Below are positions 1 through 64,000 of a DNA stretch of 64,000 nucleotides, piece by piece; within the stretch, counting starts at the first letter, position 1, and each line of letters begins with the position of its first letter. The stretch comes from Eledone cirrhosa (lineage: Eukaryota). The DNA is taken from the NCBI GenBank assembly GCA_964016885.1, contig OZ024743.1:307520001-307584000 (forward strand). Direction: 5' to 3'. The position numbers and the translations under genes are program-made. Below the pieces are notes generated by a model that was not told the origin of the DNA, searched no databases, and saw only the letters and a list, made by a program, of their open reading frames with translations.

Positions 1-1010
1 TCCCCAGCTCGTCTCCTTGACGGAGCTGCAGTCCTGGGTCAAGCGAAGACCGAGAGGGAGCGCTTGGAGACTGGAATGTCTTCAGGCGCTCACAGCCCTC
101 GACCAATCGGGCAATGTGATCGGTGGAAACTCCACCTTGGCGTTCTATAGGGGATTAGTGGAGGGTAAGAGCGACGACGTACTTGGAGAAACTCTAGGCG
201 TCGATGAAAATCAACTAGCCAATCTCTTCGGAAGGACTTTCGGGCCGGGGCCTATGGACAACTTCCAGAAATCCCTGGCCTGGCAGTGCTACCGGGGTGC
301 TTTGCCAGTTCGGGATAAACTCTACAGGCATGGAGGTGCCGTCAGCCGGGCATGTCCGAGATGCACACAGGGCGACGAAACCGTCCTGCACGCACTCGTC
401 CAGTGTCCGAGCATTGCTGACTTGTGGGTTTATGTCAAACATCTGCTGTCACGTGTAGGACGGATCCTGCTATCAGCTGAGTCCATCGTGAGGATTGCCC
501 CGCCCTCTTCCTTTAGCCGGGAAGGGCAGGCAGTTTTTATGTCTGGTGGCCATGGCGAAAGAGATAGTATGGTGGACACGTTTGAAAGGGCTGAAGACGA
601 GCACTTACCTCTTCGGTGATGCCCTGATTAACTTTTTCAAATTTCATTTGAAAAGGAAAATCAGGGTAGAGAGGGAAGTGCTCTCTTCCCAGCATTTTGT
701 TGAAAGATGGGTGAGATAAGCAAGTATGGCCCGAATGAATGGGCCTTCTCTGAGTATGTGTCTGTAAATTAAAGGTGGAAAACTGAGAGAGGGCACTTGC
801 CCTGGTGGTCAGGGTCACTGTGGTCTTTTAATGGGCTTTCTCCACAAGTCCCCCCCCTATTCGGGAATTTTTTCTTTGTTATTTTATTACATCCTCTGTT
901 TTTTACACGCAGAAATGCCCATTTGTACCGTCCTGTATTGTCCTGTACTGTCCTTAATGTCTACTTTATGTAAACCCTTGTGGTTAATAAAGAAAGCATT
1001 ATTATTATTA
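1..1010 (+). mobile_element. 3' end of an L1/Tx1-type non-LTR retrotransposon (ORF2 C-terminal zinc-binding region, frameshifted) with 3' UTR
   Basis: ORF 17..619 contains LAWQCYRGALPVRDKL...CPRC...ETVLHALVQCP (zf-RVT-like CCHC). It continues in another frame (MAKEIVWWTR...INFFKFHLKRKIRVER). AATAAA near 986 is followed by (TTA)n/(TA)n. Confidence 0.8.
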
Positions 1011-1295
1011 TATATATATATATATATATTATATATAGTAATAATAATAAATGTGAGGACTAAAATCCGAAGAGGGCCCGATAAGGAATATATATCAAAT
1101 ATATAAAAAACCATAGAGCAAATATTTATTAAAATAACAGATTAAAGTTTAACGGGATCTTCTGAAACTAAAAAAAAAAATCAATCTGTGGACACAAAAG
1201 TAAATATTTCGAAAAACGTTACAACCGAAGGAAAACAAGAAGACGATATTAATATATATATATTCCATCGGATGGAATGCTTTGAAAACGCAAAA

Positions 1296-1383
1296 CATAT
1301 CTGAGGAACTTGTAAATGCAGAGTCAGGTTCAATCTGTAACAGATCCTGCCTTGAGCTGATCGACGGAGAAACATGTAATATG
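1296..1383 (+). ncRNA. Type I hammerhead ribozyme-like motif with extended stem II
   Basis: catat-CTGAGGA-[61 nt]-GAAA-catg-TA-atatg. Stem I catat/atatg pairs, stem III region ACATGT is palindromic, and the base of stem II is imperfect. Confidence 0.6.
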
Positions 1384-1509
1384 CTAATAAATTGTGTTTT
1401 GAGTTTTGATGCATTACTGATTCCTCGTTATCTATAATATGCACTGTTCTGCGCGAGCATCGAGTGCTCAAACGGCATACCGCCCACGGACGCTTTTAAT
1501 TGTAACCAT

Positions 1510-1554
<45 letters not shown>

Positions 1555-1655
1555 GTATATACATATGCAAAAGGCAATCAGAAATAACAAAGCTAATGAC
1601 ACATTACAATGAAAAAATATATTATTAGTTTGGGGCTCAATATAGTAGAAAAAGA

Positions 1656-1692
1656 GTTTTAATGTTTCAATGTAAGTCTTTCATCAGAAAAC
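1656..1692 (-). ncRNA. Degenerate minimal hammerhead ribozyme motif
   Basis: Minus strand reads gtttt-CTGATGA-aagacttacatt-GAAA-ca-TT-aaaac. Stem I has 5 bp and stem II is weak. Same layout as 23906-23941. Confidence 0.4.
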
Positions 1693-1984
1693 AAGATGAG
1701 AAATATTTTACGGGTTTTAAAGGACCGAAGCAAGACATCTGACGTCTTATTTTTTATGGTTTAACAAAGTACTGGTGAAGGCGAGATGATTATTGTAAGA
1801 TATATTTACATCCTGGATAAATCAAGCTAATGGGGTAATTAATCAAATTTTTAATTTAAAAAAATAGAAAAAAATGTATGTGTGTGCATATTTATGTGTA
1901 TGTCTGTTTCTGTGTACAATGTGTGTATTTCAAGTGTGAGGTAATCATAATTTAAAGAAAATGACATTTAATAAAATATAATAT

Positions 1985-2197
1985 AATATCCTTACATTTG
2001 TATGGTTTCTCTCCAGTAAGTATTCTCTCATGTGTAGTTAAGTTACCAGAAACAGAATGTCTTACACATTCCTTATATTAGTATGGCTTCTCTCCAGTAT
2101 GTTCTCTTAGGTTACTAGAGTGAGAGAATAACTTAGCATTCCTTACATTTGTATGGTTTCTCTCCATTGTGTTCTCTCATGTATAGTTAAGTCACTG
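1985..2197 (-). pseudogene. Degenerate C2H2 zinc-finger repeats
   Basis: Two to three decayed TGEKPY(K)C units (ggtttctctccagt motif on +) with indels, downstream of the intact array. Confidence 0.7.
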
Positions 2198-2410
2198 GCA
2201 TCTTGTTCAGGTAGTCTTTCAGGTTGTTTTTCATGAAGCCTGTGGCTCTTATTATTATTCAGATCAGCTCAGCGTTATCTCCCAAAGGTGCCAGTTCCTT
2301 CTCATGTCATACATGAGGGCTTGGTATTTTGTGGTCTTATCTATTTCAAGGTATATTCAGGCCAGTCATTTGGGACACTTATCTCGATGACCATCACTTT
2401 CTGCTCTTCC
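2198..2410 (-). mobile_element. Fragment of a restriction-like endonuclease (RLE) domain from an R4/Dong-type non-LTR retrotransposon
   Basis: Minus strand reads, across frameshifts, [12 protein letters not shown]...[19 protein letters not shown]...IIIRATGFMKNNLKDYLNKM. This matches the RLE pattern (I-D/E-x-x-x-P, K-x-x-K-Y, I-I-G-A-T-G-like). Confidence 0.6.
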
Positions 2411-3375
2411 TCTCCAGTATGTGTTCTCTCATGTATAGTTAAGTCACAAGAGACAGAGAATGTTTTTTCACATTCCTTACATTTATATGGTTTCTCTCCA
2501 GTATGTGTTCTCTCATGTATAGTTAAGTCACAAGAGACAGAGAATGTTTTTTCACATTCTTTACATTTATATGGTTTATCTCCAGTATGTGTTCTCTCAT
2601 GTATAGTTAAGTCACAAGAGACAGAGAATGTTTTTTCACATTCCTTACATTTATATGGTTTCTCTCCAGTATGTGTTCTCTCATGTATAGTTAAGTCACA
2701 AGAGACAGAGAATGTTTTTTCACATTCTTTACATTTATATGGTTTATCTCCAGTATGTGTTCTCTCATGTATAGTTAAGTCACAAGAGACAGAGAATGTT
2801 TTTTCACATTCTTTACATTTATATGGTTTCTCTCCAGTATGTGTTCTCTCATGTATAGTTAAGTCACAAGAGACAGAGAATGTTTTTTCACATTCCTTAC
2901 ATTTATATGGTTTCTCTCCAGTATGTGTTCTCTCATGTATAGTTAAGTCACAAGAGACAGAGAATGTTTTTTCACATTCTTTACATTTATATGGTTTCTC
3001 TCCAGTATGTGTTCTCTCATGTATAGTTAAGTCACAAGAGACAGAGAATGTTTTTTCACATTCCTTACATTTATATGGTTTCTCTCCAGTATGTGTTCTC
3101 TCATGTATAGTTAAGTCACAAGAGACAGAGAATGTTTTTTCACATTCCTTACATTTATACGGTTTCTCTCCAGTATGTGTTCTCTCATGTATAGTTAAGT
3201 CACAAGAGACAGAGAATGTTTTTTCACATTCCTTACATTTATATGGTTTCTCTCCAGTATGTGTTCTCTCATGTATAGTTAAGTCACAAGAGACAGAGAA
3301 TGTTTTTTCACATTCCTTACATTTATATGGTTTCTCTCCAGTATGTGTTCTTTCATTTGTAGTTAAGTCACCAGA
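2341..3375 (-). CDS. Open frame with 11 tandem near-identical C2H2 zinc fingers (candidate terminal exon or pseudogene)
   Basis: The 84-bp repeat translates on - as [28 protein letters not shown] x11. There is no ATG at its start. It is bounded upstream by ttctctTAG (stop or splice acceptor) and ends at TAG 2343-2341. The + strand ORF 2288..3379 is its antisense shadow. Confidence 0.75.
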
Positions 3376-3693
3376 CTAAGAGAATAATTTTCGGCTAGAT
3401 TTCTTAAGCAAACCAGTGGACATGGAGCAACCACGCTGGGTCTTCTAGATCATATTTAGATAGATTTCTAATTAGACAATATGCACACACACATAAATGC
3501 ATACGCTAGGGTATGGAAAAAAATTTATAGTATAAACAAAATCTTTGAGTACATGGAAGCTACAAAAAATCCAACAAGAGAAACTTCTAGCTGTTTTAAA
3601 GCTTCCCTTGTTTCTTATTTTCTTTCAATATTTGAAATGTTATTTTTGTTATTTTATTTGTTTTCCCTTTTCTCTTTTTTTGCACAATTAATA

Positions 3694-4520
3694 TAATAAA
3701 AATTATTGTATACAGGTCTCATGTGCAATTCATCAAAAGTGCATGTATCGTACATAGAATAATGTACAAATGTCAGGAAAGTGAACAATATATGAGTCAT
3801 GATATACACATAGATATATGTGAGCGTGTGTATAGAGGGAGAATGTCAGGTGTAGAGTTGGCAGTTTTCGAGAAGCATGGAAGTTTTGAAGGATGCAGTG
3901 TCCTGGCAGCTAATAATCAATACAGGTAGCAAGTCTGAGCGTGAAAATATGTTTCCAAAAGTCATGGGAGCTATGCTGTTTTCTGATTTTGTAAGCATGC
4001 CCACGGGCGGCGTTAGACACATGGTGCTCAGGGTTGTTGTTGGCAAGATGGTTAATAACTTTTTGGCTGTTTACCAAGTCAGTTGCCAGAGCGTTAATGC
4101 CCAGGGAAGCAAAGCATTCAGAGTATGGTAGATGCCTGACGGAGGGTATTCGTTTGATTGCATGTCTCTGAACAGTTTCCACGTCAATATTCAGAGCAAG
4201 ATAGGGGTTCCAGAATGGTGATGCAAATTCTAAGTGTGGCCGCACCATAGCTATATACAGCTTTAAATAGATAGCTGGAGAGCAGGTGACAAAGGTCTTA
4301 CTGAGTGATACTAAGACATCCTTGGCCTTCTTGGCAATTTTAGAAATGTGCTTTGTTCAACGCAAATCGCTGCTGACAGTAATGCCCAGAAGATTTCTTT
4401 AGATTAGTGATGTGGAATGTAAACACTGGGGTTTTCCTCACAAAATGTATGGTGGTAACTTATCCACAGCCAGCTTGAGTTGCCAGTTTGTAATCCATTG
4501 CTGCATTGACTCCAGGTTTG
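3694..4520 (-). mobile_element. CR1-clade LINE 3' fragment
   Basis: MVRPHLEFASPFWNPY...ETVQRHAIKRIP...RGHAYKIRKQ...KHIFTLR. Paralogous to 11184-12064 and 28620-29450. Confidence 0.85.
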
Positions 4521-5289
4521 ATTGCAAGAAAGATCTCATCCAATTAAACAGTGATAAATTCATTACATCAACAAAACAGCTTGATTTTCCATTAGTATTG
4601 ATCTGTGGAAAAATATATAGAGGAAAATATAAAAAATATGGTTTGATTTGGAAGAAGAACAATAACCAAGCCTTCATAGTTCCATAAAGACCAATATAAT
4701 AGTTATTGTTAACATAATTTCAGGGAGTATTAAACAATTTTATTTTTCTACACCAATCAATATACAATATTATACATTTATTTGGTGGTTCGTTCATCCT
4801 TATTTCAGCAATTACACTGAAATCTTTACTTTGATAACAAGATCATAATAAACTGAAACATTTTTGGAGTTGTATCATATACTTTCCAGAAAAATAAAAT
4901 TTATATTAGCTATAGAATAATATCAACTATGTACCTATCTCTGTCTTCCTAATCATATGTTTCTAGTTAACACACATAATATCCTACATACTAAATATTA
5001 TCAAAGTTTAGAATGTGGCTGACACCGCATGAAATAGCTACCATATCTAACACAGATTAATATTATAATTGTAATGTAAGTGGTGATGATAGAGGTACAA
5101 AAATAATAATCTTATCATCATCATCATCATCATCATTTTACATCATTTTTTCCATGGGTTGGAGAGGTTACCATGTTTTGAGGCAAGGCAGGTTAGGTGA
5201 CTGTTCTTGCTCATATATTCCACTTAGACATGGTTTCTACAGCTGGATATCCATCCTAATGCCAACCACTTTACACCATGTACTTGGGT

Positions 5290-6027
5290 ACACAAGAGAT
5301 GTAGTGGGATAACAGGTAGACTAACAGGAAGGGAAGACTTTAATGTAGAAGATGCATAGGGGTAATCGAGGTGAAGAGCATCAGTGATATAAACCTTTTC
5401 CGGTCACAGGAAGGGCCCATGGAAGTGGTTGATAGCTGCTGTTATCTAGACAACTTAATTAGCAGTGGAGAAGGATGTTCTGAGAGCATAATAACAAAAA
5501 TAAGGATAGGATGGAGAAAGTTTAGAGAGTTACTCCCACTGTTGACCACAAAAGGTTTCTCCCTACATACAAAAGAACAACTGTATAGTGCCTGTGTGCG
5601 AAGTGCAATGCTGCATGGTAGTGAAACATGTAACTACAGAGGACATGTGTAGACTGGAAAGAAATTAAGCAAACGTGCTTTGTTGGATGTGCAATGTAAG
5701 TGTGGGAGAAGGCAAAGCTTCAACGAGGTGAGGGAGAAGCAGGGTTTAAGAGGAATCCGAAGTGGTGTGCAGGAGAGAAGACTGCGTTGGTATGGGCATG
5801 TGCTTCGCATGGATGATGATCACTGAGTGAAGAAGTGTCGAGAAATCCCAGGGATAGAAAGCTGCAGTAGAGGTAGACAAAGGTAGACCAAGGAAGTCCT
5901 GGGCAGAGGTTGTGAGAGCTGAGCTCAAACTGCCGGGACTGACGGCAAGTAGAAAGATGCCATACTGAGGACCCATACAACCAATGCAAGCATGGAAAAG
6001 TGGATGCAAAAACGATGATGATGATGA
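5290..6027 (+). mobile_element. RTE-clade LINE 3' fragment
   Basis: EVVDSCCYLDNLISSGEGCSESIITKIRIGWRKFRELLPLL...LYSACVRSAMLHGSET. Ends in a (GAT)n tail. Confidence 0.85.
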
Positions 6028-6199
6028 TATATATATATATATATACATTTTTTATCACTTTCATTAGATTGTAAAGACTGCAATGAAGAATATACAGGTG
6101 ACTGTCTATATCTTGGCCCACTTCTTGTGATTTCAGATAATCAGGTAAAACATTATCTAGAGTTAGTCCATTAGCAAATATATACAGGTTTATTAAATA

Positions 6200-6721
6200 C
6201 TAGCTGATGTACCCAGCTTCACCCAGGTAAACAGATGACAAAAGATGACAGGTAGAAGAGAAAATAACTGTATTGGATGTTTGTCTGGCTTACAGTATAA
6301 GGTGAGACCATGGTGTGTGACAAAACAAAAAACAGTAAAAAAATTTTCCAGATACACCACATTCTTCGTTTTACTGTTAGTGCATAATATATGAAGATTT
6401 CTAGGTGTTCCTACTCGTGAACAACCTACATATAACTGTCCATGGGTAAAAACCGATTCTCTCATATTCAACTCTACAACTTTGAGACTTTGAGCCCCGA
6501 GCTTTATTTATGATCATAGCAAAAATAGCTGAAACAGGGAACTGAAGTCTTGAGAATTTGAACGGCAGATTGGTAGAGGAAAGGATAAGAGGAATCTTGG
6601 GAATAAATGCATTTTCTCCTTGATGATTGCCTCCAAGAATAGTGACCTCTAGATGGTTCCTCGTCCACCTGACTGTAAAATGTGTGCCATTGCATAGAAG
6701 TAGCAGGTCCACATTTCTCAA
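6200..6721 (-). mobile_element. Helitron 3' end (PIF1-type helicase C-terminus plus CTAG terminus)
   Basis: LCNGT...IPKIPL...LPFKFSRLQFPVSAIFAMIINKA and VFTHGQLYVGCSRV...TKNVVY. The minus strand ends ...gctgggtacatcagCTAG|t. Confidence 0.85.
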
Positions 6722-7399
6722 AAGGGTGATGAAAGTTCCAATATTTTATATTATATATAGATATAGATAATTGTATATAAATGTGTATGCATGTGCATAA
6801 ACCAGCATTTGAATCAGAGACGCTGGCCGCAAAACATTTATGTATATGTATGTGTAGATGTGTGCATTTAATTCTCTTGCCTGTGTATCTGATTAAGTAT
6901 TTATGTGAAGATGTGTGTATGTAACTTACTAAGGCGTAACATACATAACAAACACATGCACTCACAGACACATACACACTCTTATACAAAATATGATGTC
7001 ATCATCGTGTTATAAAATATCCGTTTTCTTATAGATGTCTATAGTAGATTATTTTAGATAAATTGTTATATTGCTTTAATCCAAATGAAAATGAAAATTA
7101 TATGTTGACACTCCCAGGGTCTAATACTATTACTTTGTAAAATTTGACTTGATTTGGTTAAGCCATTTGGGAATGCATAAGGAAAAGACAGACAGCGTGA
7201 CAAAGAATTTTATATAGAGAGGGATTATTTAACCTTTTCATTATCATATTTCTAATGAAAGACACTATGATTTTCATTTTATTTTTAAATAATCAAAAAT
7301 TTGGAGGTAAATAAGGATACATTGTAATTAAACACAGTTTGATGTGTGATTATCTATCATATATGAGTTATCAGAGCTTCAAAATATTTATAGCAAAAC

Positions 7400-7590
7400 T
7401 TTAAAACATTCTTCGCTAGCCTGCCTGAGATCCTCCTTCTCATGTGTACCCATAGTTTGCATTTGGGACATAGAATGAAATTTCTACCTACTCCTTTCCT
7501 GCACACTAAATGAAGCCATTTTCCTGGGGGCGAACCCTGGGCCCTGTTTTCCTTTTTACTTACTAGAACTTTAGTCTTTAGACTTGAAGC
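7400..7590 (-). mobile_element. RTE LINE internal fragment (Cys-rich insert region)
   Basis: SLKTKVLVSKKEN...GKWLHLVCRKGVGRNFILCPKCKLWVH. Homologous to 37778-38080. Confidence 0.7.
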
Positions 7591-8305
7591 ATTGTGGTAT
7601 AAGAAATACAAATATAACTAGGAAATAAGTTTAATTATTTGGAAGCCAAACAAGTGTGAGATTATAAGTGCCAAGGTAATAAGAATTAGAGAAAATAGGA
7701 CAAAAGAACCGAGAAAAGAGTAAGAATGGTATAATTTTACTTTAGAACTCTTCAGCTGTGTCAAATACATGACAGCCTCCCTTATGTTGGTTTCACGATA
7801 AAATACACACAATAGGCTTGAGATCGTATGTACATGAGAGGTAAGTCCCAGGCACATTTGAATGGTCTGTAACGCCGCTTGAGTACTGACTCAGTCTGTG
7901 AAGATCCGTCAAACCCATACTAGCAGGGAAAACGGACGTTAAATGATGACGATATATTTAGACATGGAAATCTTTCAATACACAAACATATGTGCGTATA
8001 TGACATTTTCTCAAACCTTCCTCCACCCACAAACCTTTGTGGCTAATTAATAAAACAATTATTATCATTTCTATTTTAAAAAGTCATTAAATAAGTTAAT
8101 GGCATTTTGTTTATCAAAAATACATTTTTCAATTATATATTTTAGTTTCGTGACTTTTCATTATTTGACGAAGTTAATCTTAACGTAAAACATATTTGGA
8201 AAAAAAAGCAAACCTGAAACTTACTTATTTAAAATGTCAAGAAACATAAGAGATGAATTAATGTGATTTAGTTGAATATTTTTCAATAAATAAAAATAAA
8301 AATAT

Positions 8306-9358
8306 GGCGATACCTGGTTTTAGTGTCCTAAATTATCATCATCGACATCCAATTATTAGCTCCACCCACTACACGACACGTCATCAGCTGTTGCTGCTTG
8401 ATTTTTATATGTTCATTTTCTTACATGCTTCATTTTTACACGAAAAAACATTGAATTTTTAGAATAAATATTTATTAAAATATTAACAAAGAAAATTAGA
8501 TTTTTGATTTATTTTTTGAACAAAATAAATATTTATTTACAGTTTTTCACAGAAAAAATATGCTTCATTTTTACATGAATATTTATTTACAGTTTTTAAG
8601 TTTTTAACAGAAACACTATGCTTCATTTTTACAACAAATTCTCGATTTTATCTACTATTGGTGTTTTGACACCGAAAATGTTATTTCAAATCAAATTCGC
8701 TGTTACAATACAACTACCGTTACCGACTGGTGCAATTTTATGCGTGATGTATGTAATGAATGGGTTGAGCAAAACCCGGCGATACTCGGTGGTCTTGATT
8801 CTAACGGAATACCAATAACTGTACAAATTGATGAGAGCAAATATTTTCATCGTAAATATGCTCGTGGGCTCTGGCATGAAGGACATTGGGTCATTGGCGG
8901 AATTGAAACGAATAATCCCGCAATATTTTACTCCATGAAATCCCTGATCGTACTGCTGAGACTCTGCTGTCTATCATTGAAAGGCATTGTGCAAATGGAT
9001 CTATGATCCATACAGATGAGTGGCGGACATACAATCAAATACCAAATTTGCTGTAAATAAATATTCATGTAAAAATGAAGCATATTTTTTCTGTGAAAAA
9101 TTGTAAATAAATATTTATTTTGTTCAAAAAATAAATCAAAAATCTAATTTTCTTTGTTAATATTTTAATAAATATTCTAAAAATTCAATGTTCTAAAAAT
9201 TCAATGTTCTAAATATTCTAAAAATTCAATGTTTTTTCGTGCAAAAATGAAGCATGTAAAAATCAAGCAGCAGCAGCTGATGACGTGTCGTGTAGCAGGT
9301 GGAGCTAATAATTGAATGTCGATGATGATAATTTAAGATACTAAAACCAAGTATCGCC
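8306..9358 (+). mobile_element. Internally deleted Merlin (IS1016/ISXO2-like) DNA transposon with ~290-bp TIRs
   Basis: Termini GGCGATAC...GTATCGCC. Inverted arms span ~8306-8592 and ~9051-9358. Internal VQIDESKYFHRKYARG...WVIGGIE, then frameshifted PDRTAETLLSIIERH...IHTDEWRTY. No TSD recognisable. Confidence 0.85.
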
Positions 9359-10369
9359 TTCAATGTTGATTTTAGATGTAAAAGTTTCAACAGATTAAAT
9401 GTCGACGTTGTGTTGAATATTTGTCGTCTGCTTAATATAGGCGGGAAGTGTTCGGAGTTTTCCGGTAAGTTCCGGGGTGGGAGAGAGAGGAGGGGATGTG
9501 GGAATGAGAGATAGACACACTAGATATAGAGAGAAAGAGTTATATATAGAAGAATAAGAGAGCTAGGAAGAGGGAATAAGAAAGAGATATAGTAGTAGAG
9601 AGAGGGGGATAAGAGAGGTAAGACGTAGGAATGAGAGACAGAGGGAAATAGATATAGTACTAGTTAAAGAGAGAAAGAGAAGACGAAAGAAATATCAGTG
9701 TAAAACAGGAGAGAAAGACAGAGATACAGAAGAGTAAAAGAAAGAATGAAAGGCATGAGATAAACAAATAGAGAAAGAAATATATTAAGTGAGAAAATAA
9801 TAAACAAGGAGACAGAGAGAGAGAGATAAAGAAATATATGGGACAGAGGTGGGAGAGAGAGAGAGGTATATATATGTCAGTGAAACAACTGGGAAGCGAA
9901 ATCTCATGATAGAAACAGGTTAAAGATGTTGGATAAAGTAAAATGTGGATAGTTTTAAGGAGGAACATGTTAGATAAGACTCAATTTAAAAAGGTCTGAA
10001 CTAAAACAGGATATGTATGATGCCTTGTTGAAAATAATGATCTTAAAATTTTACTTTGTTCACATATAATAGTGTTTACCTATCAAATATATGTCTGAAA
10101 TCCATTTAAGGCTACACCATATAAATCAATTTACATATGAATTAAACACAGACTTTATAAGTCAGGTATTTCACAAAAGATACAGATTATCCGATGGTGT
10201 TAAGAAACATTATAAAATCTACAGAAATGGAGATAATTTAGGAAAGAACACTTTACCATCAATACCATTTAGACTTCATTGAAAAACTGAAAACTATCAC
10301 TCCATGTTGGAATAAGAAACCATTTAAGGTTTCACGGTAGAAACATTTCTATTTAAATACTGTACATTA

Positions 10370-10780
10370 AAGATGAGTCTGGCTCGTTCATCGAATGGCA
10401 ACCCTCATATATTTTCTTCTTCTTCAGACAGAATACCTTTTCTATTTGAGGCTTTTAATATCTCGGGCAGAATTTCATCCTCCCCAGCAGGCTTGTCACA
10501 TCTGAGCGCTTTAATTGTTCTTGTGACCTTATCCTCGGAGAGATTAGTCATCGCGCCCAAATGCACATCGTGTACATCAGATGTTGTTATTATGTTTAGG
10601 AGATCAGCAAAGTATTATCTCCACCTTGCAAGGCAGCATCTCTCAGAAGAGAGAACCCCAGGCGCATTCCTGATAGCAGGCGTGAATGACTTCTTATAAC
10701 GAAGTCAGCGGATGGTCTACCAGAACACTTTATTTGCTGATCTGAAGTCGGATTCCAGCTCCCATATCTTAACTTTGGAT
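10370..10780 (-). mobile_element. Old LINE fragment (endonuclease-RT linker)
   Basis: Minus strand contains ISEDKVTRTIKALRCDKPAGEDEILPEILK, the typical pre-RT K-x-x-G-x-D-x-I motif. Confidence 0.6.
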
Positions 10781-11183
10781 CTCTTTATTATATATATATG
10801 TATAATGTCCCTAGATTATACGAAAGGATTTTATGGAAATAAAATAAAATATTTTCTATTTAAGAAGTCATAAATGCAATATTTTACCTTCAATGTAGAC
10901 TTCAGATATAAACGTTTAACAGATTAAATATTGAAAATGTTCTGTGTTAAATATGTGTGGGCTTCTTAATATTGGCGGGAAGGCCTCGGAGGTTTCCGGT
11001 AATTTCCGGAGAGAAAAGGAGTGGGAGAAGGAGAAATACAAGAAATTAGAAAGAGGGTAAGACAATGATAATACGTGAGAATGAGAGAGGGACACACTAA
11101 ACAGAGAGAGAAAGTAAAAGATAGCGAAAGAGTGAGATTAAGGGATATAGAGGGTGATAGGGTAACTGGAGAGAGTAATACAG

Positions 11184-12064
11184 ACGACATCAAGCTGTAC
11201 CTTGAGATAAAAAGGACAGATCCTGAACACTATAGATCTTGCTTGCAGTCTGACCTGGACACAATGCAACAGTGGATCTCAGACTGGCAACTCAAGCTAG
11301 CTGTGGACAAGTGCACCACCATGCATTTTGGGAGTAAAAACCCAGCGTCCACATACTCCCTCCACAGCACTAATATCAAGAAGTCTTCCTGTGAACGTGA
11401 CCTGGGCATTACGGTCAGCAGCGATTTGCGTTGGACGAGGCACGTCTCTAAAATTGTCAAGAGGGCCGAGGGTGTCTTAGCATCACTCAGCAAGACCTTT
11501 GTCAGCCGCTCTCCAGATATCTATTTAAGGCTGTATACAGCTATGGTGTGACCACACTTAGAATTTGCATCACCAGTCTGGAACCCCTATCTTGCTCAGG
11601 ACATTGATCGCCTGGAAACTGTTCAGAGACGTGCAACCAAGCGAATACCCTCCATCAGGCATCTACCATACTCTGAGCGCCTTGCTTCTCTGGGCATGGA
11701 TTCATTGAAGCTCCGACGCCTGGCAACTGACTTGCAACAACCCTGAGTACCTTTTCGATTTCCATGTGTCTAACACACGTGGACATGCCCACAAAGTAAG
11801 AAAACAGCACAGTTCCCATGACTTTCGGAAACATTTTTTCACGCTCAGAGTTGCTGAAGCATGGAACAAACTACCTGCATCAGTTGTTAGCTGTCGAGAC
11901 ACTGCATCCTTTAAGGCCTCCATGCTTTCCGAGATCCGCCAACAGAACAGCTAACACATACACACTATTCACTTCCCTGACATTTGTGTATTATTCTATG
12001 TACTATATTGACGAGTTGTAGTGCACCTGAGCACTTTACACAATAATTTCATTATTATTATTAT
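11184..12064 (+). mobile_element. CR1-clade LINE 3' fragment
   Basis: DDIKLY...LQSDLDTMQQWISDWQLKLAVDKC...ERDLGITVSSDLRW...RVAEAWNKLP. Ends with aatttc(att)n. Confidence 0.9.
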
Positions 12065-12109
12065 TTTTTTAATAAAATATAGAGAAGAAAAACAGGGAGA
12101 GTGGGAATG

Positions 12110-12305
12110 AGTTAAGGGTCTATTGATTTTTCTCTGGATTTCACTAAATTCTGTGGATGAATTTGTATCCTGATTCTCTGTTGAGATGAGTTTGAATTAT
12201 TTTTCCTACATCTTACGTTAACTATTTTTCCCATCTTGACGACATAGTCGCATATATATTATAGAATACTGTTAGCTTCTCGCTAAAACAATTTCTATAC
12301 CTTTC

Positions 12306-12378
<73 letters not shown>

Positions 12379-12917
12379 ATGGAATACTGTTAGCTTCTCG
12401 CTACAACAATTTCTATACTTTTCATTTATATATATAGATATATATATTTGTCTCATTCTGACGTCACCAGCCCTGTTTTTCCACATGTGCGTTTATTTTA
12501 ATAACCACGCATGATGTTAAACTAACCTGCTTTTAAATTCCCTTTTTGGCATATTACCAGTGAGACCTTGGTTACCATGTTGAGCTCTGCTGAGGAACGA
12601 AATCCAACCGTGACCACCTCCACTGAAAGTTTTCGTGAAATAGTCTTTTCAAGACTATACAGAGCATTTGAAGTTGTCCCAAATTGAAGGTTGAGTACTT
12701 TAGACTTTGTTTTATCATGAGTTAAGGCTCTATTGATTTTTCCCTGGATTTCTCTAAATTCTGTTGGATAAATCTATATCCTGATTCCTTTTGAATTGAG
12801 TCTGAATTATTTTTCCCATATCTTATGTTAACTATTTTCCCATTTTGACGCTATAGTCACATATATGTTATGGAATACTGTTAGCTTCTCGCTACAACAA
12901 TTTCTATACTTTTCATT

Positions 12918-12918
<1 letters not shown>
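12110..12918 (+). repeat. Partially tandem non-coding repeat (pseudo-LTR/retrozyme-like) containing a hammerhead ribozyme
   Basis: 12110-12308 is similar to 12720-12918, and 12376-12428 repeats at 12867-12918. The copies abut (TA)n and (GA)n tracts. Confidence 0.7.
12584..12665 (+). ncRNA. Type I hammerhead ribozyme
   Basis: gctctg-CTGAGGA-acgaaa...tttcgt-GAAA-tagtc-ttttcaa-gacta-TA-cagagc. All three stems are Watson-Crick paired and the core is intact. Predicted cleavage after AUA at 12659. Confidence 0.85.
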
Positions 12919-12991
<73 letters not shown>

Positions 12992-12999
12992 AATTTATC

Positions 13000-14940
13000 G
13001 GCCAGGAGTACCTTAAAGGCCTCAAGAATAAAAAGACAATATATAAAAAACAAAGAGGATCCTGGTAAAATCTGACAAAACAAATAATTTATATGGTATG
13101 GAAAAGGACGAATATAATAACCTTATATTGAAAGAACTCAGGAAAAACTACAAAATAACATCAAATGAAGATCTTTCAACGTTAAATAGGGAAGCTTCGG
13201 AAATTATCTATAAATTAGGCATCTAAAACAGGACCGAAACCTTTATACCCAGAAAACCGAAGATTAACCTGAAGGACCACAAAAGAAATTTTGAAATTGA
13301 ACTACCAGTCAGACTCATCGCACCATCTAAATCGGACTTAGGCATAATTAGCAAGCATATATTAGATATAATTATACCACTACTTAAAGAAAAGCCACAC
13401 CTTCAACTATGGAACGGTACTAATGAAGTTATAGATTGGTTTAATAACATAAAATTAAAACATAACAAAAAATTCATTCAAATGAATATTGCAAATTACT
13501 ACTCTTCTATTATCCCTAGCTTACTTAATAAGGCACTTATATACGCGTCTAAACATACGGACCTATCTAGTGAAGAAATGAATATAATTCTAACAGCACG
13601 TAAAACCCTAATAGAATTTAATAATCATATCTGGACAAGAGCCGACAGGAAAAACAATTTTGATATCACTATGGGATCATCTGACTCGGCGCAAGTAATG
13701 AACCTCGGATTATTTATTAATAATGTACTGCATAGGAAAATGCCAAAGATGACCGGAGGTTTATATCGCGATGATATGTTACTTCTAATTGAAAACCACA
13801 GAAATAGTGAAATTAATAGGAAAAGGAAATCGATAATACAATTTTTCAACAACTACAACCTTAATTTAGAAATCGAGAATAATTACAAAATCGTTAACTT
13901 CTTAGATGTAACCTTAAACCTTAGCACAGGTCTTTACTATCCATTCCATAAAATGAACGAAAATCTAAATTACGTAAGTTTCAATTCTAGAAATATTAAA
14001 AACACTATTGTCAATAGCGTCCAACAACGTTCTCTGCTAATAAAAATATTTTTGATGATAAGGCAGAATATTACAATAAAGCTTTACATAGAGCAGGATA
14101 CTCGAATAAAATTAAATACATAGATAACAATAACATGACAAATAATCCTAGAATTAATTATAATAATAATAAACAATTTAACTTAAACACTAAACCAAAC
14201 AAAAAAACTAGAACTAGAAATATTATTTGGTACTCTCCCCCATTCTCATTAAGCGTTAAAACACCTTTAACAAAGCTATTTTTAAAGCACTAGATAAATA
14301 TTTTCCTAAAGCCCACAGATACCACTCTATTTTTAACAGACACACTATAAAACTATCCTACTCTACTACTATGAACATAGCACAAAATATAAATAGAATT
14401 AATTATAGAAACTTAAATTTAAACCCTAACCAAACTAACCAAGATAGCAATAATAATATTTCTAACAACAATATTCAGAATAATAGTACCGTTCTGAACA
14501 ACAACTCCAGAAAATGTAACTGTAGAATTAAATCAAACTGCCCTTTACAAAATAATTGCTTAGACAAAAACGTAATTTATAAATGCACAGTTAAAACTAG
14601 AGACAAAGTATTTAACTATATTGGTGCCACTTCTACAAAATTCAATGAACGCTGGTATAACCATAAACACAGATTTAATAGATCCGATAAAAAATGTCCA
14701 CTTCACTTTCACATTTAATTTGGAACTTAAAAGACAACAATATAGACTATTCAATATCTTGAGGAACGATTTCGAAAGCACCTGCATACCGAAATATGGC
14801 TTTCTCAAGATTCTGTAACTTGTGTATCGAAGAAATTTTTTATATAATTAACTGTCAAAACTCTATTAATCTTAAAACAGAATTATTTTCTACTTGCAGA
14901 CATCGCCAAAATTCCACTTTCAGAAGTATTTTTAATTTAT
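13000..14940 (+). mobile_element. Penelope-like element (RT plus C-terminal GIY-YIG endonuclease), decayed
   Basis: LKDHK, FDITMGSSDSAQ, GLYRDD, VNFLDVTLNL, RNIIWYSPPFS and CNCRIKSNCPLQNNCL...VIYKC...YIG...FNERWYNHK. Contains stops and frameshifts. Confidence 0.9.
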
Positions 14941-15148
14941 GATATTCATTACACTTGACTATATCTTATACACCTTCAAAATAATCCTATTTTCTTTAAA
15001 AATTTAAATTTAAATTTTCTTAATATTTCTACTATTTTTACCATTTGACATTGATTTTTTAATATTTTTTTTAATATTTTTACCTTTTGACATTATTTTC
15101 CTAAAGGTACCCCTCTAAATATATTTTTTTAGATGTCGATTGATATTC

Positions 15149-15191
<43 letters not shown>

Positions 15192-15303
15192 AAAATAACA
15201 GATTAAAGTTTAATAAATATTTGCTCTACGGTTCTTATATATTTGATATATATTTATCCTTATCGAGCCCTCCTTGGATTTTAGTCTTCAAATTTATTAT
15301 TAT

Positions 15304-15356
<53 letters not shown>

Positions 15357-15484
15357 TTGGTTAGGCAAAATAAGACCACACATTTCACAAGGAAGACATT
15401 ATTAAAAGATTGTCAACATATTTTAGTTTGATGTAAGGAATGTAGAGAATAATAATAATAATAATATTAATAATAATAATGTCC

Positions 15485-15604
15485 GTTTACAATTGTTTCG
15501 CTACTCCATATAATATTTCTGTGTCAGATGACTATATATCATAATTGATCTGGTTCAGTTGAAAATAATTAACATATATAAAAAACAGAGTGGCTCATCG
15601 GAAC
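15485..15604 (-). ncRNA. Hammerhead ribozyme-like motif with CCGAUGA core and long stem II insert
   Basis: Minus strand reads gtt-CCGATGA-gccactc...gagtagc-GAAA-caattg-TA-aac, with palindromic ACAATTGT in stem III. It lies downstream of the minus-strand Penelope ORF. Confidence 0.55.
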
Positions 15605-16019
15605 TTCAAAGGAATATAAATTAAAATAATGGGATAATGTTACATAATATAATGTTCCATATATTGGTTTTTACTATGGTGTCTTGGTTGCATCAGTTGT
15701 CAGCCATAATCAAGCAATATTCATCTGTCGAGGCTGCATTGTGTGAGATCTGCCTATGCGTAACAAGATGGCTGCCAAAGAGCATATTTACCTTACTAAT
15801 TAGAGGGTGGTTTCAGGGGAAGTAACTTCTCGAGAGATTAGAAATTGTGGGTGTTTATAGTTAAGTACTAATTTAAAAATTTTTTTAATTGAGAGACAAT
15901 GTAGGGGAGGTAACTTATAATTATCGAGTTGTTCATAGCAATTTAACTTATTAGCTACAAGTAAAAATGGGGCTACATGACTAAGTTGGGTCAAAAATTC
16001 TATTGGCGAAGGAATTAGC

Positions 16020-18372
16020 CCTTCGATGTTGACAGCTAATGGTTATCTCCGTTCTATCGTTAATCGGTAGAGGTCGTGATAGAGTTATGTAATATGCTTC
16101 CGTAACACAGAGATCACAAGATTTTCTTCGTCCATTGAACGATATCCCATTTTAGTGAATGTTGAACGTTGTTTAATTTAAGGTTTTTAATGAGCCTAGC
16201 TAGCGATGTCGAACATCTGTTGCTAGGGTCTCGGAAGGAGAAAGAGTGCGCGTTATAGCGTACCTTAAAAGGGTTAAAGGTAGACCCGATATAAGAGCTG
16301 GTATTCGAAGTAGTCTCAACCATGCACCTATAGACTATGTTGGGTGTCAGGCAGTGTCCATTTAATGGGCATGCATTGGGGTAACAGCAGTTGCAGTTGC
16401 TTCTGCGGTTAGTGAGAGTAGGGTTGTTTAACCTAAGCGGTAGGTCCGTGCTAGAATGATTAGATGGGGGAGGTGTGCTACTAGAGTAATTATTGGTGTA
16501 GTGGCGTGGTGTATTTGATAGGGGTGGTGGTACCACGGTGTGGGAGTTATACTTACTGTCTTAGCTTATGATGGTTACTGAACGCGGTGTTGTGGAGAAT
16601 GAGATTTTAATGTTATTTTTGTTAAAGAGTTTGTAATATCTATGGTTGGGAAGGGGAAGTGTTTGGATAGGATAGAGAAGAAGAGTTTGGGGATATTAGT
16701 GGCTAGATTAGATGAGAATGGGGGGTTGAGCCAGGTGATATTTCTAGGTCTATTCCTTCTAGAGGTTCTAGTGGAGTTGGTAGGGGCCTTCCTAGGGTTA
16801 TTATTACCTGGGGATTTGTTATTTGTCATCCCATTTCTCATTCCTATTCTAGGGTTGATTTTTAGTTTGCTACTTGGAGTGGGGAGCAGGCCCCTGCCAC
16901 CATTAAAGTTCCCTGTATAGGTGCTGTTACTGCTAAAATTCCGGCGAATCTGGCTATATGCTAAGGTATTTCTAGTTCTAGTGTTAAGTTTATTATGGTG
17001 AATTGCTGTGTTATGGCATTTAGGTATGTAATAAATTGATTGTTTATAACCAGATTCAGAGAGAGCCTTATTATAATATTGTGCGTGGTTTATAAATATC
17101 TCCTCATTTGCTGATAGCATTGAGATCCTATATGAGATAGATTTGATTACTGCTCTGATGACTGCCGGTGGGTGGTTAGAGTGTGGGCTAATATATGTGA
17201 GTATTTCACCTGGTTTATGGTAAGGGTTATAATTGTTTCTACTTTAGGCACAAGGCCAGCAATTACCCAGTGCATTACTGGTACTTTATTTTATCGACCC
17301 CGTAAGGATGAAAGGCAAAGTCAACCTCGGCTGGATTTGAACTCAGACCGTAAAGGGATATAACTATGGTGGAAAGCATGGCGTCCGACCCTCTACCGAT
17401 ACTGCCAATCCACCTTGGTAAGGGTTATAATGGTTATTGTTGAGATCCAGGGTGACGTCTAGGAAGTTTACTACTTTATGGGTCGGCTCGATGGTGATAG
17501 AGAGACCGTTATTTTTGAAAAATCTATGTAATTGTTTCTTTAGCAAATCGATTCCCCGATTAGTGCAATTGTGGACCGCAAATAGGGCGTCGTCCCTGTA
17601 TATTCCGCCTTGCATGGGTTGGATTTCGGCTCTGATATTACGTAATAGGTAAATCCCAACTAAATCGGTGATTTGCGCGGAGTCACTTGAGCCCATCGTA
17701 ATGTCAAAGTTGTCTGTTCTATCTTTTCTAGTCCAGAGTGCTCCGTTGAATTCAATGAGAGTCTGCCTAGCCATAAGTATGATGTTAATCTCATTATTGG
17801 TTATGTCCGAGTTGGTGGTGGCTAGGGCTAATGCTTTGTTGAGCAGTTCCGGGGTTATTGACGCGTAATAGCTGTCTATGTCAAATTGGATGAACCTCAT
17901 AGATTGCTTGGACCTTAGATCGGAGAACCATCTGATGACTTGGCCGGTGTTGGACCACAACTTGTAGGTGGTATCATCCCGTAGCCCAGGAATTATCCTA
18001 TCAAGGATGTTCTTACTGATGCGGCCCAGGTCAGATGTGGTTGGGCTTATGAGTCTAATGGATGGGTTCTCTATAAAGTTTGGCTTGTGATCCTTGAGAG
18101 AGAACCTTGGGGTTGTTGGTACATAAGGGTGGGTAAATCTATCCAGATGCAAGTCCTTAACCAAAGCCTGGGCTTTTCGGTTAAGTACGTTTACACTGGA
18201 GGGTGTAGTTTTTTTATAGTCTTTATTGAGTTCTTTAAGAAGGAAAGAGTTGTAAGTTTCAGGAGTCATGGTGTATAGATTTTTAGTTTTGTCAGACATA
18301 ACATGTAAGAGGTTGCTTCTTTAAATTTTTTTATAGTTGTTTTTAATTTAGTGAGGAAGTTATTCTTGAGGA
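16020..18372 (-). mobile_element. Second Penelope-like element (RT plus C-terminal GIY-YIG), interrupted by a SINE
   Basis: SDKTKNLY, LKDHKPNF, QFDIDSYY, ITMGSSDSAQ, GIYRDD, RNITWLNPPFS and CNCCYPNACPLNGHCL...VYRC...YIGST...FKVRYNAH. Confidence 0.9.
17234..17415 (-). mobile_element. tRNA-derived SINE with 16-bp target-site duplication
   Basis: A-box tggcagtatcggt, B-box gagttcaaatcc, core gactttgcctttcatccttacggggtcgataaa. TSD tggtaagggttataat at 17218-17233 and 17416-17431. Confidence 0.9.
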
Positions 18373-18535
18373 AGTCATTCTTCTGCATGAACCCAGCCAC
18401 CTAGCTGCTTTCTACTGCATATTGCACATTGAGCACATGTCTTTACGCTTTGGCTTCTATCTAACTCACCAATCTCTCCTCTCATATCTCCTCTACTATC
18501 TTCATCTCTCTCTTTAAGATTGGTTACTCTTGAAC

Positions 18536-18601
<66 letters not shown>

Positions 18602-18628
18602 GTATACAAATCAATACAATATAATTAC

Positions 18629-18967
18629 CTCATTACCAGAGGTTTCCCGAATGAGGCGAATACGAAATAAACGACTTCATTCGTTCGTCAGACGAGGCAA
18701 TATAAAACATGGGTAAATACTTAGAAAAACTCATCAAGAAAATCAAAAAAAGATATAGATAAATGAAATAGAAATTGAAATATATAAAAATCTATCAAGA
18801 AATATAGTTAGGTGTGTTCAATTTCTATTTCATTTATCTATATCTTTTTTTGATTTTCTTGATGAGTTTTTCTAAGTATTTACCCATGTTTTATATTGCC
18901 TCGTCTGACGAACGAATGAAGTCGTTTATTTCGTATTCGCCTCATTCGGGAAACCTCTGGTAATGAG
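18629..18967. repeat. 151-bp inverted repeat with 37-nt spacer, each arm carrying a hammerhead-like core
   Basis: Arms 18629-18779 and 18817-18967 are reverse complements. Each contains CTGACGA-acgaatga...tcattcgg-GAAA-cctc-tggtaat-gag(g). Confidence 0.9.
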
Positions 18968-19056
18968 TGATTTTTATACATTAAATTTTGCTCTGATACT
19001 TACATAGAGCACTCTTCATTTCTATGACCTTTTCTGTTTCCAACGGAAATTTCAAT

Positions 19057-19154
<98 letters not shown>

Positions 19155-19239
19155 TTCAATATACACAACTGAATTCATTCGCCTAATATAGGTGTTGCCT
19201 CCCTTGCTGAACTCCACGTGGGGTCAGTAATAGTCACAC

Positions 19240-19580
19240 TTATGTATAGCATTTGAGCAGAATCCCGTTGAAAAAGTGGCTTCCTTGTTCAGTCATCTTA
19301 CCAGAAGCCTAACATTCTTTATGTAAGCGGACAGTAATTGATTTATGGAGCCGCAGAAACCCAAATACTGGATTTTACCATCTCCAGGGGTCCAGGTAAA
19401 TTTTCAATCACATATATTTTTATTTGTTTGACCCGAATTGCTTGATCGTTTTTTTTGGCTGTGCGGATGATTAGTTTAACCACCATCTCAGTGTGTTTGG
19501 CCTTTAACGTATGTTGTAGCTCTAATTCATATGAATTATCGAGCGCTTGCCACACAACTCGGAAGTGTTTTTCGTTAATT
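19240..19580 (-). mobile_element. Possible highly decayed mariner-like transposase fragment
   Basis: LEMVKSSIWV resembles the region preceding the mariner WVPHEL motif. The sequence is heavily disrupted. Confidence 0.25.
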
Positions 19581-20356
19581 CCTGAGCTGAAATTCGATTC
19601 TCGCTAATATATATATATATATTATTTATAGTTATGTATACACTATATACAACTATAAACAGGAAAGGTCAGTAATTTATTACTACCTTATTGTCAGTAA
19701 GAAAAAATAGCTCAATGTAAATACATGAGATGTTTTACAGAGCCGGAATATACAGCAACTTGAAACCCTGATAGCAATATAATAGGACCGGTGTACGATC
19801 CATTGCTGTGACTGATTAAAACCATTCACTAAAATAAAACATAGCCAATGTAATGGAAAAGATAACAATAACATTAATACTCTCAGCACATATACATTTG
19901 AACATTACAGAAACAACAGTCACACTACATCCACCATAAAGCCATAGTTTTAATACAAAAACAGCTTTACCTGATATGCTTATTTCATGTGATACCTTTG
20001 CCTTGCAAAAAATTATATATGCCTAATACCATTGCTTGTTTCCTTCCTGTATATGACCAATGCATTTGCACCCTCTTAACGCTTGCATATGTACTCGTTT
20101 TACGAGTAACTTTCTACCTTAATGCCTCTTTAGTTGTTATACTATTCCCTTATAATCTCTGTCGCTTGCATTTCACTCTGTACCATTATAGCTTTTAATT
20201 TTTAATTTGTAATTTTTAATTTTTAATTTTAATTATTGAATAATTGAATATCCATTTCACCTTGTAAATACCAAACTGTTGACAACATTAATATCCATGT
20301 ATCTATATGATTGTTCAGTTGAATAGGAGGTTAATTATATGTACAAACATTGCTAC

Positions 20357-20403
20357 TGCTCCGATGATTCCAAACAATAGTTTGGAAGAAACGATTGTCA
20401 GCA
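20357..20403 (+). ncRNA. Minimal type I hammerhead ribozyme with CCGAUGA core
   Basis: tgct-CCGATGA-ttccaaac-aata-gtttggaa-GAAA-cgattg-TC-agca, immediately followed by AATAAA. Perfect 8-bp stem II, 4-bp stem I, GUC triplet. Confidence 0.75.
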
Positions 20404-20437
20404 ATAAAATGATTTGAACATAGCTTTGATTATTGTG

Positions 20438-20481
<44 letters not shown>

Positions 20482-20786
20482 CCAAAGATTAGTATGGTTC
20501 GTTGATTACTCAACGAATACAATTTTACAATAGATTAGAAGCACTCAATAGAAATGCTTTCCTGGAGTTTTTAATATTGATTATTCTATTCCAGTATTGG
20601 CAGTACTGGAATTGAATAATCAAGACCGTAGCGGTATGTCATATATCAAATCATATATTTTGTCTGATGAGGACGCACTTAAAAAACAACACAGTACCTT
20701 TGAAATATATATAATAAAGTATATATTTTGATTATGCGAATATTTTTCATTTGTTAACATTTTGAATAATATATATATATATATAT

Positions 20787-20878
20787 AAATGAACTATTTC
20801 CGTCGGAAAGGTACAGGAAAAAAAGAGTGCTCTATGTAGGCTACAGAGCTGTACCTTTCCGACGGAAATACTTCATTT
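20787..20878. repeat. 30-bp inverted repeat (hairpin)
   Basis: aaatgaactatttccgtcggaaaggtacag / ctgtacctttccgacggaaatacttcattt, with 1 mismatch and a 32-nt loop. Confidence 0.8.
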
Positions 20879-21149
20879 AAACAGCTCCCACCGGAAATGA
20901 TCGAAGCATATTCTATATTACATATATGATTGGCACCTTCCAGCCCGATAAGTTGAGCACTCTACAGTTTCAGGAAATTAACCAACATACACTATGGACG
21001 TTTATGAATTGGATTATTCTATCAAAAATATACCTACTCCTTCCAATACCACTTATATACATAACTCTCTCTATATATATACACACACACACTTCGTTTT
21101 CGTATTTGTTTTGCAATATTTCTTATCTGAAAACGTGTGTTGAAACAGA

Positions 21150-21765
21150 TATTGTCATACTTTCGCAGGGTCATGCTGCCAATATAAAACACATGCACCT
21201 GTTGGTATTCACTTCAATTTATCATAAATATCTGATTGGTTGGTTTAATAATCGGATGGTTGTTTATTTATTGTCAAAGCTCTTTCGCCACACATTCTGT
21301 GACCTCCTCAGTGACCGATTTGTTATTTTGCGTCTCTCCTTTTTTCTGACCTACATCACCTTGTTTTTATGTGTTGTATGCTGTGTACTTGGTTTGCGTA
21401 TGCGTTATATCTGTGTGTGTGTTTATTTACTTGTCACTAGTTGTTTGTTTGTTCTATCTGCGTGTCTCTGATTTGTTTTATTAGTTTGGTTCTATGTGTC
21501 TCTGTATATCTTTATCTTGACTTAATTACTAGTTGTGATATTGTTGCTATTCCATTCATGTTTTCTGTTTAATTTTGGTTGGAGTTCGTTAATGTTTGTC
21601 GCTTCTGTCATCTGTAGGAGCATTGCGTCTTTTTTATGTGTGGATATCATTTTTATCTCTACGTTCTCTAGTGTGCTCCCATGTTCCATTTTGGCATGTT
21701 GTTGGAGTACTGATGAGTTCTTCTCATCTTGGAGTTTTCGCCAGTGTTCATTTATGTTAATGCGT
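21150..21765 (-). mobile_element. 3' end of a different Penelope-like family (GIY-YIG C-terminus plus 3' UTR)
   Basis: RINEHWRKLQDEKNSSVLQQHAKMEH...KKDAMLLQMTEATNINELQPKLNRKHEW. The UTR is repeated at ~35970-36190. Confidence 0.7.
21273..21315 (-). ncRNA. Minimal hammerhead-like motif in a Penelope 3' UTR
   Basis: gtca-CTGAGGA-g-gtcaca-gaatg-tgtggc-GAAA-gagc-TT-tgac followed by AATAAA. One extra nucleotide precedes stem II. Confidence 0.5.
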
Positions 21766-21849
21766 TATATAAATAAAGTGTTCATTTATATAAATCAACA
21801 CTGGCAAGAACTCCAGTACCAGTAATGCATCTTTTTATTTTGTCTCAAG

Positions 21850-22085
21850 CCTGGAGGCTCATCAGGCCGGTGCTTATCCCGGTTTCCGTGACGTGAAACG
21901 ACAGAGAGTACAAGACTTCCCCGAAGACAGGACGCCAGTCCATCGCAGGGTTAAACCCACAGCTATTGCTGATACTCATTTTCAGCTGAGTATACTGGAG
22001 CAATAAAGTGTTTTGCTCAAGAACACAACATGCAACCCAGCCCAGGATCGAACATACAGCATAATGATCGTAAGTCCAACACTCT
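21850..22085 (-). mobile_element. tRNA-derived SINE (CORE-like family)
   Basis: B-box gttcgatcc, followed by gttgtgttcttgagcaaaacacttt. Inverted relative to the 22797-23060 copy. Confidence 0.75.
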
Positions 22086-22796
22086 TCTCGCTCTCCAAAA
22101 TTGCTGTCCTTGTGCCTAAATCAGAAACCATTATTAGGAAAGTAAATGAATTTCAATATTTTGGCTGCTGCTTGTTTTGGCAGAGAACTGCAGTTTCTTA
22201 TGAATCAATTACAATTATGTTAACGTAAAAAAAAAACAAAAACAAAAAAACCCCCAGAAAGAATCAATAAAAATGCTTTTATTATTGTTCTAATCGTTAA
22301 TGTTTTCATTTACTGAAATACTTTCGCCTAATGCCGTAAAAGACACTACGTATTTTCAATTTCATTTTGATAATGAATAATATCTGTTCAGGATAATGTC
22401 AGGGATTTTAAACAGCAACACAATTAGGAATTGCGAAAATAAATAAACAAATAAATGATATGGAATTTATATTTTTTTTACATTCCACCATCATAATCTA
22501 CAACTTCGAAAATATGCGTCTGCAAAAAAAAAAAAAAAAAAATACATTACGTTGGTGGTGATGGGGAACTAAACCGTAGTTTTGTCTTTTCTTTTATGTT
22601 AAAATGTTTATATTAGTCTAAAAAACTTCTATCGTAATTTCATGTAAGAACCTGTTAAGCTATTCCCCAAACACCAGTTTAGTAATGGCCTTTCATCCTT
22701 CCAGGGTCGATAAAATGAAGTACCAGTAATGCACTGAGTATTTGCTGGCCTTGTGCCAAAAGTAGAAACAATTATTAAATCCTTCCAAGTTGTTGA

Positions 22797-23060
22797 AGAC
22801 ACGTGGCCTAGTGGTAAGGGTGTTGGATTTATGATCATAATGTCGTGGGTTCGATTCCTGGACTGGGTTGTGTGTTGTGTTCTTGAGCAAAATACTTCAT
22901 TTCACGTTGCTCCAGTATACTCAGCTAGAAACGAGTACCAGCAATAGCTGGGGGTGGGGGACTACCGTCTTGTCTTCGGGGACGTCTTGTACTCTCAGTC
23001 GCTTCACACCACAGAAACGGGTTAGGCACCAGCCCGATGAGCCTCCTGGCTCGACACAGA
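22797..23060 (+). mobile_element. tRNA-derived SINE (CORE-like family)
   Basis: A-box tggcctagtggt, B-box ggttcgattcc, core tgtgttcttgagcaaaatacttc. Confidence 0.8.
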
Positions 23061-23499
23061 CTTAAGATTTTAGTTATTCTTGATTGAAAATCTGAGGCAG
23101 TATCTTTCATTAAAACTATAGTAACAAAAGGACTAAAGTGTTTATATTTATGTAAGAACCTCTGTTAAGTTATGTTCGAAAGACCAGCTTAATATTTTGT
23201 AGCAAGAGTTGCCTCCCTTGTTGTGACGATCACATCACCAACAGAGTAACGCTCTCAGTCTGTTTTCTCGTTTTTCAGTCTAATCAGCGCCCTGAAAAAA
23301 ACATCTGTAAAATTCCATTTAATATATATATACATTAAATAGAAGTACATACATATAATCAATTAATTATTGCTAGGAAAATATATACAATCAAAGCGAA
23401 AGAACCTCCCCCCACCCCCCAAAAAACCCCTATCAATTGAACACTAAGATTTTTCGCTTTGATTATATGTTTTTGTGTATTATAGTTATAAGGTTCCAG

Positions 23500-23670
23500 G
23501 GCGGTGAATTGGCAGTATCGGTAGAGGGTTGGATTATGCTTTCCAGCATAGTTACGTCCCTTTACGATCTGAGTTAACTTTGCCTTTCATCCTTACGGGG
23601 TCGATAAAATAAAGTATCAGTGATGTACTGGATAATTGCTGGCGTTGTGCCAAAAAGTAGAAACAATTAT
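23500..23670 (+). mobile_element. tRNA-derived SINE (same family as 17234-17415)
   Basis: Same head, core and tail. Further copies at ~22693-22775, 25483-25585, 28212-28318, 36520-36715, 39872-40057 and 40400-40590. Confidence 0.85.
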
Positions 23671-23905
23671 ATTTATAAGGTTCCTAGCAATAATTAATTG
23701 CTTATATATATATATATGTTTATCCCAGGTTCAATTGGGGGTAACCTCAGTAAGTAAGGTACTCAAAACATAGCAGAGTATAAATATTTATTATAGAAAT
23801 GGCTTCTACATATGTGTGTGTGTGTGTAAACAGAAATAACAAAACAAACGGCACAGTATTTGGCAGAAATATATTAGTTTAACGATTGAAATTGCAGGAA
23901 GAGAG

Positions 23906-23941
23906 TCTTAACGTTTCAGACACTACTCCTTCATCAGAAGA
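23906..23941 (-). ncRNA. Minimal hammerhead ribozyme motif (36 nt)
   Basis: tctt-CTGATGA-agg-agtagtg-tct-GAAA-cg-TT-aaga. Stem III is reduced to the palindrome AACGTT. Confidence 0.6.
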
Positions 23942-24067
23942 TGAATAGAAAGTAAAGAGTGAGAAGAAGAAGGAACGGAGAAAATGAAAAGAAAAAAACA
24001 TGTACGTATTCAGTCGGCCATCTAAAAAAAATAAAAAATAAACAGGGTTTAATTACACACACACACG

Positions 24068-24113
<46 letters not shown>

Positions 24114-24390
24114 CATTATTTATAAACAGTCGGAAATGTCCCTAAACTATAAATATGCCTTATAATTTATCGTATCTAAGAGTCAGGTATATTTTTTATT
24201 TTCATCTAAAACCGCCGTGTTGGTCGGTTTTCATAGTTTCAGGAGTAAACAAAGTCAGATCTATTTATAATTGTTGCTTTGTTACATCCATCCTCCCTTC
24301 ACTCTCTAAGACTTTTCAAGATGCCAAACTTACATTGAAATAACATAAATTTGGCAGACGATAAATCTGCCGAATTATCTCCCCTTTTTG

Positions 24391-24404
24391 CTGGTAGGGG
24401 GCAC
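24391..24404 (+). promoter_or_regulatory. CTCF-like motif in the presumptive ATG2 promoter
   Basis: CTGGTAGGGGGCAC matches 13/14 positions of CCRSYAGRKGGCRS, ~240 bp upstream of the ATG, and is followed by TGACG. Confidence 0.35.
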
Positions 24405-24641
24405 TGACGCTTGTTATTGAAAAACAGAATATTAGAGGAAATGTCGAGGCATTTGTTTGTGCCTCAGCTGATTTTTACCTATTGATTTCACATTTCTGTA
24501 TTCTATCCCGAATATCGCAATTGACAACGAAAGTTACGGTTATACAAAGGCTATTCATTGTAGTGCTACATAAAACAGAAAATTAGAAATTTGATAAATT
24601 GTTTTTTTTTCCTTCATTCTACTGGCATTAGTCAGCCAGTC

Positions 24642-24818
24642 ATGTCGTCAACTTGGATTTCTGGACTGTTTACAGAACAAACGAAATTAAAGGCTTGCCG
24701 TTACCTTCTTCATCATTATCTCGGCGAATTACTCAAAGACAATGTATCACTTGAACAGCTTAGCGTTGATATATTCAAAGGGAAAGGAACAATTGAACAT
24801 CTTAGTCTCGACGAAGAG
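24642..24818 (+). CDS. ATG2: Autophagy-related protein 2, coding exon 1 (Chorein_N)
   Basis: MSSTWISGLFTEQTKLKACRYLLHHYLGELLKDNVSLEQLSVDIFKGKGTIEHLSLDEE resembles the ATG2 N-terminus (ACRYLL..YLG..L...SLEQLS.D). Donor GAG|gtaacg, phase 0. Confidence 0.93.
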
Positions 24819-24980
24819 GTAACGTTTATATTCTATTTTTTTCTTCTCCCCTCCCCACCAAAATATTTATTTTTATTCTGCTCAAACGTTTTCCTTCATT
24901 ATTTGTTATTGTAGAATGTTTATCATATATTGAAAAGGAGAGGAACCATCCAACAGTTTAATCTGGATGAAGTGACAACA

Positions 24981-25035
<55 letters not shown>

Positions 25036-26221
25036 CCTGAATGTAGGGTTGTAATCGCTAAAGAAAGAGCCCTCAATATGTAAACATAGAGGTAAATATG
25101 CTATATTATATAAAATACATGGCCATGTATTTTATGTAATATATATTTCCTCTAAAGAAGCTTAGCAAATACTCGCTTTGCTGAAACATTGTTGCTATGT
25201 TGTAAGAAAATGCATAATAAATCTTATATGTATTTACTCTATTATAAAAAAATGTGTATGTGTATATATCTATATACACACACACACATACATGTTCGAA
25301 CCACCCCACCACAAAAAAAAAAAAAAAGAATATATATATATATATATATATTCTGTTCAAATGTTTTACTTTATATTGTTTTGTTATGAAATGCTTATCA
25401 GGATCGTTTGAACAAACTCTGCTATCATATACTTCTTGATGGGATTTTCCCAAATAATTAACTATGTCGTAGAGAAATAAATAATTGTTTCTACTTTTTG
25501 GCACAAGGCCAGCAAATACGCAGTACATTACTGGTACTTTATTTTATCGACCCCGTAAGGATGAAAGGCAAAGTTAACCTCGGCTGTATACGTAAATTAT
25601 AATTCGTAGTAAAAGATTGTAATTTTCGACTTCCATAATGTTTGTTTGTCTATTATTTTTAAAAATAAAATAGTCGCCTGTATTTATTGTTTGGGTCTGG
25701 GGGAACTCAACCTAAATATATATTTTCTTTCTCGTGTATCATTTTACTTTTATTTATAAATATTTAAAAAAAATCTATATGCTTCCGTTAAAATGCACAT
25801 ATAAATTATAATTCATTACAGCCTTCATTTTTATAACGAAACTTGTTTTTATTTTGTTGTTCTGATATGATCTTTGTTAAAAATAGCAACATAATTGTTG
25901 CGTAAGAATACAAAGAAAAACACTGCCTCGTTTGTTTGTTTTTCTACTGAAATATCAACAGCAACATGAACAACATAAAATAAATGGTTCACCAGTCAGT
26001 GCCAAGTTTATGTCAGTGACCTGTAGTAGAAGCCACCATTGATCTATAATGAAAAACAAATATATTTTTATTATCATATATTACCTGTGCTTGAAATGTT
26101 GGCCAGAACAAAGTGATTTAAACTATCAACTTTTCAATTACACCAACGGGTCGAATTGTATTATGTGGGATCATTTGTAAACGGTAGACAGAATATAAAA
26201 TAATTTTTATTTTTACAGTCT

Positions 26222-26460
26222 GTGACGTTCGAGGCGTTTTTGGGAGCTGGGTTGCTGACACCAAAGTTCTTGTCGCCGAAGTGTCAGGTGATGCTCCTGG
26301 TTAGGGTGCTTGGTTATTTCAGCGCCTTAGCCTCGCCATCACCTGGCCTGACCGAGATATCAGGTGATACCCATGAGGGTGCTTGGTTGTTCCAGCACCT
26401 CAGTCTCGCTATCACCCGCGCTACTGCTACCAATGTGTTGGTTTGCCTCAAAAAGTATTA
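26222..26460 (+). mobile_element. CRE-clade-like non-LTR C-terminal fragment with internal duplication
   Basis: Two tandem copies of SGD...GAWLFQ(R/H)LSLAIT, the second followed by RATATNVL (cf. FQRLS.AI.RGNA..V). Confidence 0.55.
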
Positions 26461-27092
26461 GAGGGTGTGTGACCGATTGACACACTTGGTATTAACTTAA
26501 TATTTTCTTTAGCTTTGATTGTATATTGTTGTTTATTATATTTATCAGGTTCCACGAATTCTATTTTCATGTGAAACATCAAGATTATATTTTCTTTCGT
26601 TTTGAATATAAACAATGAAATGGACGTTGATATATACATTCAAAGTTAAGCACATACACCAGGGAGATTGTTGAACAGACGTATACATGCATGTTGTTGG
26701 ACTTCCGTCGGCATCGACGACGAGTGTTCCATTTGTTCTATCAATAGAACAGATTCATAGTGAAATTAACATGCAAGTAAATGAATTACCCTTAATGTAG
26801 TTCTCAGGAGATTCAGCATGTACAGTGTATGACAAGGTTGTTCTTTGAATTTACAGGTACAACCAGATGAGTGGTCATGGATGTATACACAGAGTACATC
26901 TCATACATATGAAGTTTGTCGCATATAAGTATGTGTACTGTATGTATGTATGTATGTATGTATGTGTGTGTATTGTATGTATGTATGTGTACTGTATGTG
27001 TACTGTATGTGTAGTGTATATATATATGCATATGTAATTTGTATGTATATATGTATTGTGTATACGTATTTGTGTGTGTATACATACATATA

Positions 27093-27130
<38 letters not shown>

Positions 27131-28317
27131 ATGTCAATTTCATTGTTTACATTTCGTCGTGTTTTACCCTTTTCTTTCTGCGATAGTTTCCTAGTTGTTG
27201 GCGTTTAGCCCAAGGTTAGCCCTGCTCGAGCAAACCTATGATTAGAAGCCATACATTACATATTTTTGTACATCTAGACCTGCATTGGTCAATATGTCCT
27301 TTCTTTTGCAAAGACAGCAAGGTACGTATTGAATATTAAATATTTGGTTGCTGTTTCTAGCAGGTCGAGTATAGGCTACCTCTATCATAGGTTTTGATCG
27401 CCTTCCGTCTGTATTTTAGCTTAGGCATTCTTTTAATCTTTTTTTTCTTCTTCTATTAGTCATGAAAACTTCATCTGGAGACCTTAGTGGGTCTACCTCA
27501 ACGTGGTCGGTCAAACTACTAGAAATAACCGCCAGATTTCCCTTAAACACACTTATCGTCTTAAAAACAGAAAGGTGCATTGATAATCTATAAATAAAGA
27601 AACGGGATGGGCGCTATAATAATAACTCTTTTGATTATAAGTCTGTTGGAACTGGGCGGACCTGGGACTAAACGGCGACATCAACAACGATAACAATAAC
27701 ATTACTTCGATGATTGTCAAGTGATTATCTGATGGAGATCAATAACTAAAATAACTATACCTCCACATTTTAAATTTAGTATACTATTATTTTCATTTTA
27801 CCTCCATGTTTCCCCCCAGCTGACGTATATCATTTGGACGTATCTTCTATGCTCTGTCTTGTTACTTGTTGCTGTCCTATGTGATTTTCAGACCAGCCCT
27901 CAGCATCTCTTCCTTGGTCTTCCGCTTCTGCAGCTTTCTTCCTCGCAACTGCTATAATCTATACAAATCATGTGTCTATATCAGCACAGTCTTTATTGCA
28001 TGCTGTCTGATTCGTCTTGTACCCAGATTTATTATTATTTTGTTTTGTTTTTCTCAGCTCATTTGTCCTCAGTCTTTCAGGTATGTGAATATTACACATC
28101 CAGCAGTGTGCTTGCCTCATTTCTTTCCACACTTCTCACATCTTCATTCAATTCCTCTGTCTTGCACTTCATATACAGACACCATTATATATATAAATAT
28201 AAATATATATAAATCCCGCCGAGGTTGACTTTGCCTTTCATCCTTACGGGGTCGATAAAATAAAGTACCAGTAATGCACTGGGTAATTGCTGGCCTTGTG
28301 CCTAAAGTAGAAACAAT

Positions 28318-28348
<31 letters not shown>

Positions 28349-28619
28349 CAGTGTTGCTATTATTGGGTATAAACTTTACAAGAGGGTTTAAAGCTCGATG
28401 CAATGTGGTTCACGCAGAGCTGATATATAAAGATTGATGATGCCGTGTTTGAGCCTTTTCCCGATGGCCACATTATAAAAACAAGGAAATTTCAATAATA
28501 ATTTTTTTGAAAAAATTATAGAATTTTGTAATTTCACATCCTCGGAATGAAGCTCTAACAGCTGAAACATGTCTTAGTTTTATAACCTATTGACTCTTTG
28601 GTGTTTCTTAATCTTTATA

Positions 28620-29450
28620 ATAATAATAATAATGAAATTATTGTGTACAGTGCTCAGGTGCACTACAACTCATCAAAGGTGCATGTATAGTACATAGAAT
28701 AATGTATAAATGTCAGGGAAGCGAATAGTGTATGAGTCATGATATACATGTGTGCGTGTGTATGGAGAGGGAGTATTAGGTGTAGTGTTGGCGAATCTCA
28801 GGAAGCATGGAGGTTTTAAAGGATGCAGTGTCTCGACAGCTAATAACTGATGCCGGGAATTTGTTCCATGTTTCAGCAACTCTGAGCGTGAAAAAATGTT
28901 TCCGAAAGTCATGGGAGCTGTACTGTTTTCTGACTTTGTTGGCATGCCCACGTGTGTTAGACACATGGAAATCAAAAAAGGTACTCAGGGTTGTTGTTGG
29001 CAAGATGGTTAATAATTTTGTGGGTGTTTAACAAGTCAGTTGCCAGACGTCAGAGCTTCAATGTATCCATGCCTAGGGAAGTAAGGATTTCAGAGTATGG
29101 TAGATGCCTGATGGAGGGTATTCGCTTGGTTGCACGTCTCTTAACAGTTTCCAGGCGGTCAATGTTCTGAGCAAGATAGGGGTTCCAGACTGGTGGTACA
29201 AATTCTAAGTGTGGCCGCACCATAGCTATATACAGCTTTAAATAGATAGCTGGAGAGCGGCTGACAAAGGTCTTGCTCAGTGATGCTAAGACACTCTTGG
29301 CTTTCTTGACAATTTTAGAGACGTGCTTCGTCCAACGCAAATCGCTGCTGACAGTAATGCCCAGGTCACATTCACAAGAAGACTTCTTGATATTAGTGTT
29401 GTGGAGGGAGTATGTGGACGTTGGGTTTTTACTCCCAAAATGCATGGTGG
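28620..29450 (-). mobile_element. CR1-clade LINE 3' fragment
   Basis: CDLGITVSSDLRW...MVRPHLEFVPPVWNPY...RVAETWNKFP. (ATT)n tail at ~28620. Confidence 0.9.
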
Positions 29451-29479
29451 TATATATATATATATATATTAGCAGGTAA

Positions 29480-29860
29480 GGTAGATGTACCAAAGTCAGA
29501 GTAGCCAGAGTGAGGACTGAGGGGAAAGTTGAAGGGACCAAAGACTTCTCGTTCATAGTGAAGGGCAGATTGTATAATGCTTGTGAAACATGGGGCTTGT
29601 AATGGCTGGAGAGAAAAGCATGCATGCTCCACTGGATGTGTAATGTTTGTGTGCATGAATGATAGAGCACAAGTGAGTTGAGAAGAATGCAGAATATGAG
29701 AGGAGTCAGATTTACTGAGTGGGTACAGGAATGTGATACATATTGAAACTGGCAGTTATATAAAGAAATGCCAAGTGCTTGAAGGAGATAGAACCTGTAG
29801 AATAGAAAGACAAAGGAAGACATTGAGTATGCTGATAACAACTGGCTTTAAAAAAATGAA
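29480..29860 (+). mobile_element. Old RTE LINE fragment
   Basis: Decayed homolog of the RTE C-terminal region (gtgaagggcagattgtataatgcttgtgaaacatggg, cf. KGRLY.AC...ETW). Confidence 0.55.
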
Positions 29861-30254
29861 CTATAAAGGACCATGATGAGTGGTAACTGGCTGTGTTGGA
29901 GATGGGTGAGGGTAACTGGCTGCACTGGAGAAGGCCTGTCTGGTCACTAAAATTTAAAAGTGGAGGTAACTATGATGATATTTAAGAGTTATTCACAAAC
30001 CACTCTGGTGTGACATTAGCATGATATCTACTACAACATACTGACTGAGTAACAAGAGATATGGAGAGGGTCATCTGATCAGCCCCGACCAAATCCCTCC
30101 AACTTCATATGTAGCAAATACACAGTAGTTGGCAGTAAGAGTACATGTGAGAAAATCTTTCAAAATAGCAGTGAAGGTAGGCATCTAAAAGTATAGTTGC
30201 CAGTGTAAGAATGAGGTGCTAAATATTCACCTCAGCTACCAACAAATAGTTTAT

Positions 30255-30303
<49 letters not shown>

Positions 30304-30537
30304 TACCTTCTGTCAGCCTACTTGTGATACAACTATGCCCCTTATGCATCTGTTGCACACATTGGATGCACCATATGGAATCGACTCTTTTTCTAATTAT
30401 TCTGCTCTACCATTTCTCTAAGGGTAACATAACCCTGTCAGCCTCCTTATTTACTAAAACTTTAGTCTTTGCTTAATTTACTTTAAAATCTTTTGGTTCT
30501 AGGTTTTCTTTTCAGGAATTTCTTCTCTAATACTTCT

Positions 30538-30842
30538 GCAGATTCTGTTATAAACATCTGGAGCAGAAGAGGGGGATGAGGAGCAGATTCTGCTTTAAAC
30601 ATCTGGAGCAGATTCTGCTGTAAACATCTGGAGCAGATTCTGCTGTAAACATCTGGAGCAGATTCTGCTGTAAACATCTGGAGCAGATTCTGCTATAAAC
30701 ATCTGGAGCAGATTCTGCTAGAAACATCTGGGACAGAAGAGGGGGATGAAGAGCAGATCCTGCTAGAAACATCTGGAGCAGAAGAAGGGGATAAGGAGCA
30801 GATTTTGCTATAAGCACCTGAAGCAGAAGAGAAGGATGAGGA
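30538..30842. repeat. Minisatellite with 25-bp and ~44-bp units
   Basis: aaacatctggagcagattctgctgt repeated, alternating with longer units containing gaagagggggatgag. Confidence 0.85.
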
Positions 30843-31328
30843 CTAACTCCAATGGACTCCTCTCAGCATACTAAATACGTCTCTATACTCATTGTTGACT
30901 CTCACCTTGCTAAATAAGTTATCCATTTTATCTCTAAATTCCTTAGTAGCCACCAAATTTCAGTATGGAATTTTAAGGCCTTTTTTACCTTGACAAATAC
31001 TAAGAACAAAACTATAGGTCTCTGAGTAACTCTTATAATTTTCTCAGTTAAAAATTATAAAACACACACACATGGCCTTATGGTTAGTTTGTTGGGATTA
31101 CAGTCATAAAGGTGTGAGTTCAATTCCATGACCTGGTGGCTTGTGTTGCTGAGTAAGAAGCTTCATTTCAATTTGTTCATGATAGAACTAGGGTCCCTAT
31201 CATTAAAATGCTTGAGAATCCTCCTATGGGATGCAACTCCATAGGAAGCCAACTAAACTTGCATTGGTGTGAATTGTACATTTAATTTTCATTTCATTTG
31301 TGTATGTATATAAATGTGTGTGTGTGTC

Positions 31329-34300
31329 ATCATCATCATCATCGTTTAACGTCCATCTTCCACGCTTGCATGGGTTTGGACGGGAATTTTCCCACTTGAG
31401 GCAAGATTGGTTGACTGTCTGGCGGGTTTTCTACGGCTGGATGCCCTTCCTAACACCAACGACGTTTACAGTGTGGACTGGGAGGTTTTTACCGTGTTAC
31501 CTACACGGCCACATTACAGCGTGGACTGTTTTTTTTTTTTTTTTTTTTTTTTTTGTCGTGACACCTACACGACCTCATTTGTTTCGGCCTGGATGTTGTG
31601 GTACCAGCATAACTTTACATTGAAAGGGGTGTTGTGGATGGGGGGTGTATTTTTGTTAGAGGTGCCTACTGACTAGGTTTCGCTTTGTACTTAGGCAAGG
31701 CGGGTCTTCTGTATTACTGTGTATCGCCAAAGATCTCAGTCCAGTGACATTGTCTTGGAGAGGTGTGTGTGAGGTCGGAATTTATCAAGTCGTCCCAGGT
31801 TTTTCTGGGTCTGCCTACTCCGTGGCTACCATCTATTTTGATCGTGCTGCACTTTTTTATACAGGTGTCGTCTTTCATGCGCATCACGTGACCATAACAA
31901 CGTAGTCTTCTCTCGAGTAAACAGCATCTGATCCCTCTTATTCCTAATTTCTCCCTTAGTTCGTTTATGCTTCGCCGTTCACGTATATTACTATTACACA
32001 TCCAACGGAGCATGCAAGCTTCGTTCCTCTCCAGTCTGCGTATATCCTCTGCACACAATGCCCATGTCTCACTGCCATGTAACATTGCTGTTCGTATGCA
32101 GGCATCATACAGCCTGCCTTTCATTTTTAGAGAGAACCCTTCAGCGGCCAATAGTGGTATAAACTCTCTGAACTTTTTCCATCCCGTTCTGACTCTGGCT
32201 ACTATACTTTCAGAGCACCCTCCACCACTGCTGATTTTGTCACCCAGGTAACGGAAGGTGTCCACTATTTCTATAGAACCATCTGTGCAATGGAATGAGC
32301 TAGTATTCTGTGGGCACTTGCTGCTACTTATTGCACCAGAGCACCGGCCACATATAAAATCTATATTCTTAATTAGCTTACCTGTGATCCCACTAAATCT
32401 TTTATGCACTCATACTTTGCATTTGGGACATAAAATGGAGTTTCTGCCTACTCCTTTCCTACACACTGAGCATGGCCATTTCCCAGATGGGACCAGTGCC
32501 CTATTCTCCTTCCTACATATTAGGACTTTAGTCTTAGACAGGTTAATTTTAAGGCCTTTTGATTCTAAGCCATCCTTCTATGTTTGGAATTTCTTCTCTA
32601 GTTCAGCCATTGATTCAGCTATTAGCATTAGATCATCTGCGTATAGAAGTTCCTATGGGCAGCCGGTCTTGAACTCCTCCGTTATAGCTTGGAGGGCAAT
32701 AATAAATAGTAGGGGGCTAAGGATGGAGCCCTGATGAATACCAACTTTTACGCTAAACTCTTCACTATATTCGCTGTTAATTCTAACCTTGCTGACTGTT
32801 CCTTTATACATGGCTTGTATAGCTCTGACAAGCCATTCATCTACACCTAGTTTTCTAAGAGCCCACCAGATAATGGAGCGGGGGACTCTGTCAAAGACTT
32901 TCTCCAGGTCTACAAAAGCTAAGTAGAGGGTTTACTTTTAGCTAGGTACTTCTCCTGTAGTTGTCGTACAATGAAAAGAGCGTCTGTGGTACTTTTACCT
33001 GACACAAACCTGAACTGCATTTCATCTAGATTAATTCGCTCTCTGATTAGTTGCGCTATTACTTTTTCTGTGACCTTCATGACCAACTATTTCTGAAGGC
33101 CCAGCCGCCTTGCCCGTCTTCATGTCTTTGATCACCTTACTTATTATACTACCTTCAACTTGCACTGCGGGTCCCTCTATTGGATCGATGTGGGGGAGAC
33201 TGTCTTTCTCCCAATTATTCTCTTCATTTAGTAGCCTTTTGTAGTGACACTTCCAAGCTACCTTCTTATCAGTGTCAGTGATGGCAAGTACACCATCTTC
33301 ATTAAGGACACACTTCTCCCCGTCAATATCACAGTTTTCCTTGACACATTGCCTAGCAATCCTGAACACCTCACATTTTTGGTCCTCGCGTTGTAGAACA
33401 CACTTGAACTTTCTTTCCTCTGCTTCCCTTCTTGCGAAGTACACTTATCTTCTAGCTTCCCTCCTGGCCACTTGATGGTCTTCTCTACCTCCCCCAGCCC
33501 GCCATGCTTTCCAAGCCTGCTTTTTGGCCTTGATTGACCCCTCCACCTTACTGTTCCACCACCAAGTTACTCTCCTCTTGCCTATAGGTCTGCTCCAGTC
33601 ACAGCTTTCATCTGTCGCCTTCAGGAATTCCCACTGTTCCTCTATATTGTACATCTCTAATTGCTCTTCCTTACTATCAAAAGCATCAAGTAATATGCTT
33701 TTAAATTTATTACTGGCTATGGGGTCTTTTAACTTCCATATTTTTCTCCTAAGGATAGTCCTTTTCTGTTGTCGAGTACGTCTCGTCCTGACTATGAGGT
33801 CGCTAATTATGAGTATGTTGAGAGGTGCATTCTTCATGGGGGAGGGATTTAGTGTTTACAACAGAAACTCTGTCACGTCTTCTAGTAAGGATATAATCTA
33901 CCTGACTGGTGTGTTCCCCTGATCTATAGGTGATCAAGTGATTGTCTCATTTTTTTAAGTTAGTGTTCCAGATAGGTTATTTGCGTCACAGAATTCCAGG
34001 ATTCTGGAGCCTTCCTCATTTCTAGTACCAAACCCATAGCCTCCATGGATTCCGTCATAGCCGTCACAATGTTGTCCAACGTGACCATTTAGGTCACCAG
34101 CGATAACTATGTAGTCACTGTCGGTTATTGGGAGGTAGTGAGCATTAACGTCTCATAGAATCTGTCTTTTATAATGCCAGGCAGTCCGGATTGTGGTGCA
34201 TATGCAGATATTATTGTCACAGTAGTTCTATTGAGGACAAGCCTTATTTTAATTATTCTGTCATTCACTCTATTTACGTCTATTATCTTATCTGCCCACT

Positions 34301-34476
34301 TTTCTGCTATCATGATTCCTACTCCACCCAGCCCATTGTCATTTCCCACCCAAAAAAGCTTATAGCATCGTTCTTTACCCACAATCAATCTAGCAGACCC
34401 ACCCCTCCACCTGGTTTCTTGAATACAGCAAACATCGACCTCCTTACGTTCAAGCATTTCTACAACCTCGTTGCAT
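31329..34476 (-). mobile_element. Near full-length RTE-clade LINE (APE, RT, PHD-like insert), disabled
   Basis: [11 protein letters not shown]...ISAYAPQ, AGDLNGHVG, FVDLEK, QGSILSP, YADD, Cys-rich insert, LRCYGHVMR...GRPRKTW, and a (GAT)n tail at ~31329. Several stops and frameshifts. Confidence 0.92.
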
Positions 34477-34781
34477 ATGTATATATATATGCATGTATAT
34501 GTATATATATGCATGTATATGTATATATATGCATGTATATATATATATATATATATATGTGTATATATATATATGCATGTATATATATATATATATATAT
34601 GTGTATATATATATATGCATGTATATATATGTATATATATGTATATATATGTATATATATGTATATATATGTATATATATGTATATATATGTATATATAT
34701 GTATATATATGTATATATATGTATATATATGTGTATATATATGTATATATATATGTATATATATATATATGTATATATATG

Positions 34782-34812
<31 letters not shown>

Positions 34813-35522
34813 GTGTATATATATGTATATATATATATATGTGTATATATATATATGTGTATATATATATATGTGTATATATATATATCCATGTATATGT
34901 ATATATATCCATGTATATGTATATATATCCATGTATATGTATATATATCCATGTATATGTATATATATCCATGTATATGTATATATATCCATGTATATGT
35001 ATATATATCCATGTATATGTATATATATCCATGTATATGTATATATATCCATGTATATGTATATATGTCCATGTATATGTATATATGTCCATGTATATGT
35101 ATATATGTCCATGTATATGTATATATGTCCATGTATATGTATATATGTCCATGTATATGTATATATGTCCATGTATATGTATATATGTCCATGTATATGT
35201 ATATATGTCCATGTATATGTATATATGTCCATGTATATGTATATATATCCATGTATATGTATATATATCCATGTATATGTATATATATCCATGTATATGT
35301 ATATATATCCATGTATATGTATATATATCCATGCATATGTATATATATCCATGCATATGTACATATATCCATGCATATGTACATATATCCATGCATATGT
35401 ACATATATCCATGCATATGTACATATATCCATGCATATGTACATATATCCATGCATATGTATATATATGCATGTGTGTGTACATATATTTGTATGTATAC
35501 AAATATATATATATATATATAT
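34477..35522. repeat. Compound (TA)-derived satellite with 10-bp and 20-bp units
   Basis: (gtatatatat)n, then ~29 copies of atatatatccatgtatatgt arranged in variant blocks. Confidence 0.95.
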
Positions 35523-35969
35523 TAATTTCTACACACACACATATATATACGATGGTGGTTAATGCCGCAATAGAGCACCCGTGACTCAAGCCATAAAACA
35601 TTAGCATATATCACGTTGTCCTTTGTTGTTAATAATGCAGTTTGTTGTTGTAGTTTGTTGTCAATATAGGTTGCTGTAGGGTGTTGCAGTTTGTTGTTGT
35701 CAATATAGGTTGTTGTTGTTTTTGCCAATGTAGGTTGTTGTTTGCTGTTGTCAATGTAGTTGTCGTTGTTGTTGTCAATTTAGTTTGTTGTAGTTTGTTG
35801 TTGTAGTTTTCTATTTAATCTTTTATTGATTTCATTAATTAGATTCTGGCCATGTTGGGGCACCACCTTAGAGATTGTAATTGATCATATTGACTACAGT
35901 ACTTATTTTATCGATTTCTTTGTTAAACAAGAAAGACACAATCATCAACACACACACACACATATATAA

Positions 35970-36263
35970 TACTTTGGGAGGGTCATGTTGCCAATAAACG
36001 ACACACGCACCTGTTGGTTTTCACTTCAATTTATTACAAATTTCCAGTTCGTTGGTTTAATAACCGAATGGTTGTTTATTTATTGTCAAACATCTTTCAT
36101 CATATTCTGTGACCTCCTCAGTGACTAATTTGTTATTTTGTGTCTTTCCTTTGTTCTGTCCTACACCATCTTGTTTTTGTGTGTTGTTACACAAAAAAAA
36201 TATCGTGTAGGACAGAACAAAGGAGAGACACAAAATAATAAATTAGTCATTGAGGAGGTCACA
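35970..36263 (-). mobile_element. Penelope 3' UTR copy with hammerhead-like motif (36085-36125) and a 59-bp fold-back
   Basis: Homologous to 21150-21380. Arms 36108-36166 and 36205-36263 are inverted. Confidence 0.7.
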
Positions 36264-37194
36264 TAGCCATGTCTGCTGTTGTATTGTAAAAAATATTTTA
36301 ATTAATGTTGACCTCATAACTTATTTTCAATATAAAAATAATAAATTGGTTTACGAAGTTAGTTGAAGAGAATCGGTACAGCTTCGGTCGTTCCTTACTC
36401 AATGACATCAGGTCATCAAGTATGAAATACTTGATCTCAAATTAAAAGTGCATAAGGAAATCGGACATTTCATACTTAAGGACCTCATTGGGTTTGTATT
36501 ATTTAGAATTATAGATTGGCAGTTTCGGTAGAGCGTCAGAAAACATGCTTTGTGGCATAGAGTTACAGCCCACTATGTTCTGATTTCAAATCCCACTGAG
36601 GTTAGCTTTGCCTTTCATCCTTACGAGGTCGATAAAATAACGTACTGGGGTCAATTTAATCGACTTTCTCCTTCCCCCAAAATTGCTGGCCTTGTGCCAA
36701 AAGTAGAAACAATTATTTAGAAATATAAACCCATTACTCAGAAATAATTTATAAAATGTAACTAGGAAGTAATTATTCTTAAGTGGCCCCCACCTATTTT
36801 GTATCCTCACAACTTTCTTAATGTATACTTTCAAATGAAATTTTACAGAAATCCATTTCCCATTATAGAGATTATAGCCATGGTGATGAAAAAGAAAATG
36901 ATTTAAAAAATACTTTTATTATTGTATAAAGTCCCGTTGGTTTAATACTTTCATTTACTGAATACTCTCTGTATATAATACCCTTGTGTTTTTGTCTGTC
37001 ACAAGAGATGACTGGAGTGGTGACAAACTGAGAAAGGAAGGGGTGATAACGTTGACTTAGGAAGGAGGGGGTGGCATCATCTAATATTTGCTACATCTGT
37101 GTGTGTATATGTATAGCGAATTGGCTGCACACATTGGCTGTTATGATTGTGTTTGTGTGTTCATGTACATTATTTATATATATTCTCATACATT

Positions 37195-38240
37195 GTTACA
37201 AAATTAAAGGGGATGCTCTAGAGAGGAGCAATTATAGGGGCATAAAGCTGATGGATCAGGTTATGAAAGTGGCAGAGAGAATATTAGTGCAACTGATTAG
37301 AGAAGGAGTCAGTTTAGATGAGATGCAGTTTGGTTTTGTGCCTCGGAAAAGTACAACAGATGCCCTCTTCATAGTGAGGCAACTACAAGAGAGGTTCCTA
37401 GAGAAGAATAAGCCACTATACTTAGCTTTTGTTGACTTAGAGAAGGCCTTTGATAGGGTACTCTGATCTGTCATCTGGTGGTCCCTAAGGAAACTAGGTG
37501 TAGAGGAATGGCTTGTGAGGACAGTGCAAGCTATGTACAGGGGTGCAGTCAGTAAAGTGAGAATAGGAATGGAGTTTAGTGAGGAATTCCAGATACAAAT
37601 AGGTGTACATCAAGGTTCTGTCCTCAGCCTACTCTTGTTGTTCATTATAGTCCTCCAAGCCATAACGGAGGAGTTTAAGACTGTATCCCATGGGAACTTC
37701 TCTATGCTGATGATCTGGTTCTTACAGCAGAATCAGTAAAGGAGCTAGAGAATAAATTCTGGCTATGGAAACAGCAGTTGGAATCAAGAGGCCTGAGAGT
37801 GAACATAGCTAAAACAAAGGCGTTGATAAGTAGAAGAGAGGACAATACTCTGATTCCATCAGGGAAATGGCCATGTTCAATATGCAGAAAAGGGACTGGC
37901 AAAAATTCCATAAAATGTACGCAATGCAGATCTTGGGTACACAAGAGATGTCGTGGGATAGCAGGCAAACTAACAGGTAGGGAAAAGTACATATGCAGTA
38001 GATGCACAGGGAAAGTTGGCAGTAGTAATCACTGTGATACTCATTTTTCCAATGCAGGTGGGTTCTATAGAAGTGGTTGATAGCTTCCGGTACCTAGGTG
38101 ATCAGATTAGCATGGGAGGGCGGGTGTTCTGAAGCCATAGTATCTAGAATAAGGACGGGTTGGAAGAAGTTTAGGGAGCTGCTTGACAAAGAAGGGTTTC
38201 TCCCTGCGTACGAAAGGACGGTTATATAATGCCTGTGATT
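37195..38240 (+). mobile_element. RTE-clade LINE RT fragment with PHD-like insert
   Basis: KGDALERSNYRGIKL...QFGFVP..STTDA...FVDLEKAFDRV, GVHQGSVLS, YADDL, and WPCSICRK...CTQCRSWVHKRC...CSRC. Confidence 0.92.
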
Positions 38241-40834
38241 TTTGTGGTCTTCGAGGGCAAAAAAAAAAATGTACCAACTAGTACTGTGATTGATTATTCC
38301 TCTATATATCTTTCTCACTTGTCACCTCCTTTCTCTTACTCTCTATCTCTCTCTGGAAGAAATTTACTGTATTCAGATCTGGAGAGGGATGGGCTCCGCC
38401 AGTCTTAAAAATACCATAGAAACAGGGTATGGCACTATGGTGTCCTTATGACTTTATGAATGTCATTTCTACAATAATGAATTTAAAAAAAAATGAACAA
38501 AAAAAAAATTTTTAATTTCAGTTAAATTTCATTAACATGTAATATACACCTTCGTAAACGTATCTCTGCCAAATTTCTTTTAAATACTATGTATTGTTAA
38601 GAAAGTTATGAGGGGAGCACTAAACTAGTTATGCCAACGTGCTTAGGTAAAAATTGCCGATACTCAGCCTACAGCTGTTATTTATTTAATCAGTTTAAAC
38701 GTCCATGGGTGGTTTTCTGCTAGCATGTGTAGTGTGTATATTGATATTATACGCAGGTATATATACATGTAGATATGATACATCAAATAAAATCTTAATT
38801 GACAATATATAATACATAGAAATTGAACGAAGACTGCGTTACACTGTCTTATGTAATCAGTAACGTAATCCATGATACATTAAAAAAGACAATATTATAT
38901 ATAAACTGCATTAGGAGAAAATTAGTGACGGAAAATTAGTATGTTTATTTAAGTGATCGCCACCGGAAGTGTTGACATTTCAAAAATTTTAAAGAAGTGA
39001 ATCTTTAAATAAACAAAATATTTTAATGAACAGTCACGAAATTTAGTAGATAAATTATGTAATATTCATTCATTATTTATTCAAAGTAATCCAACAATGT
39101 CTTCTCTATCCTGTCTACTGTAACCATGAGGTGGAATGGCTGCTCCAGCATCTCTTTCTTGCCATCCTCTGGAATACAAGCCAACCCTCATTTTACCATT
39201 GTTTTTTGTTTTTTTTGTGTGTGACTGGGAGACAGAAAATGTCCTACACTCAATATAATATAGATTTCTTGAAAATATTTCACTATTTTCTTTTCTTGGT
39301 AACATTTTAAAAATCTGGAGTGTTGACTAGGTCTTTGTTTTTCATTAAATACTCAAGATATATTTGTATATTGTTACTACTGAAATTATGAAGGAGCACT
39401 TGAACAAATTTAGCTTATTTTTAATGAAAGATACTATCTGCAATTATCAAATAATTTGGATGATAATCAGGAATTTGTAAGTTATTTAGTAATATTACTC
39501 TCCTATTATTAAGCAGGTGTTTGTAAGAGCAAATTGTTTTATATAACATTCTGATGGAGGGCTTTTAGATACATATGAACACGATGATGATGCTACCCAG
39601 GGCAGTTTCCATCAGTTTTGTATCAAAAGAATTAACTATTCAAAAAATATATTAGTATAAATCTAATGTTGAGTGGTTGGGTAAGTTAAACAGCTGTAAG
39701 TTTTAAGAGCATTTGTCTGTCTGTATTCTATAGCATATATTTTAGTAATGTGTACTAAAGCAGCATGTTATTCTGAAATATTTCTTTTAAATTAGAATGT
39801 AAAGTAGAGCAAGTCTCATGTGTTTTGGGTGACCAGAAAATCATATTAACCCTTTAGCACTCTCATTATTTTGGTGGATTGGCAGTATCGGTGGAGGGTC
39901 GGACGCCATGCTTTCCAGCATAGTTACGTCCCTTTACGATCTGTGTTCAAATCCCGCCGAGGTTGACTTTGCCTTTCATCCTTATGGGGTCGATAAAATA
40001 AAGTACCAGTAATGCACTGGGTAATTGCTGGCCTTGTGCCTAAAGTAGAAACAATTATTTTATATTTCCACAGAAAAGGGCTTTATCTCACATAATTAAC
40101 TCACATAACTTAAATCTACAAGATTTTGATATCATTTATTTTGTGAACAATACTTAACGTTGATATAAGCGGCTGATTACGACCGATTTGAACAGAAAGA
40201 GGTGAGAGAATTCTGGCCGGATATGGCCAGTTTAAGTTCTAAGGGGTGGTTAAAATCTCATGTTTTGTATTTAAGATAAGTTATTTTATAAAACACTGTC
40301 TGAACTGCGCCTAGTTTTATAATACAAAACTTATTTTAAAGTATTTATACTTAAATATAAAATTTCCATTATAATTTTATATAAGAACATTTGTTAAGTT
40401 ATAATTGTTTCTACTTTTGGCACAAGGCCAGCAATTACCCAGTACATTACTGGTACTTTATTTTATCGACCTCGTAAGGATGAAAGGCAAAGTTAACCTC
40501 GGCGGGATTTGAACTCAGACCATAAAGGGCCGTAACTCTTTGCTGCAAAACATGGTGTCCGACCATCTACAGATGCTGCCAATCCACCGAAAGTTAGTTG
40601 TATTACTAAATTATTTGATAATAATAGACGATTTATCATTCACGAATAACCATCGTTTTTGCACCTAGAAAGTTTCCCTCTGAAACACAAACCTGGGCAA
40701 TGTCTTTTTGCGGAAAACTAACAGTTGCTCATGCATACCAGTACCCCCCCCCCCACACACACACACACCACAGATGTTGTCCAAGGGGAAGGCAAAGGCT
40801 GGTACAGCTTGGTACCAGAAATGTGACAACATAT

Positions 40835-41760
40835 CATCATCACCACCATTTAACATCCATTTTCCATGCTAGCATGGTTTAGACAAGCTGTCCGATTATG
40901 AGACAAGCCAGGTCAGGTGACCATGTCTTGCTCATACAGAACTGATTTTGGCTTGGTTTCTACATTTGGATGCCCTTCCTAATGCCAACACACTTTTACG
41001 GTGTGTACTGGGAACTTTTTGTTGTGACACATACATGACCATTTTACAGTGTGGGCTGGGTGCTTTTTGTTGTGGCACCAAAATGACCCATTTACAGTGT
41101 GGACTGGAGACTTGCATGGGGATTGGGGAGGTAGATCTTGGGGCATGGATGAGGAATGGGGTGTTAGGACATGAGTGGAGTGTTAGAACATGGGTGGGAT
41201 GTTACGACATGGGAGGTGTATGGAAGGGGTGATAGAGGGGAAGGTGGTGCATACTAGATGTATACCTCAACTCGGGAAGAAGGGTTTTCTGTATTACCAC
41301 ATAATGCCAGAGATGCCTGTCCTGTGTCATCACTTTTGAGAGGTACATTTATGCAAGGTCAACTTTTATCACCTTATCCCAAGTCTTCCTAGGTCTTTCT
41401 ACTACAGAGTTTCCATTAGCTTTGAGCATTCTGTACCTTTTTATATAGTTGTCATCCTTCATATGCATCATATGTCCATACCAACACAATCTCCTATCCT
41501 GTACACTCCATCTAATCTCTTTTATGCCCAGTTTCTCTCTGTTCATTTATGCTTTGCCATTCATGTATATTGTTATTACACATCCATTGAAGCATGGAAG
41601 TCCATTTCTTTCCATTCATTGAAGGTCTTCTGCACACAGTGTCCAGGTCTCACTACTATGCAACACTGCTGTTCATATACCTGAGTCTGCTCTTCATTTT
41701 GAGGGGAAAAAAACCTTTTGTAGTTAGCAGCAGTAGTAGCTCCCTGAACTTTCTCCAACA
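40835..41760 (-). mobile_element. Old RTE LINE 3' portion and 3' UTR
   Basis: REKLGIKEIRWSVQDRRLCWYGHMMHM...RPRKTW. (GAT)n-type tail at ~40835-40850. Confidence 0.75.
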
Positions 41761-42164
41761 TTTTCAATATATATATACACGCACACAATATATACACAAG
41801 ATATACTCTACACAATGTATGTTGTCCAACAGAAAGGCAAATACCATAATAGCTTGGCATCAGTGATACTGCAATTCATTTCTACAGTTAAGTGAACTGG
41901 AACATGAAATAAAGTGTCTTGCCCAAGGGCACAACTCATCACTCGGTTCAGGAATTGAACACACAACCTCTTGTTTGTGAATCCAATGCTTAAACTGCTG
42001 AGCCATGCACCATCATTTTCCATTAGGAATTTAGTAACAAAAAGGTTTGCAGTAACTAAGTGTATATATTGTAACTGCTGACTGATTTGTTTACAATTAT
42101 CCAGTGGCAGAGTTTCTTTATCTTAAAATCTCATTTAATGTCACTTTTACTGTGCATATATAGT

Positions 42165-42620
42165 CATGGTTAGGGTGTTTGACTCACAATAGTAAGATCA
42201 CAAGTTCAATTCCCAGTGGCACATAGTGTCCTTGAGCAAGAGGCTTTATTTCATGTTACTCCAGTCCACTGTGTCCTTCAGCAAAACACTTTATTTCATG
42301 CTGCTCCAGTCCTCAGTCCTTGAGCAAAACACTTTATTTCATGTTGTGTTCTTGAGCAAAACACTTTATTTCATGTTGTGTTCTTGAGCAAAACACTTTA
42401 TTTCATGTTGTGTCCTTGAGCAAAACACTTTATTTCATGTTGTGTCCTTCAGCAAGGCACTTTATTTCATGTGGCTCCAGTCCACTGTGTCCTTAACCAA
42501 GATGCTTTATTTCATGTTGCTCCAGTCCATTGTGTTCTTGAGCAAAACACTTCATTTCACATTGTGTCCTTGAGGAAGACACTTTATTTCTTGTTGCTCT
42601 TGTCTACTCAGCTGGAAAAA
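42165..42620 (+). mobile_element. CORE-like SINE with tandemly amplified core segment
   Basis: tRNA head (gttcaattcc) followed by ~10 repeats of (tg)tgt(c/t)cttgagcaaaacactttatttcatg. Confidence 0.75.
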
Positions 42621-43169
42621 ATGTGTTGTACTTATGTTTCAAAGGGCCAGCTTTGTCATACATGGTCATACTGAATCTTCCAAGAAATTGTATTAAGGGT
42701 ACACATGTCTACAGAATGCTGAGCCACCTGCATACAAAATTCATGAACAGGTTATTCAGTTAATCAAATAACTGGAACACTCATTGTTAGAACCGACGGT
42801 TGTCTAACTCGTAGTTCAATCAGGTTGTTTGACTATCACCGTCATGATATTCACTGTATGTATGAACGTATGTTAATATTATGTGTAAAATATATATATG
42901 GTTATTGTGATTTAAACATTTTCTTACTGTATTTCTCATGAAATATACTGCCTGTTGTTACAATTAATTTTGAAAACAGTCAAGAATGTTGTGATTTTAG
43001 TATAAAAACTAACTTTTCCATTATCAAACTACTAATATGGACACAAATTATTAAAAGTTCATACATAAAATTGTGACGGAAGGTTTTAATCCTTTTGATA
43101 ACACACTACTATAAATGTCCCCATCTTCTAGTATACAAAACTGTTTATTTAAAATTGTTTATCTATATA

Positions 43170-44480
43170 CGAGGGGGGATCAAAAAGTTTGCGGAATTTT
43201 TCAGAAAATATTCTATTTTTCAAAAAATATGATTTACCTTCAATTTATTTTTCTACATAGTTGCCATCCAGGTCAATACACTTCACAAAGCGATGTTTCC
43301 AACTCCGTCAGCCGTCTCTAAAGAAAGTTGAAGGCCTTGTTCGAAGCCATGTGTTGGCAGTGTTTTTAGCTTCTTCAACACCACTAAAACGGGTTCCTTT
43401 TAGCATTTCTTTGAGTTTTGGAAAGAGGAAAAAGTCTGATGGGGCTAAATCTGGACTATAAGGCGGGTGAGGAAGCACTTCCCATCGAAATTCTCGAAGA
43501 ACTTCTTTTGCAACCCGCGCAGAATGCGCTGGTGCATTGTCATAGTCAAACAAGATTCCACCATGAAGTTTCCCTTTTCGTTTCTTGACTAATGCCTCTT
43601 TCAGTTTCCTTAAAACATTTGCATAGTAAGCTCTTGTCACAGTTCTTTGACCTTCAAGATAATCTATTAGTATCACCCCATCTGAATCCCAGAAAATGGT
43701 GGCCATCACTTTTTTATCCGACTTTTGAGATTTGAACTTGATTGGCCCCGATGATCCATGTGGAAGCCACTGTTTTGACTGCTGTTTGGATTCAGGATCA
43801 TACTGGTAGATCCAGGTTTCATCTCCAGTGATGATTCTGGTCAGGAAATGCTCTTCATCAACTTCAATTTTGTTTAATATCGCCAAAGACAGATCACTTC
43901 GAAGAATCAGCTGATCAGGGCGCAACGCTTTTGGGACCCATCGCACTGAAAGCTTGCTTAGTCCCAAATTATCGTGCAGAATTGAATTTGCCGAACCATA
44001 TGAAATGTCTAGGGACTTAGCGAACTGATTAACTGTTATTCTTCGATCTTCTTCAATTAAAGTCTGAGCAGCCTCAACGTTTGGTCATTTTTTGATGTTC
44101 CTAGTCTTCCACTGCGATGGTTGTCTTCAAGGTCGTCTCTCCCTTGTTTGAATCGATGAATCCACTTGTAGACAGCAGTTTTCTTTGGAGCAGTAGTACC
44201 GTAAACTTTAACTAAAGCCTTCATAATCTGTGTCCCTTTCCATTTGAGTTTCACCAGAAACTTGATATTCGATCTTATCTCAAAATAACTATTTTCCATT
44301 GTTCCAAAAAGAGTTTTTTTAAAGAGTGTCAGTACTGTACAATAGTCTGCGCATGACTGACTGCAAGTGACTAATAGCAAGTAAACACCCAAATGACAAT
44401 GTTGTGACATGTTTAATATTGTTTTAACCTATTTTTTTCTTACTACGATAAAATTCCGCGAACTTTTTGATCCCCCCTCG
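43170..44480 (-). mobile_element. Full-length mariner (DD34D) transposon, frameshifted
   Basis: TIRs cgaggggggatcaaaaagtt(t/c)gcggaatttt flanked by TA on both sides. Motifs WVPKAL, ITGDETW, DNAPAH and YSPDLAPSDF. The ORF is split into 44057-44299 and 43308-43967. Confidence 0.95.
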
Positions 44481-45784
44481 TACTACTAAAACTCTGTGAT
44501 TGTGTGCTTGTCTGTAATTTAATACACCCAAAACGGCGCATAATAGAAAATACTTTGAAAGGAAGTTGACCCTGAAATGGGAATACAAATGGAATAAAAC
44601 AAAATTCGCGTAAATCAGAACACTGGATCCAAAGATACGGGTTTTTTTCCACGTACCTTCATAAATAGAGAGAACGAGATAGTGGTTGTGAAAGAGTAGA
44701 CTGAAAGAAAGACATATATATAGAAGAGAGAGAGCTGGTGGTGTTGTTGAATGAAATTATACATACCTATATATATATATGAATTAAAAGTGATAAAGGC
44801 GCTGTGTGGTTACTAATAAATATTGTTTAAAAAACGTAAGAGAAATACAAACATAAGGACAAATCCCACTCTTCGGCTGTCTGCTGTGGGTTGCTGATGT
44901 TTCGACTCATTAAAGACAGTACATCTTACCACAGTGCGTTAATAGCTACGAGGAATAGTTATTAGGGAAGAAAACAAAAAAAAAAAACAGACGATAGCAA
45001 AGAGAACGACAGAAAAAGAAAATAAACAAGAAAAAAAGCAGAAAAAACATACCTCTAGAGAGACAGTAGTACATGTAAGTTACAGTTACCATTGGGAGAG
45101 AAGGAAAAGTTAAAAAGGAGACTGAGTGTAAGCCCTGAATCCATATTAACAGCACAAGAGAGCTCAAAGAGAACAATGTCTGATCTTAGCAAGAACAGGT
45201 GCAAAGAGGGAGAGACGAAGGAAAACCGAAGTGGGAGGGGGAAGTGGTAAGCGAGCAGAGAGAGAGGTGTAAGAGAGTATAAAGACACACACACACATAT
45301 ATGGGCCTTCCAATTTCATTTTACATTATGTACATGTCTGTGTATATTTTAATTATTTTAAGTGAACCTGATTTTTTAAAAATATTTTTAAGTGAACGTG
45401 ACCCAATGGGTCATAGGTGGTCTAGTATGTATCTAAAAACCTATTATGATTTTATGTAAGACTCTTTGTTATGGTCCAGACACATGCTTAATAATTAAGT
45501 TATTTATATTACTAAATTTCTCCAAATTCTTTATTATTTTCAAAACAATTTTAAACTTGCGGGCAGTGCCTTTCATTAAAAATAATGTAACGGAAGGGTT
45601 AAAATGAGAGGTTTTTGTATCATAGAAAGTGGGTTGCTCTCAGGCAGGTTGGTATCAAAACAGTAAAATAAGGGTTGGTTTCAGGTGTTTTGGTATCAAA
45701 ACGGTAACTGTGGGTTGGTCTCGGGTAGGTTGGTATCAAAATCGTAAATAAAAGACATCACTTTCACTAGCTGAAAACAATGGG

Positions 45785-46000
45785 TAAAAAACAGCTGAAA
45801 ATTAACTAATGTTTGTATTATATCTAAACGTCCTATACCACATGAAACCGCATTAATGTTTGTATTACATATTAAAGTCCTGTACCACACGAAACCACAT
45901 TAACAATGTTTGTATTACCTCTTAACGTCTTGTACCACATGAAACCACATTAGCAATATTTGTATTACTTCTTAATGTCCACATGAAACCACATTAGCAA
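45785..46000. repeat. ~50-bp tandem repeat, ~4 copies
   Basis: ccacatgaaaccacatta(g/a)caatgtttgtattac repeated. Confidence 0.7.
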
Positions 46001-47313
46001 GACATTCTTGAAATGTTCAAAACTGCACTATGACAGCATCACATTAAAAATTAATGTCTTTCCTCTAACACTACAAATATGTCCACTAGTAAACATTTGA
46101 ATTAACAAACCTGCATTTAGACATATTCTGCTCAATCATTACAGGATGTTAAGAGTTATATATCACACTAGAGCCTTTAGTCAAATACTACAAATTTTCA
46201 CAATGATTTGTCCTCTAATAAATATACTATAAACATTTGATTACCTGGCTTGTTTTTATATATTTTCTGCTAAATCATTACAGTGTTGAATATTAATTTT
46301 ATTAATAGCTGAGAGAGAATGAGAGGGAGAAAGTTGGAGACAGAGGGAGAAAGTTGGAGACAGAGAGAAAGTGGGAGAGAGAATATCATTGTAAACATTT
46401 TATATATCATCAGAGAAGCTTTTGTTTTCTTCTTTTAATCTTATCATCATAACATTCCAATTTTTGTTCCAGACTATAAATAAACACAGATGTACTGCTA
46501 CAATTACATATGTTGGTCTTGTTTTTTGTTTAGCCCTAGGCCAGCCTGTCTTTTTTGATTATCCAGAACTACTGTCTGATGTAGTTCTCATCATCATCAT
46601 CACCGTTTAACACCCATTTTTCCATGCTAGCATGGGTCAGGCAAGTTGTCTCATTTAAGACAGGTTAGGTCAGGTGATTGTCTTGCTCATACAGAACTGT
46701 TTCTGATTTGGATTCTACGGCTGGATGCCCTTCCTAATGCCAACTGTACAAAAAAAAGGAAAACTTGATTTGAGGGTAATATGGCTACTAATTTTAGCAG
46801 ATCGAGTGACTGTGGATAATGGTGTGGGTTGAAGAGATCTCCGGATTGATAATAGTGTCAGTGGAAAAGATCTCCAAATTTAAACAATTCTATATATTCT
46901 TGGAGAAATCATCACCGTTAAACATCCTTTTTTCACGCTAGCATAGGTTAGACAAGCTGTCCCATTGTGAGACGAACCTAATCAGATGACCATGTCATAC
47001 TCATACAGAACTGTTTCTGGATTGGTTTCTATGGGTGAATGCCCTTCCTAACAGCAACCACATTTACAGTGTGGACTGGGTGCTTTTTGTTAGGAAACCT
47101 ACATGAGCAAAATACTTAGGTATATTGAACTCAAGATATGTGAACTCACTGAATATCTCTGGAATGGAAATGTTTGTAAAACTGATGATTGATTAATTAT
47201 GAGGATATTGGTATTCTCCATTCTCTATTCCAGTTATTGTTTGGTTTTGTGTTATTTTGGGGTTAATTTATTTCCTGCTTTATTTTCATGATTTAAAAAT
47301 TTTTATCTTGCAG

Positions 47314-47482
47314 TTTATCAACCAATGGTTGAAGACTTACTCAGTACCTGTGGAGTTAGTAAGCAGTATTATAGATGAAATAACAGTTTCTATACCATGG
47401 TCAACGTTATTAGGAAGCAGTACCCTTTTTGAAGTTCATGGATTGAAATTGGAACTCAGACCAAAATGCCGCTCTGAAAATG
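47314..47482 (+). CDS. ATG2: ATG2 coding exon 2
   Basis: ttgcag|TTT...AAT G|gtacgt. FINQWLKTYSVPVELVSSIIDEITVSIPWSTLLGSSTLFEVHGLKLELRPK (Chorein_N IPW..LL...EV.GL). Phase 0 to 1. Confidence 0.93.
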
Positions 47483-47529
47483 GTACGTTTTGATTATCTA
47501 CATCTGTTGGGAACAAAGGGATTATCTCT

Positions 47530-47810
47530 TCAAGTTAAAAGTAGATTGTATGATGTCTGTGTGTGAAGAGTGGTGTTGCATGGTAGTGAAACATGGGCAG
47601 TAAATGTAGGGGATATGTGAAGGCTGGAGAAAAATATATCAAGTTCTATTGGAAGTGTAATAGTAGTTGGTATGGTTGTGAAGTGTGGGCACTGAATGTA
47701 GGGGATATGTAAGGGCTGGAAAAAAATATATCGGGTATGGATGAGCTGAGAGAAAATCCAGGCATAAGCAGGATTATATGTAGCATGCAGGAAAGAAGGT
47801 TGTGCTGGAA
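47530..47810 (+). mobile_element. Old RTE LINE fragment
   Basis: RLYDVCV.RVVLHGSETWAV-like translation. Confidence 0.6.
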
Positions 47811-48542
47811 CACACACACACATACACACATGGAAAATAGACAGTGATGTTGATGATATATGACAAGCTGCCACTCAGTTTCCGTCTACTATATTTTCCC
47901 TCACAAGACATTGGTTAACTCAAGACTATAGCAGAATGATAGACGACAATGGGGTAGAACTTGTCAAATTGGACCGAGGTAACAATGTTTCCATTGGTCG
48001 TTCCATGTGTAATACTATTTACTGGTTGCAACTCCTGGCAGAAAGAACATGAAATAAAGTGTCTTGCTCAAGGACATAATGCATCACTCAGTCCAGGAAT
48101 TGAACTCGCAACCTCATGGTTGTGAATCCAATTCTTTAACCACTAAACCATACGCTTTCACTGGTGGAACTAAACCTGAAAACATGTGGTTGCAAAGTGA
48201 ACTCTTTAAAGACACAGGTACACCTATACCTGTGTGTTTATTGTGTGTGTTCTATAAAAAGTTATTTTTAGTGGTTCTAAATAATTACTTAACCGTTTAG
48301 CATCTACATTACTCTATATCTATTCTTTTATTTTCGCAGTTAAGGCTTCACATAATATCGAATCTATGAGATTTTGATATTATTTATTTTAAGAACAATA
48401 CCTTAACGTCAGTATGAGTGGCCGGTTATGGCTGGTTTGAACAGAAAGAGGAGTGAGAATTCTGGCTGGATACAGCTAGTTTAAATGCTAAAGGGTTAAC
48501 CTGGTCTAACACTCCCTTCCAAAACTATTCTTATACTTCTAG

Positions 48543-48689
48543 GGCCTTCATTTGAAGAAATGGTTTCTAGTATAACCAGTATGACATCTAGCTTGCAGAT
48601 GGCAGAAGAGTTGCTTCGAAATGAAAAGATTTCTGAGGAAAACACAAAATATAATGGAGCCAACACCTTTGCTGATACTATTGATTCTG
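48543..48689 (+). CDS. ATG2: ATG2 coding exon 3 (not in the ORF track)
   Basis: cttctag|GG...TCT G|gtcagt. (G)PSFEEMVSSITSMTSSLQMAEELLRNEKISEENTKYNGANTFADTIDS matches ATG2 SMTSS.Q.A.E.L...FA.TI. Phase 1 to 1 joins exons 2 and 4 in frame. Confidence 0.9.
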
Positions 48690-49248
48690 GTCAGTGATTT
48701 ATTGATACTATTGATTCTGGTCAGTGATTGATACTTATTAATTCTGGTCAGTGATTTATTGATACTATTGATTTTGGTCAATGATTGATACTTATTAATA
48801 CTATTGATTCTGGTCAGTGATTGATACTTATTGATTCTGGTCAGTGATTTATTAATACTATTTATTCTGGTCAGTGATTTATTGATACTATTGATTCTGG
48901 TCAGTGATTGATACTTATTGATTCTGGTCAGTGATTTATTAATACTATTGATTCTGGTCAGTGATTTATTGATACTATTGATTCTGGTCAGTGATTGATA
49001 CTTATTGATTCTGGTCAGTGATTTATTGATACTATTGATTCTGGTCAATGATTGATACTTATTAATACTATTGATTCTGGTCAGTGATTGATACTTAATA
49101 CAATTGATTCTAGTCAATGATTTATTGATACTATTGATTCTTGTCATTGATTGATACTTATTGGTATTGGTCAGTGATTGATACTTATTGATACTATTGA
49201 TTCTCGTCAGTGATTTATTGAGACTATTGATTCTGGTCAGTGATTTAT
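48674..49248 (+). repeat. Minisatellite (27/30/36-bp units) built from the exon 3 end and its splice donor
   Basis: Unit gatactattgattctg|gtcagtgatttatt. The first copy is the real exon/intron junction. Confidence 0.92.
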
Positions 49249-50777
49249 TTTACTGAACATAACTTTTTTTTTCTGTTGCACCTAACCCACATTGTAAAGT
49301 GCTAGTTCTTGTGTCATCATAAAATCCACACAGTCCACTCTGTAAAGGAGTAATGCTACTACCATGAAAAATGCACCCAGTTTACACTTTCAGGTTTTAG
49401 TGATAGTGCCAGGACAAAATGGACCCAGTACAAGCTGTGAAGTGGTTGGTGTTAGGAAGGGCATCCAGCCATAGAAACCATGCCAAAAGGGAACATATGA
49501 GCAAGGCATATTCATTTGACTTATCTAGCCTCTGAAGATGACCACCTGTCTAGCTCATCCAAGCATGGAAAATAGATGTAAAACTCAGATGATGATTATC
49601 TGTCCATGAAAATATTGTATATACAGACAAGCTGTTTACATTTATCTAGAGGAAGGGCATCCAGTTGTAGAAAGCTTGCCAAACAAAAAGGTTGAGAGGA
49701 CCGTTCAGTTATATCAAAGACATGACAGCCTCCTTAGTGTTGGTGACTTACACAATAAATGCACCCAGTACATGATGTAAAGTGGTTGATGATAGGAAAG
49801 GCATCCAGCCATAGAAAGCTTACCAAACAAAGGGTTGGGAGAACTCTTCAGTTGTGTCAAAGACATGGCAACCTCCCTAGTGCTGGTGATCTCCACAATA
49901 AATGCATCCAGCTAAAGAAAGCTTGGCAAACAAAAGGCTAAGAGGATACAGTTATGTCAAAGACATGACAACTTCTCCTATGCATTCGGTAGAATGTGAG
50001 ACAGCATGTAAGTGAGATGCAGACCTCCAGCCTGTCTGAGAGGTCAGTAGTCCCACTTCAGTACTGACTTGGTCTAAGTAGATTTTTGCTGGCAGGGAAA
50101 GCAGATGTCAAATAATGATGTTGATGATGAAACAATTTTGGCTTAAAATCTATAGATATATTCTTTAGTAGAGTATATGTTGAAGTGTTCCTTGAGCCTA
50201 GAAGCTCATCAGGCCAAAGCTCATACTGGTTTCATCGCCCTTAAGTGTCTAAGGATACAAGACTCCCTACTGGACCAGATGCCAATCCATTTTTTTTGCT
50301 GAGATGACTGGAGAAATGTGAAATAAAGGGCTTTGCTCAAGAGCATAATGCATTCTCCAGTCTGGAAATTGAACCTATGACCTTTCAACCATGAGGTCAA
50401 CTCTAGTTTTTCATTTCTTAGGTGACAAAGAAATATGATGTGGAGAGATGCTGTGCTAAAAAAGTCTTATCCAACCCATTCAAGCTTAGAATAGTGGAGT
50501 AAAATGATGATGATGGTGATGGTGGTGGAGTTGTTGTGGTGGTTGTTTATATTAAATTTTTTCTGGCTGTATATATTCAGTATAAAATAAGTACATCATA
50601 TCACTACAAGTTTTAAGAAGCAACTAAAAAGATTGGAGCCAAGAAAGGACCCCTTGATGTGTATGAAACCTGTCACGAAGTCTGCTAGGTTAACTCCTGA
50701 TTTTGTCAGGGAAATCACCTTAAAATACTTATGTGTTCTGTTTATATTTGTTTTACTTTTCTTTTACTTCATTCCAG

Positions 50778-50883
50778 TTTTATCACGTGTGAAAATAAGT
50801 GTTCATGACATATCTATTTGCCTGGATCACATCCTAAAGGATTCTGCCAATCAAAAGGCAAGACTTGAGATGAGAATACAACG
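50778..50883 (+). CDS. ATG2: ATG2 coding exon 4
   Basis: ttccag|TT...CG|gtaaga. (V)LSRVKISVHDISICLDHILKDSANQKARLEMRIQ(R). Phase 1 to 2. Confidence 0.9.
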
Positions 50884-52041
50884 GTAAGACTGGAAATATA
50901 TCTAAGGTGTTATTATTTTTGTTATAAGATAAAGAAAGTCAGTGAGGTTAGTGTTGTGATTGATTGGCATCCCACCTAGCAGGAGCCTTCAACTCAGAGC
51001 CGATTAACACCAATGAAATCAGAACAAGTTCCAAGCTCTATCTAACCCATGCAAGCATTGAAAAATGGACATCATCATCATCATCATTTAACGTCCATCT
51101 TCCATGCTAGCATGGGTATGACGGGCTGTTCCTTTGTGAGAGATCAGGTCGGGGTACCGTGATTCGCTCACAGGACAAAAAATAATTCCTAACTCCTAGG
51201 TCGGTTCTGATCAATCAGCCCAATAATCAAAGACATTCCAGTCATAATCACCTTATTTTATTTTCATACTTAATATATCTTGTTCTTCATCAGAAGGAAT
51301 TTGCAGGAGTTTTTGTTGCTTTTTCTAGCACATCATGCAACCACTTAGGGGCCACCCTTGTTATCAGAAATGATAGGATATCACAATAAATGCTTTAGAA
51401 TATATGAACAGGAAAACTTTATATATTCTGAGTTGAAATCCTTCCAAGGTACAAGGGAGATTTTAACTTCCATCTCTCTTAGGTTTGTAAAATCAGTACT
51501 TGTAATGTACTCAGGGTCATTATACCAACCTACCCGAAACCACTTCAGGTTTTAAGAAACAAAACCACCCATTTTAAATAGTTCTTATGTAAGTTTGAAT
51601 CTTCCAACATAATTAAGAGAGCTCTATGGTAAATTAGTAAGTAATTAAATAATAATTTTAGTAAATTCTTCAAAATTTTTAATGAATTAATTGAAAAAGA
51701 ATCTTTATCAATAGAAATATTGTCATGAGAAAGTTAATTATTTTACTAAATTCCTTGAAATTCTTGATTATTTTCAAAATTATTTGAATTATTCATTAGA
51801 AATATGGGAATATTAGTAAATTCCTCAAAATTCTAAATTAAAAAAGAGTATTTTATTAGAAATATGGTCAAGAAAGGGTCAATGAGAAAGTTATTTTGTT
51901 AAATTCTTTCAAATTCCTGATTATTTTCAAAATTATTTGAGTCAGAGGCAGTGTCTTTCATTAGAAATGTGGGAATGAAATGGTTTAATGAAAATAAGTC
52001 TATATCTAATTAATCTTTTCTCTTGTTTTCTTTCTTACTAG

Positions 52042-52240
52042 AATGGACTTTTTTGATGACATGGCAGTAAATGAGAGTGTTGCAACTGATTCCTCTGGCA
52101 GGAAAAAATGGGAACCATCAGCCATTGCTTGCAAAAATTTCAAGTTGTCTGGAGTGACATTTCACATTGAAGAATGTGTAGTTCATCCTGATGATTTATA
52201 CAACACATCACACAGCAGTTCTAGTGACTCATCAACTCAA
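52042..52240 (+). CDS. ATG2: ATG2 coding exon 5
   Basis: ttactag|A ATG GAC...CAA|gttggt. MDFFDD...EPSAIACKNFKLSGVTFHIEE...STQ. Phase 2 to 0. Confidence 0.85.
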
Positions 52241-52269
52241 GTTGGTTTTTTTTCTCTTCATATTCTATA

Positions 52270-52442
52270 TTCATCATCACCATTGTCATCATCATCAATA
52301 TCACCACCATGGTCATCATAGTCATCTTCATCACCACCACCACATCATCATGGTCATCATTATCATCATCCTCATCACCACCACATCATCATGGTCATCA
52401 TAATCATCCTCACTATCATCACCACCACCACCATCATCATGG
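52270..52442. repeat. (CAT/CAC)n degenerate microsatellite
   Basis: Direct inspection. It produces a spurious His-rich ORF. Confidence 0.85.
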
Positions 52443-53804
52443 CATGGATTGAAGAGACTAAATACGTTGGTGAATCACCTCATGCTCATATGTTCCAATT
52501 TTGGCATCACTTCAACAGCTGGATTCCTAATTCCAACCACTTTACAGAGTGTACAGGGTGCAATATTGGTGCACCAGCACTATCACTTTACAGAGTGTAT
52601 TGTGTGCAATTTTAAGAGGAACCAGCACTATGGCATTACAGAGTGTACTGGGTGTATTTTATTGGGGTACAAGCACAAACACTTTATAAAGTAGGCTTGG
52701 AGCATTTTATTGTGACACCAGTGCTACCACTTTACAGAGTGTACTGGGTGCAGTTTATTGGGACACCAACACTACCACTTTACAGAGTGTACTGGGTGCA
52801 TTTTATTGTGGTATCATCATTGGAGGATTTGCCTTGAATCTTGTGAGATTGAGGAAGTCCTCACTACCTGATATTGTCTCTGCTAATTCACAATACAGGA
52901 CCAGAGAGGTGAGAAGGTTAACAGATGTGAGAATATGGGTGGGAGGTAGAATGAATTGAGTAAGGGAGTGGCAAAAGAGCTGTAATGGGGGAGAGATTGC
53001 ATTGAAGTGAGTCATAGAAAAATAACGGTAATAAGAGAAGGGTGTAAGAGTGTAATAGAAGAGGTTGTATTGGAGGGAGTAATGGTAGTTACATGTTTTC
53101 TGGCAAATGAATGAATGTATGGTGGGTGGTAGGAGAGTGTGTTGAGTTTCATTGAGAAGTAGTTATGGAGTGAGGGAGTGATGGCTAGCAACATTAAGAG
53201 GGTGATGGTAGGATGTATGGGGTATAAATAGATGTGATGCATCTCTCATGTAATCACTGTAATAATGAAGAGAAATAGACTGTTAAGGTTAATGGCAAGG
53301 AGTAGATTGAATACAGACAGCATGATTAAAAATAGCTCTTTTTATGAGTTGCATGGTGGAAACGTCAGAGAAGAGAGGGGTTGAAACAGATCCGATGCCA
53401 TCCCTAGTTACATGGGCAGTATTGAGGATGGTGAGGGGGATGGGAAGACGGAGGGGAGTGTTAGGAGGGAGATATTGAGTGGAAGATTTTGATGTACCTC
53501 CCAAATTTCATTATTACCACCAATTTGTTTCTTTTGCCATGCTTGCATATTCTCAATACTTAACTTTTTTTATGTAAAACCTCCTAAAAACACCCCTAGT
53601 TCTATAGTGCCAAGCTGTTTATGTTTATCAAAAATCTTCCATCATAATTTTATGGAAGAACACTTAAGTTACACTTCAAACAGCTTAACTTTTAGTATCT
53701 TGTAATGATTTCACAGTAAATATTTAAAAATGGGTTTGTTAATTCAAATATTTATAGTATCTTTACTAGTGGAGAGGTTATAGCAAAACTTTTTAAATAT
53801 TTAA

Positions 53805-54001
53805 AGGATGGGGACGTTGTGTGTGACTGCAGCATCGAACCACAGACTATGCAGCACCTCCTGATATGCCCCTTGCTGGAACACCCCTGCACAGCATTGA
53901 ACTTGGCATAGTTTAATGAGAAAGGGCAGCAATGTGTTGAGACGGAATCACATCTAGCCAAGCTCTGTAACTGACACTTGTGTGCACACGATAAGAAGAA
54001 G
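53805..54001 (+). mobile_element. 3' end of an Ingi/Vingi-like LINE
   Basis: VCDCSIEPQTMQHLLICPLLEHPCT..NL CCHC motif, a short UTR and a cacgat(aag)n tail. Confidence 0.6.
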
Positions 54002-54261
54002 CAAAAATTTACAGTAAACTAAAGTAAAGTCTAGTTAAAATTTTAATTTGATGAAGTTATAGCACTTTTTGTATTTTCCATGAATGTGTTGCTAATGCTT
54101 TTCCATGCAGAAGAAAGGATTAAGAGTTAATAATGATGAAGTTTGTTATATCACTAAATCCCATCCAAATTCTTGGTTATTATTTTTAATTATTTGAAAA
54201 TTATAGGCAGTGTCTTTCAGTAGAAACATGGTAACAAAGGAGTTAAAATTTTATATTTCAG

Positions 54262-54459
54262 TTGTTTGAATCTGCTCACAATTCTCCTCCCCTATGCAAA
54301 TCTAGTACATTGAATAGTCCAGATGTACTGACACAACAACCACTCTCCTTGAATACAATCACATCCAGCGGTATACCTTCTGTCCATGTTGCTGCTATTT
54401 CTGGAACTACCGAGGTTAAAATGAAAATGAAACAAAATGAAGCTGTTGCCGGACCAAAG
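54262..54459 (+). CDS. ATG2: ATG2 coding exon 6
   Basis: tttcag|TTG...AAG|gtaaac. ...VHVAAISGTTEVKMKMKQNEAVAGPK matches the ATG2 KQNE..PG.K motif. Phase 0 to 0. Confidence 0.88.
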
Positions 54460-55089
54460 GTAAACAAAACCCACATCGTGTAACTCTAATATCATCATCA
54501 TCACTGTTTAACGTCCATTTTTCCATGCTAGCATGGGTTAGATGAGTTGTTCCGTTTTCAAACAAGTTCACTCAAGTGGCTGTGTCTTACTCATAAAGAA
54601 CTGTTTCTGACTTGGTTTCTATGGCTGGATACCCTTCATAATACCAACAACATTTAAAGCATGGACTGGGTGCTTTTTATCATGGCACCAAAATGACCAA
54701 CTGACAGGTTCAACTGGGTGTTTTTTGTTGTCTCACCAACACAACCTTTATACAGGGTGGACTGGGTGCTTTTGTAACTCTAATATAAATTCTGATTATT
54801 TACTTATTATTTTATTGGTTTCAGTTATTAGACAGTGACCATACTGGAGCGTCACCTTAAAGTGATTTACTAGATCATATCAATCACAGCACTTGTCAAG
54901 TCTGTCACTTATTTTATCAATCTCTTGTTGCCAAACTGCTATGTTATCAGAGCTAAAGATTCAAACACACACACTTATGTGACAGCCTTGTTAGAAGAGA
55001 AAGCAGATGTTAAACAATGCTGCTGATGATGATCTGATAAACACAGTTTTTCTCTATGAATGGCTATAAAATGTTTAAAATTAACCTGA

Positions 55090-58000
55090 AAAAGTTTGAA
55101 AGATAGGAGGTGAGCATGCCTTGCTGGATGTGTAGTTTGTGTCTGTAAAGGTTTGAAAGATAGGAGGTGAGCATGCCTTGCTGGATGTGTAAAGTTTGTG
55201 TCTGTAAAGGTTTGAAAGATAGGAGGTGAGCATGCCTTGCTGGATGTGTAAAGTTTGTGTCTGTAAAGGTTTGAAAGATAGGAGGTGAGCATGCCCTGCT
55301 GGATGTGTAAAGTTTGTGTCTGTAAAGGTTTGAAAGATAGGTGAGAATTGCCCTGCTGGATGTGTAAAGTTTGTGTCTGTAAAGGTTTGAAAGATAGGTG
55401 AGCATGCCTTGCTGGATGTGTAAAGTTTGTGTCTGTAAAGGTTTGAAAGATAGGTGAGCATGCCTTGCTGGATGTGTAAAGTTTGTGTCTGTAAAGGTTT
55501 GAAAGATAGGTGAGCATGCCTTGCTGGATGTGTAAAGTTTGTGTCTGTAAAGGTTTGAAAGATAGGAGGTGAGCATGCCTTGCTGGATGTGTAAAGTTTG
55601 TGTCTGTAAAGGTTTGAAAGATAGGAGGTGAGCTTGCGTTGCTGGATGTGTAAAGTTTGTGTCTGTAAAGGTTTGAAAGATAGGAGATGAGCATGCCCGG
55701 CTGGATGTGTAAAGTTTGTGTCTGTAAAGGTTTGAAAGATAGGAGGTGAGCATGCCTTGCTGGATGTGTAAAGTTTGTGTCTGTAAAGGTTTGAAAGATA
55801 GGTGAGCATGGCCTGCTGGATGTGTAAAGTTTGTGTCTGTAAAGGTTTGAAAGATAGGTGAGCATGCCCTGCTGGATGTGTAAAGTTTGTGTCTGTAAAG
55901 GTTTGAAAGATAGGTGAGCATGCCCTGCTGGATGTGTAAAGTTTGTGTCTGTAAAGGTTTGAAAGATAGGAGGTGAGCATGCCTTGCTGGATGTGTAAAG
56001 TTTGTGTCTGTAAAGGTTTGAAAGATAGGTGAGCATGCCCTGCTGGATGTGTAAAGTTTGTGTCTGTAAAGGTTTGAAAGATAGGTGAGCATGCCTTGCT
56101 GGATGTGTAAAGTTTGTGTCTGTAAAGGTTTGAAAGATAGGAGGTGAGCATGACTTGTTGGATGTGTAAAGTTTGTGTCTGTAAAGGTTTGAAAGATAGG
56201 AGGTGAGCATGCCTTGCTGGATGTGTAAAGTTTGTGTCTGTAAAGGTTTGAAAGATAGGAGGTGAGCATGCCCTGCTGGATGTGTAAAGTTTGTGTCTGT
56301 AAAGGTTTGAAAGATAGGAGGTGAGCATGCCTTGCTGGATGTGTAAAGTTTGTGTCTGTAAAGGTTTGAAAGATAGGTGAGCATGCCTTGCTGGATGTGT
56401 AAAGTTTGTGTCTGTAAAGGTTTGAAAGATAGGAGGTGAGCATGCCCTGCTGGATGTGTAAAGTTTGTGTCTGTAAAGGTTTGAAAGATAGGTGAGCATG
56501 CCTTGCTGGATGTGTAAAGTTTGTGTCTGTAAAGGTTTGAAAGATAGGAGGTGAGCATGCCCTGCTGGATGTGTAAAGTTTGTGTCTGTAAAGGTTTGAA
56601 AGATAGGTGAGCATGCCTTGCTGGATGTGTAAAGTTTGTGTCTGTAAAGGTTTGAATGATAGGTGAGCATGCCTTGATTCATGTGTAAAGTTTGTGTCTG
56701 TAAAGATTTGAAAGATAGGTGAGCATGCCTTGATGGATGTGTAAAGTTTGTGTCTGTAAAGGTTTGAAAGATAGGAGGTGAGCATGCCTTGCTGGATGGG
56801 TAACGTTTGTGTCTGTAAAGGTTTGAAAGATAGGTGAGCATGCCCTGCTGGATGTGTAAAGTTTGTATCTGTAAAGGTTTGAAAGATAGGAGGTGAGCAT
56901 GCCCTGCTGGATGTGTAAAGTTTGTGTCTGTAAAGGTTTGAAAGATAGGAGGTGAGCATGCCTTGCTGGATGTGTAAAGTTTGTGTCTGTAAAGGTTTGA
57001 AAGATAGGAGGTGAGCATGCCTTGCTGGATGTGTAAAGTTTGTGTCTGTAAATGTTTGAAAGATAGGTGAGCATGCCTTGCTGGATGTGTAAAGTTTGTG
57101 TCTGTAAAGGTTTGAAAGATAGGAGGTGAGCATGCCTTGCTGGATGTGTAAAGTTTGTGTCTGTAAAGGTTTGAAAGATATGAGGTGAGCATGCCTTGCT
57201 GGATGTGTAAAGTTTGTGTCTGTAAAGGTTTGAAAGATAGGTGAGCATGCCTTTCTTCATGTGTAAAGTTTGTGTCTGTAAAGGTTTGAAAGATAGGTGA
57301 GCATGCCTTGATGGATGTGTAAAGTTTGTGTCTGTAAAGGTTTGAAAGATAGGAGGTGAGCATGCCCTGCTGGATGTGTAAAGCTTGTGTCTGTAAAGGT
57401 TTGAAAGATAGGTGAGCATGCCTTGCTTCATGTGTAAAGTTTGTGTCTGTAAAGGTTTGAAAGCTAGGTGAGCATGCCTTGATGGATGTGTAAAGTTTGT
57501 GTCTGTAAAGGTTTGAAAGATAGGAGGTGAGCATGCCCTGCTTGATGTGTAAAGTTTGTGTCTGGAAAGGTTTGAAAGATAGGAGGTGAGCATGCCTTGC
57601 TGGATGTGTAAAGTTTGTGTCTGTAAAGGTTTGAAAGATAGGAGGTGAGCATGCCTTGCTGGATGTGTAAAGTTTATGTCTGTAAAGGTTTGAAAGATAG
57701 GAGGTGAGCATGCCCTGCTGGATGTGTAAAGTTTGTGTCTGTAAAGGTTTGAAAGATAGGAGGTGAGCATGCCTTGCTGGACGTGTAAAGTTTGTGTCTG
57801 TAAAGGTTTGAAAGATAGGAGGTGAGCATGCCTTGCTGGATGTGTAAAGTTTGTGTCTGTAAAGGTTTGAAAGATAGGAGGTGAGCATGCCTTGCTGGAT
57901 GTGTAAAGTTTGTGTCTGTAAAGGTTTGAAAGATAGGAGGTGAGCATGCCCTGCTGGATGTGTAAAGTTTGTGTCTGTAAAGGTTTGAAAGATAGGAGGT

Positions 58001-61000
58001 GAGCATGCCCTGCTGGATGTGTAAAGTGTGTGTCTGTAAAGGTTTGAAAGATAGGAGGTGAGCATGCCTTGCTGGATGTGTAAAGTTTGTGTCTGTAAAG
58101 GTTTGAAAGATAGGTGAGCATGCCTTGCTTCATGTGTAAAGTTTGTCTGTAAAGGTTTGAAAGATAGGTGAGCATGCCTTGATGGATGTGTAAAGTTTGT
58201 GTCTGTAAAGGTTTGAAAGATAGGAGGTGAGTATGCCCTGCTGGATGTGTAAAGTTTGTGTCTGTAAAGGTTTGAAAGATAGGTGAGCATGCCTTGATGG
58301 ATGTGTAAAGTTTGTGTCTGTAAAGGTTTGAAAGATAGGAGGTGAGCATGCCTTGATGGATGTGTAAAGTTTGTGTCTGTAAAGGTTTGAAAGATAGGAG
58401 GTGAGCATGCCTTGCTGGATGTGTAAAGTTTGTGTCTGTAAAGGTTTGAAAGATAGGTGAGCAAGCCTTGATGGATGTGTAAAGTTTGAGTCTGTAAAGG
58501 TTTGAAAGATAGGTGAGCATGCCTTGATGGATGTGTAAAGTTTGTGTCTGTAAAGGTTTGAAAGATAGGAGGTGAGCATGCCCTGCTGGATGTGTAAAGT
58601 TTGTGTCTGTAAAGGTTTGAAAGATAGGAGGTGAGCATGCCTTGCTGGATGTGTAAAGTTTGTGTCTGTAAAGGTTTGAAAGATAGGTGAGCAAGCCTTG
58701 ATGGATGTGTAAAGTTTGTGTCTGTAAAGGTATGAAAGATAGGAGGTGAGCATGCCCTGCTGGATGTGTAAAGTTTGTGTCTGTAAAGGTTTGAAAGATA
58801 GGTGAGCATGCCTTGCTGGATGTGTAAAGTTTGTGTCTGTAAAGGTTTGAAAGATAGGAGGTGAGCATGCCCTGCCGGATGTGTAAAGTTTGTGTCTGTA
58901 AAGGTTTGAAAGATAGGAGGTGAGCATGCCTTGCTGGATGTGTAAAGTTTGTGTCTGTAAAGGTTTGAAAGATAGGTGAGCATGCCTTGCTGGATGTGTA
59001 AAGTTTGTGTCTGTAAAGGTTTGAAAGATAGGAGGTGAGCATGCCTTGATGGATGTGTAAAGTTTGTGTCTGTAAAGGTTTGAAAGATAGGAGGTGAGCA
59101 TGCCTTGCTGGATGTGTAAAGTTTGTGTCTGTAAAGGTTTGAAAGATAGGAGGTGAGCATGCCTTGATGGATGTGTAAAGTTTGTGTCTGTAAAGGTTTG
59201 AAAGATAGGAGGTGAGCATGCCTTGCTGGATGTGTAAAGTTTGTGTCTGTAAAGGTTTGAAAGATAGGAGGTGAGCATGCCTTGATGGATGTGTAAAGTT
59301 TGTGTCTGTAAAGGTTTGAAAGATAGGAGGTGAGCATGCCTTGCTGGATGTGTAAAGTTTGTGTCTGTAAAGGTTTGAAAGATAGGAGGTGAGCATGCCT
59401 TGCTGGATGTGTAAAGTTTGCGTCTGTAAAGATTTGAAAGATAGGAGGTGAGCATGCCTTGCTGGATGTGTAAAGTTTGTGTCTGTAAAGGTTTGAAAGA
59501 TATGAGGTGAGCATGCCCTGCTGGATGTGTAAAATTTGTGTCTGTAAAGGTTTGAAAGATAGGTGAGCATGCCTTGCTGGATGTGTAAAGTTTGTGTCTG
59601 TAAAGGTTTGAAAGATAGGAGGTGAGCATGCCCTGCTGGATGTGTAAAGTTTGTGTCTGTAAAGGTTTGAAAGATAGGAGGTGAGCATGCCTTGCTGGAT
59701 GTGTAAAGTTTGTGTCTGTAACGGTTTGAAAGATAGGTGAGCATGCCCTGCTGGATGTGTAAAGTTTGTGTCTGTAAAGGTTTGAAAGATAGGTGAGCAT
59801 GCTCTGCTGGATGTGTAAAGTTTGTGTCTGTGAAGGTTTGAAAGATAGGTGAGCATATCTTGCTGGATGTGTAAAGTTTGTGTCTGTAAAGGTTTGAAAG
59901 ATAGGAGGTGAGCATGCCCTGCTGGATGTGTAAAGTTTGTGTCTGTAAAGGTTTGAAAGATAGGTGAGCATGCCTTGCTGGATGTGTAAAGTTTGTGTCT
60001 GTAAAGGTTTGAAAGATAGGAGGTGAGCATACCCTGCTGGATGTGTAAAGTTTGTGTCTGTAAAGGTTTGAAAGATAGGAGGTGAGCATGCCCTGCTGGA
60101 TGTGTAAAGTTTGTGTCTGTACAGGTTTGAAAGATAGGAGGTGAGCATGTCCTGCTGGATGTGTAAAGTTTGTGTCTGTAAAGGTTTGAAAGATAGGAGG
60201 TGAGCATGTCCTGCTGGATGTGTAAAGTTTGTGTCGGTAAAGGTTTGAAAGATAGGAGGTGGGCATGCCTTGCTGGATGTGTAAAGTTTGTGTCTGTCAA
60301 GGTTTGAAAGATAGGAGGTGAGCATGCCTTGATGGATGTGTAATGTTTGTGTCTGTAAAGGTTTGAAAGATAGGAGGTGAGCATGCCTTGCTGGATGTAT
60401 AAAGTTTGTGTCTGTAAAGGTTTGAAAGATAGGAGGTGAGCATGCCTTGCTGGATGTGTAAAGTTTGTGTCTGTAAAGGTTTGAAAGATAGGATGTGAGC
60501 ATGCCTTGCTGGATGTGTAAAGTTTGTGTCTGTAAAGGTTTGAAAGATAGGTGGTGAGCATGCCTTGCTGGATGTGTAAAGTTTGTGTCTGTAAATGTTT
60601 GAAAGGTAGGAGGTGAGCATGCCTTGCTGGATGTGTAAAGTTTGTGTCTGTAAAGGTTTGAAAGATATGAGGTGAGCATGCCCTGCTGGATGTGTAAAGT
60701 TTGTGTCTGTAAAGGTTTGAAAGATATGAGGTGAGCATGCCCTGCTGGATGTGTAAAGTTTGTGTCTGTAAAGGTTTGAAAGATAGGTGAGCATGCCTTG
60801 CTTCATGTGTAAAGTTTGTGTCTGTAAAGGTTTGAAAGATAGGAGGTGAGCATGCCCTGCTGGATGTGTAAAGTTTGTGTCTGTAAAGGTTTGAAAGATA
60901 GGAGGTGAGCATGCCTTGCTAGATGTGTAAAGTTTGTGTCTGTAAAGGTTTGAAAGATAGGAGGTGAACATGCCTTGCTGGATGTGTAAACTTTGTGTCT

Positions 61001-64000
61001 GTAAAGGTTTGAAAGATAGGAGGTGAGCATGCCCTGCTGGATGTGTAAAGTTTGTGTCTGTAAAGGTTTGAAAGATAGGAGGTGAGCATGCCCTGCTGGA
61101 TGTGTAAAGTGTGTGTCTGTAAAGGTTTGAAAGATAGGAGGTGAGCATGCCTTGCTGGATGTGTAAAGTTTGTGTCTGTAAAGGTTTGAAAGATAGGTGA
61201 GCATGCCTTGCTTCATGTGTAAAGTTTGTCTGTAAAGGTTTGAAAGATAGGTGAGCATGCCTTGATGGATGTGTAAAGTTTGTGTCTGTAAAGGTTTGAA
61301 AGATAGGTGAGCATGCCTTGATGGATGTGTAAAGTTTGTGTCTGTAAAGGTTTGAAAGATAGGTGAGCATGCCTTGATGGATGTGTAAAGTTTGTGTCTG
61401 TAAAGGTTTGAAAGATAGGAGGTGAGCATGCCTTGCTGGATGTGTAAAGTTTGTGTCTGTAAAGGTTTGAAAGATAGGTGAGCAAGCCTTGATGGATGTG
61501 TAAAGTTTGAGTCTGTAAAGGTTTGAAAGATAGGTGAGCATGCCTTGATGGATGTGTAAAGTTTGTGTCTGTAAAGGTTTGAAAGATAGGAGGTGAGCAT
61601 GCCCTGCTGGATGTGTAAAGTTTGTGTCTGTAAAGGTTTGAAAGATAGGAGGTGAGCATGCCTTGCTGGATGTGTAAAGTTTGTGTCTGTAAAGGTTTGA
61701 AAGATAGGTGAGCAAGCCTTGATGGATGTGTAAAGTTTGTGTCTGTAAAGGTATGAAAGATAGGAGGTGAGCATGCCCTGCTGGATGTGTAAAGTTTGTG
61801 TCTGTAAAGGTTTGAAAGATAGGTGAGCATGCCTTGCTGGATGTGTAAAGTTTGTGTCTGTAAAGGTTTGAAAGATAGGAGGTGAGCATGCCCTGCTGGA
61901 TGTGTAAAGTTTGTGTCTGTAAAGGTTTGAAAGATAGGAGGTGAGCATGCCTTGCTGGATGTGTAAAGTTTGTGTCTGTAAAGGTTTGAAAGATAGGTGA
62001 GCATGCCTTGCTGGATGTGTAAAGTTTGTGTCTGTAAAGGTTTGAAAGATAGGAGGTGAGCATGCCTTGATGGATGTGTAAAGTTTGTGTCTGTAAAGGT
62101 TTGAAAGATAGGAGGTGAGCATGCCTTGCTGGATGTGTAAAGTTTGTGTCTGTAAAGGTTTGAAAGATAGGAGGTGAGCATGCCTTGATGGATGTGTAAA
62201 GTTTGTGTCTGTAAAGGTTTGAAAGATAGGAGGTGAGCATGCCTTGCTGGATGTGTAAAGTTTGTGTCTGTAAAGGTTTGAAAGATATGAGGTGAGCATG
62301 CCCTGCTGGATGTGTAAAATTTGTGTCTGTAAAGGTTTGAAAGATAGGTGAGCATGCCTTGCTGGATGTGTAAAGTTTGTGTCTGTAAAGGTTTGAAAGA
62401 TAGGAGGTGAGCATGCCCTGCTGGATGTGTAAAGTTTGTGTCTGTAAAGGTTTGAAAGATAGGAGGTGAGCATGCCTTGCTGGATGTGTAAAGTTTGTGT
62501 CTGTAAAGGTTTGAAAGATAGGTGAGCATGCCCTGCTGGATGTGTAAAGTTTGTGTCTGTAAAGGTTTGAAAGATAGGTGAGCATGCTCTGCTGGATGTG
62601 TAAAGTTTGTGTCTGTGAAGGTTTGAAAGATAGGTGAGCATACCTTGCTGGATGTGTAAAGTTTGTGTCTGTAAAGGTTTGAAAGATATGAGGTGAGCAT
62701 GCCCTGCTGGATGTGTAAAGTTTGTGTCTGTAAAGGTTTGAAAGATAGGTGAGCATGCCTTGCTGGATGTGTAAAGTTTGTGTCTGTAAAGGTTTGAAAG
62801 ATAGGAGGTGAGCATACCCTGCTGGATGTGTAAAGTTTGTGTCTGTAAAGGTTTGAAAGATAGGAGGTGAGCATGCCATGCTGGATGTGTAAAGTTTGTG
62901 TCTGTACAGGTTTGAAAGATAGGAGGTGAGCATGTCCTGCTGGATGTGTAAAGTTTGTGTCTGTAAAGGTTTGAAAGATAGGAGGTGAGCATGTCCTGCT
63001 GGATGTGTAAAGTTTGTGTCGGTAAAGGTTTGAAAGATAGGAGGTGAGCATGCCTTGCTGGATGTGTAAAGTTTGTGTCTGTCAAGGTTTGAAAGATAGG
63101 AGGTGAGCATGCCTTGATGGATGTGTAATGTTTGTGTCTGTAAAGGTTTGAAAGATAGGAGGTGAGCATGCCTTGCTGGATGTATAAAGTTTGTGTCTGT
63201 AAAGGTTTGAAAGATAGGAGGTGAGCATGCCTTGCTGGATGTGTAAAGTTTGTGTCTGTAAAGGTTTGAAAGATAGGATGTGAGCATGCCTTGCTGGATG
63301 TGTAAAGTTTGTGTCTGTAAAGGTTTGAAAGATAGGTGGTGAGCATGCCTTGCTGGATGTGTAAAGTTTGTGTCTGTAAAGATTTGAAAGGTAGGAGGTG
63401 AGCATGCCTTGCTGGATGTGTAAAGTTTGTGTCTGTAAAGGTTTGAAAGATATGAGGTGAGCATGCCCTGCTGGATGTGTAAAGTTTGTGTCTGTAAAGG
63501 TTTGAAAGATATGAGGTGAGCATGCCCTGCTGGATGTGTAAAGTTTGTGTCTGTAAAGGTTTGAAAGATAGGTGAGCATGCCTTGCTTCATGTGTAAAGT
63601 TTGTGTCTGTAAAGGTTTGAAAGATAGGAGGTGAGCATGCCCTGCTGGATGTGTAAAGTTTGTGTCTGTAAAGGTTTGAAAGATAGGAGGTGAGCATGCC
63701 TTGCTAGATGTGTAAAGTTTGTGTCTGTAAAGGTTTGAAAGATAGGAGGTGAACATGCCTTGCTGGATGTGTAAACTTTGTGTCTGTAAAGGTTTGAAAG
63801 ATAGGAGGTGAGCATGCCCTGCTGGATGTGTAAAGTTTGTGTCTGTAAAGGTTTGAAAGATAGGAGGTGAGCATGCCCTGCTGGATGTGTAAAGTTTGTG
63901 TCTGTAAATGTTTGAAAGATAGGTGAGCATGCCTTGCTTCATGTGTAAAGTTTGTGTCTGTAAAGGTTTGAAAGGTAGGAGGTGAGCATGCCCTGCTGGA
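55090..64000. repeat. Intronic satellite, 56/59-bp monomer, ~150 copies, running off the window
   Basis: aaagtttgtgtctgtaaaggtttgaaagatagg(agg)tgagcatgcc(t/c)tgctggatgtgt. Diagnostic variants recur at ~2.8-3.1-kb spacing. Confidence 0.98.

Follow-up and report, generated by a model that had tools for sequence, protein, structure and literature searches.

A minisatellite seeded by the exon-3 splice donor of ATG2 in an invertebrate genome

The third coding exon of ATG2 ends within a minisatellite whose first unit carries the authentic 5-prime splice site. With a probability of roughly 80%, we interpret this arrangement as a locus-specific minisatellite over the exon-3 donor, which is spliced at the first donor and is tolerated as a near-neutral product of repeat slippage, and which does not act as a regulator. 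The observations under this reading are the anatomy of the array, its uniqueness in the genome, splicing of the dominant RNA form at the first donor, and a form with one extra unit in a relative. Positions are given on the window, i.e., the whole stretch of 64,000 nt that was analysed, at 307,520,001-307,584,000 of contig C4, unless another locus is named. The features are as follows.

24640 to 24818 (approximate): ATG2 coding exon 1 in the window
47314 to 47482, plus strand: ATG2 coding exon 2, chorein-N / VPS13_N-like region (phmmer, Pfam, spliced contig)
48543 to 48689, plus strand: ATG2 coding exon 3, 147 nt long, starting and ending in phase 1 (tblastn with P0002 at 80% identity, spliced contig)
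48673 to 49249, plus strand: minisatellite with 18 downstream donor copies in units of 27, 30, 33, or 36 nt (TRF, parsing, genome-wide 20-mer search)
48687 to 48695, plus strand: authentic 5-prime splice site CTG/GTCAGT, 7.6 bits (the loose end of a contig past 48689 is the exon 4 start)
48695 to 48697, plus strand: in-frame TGA, two codons past the authentic donor (exon frame GGT CAG TGA)
50778 to 50883, plus strand: ATG2 coding exon 4, acceptor partner of the exon-3 donor (contig end, P0002 alignment)
52042 to 52240, plus strand: ATG2 coding exon 5 (spliced contig, P0002 alignment)
54262 to 54459, plus strand: predicted ATG2 coding exon 6 (in frame with exon 5 on one side and, past the satellite, with exon 7 on the other)
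55086 to 64000, plus strand: first part of the 59-bp-unit satellite of predicted ATG2 intron 6, in which most units have a sense-strand AG/GTGAG donor-like site

The first-pass annotation, made from the sequence of the window, had named the gene as ATG2, and this assignment was upheld. Exon 2 matched human ATG2A (PDB 8kbx_B) with a phmmer E-value of 4.5e-4, and gave weak matches to Pfam VPS13_N and ATG2_CAD, both below the cut-off. P0002, a related protein with VPS13_N and ATG2_CAD, could be aligned to five exons of the window (64-89% identity), and the alignment crosses the exon 3/4 junction with no insertion. A strict search gave five ATG2_CAD matches on the same strand 275-310 kb further on, and the exons between the window and this region were placed by tblastn with four more distant ATG2 proteins. 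Numbering the exon as the third was right when coding exons are counted (approx. 24640-24818, 47314-47482, and 48543-48689). At least 20 more ATG2 exons lie downstream of the TGA at 48695.

The donor-seeded array is real, as first described. It was reported by TRF as a single array call at 48673-49249 with a period of 30, 19.0 copies, 79% matches, and a score of 654. Donor-like positions number 19, beginning with the authentic one at 48689, continuing with 48719 and 48746, and ending with 49235; GT is preserved at all of them (19/19). About 18 tandem decoy donors had been described after exon 3, with the last 16 nt of the exon and the donor as the first repeat unit, and both points agree with our counts, the exon-derived part being measured at 16-17 nt of the exon 3 end. 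Most downstream units were said to keep the donor unchanged, and 12 of the 18 downstream copies do match the authentic donor over positions -3 to +6; copies 15-18 are degenerate. Spacing from copy to copy is 30 nt nine times, 27 nt five times, 36 nt three times, and 33 nt once. The triplet spacing of the earlier description thus stands, but its wording, that lengths of 27/30/36 are "mostly" multiples of three, was too cautious, since all 18 spacings are, including the one of 33. As the exon frame reads GGT CAG TGA, use of any downstream copy would bring the TGA at 48695-48697 into the mRNA, and the premature stop foreseen for every downstream donor is indeed in place. On the minus strand of 48674-49248 one frame is open across the whole array and reads as a low-complexity repeat peptide; most likely it is a by-product of the triplet unit lengths.

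A donor-spanning 20-mer gave 11 exact matches in the 3.0-Gb genome and its reversed control gave 0. All 11 matches fall within the array, which is therefore locus-specific and not due to chance. The array as a member of a dispersed repeat was ruled out by the same genome-wide confinement of the 20-mer. Short-read contigs from two DNA-type runs, which may derive from the assembly's own sample, showed 0 differences over 49068-49463; the first two thirds of the array lie outside this interval.

Splicing at the array could be followed in run X4. This run is not on record as RNA; it is one transcript-type run of unspecified tissue and condition, and we consider it transcript-derived because it holds a spliced contig and has zero depth at two unique intron positions. 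Exons 2, 3, and 5 are in register in the contig, which is 6,868 nt long at a depth of 26.6, and its loose end past 48689 corresponds to the opening 30 nt of exon 4 (50778 onward). Out of 762,587 records in X4 this contig is the only one aligning on 48502-49290, so the dominant mRNA uses the first donor. Use of the most upstream site, 48689 joined to 50778, is thereby seen in 1/1 transcript-type contig, which represents the dominant form only, and the proposal that the first of many identical donors is chosen was borne out to that extent. No extended-exon contig was found on 48502-49290 in X4, where the search covers this 1 transcript-type contig; since contigs lose rare variants, X4 is silent on minor use of copies 2-3. 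The authentic donor, at 7.6 bits, stands at the 24th percentile of 160 called donors when scored with a matrix trained on this genome. The array folds slightly more stably than its shuffles, with a z of -2.88 and 2/200 shuffles equally good. The predicted accessibility of donor 1 (mean unpaired 0.27-0.31 over three window sizes of the prediction) is the same as that of most copies (~0.26-0.36), copies 17 and 19 being lower, and RNA structure as the basis of first-donor choice was ruled out on these grounds.

The arrangement is already known from several human genes. In human F7, a 37-bp VNTR of intron 7 has its first monomer across the exon-intron boundary, and pseudo-donors follow (Borensztajn et al., 2006, PMC1557585). 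The minigene experiments described there found the pseudo-sites functional, but only the most upstream intact one was used, with no other variants in 50 further clones; site choice was not explained by the reading frame, and the mechanism was tested in mammalian cells only (PMC1557585). According to the comparison given in the same paper, IFI6 (6-16) has 25 pseudo-sites in intron 2, of which the nearest two are also used, CBS intron 13 has 15-20 units of 31 bp with two pseudo-sites also used, and the minisatellites of LMNB2 (100 bp) and PDGF intron 4 (81 bp) are spliced at the authentic site only (PMC1557585). CBS alleles range from 16 to 21 (PMC2630376). By its testable defining features the ATG2 array is an F7-type donor minisatellite. 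It shares with F7 a first monomer over the exon-intron boundary, identical pseudo-donors at about 30-40-nt spacing (12/18 identical and GT in 19/19 for ATG2), and the most upstream site seen in use, for ATG2 from 1 transcript-type contig of the dominant form. It differs from F7, with its 5-9 sites, in having 19 sites and mixed 27/30/33/36-nt units, and in belonging to an invertebrate genome. Donor reiteration in the range of 10-25 copies is common to the ATG2, IFI6, CBS, LMNB2, and PDGF arrays, CBS being near-equal in unit size and count; unlike IFI6 and CBS, where the next two copies are used, ATG2 has only the first donor in the X4 contig, which shows the dominant form. No paper on the ATG2 exon-3 array locus was found in literature searches, whose scope left subscription literature outside. 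The idea that the array may serve as a natural test of 5-prime splice-site selection was correct, but in human F7 such an experiment had already been carried out on the array in 2006 (PMC1557585).

A second likeness is to latent 5-prime splice sites, consensus intronic donors behind an in-frame stop, as the ATG2 copies are; more than 98% of human latent donors lie behind such a stop (Nevo et al., 2012, PMC3510495). Unlike the latent sites treated in that paper, those of ATG2 are tandem copies of the authentic site, and the suppression model comes from mammalian cells (PMC3510495). Latent donors can be activated by heat shock in mammalian cells (PMC3510495), which would suit the idea that splicing at donors 2 and 3 of ATG2 occurs at a low level, perhaps raised by stress, and that the resulting stop-containing mRNA brings about a mild and non-adaptive loss of ATG2 expression that depends on array length and is not a switch. 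We consider such leakage unlikely. Copies 2 and 3 are identical to an authentic donor which is itself moderately strong (24th percentile), and the use of the two nearest copies in IFI6 and CBS (PMC1557585), together with an association of the CBS VNTR with lower activity, as given by a cited title and a table row, would be in line with it; against it stand X4, where no such contig occurs, though contigs miss rare forms, and the uniform 50 further F7 clones of the minigene experiments (PMC1557585).

For the tolerated slippage product, a course of events can be proposed. An initial duplication, between short similar words at the end of the exon and the beginning of the intron, would have produced a 36-nt unit with a second donor. 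Slippage or unequal exchange may then have amplified the unit in this lineage, 6- or 9-nt blocks being lost between internal microhomologies. Each of the 18 units can be aligned to a single 36-nt form, and the substitutions amount to 18 over 546 nt; the 30-mers are this form minus a 6-nt block, the 27-mers minus a 9-nt block, and the 33-mer minus 3 nt. The lost blocks sit between short internal repeats, one mirroring the Asp-Thr-Ile-Asp codons of the exon end. Unit lengths are multiples of three because 6- and 9-nt blocks drop out between these microhomologies, and selection is unneeded; the frame of the units is irrelevant to the protein because the TGA precedes all copies. Selection for frame preservation was ruled out on both counts. 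Exact donor copies make up 8/9 of the half proximal to the exon vs 4/9 of the distal half, and we regard the good state of the exon-near copies as the usual edge decay, not as a knock-out of the likeliest competitors, since it is the near copies that are least mutated. The donor 9-mers, 30% of the array, hold 9/18 substitutions (P = 0.056, with non-independent cells), which hints weakly at selection against decoys. The spliceosome would keep to the most upstream of the identical donors, as in human F7, so that the copies would stay latent. By the 50-55-nt rule, nonsense-mediated decay acts on a stop that precedes later exon junctions by a sufficient distance. An mRNA spliced by leakage at copy 2 or 3 would contain the TGA and would be cleared by this decay; we propose that clearance lowers the cost of leakage, and that the array may persist for this reason.

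A stage of this history is visible in a close relative, organism B (run X5), which is a few percent diverged from the window in exons. The alignment of a 363-nt X5 contig to 48504-48725 shows a 6-nt insertion after 48698; of 8 further differences, 6 are located. The contig contains exon 3, the donor, one extra 36-nt unit, and a second donor-like site, and after 48725 it departs from the window sequence into the end of an interspersed repeat of ~370 bp; the sequence past this point matches 2/190 extracted loci. Because the contig has one extra unit and then the interspersed repeat, the first duplication is common to both organisms and the uninterrupted 19-site array is not. Presence in related species, asked for at the outset, was thus found for the first duplication but not for the uninterrupted array, and the element as a whole is not conserved in this one relative, whose contig ends in the interspersed repeat. 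Organism B could have more units beyond that repeat, given that array interiors are missing from the DNA-run contigs of organism A too. The contig does run unbroken through the unit, which suggests that organism B is without a near-identical long array. Two of the three listed RAD runs, X6 and X7, gave 0 reads at the array and hence carry no information on polymorphism.

The frequency of such arrangements was estimated from 179 kinesin and myosin motor-domain matches. Filtering at 4 bits and for uniqueness removed 19 donors and 20 acceptors, and 160 donors and 159 acceptors were kept. Donor calls were automatic, and at least one (L082) is wrong. An in-frame stop occurs within 6 nt of 32/160 sampled donors and within 30 nt of 74/160; with these values, and with the share of human latent donors behind a stop (PMC3510495), the early stop in ATG2 is no special sign of a switch. 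In 40/160 a GT site of equal or greater strength lies in the next 600 nt. By TRF, none of the 160 sampled donors was spanned by an array of at least three copies, one was spanned by 2.4 copies (L102), and 2/159 acceptors were spanned. Two matches of the donor 16-mer in the sample looked chance-like on inspection, and the first-unit test was also passed by 365 of 10,929 control intronic GT sites (3.3%). The 160-donor sample gave no sign that donor-spanning arrays are enriched genome-wide. Within ATG2 itself 2/24 donors are spanned, exon 3 and a 91-bp array at predicted exon 9, as well as 1/24 acceptors. When the ascertained exon-3 case is left out, 1/183 donors are spanned (0.5%, 95% interval 0.01-3%), and the local minisatellite density, 65 arrays of at least three copies in 292 kb, gives an expected rate of 0.3-0.7%. 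As the two values agree, the arrangement is uncommon yet expected many times per such genome. Two donor-spanning arrays in one gene is on the high side compared with 0/160 in the sample, and this speaks against the reading as a tolerated repeat.

The sample gave two further observations. Firstly, minisatellite edges in the first 60 nt past the 160 sampled donors (L056-L190) numbered 10, whereas the seven bins that follow average 3.1 (Poisson P = 0.0015), and the 10 include some degenerate microsatellites and one miscalled donor; there was no pile-up before acceptors (4 vs 3.6). Secondly, repeats span the acceptor ahead of a kinesin exon in two near-identical loci, L073 and L075 (C22, C1636), and the strong acceptor copies number 2 vs 5, so that copy number differs between the loci.

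Several other repeats lie in and near ATG2. The satellite of predicted intron 6 totals 171.7 kb (~172 kb), at approx. 307,575,086-307,746,787 of the contig, i.e., from window position 55086 through L016-L031 to L032:~2787. It consists of 56-59-bp units in ~2,900 copies with 92-95% matches and no N, and the reading frame continues across it from predicted exon 6 to predicted exon 7. A satellite 26-mer occurs in the genome 681 times in forward and 0 times in reverse orientation; 678 of these occurrences were counted within the extracted stretches, and the satellite appears to be locus-specific on this word count. About 2,700 units have an AG/GTGAG site of 8.1-9.5 bits vs 8.1 for the real exon-6 donor. 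These sites start ~640 nt past that donor and are, because of this distance, a different test from neighbours at 30 nt. The 6,868-nt X4 contig continues for 5.8 kb beyond exon 5, and this is consistent with removal of the predicted intron-6 satellite by splicing. The satellite is arguably more unusual than the exon-3 array.

The second donor-spanning minisatellite of ATG2 (L032:7660-8191, a 91-bp unit x 5.8) covers the end of predicted exon 9 (7587-7709) and its donor; three identical and one weakened donor copy lie downstream, with a stop right past the authentic donor. At L040:7402-7485 a 28-bp triplication (x 3) spans the acceptor before an ATG2 exon, its last copy being in frame with the exon. 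A degenerate ~21-bp array lies directly past the predicted exon-10 donor (L033:3396-4003), and its words resemble the intron side of that donor with the first G changed. Shortly downstream of ATG2 there is a ~66-kb array of a 10-bp unit (L047:1324 to L053:7168). On the minus strand of the window, 2410-3375 holds an 84-bp repeat (x 11.5, 98% match). At 28 codons, its period is that of a single C2H2 zinc finger; read by eye, the repeat may be a zinc-finger coding array.

A bolder reading would join several of these repeats, with ATG2 as a splice-decoy hotspot (exon 3 being followed by 18 donor copies, exon 9 by four, and the 172-kb intron-6 satellite holding ~2,700 donor-like sites of equal or greater strength) in which heat or starvation shifts splicing onto stop-preceded copies and repeat length tunes autophagy capacity between individuals. 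We hold this to be very unlikely.

Regulated poison-exon and AS-NMD switches, e.g., those of SR-protein genes, are deeply conserved and measurably used. The first-pass annotation had suggested such a role for the exon-3 array, a poison-splicing/NMD switch of ATG2 tunable by copy number, and as an adaptive device this suggestion was not supported; we give it hardly any credence. In principle a stop-containing isoform is possible in ATG2 as in these switches, with the TGA at 48695 standing ahead of every copy, at least 20 exons and hence many exon junctions downstream, and 12/18 copies perfect. Unlike the SR-protein poison exons, the ATG2 array differs in a close relative, the contig of organism B being without the uninterrupted form, and no alternative product with an extended exon occurs among the X4 contigs, in which rare forms would be lost. 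The early in-frame stop is generic among donors, the triplet unit lengths lie behind that stop and are explained by microhomology, and the other boundary arrays of the same gene have non-triplet units of 91 and 28 bp. Least probable of all is that the array was inflated or invented by the assembler: none of the available reads or contigs crosses all of it and the two RAD runs gave 0 reads, but its units differ from one another by substitutions and indels that form a higher-order pattern, the DNA-run contigs match 49068-49463 exactly, and the relative shares the first duplication.

If it were true that repeat length tunes stop-containing splicing of ATG2, the array would give a core autophagy gene an inherited means of adjustment; no observation points there, and the regulatory reading is without support from the data examined. 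The likely case is the ordinary one, that of a minisatellite tolerated over a donor. As such it offers an invertebrate example suggesting that the F7 rule, by which the first of identical donors wins, applies also outside mammals, and the history of the array is caught between two relatives, one with one extra unit and the other with 18.
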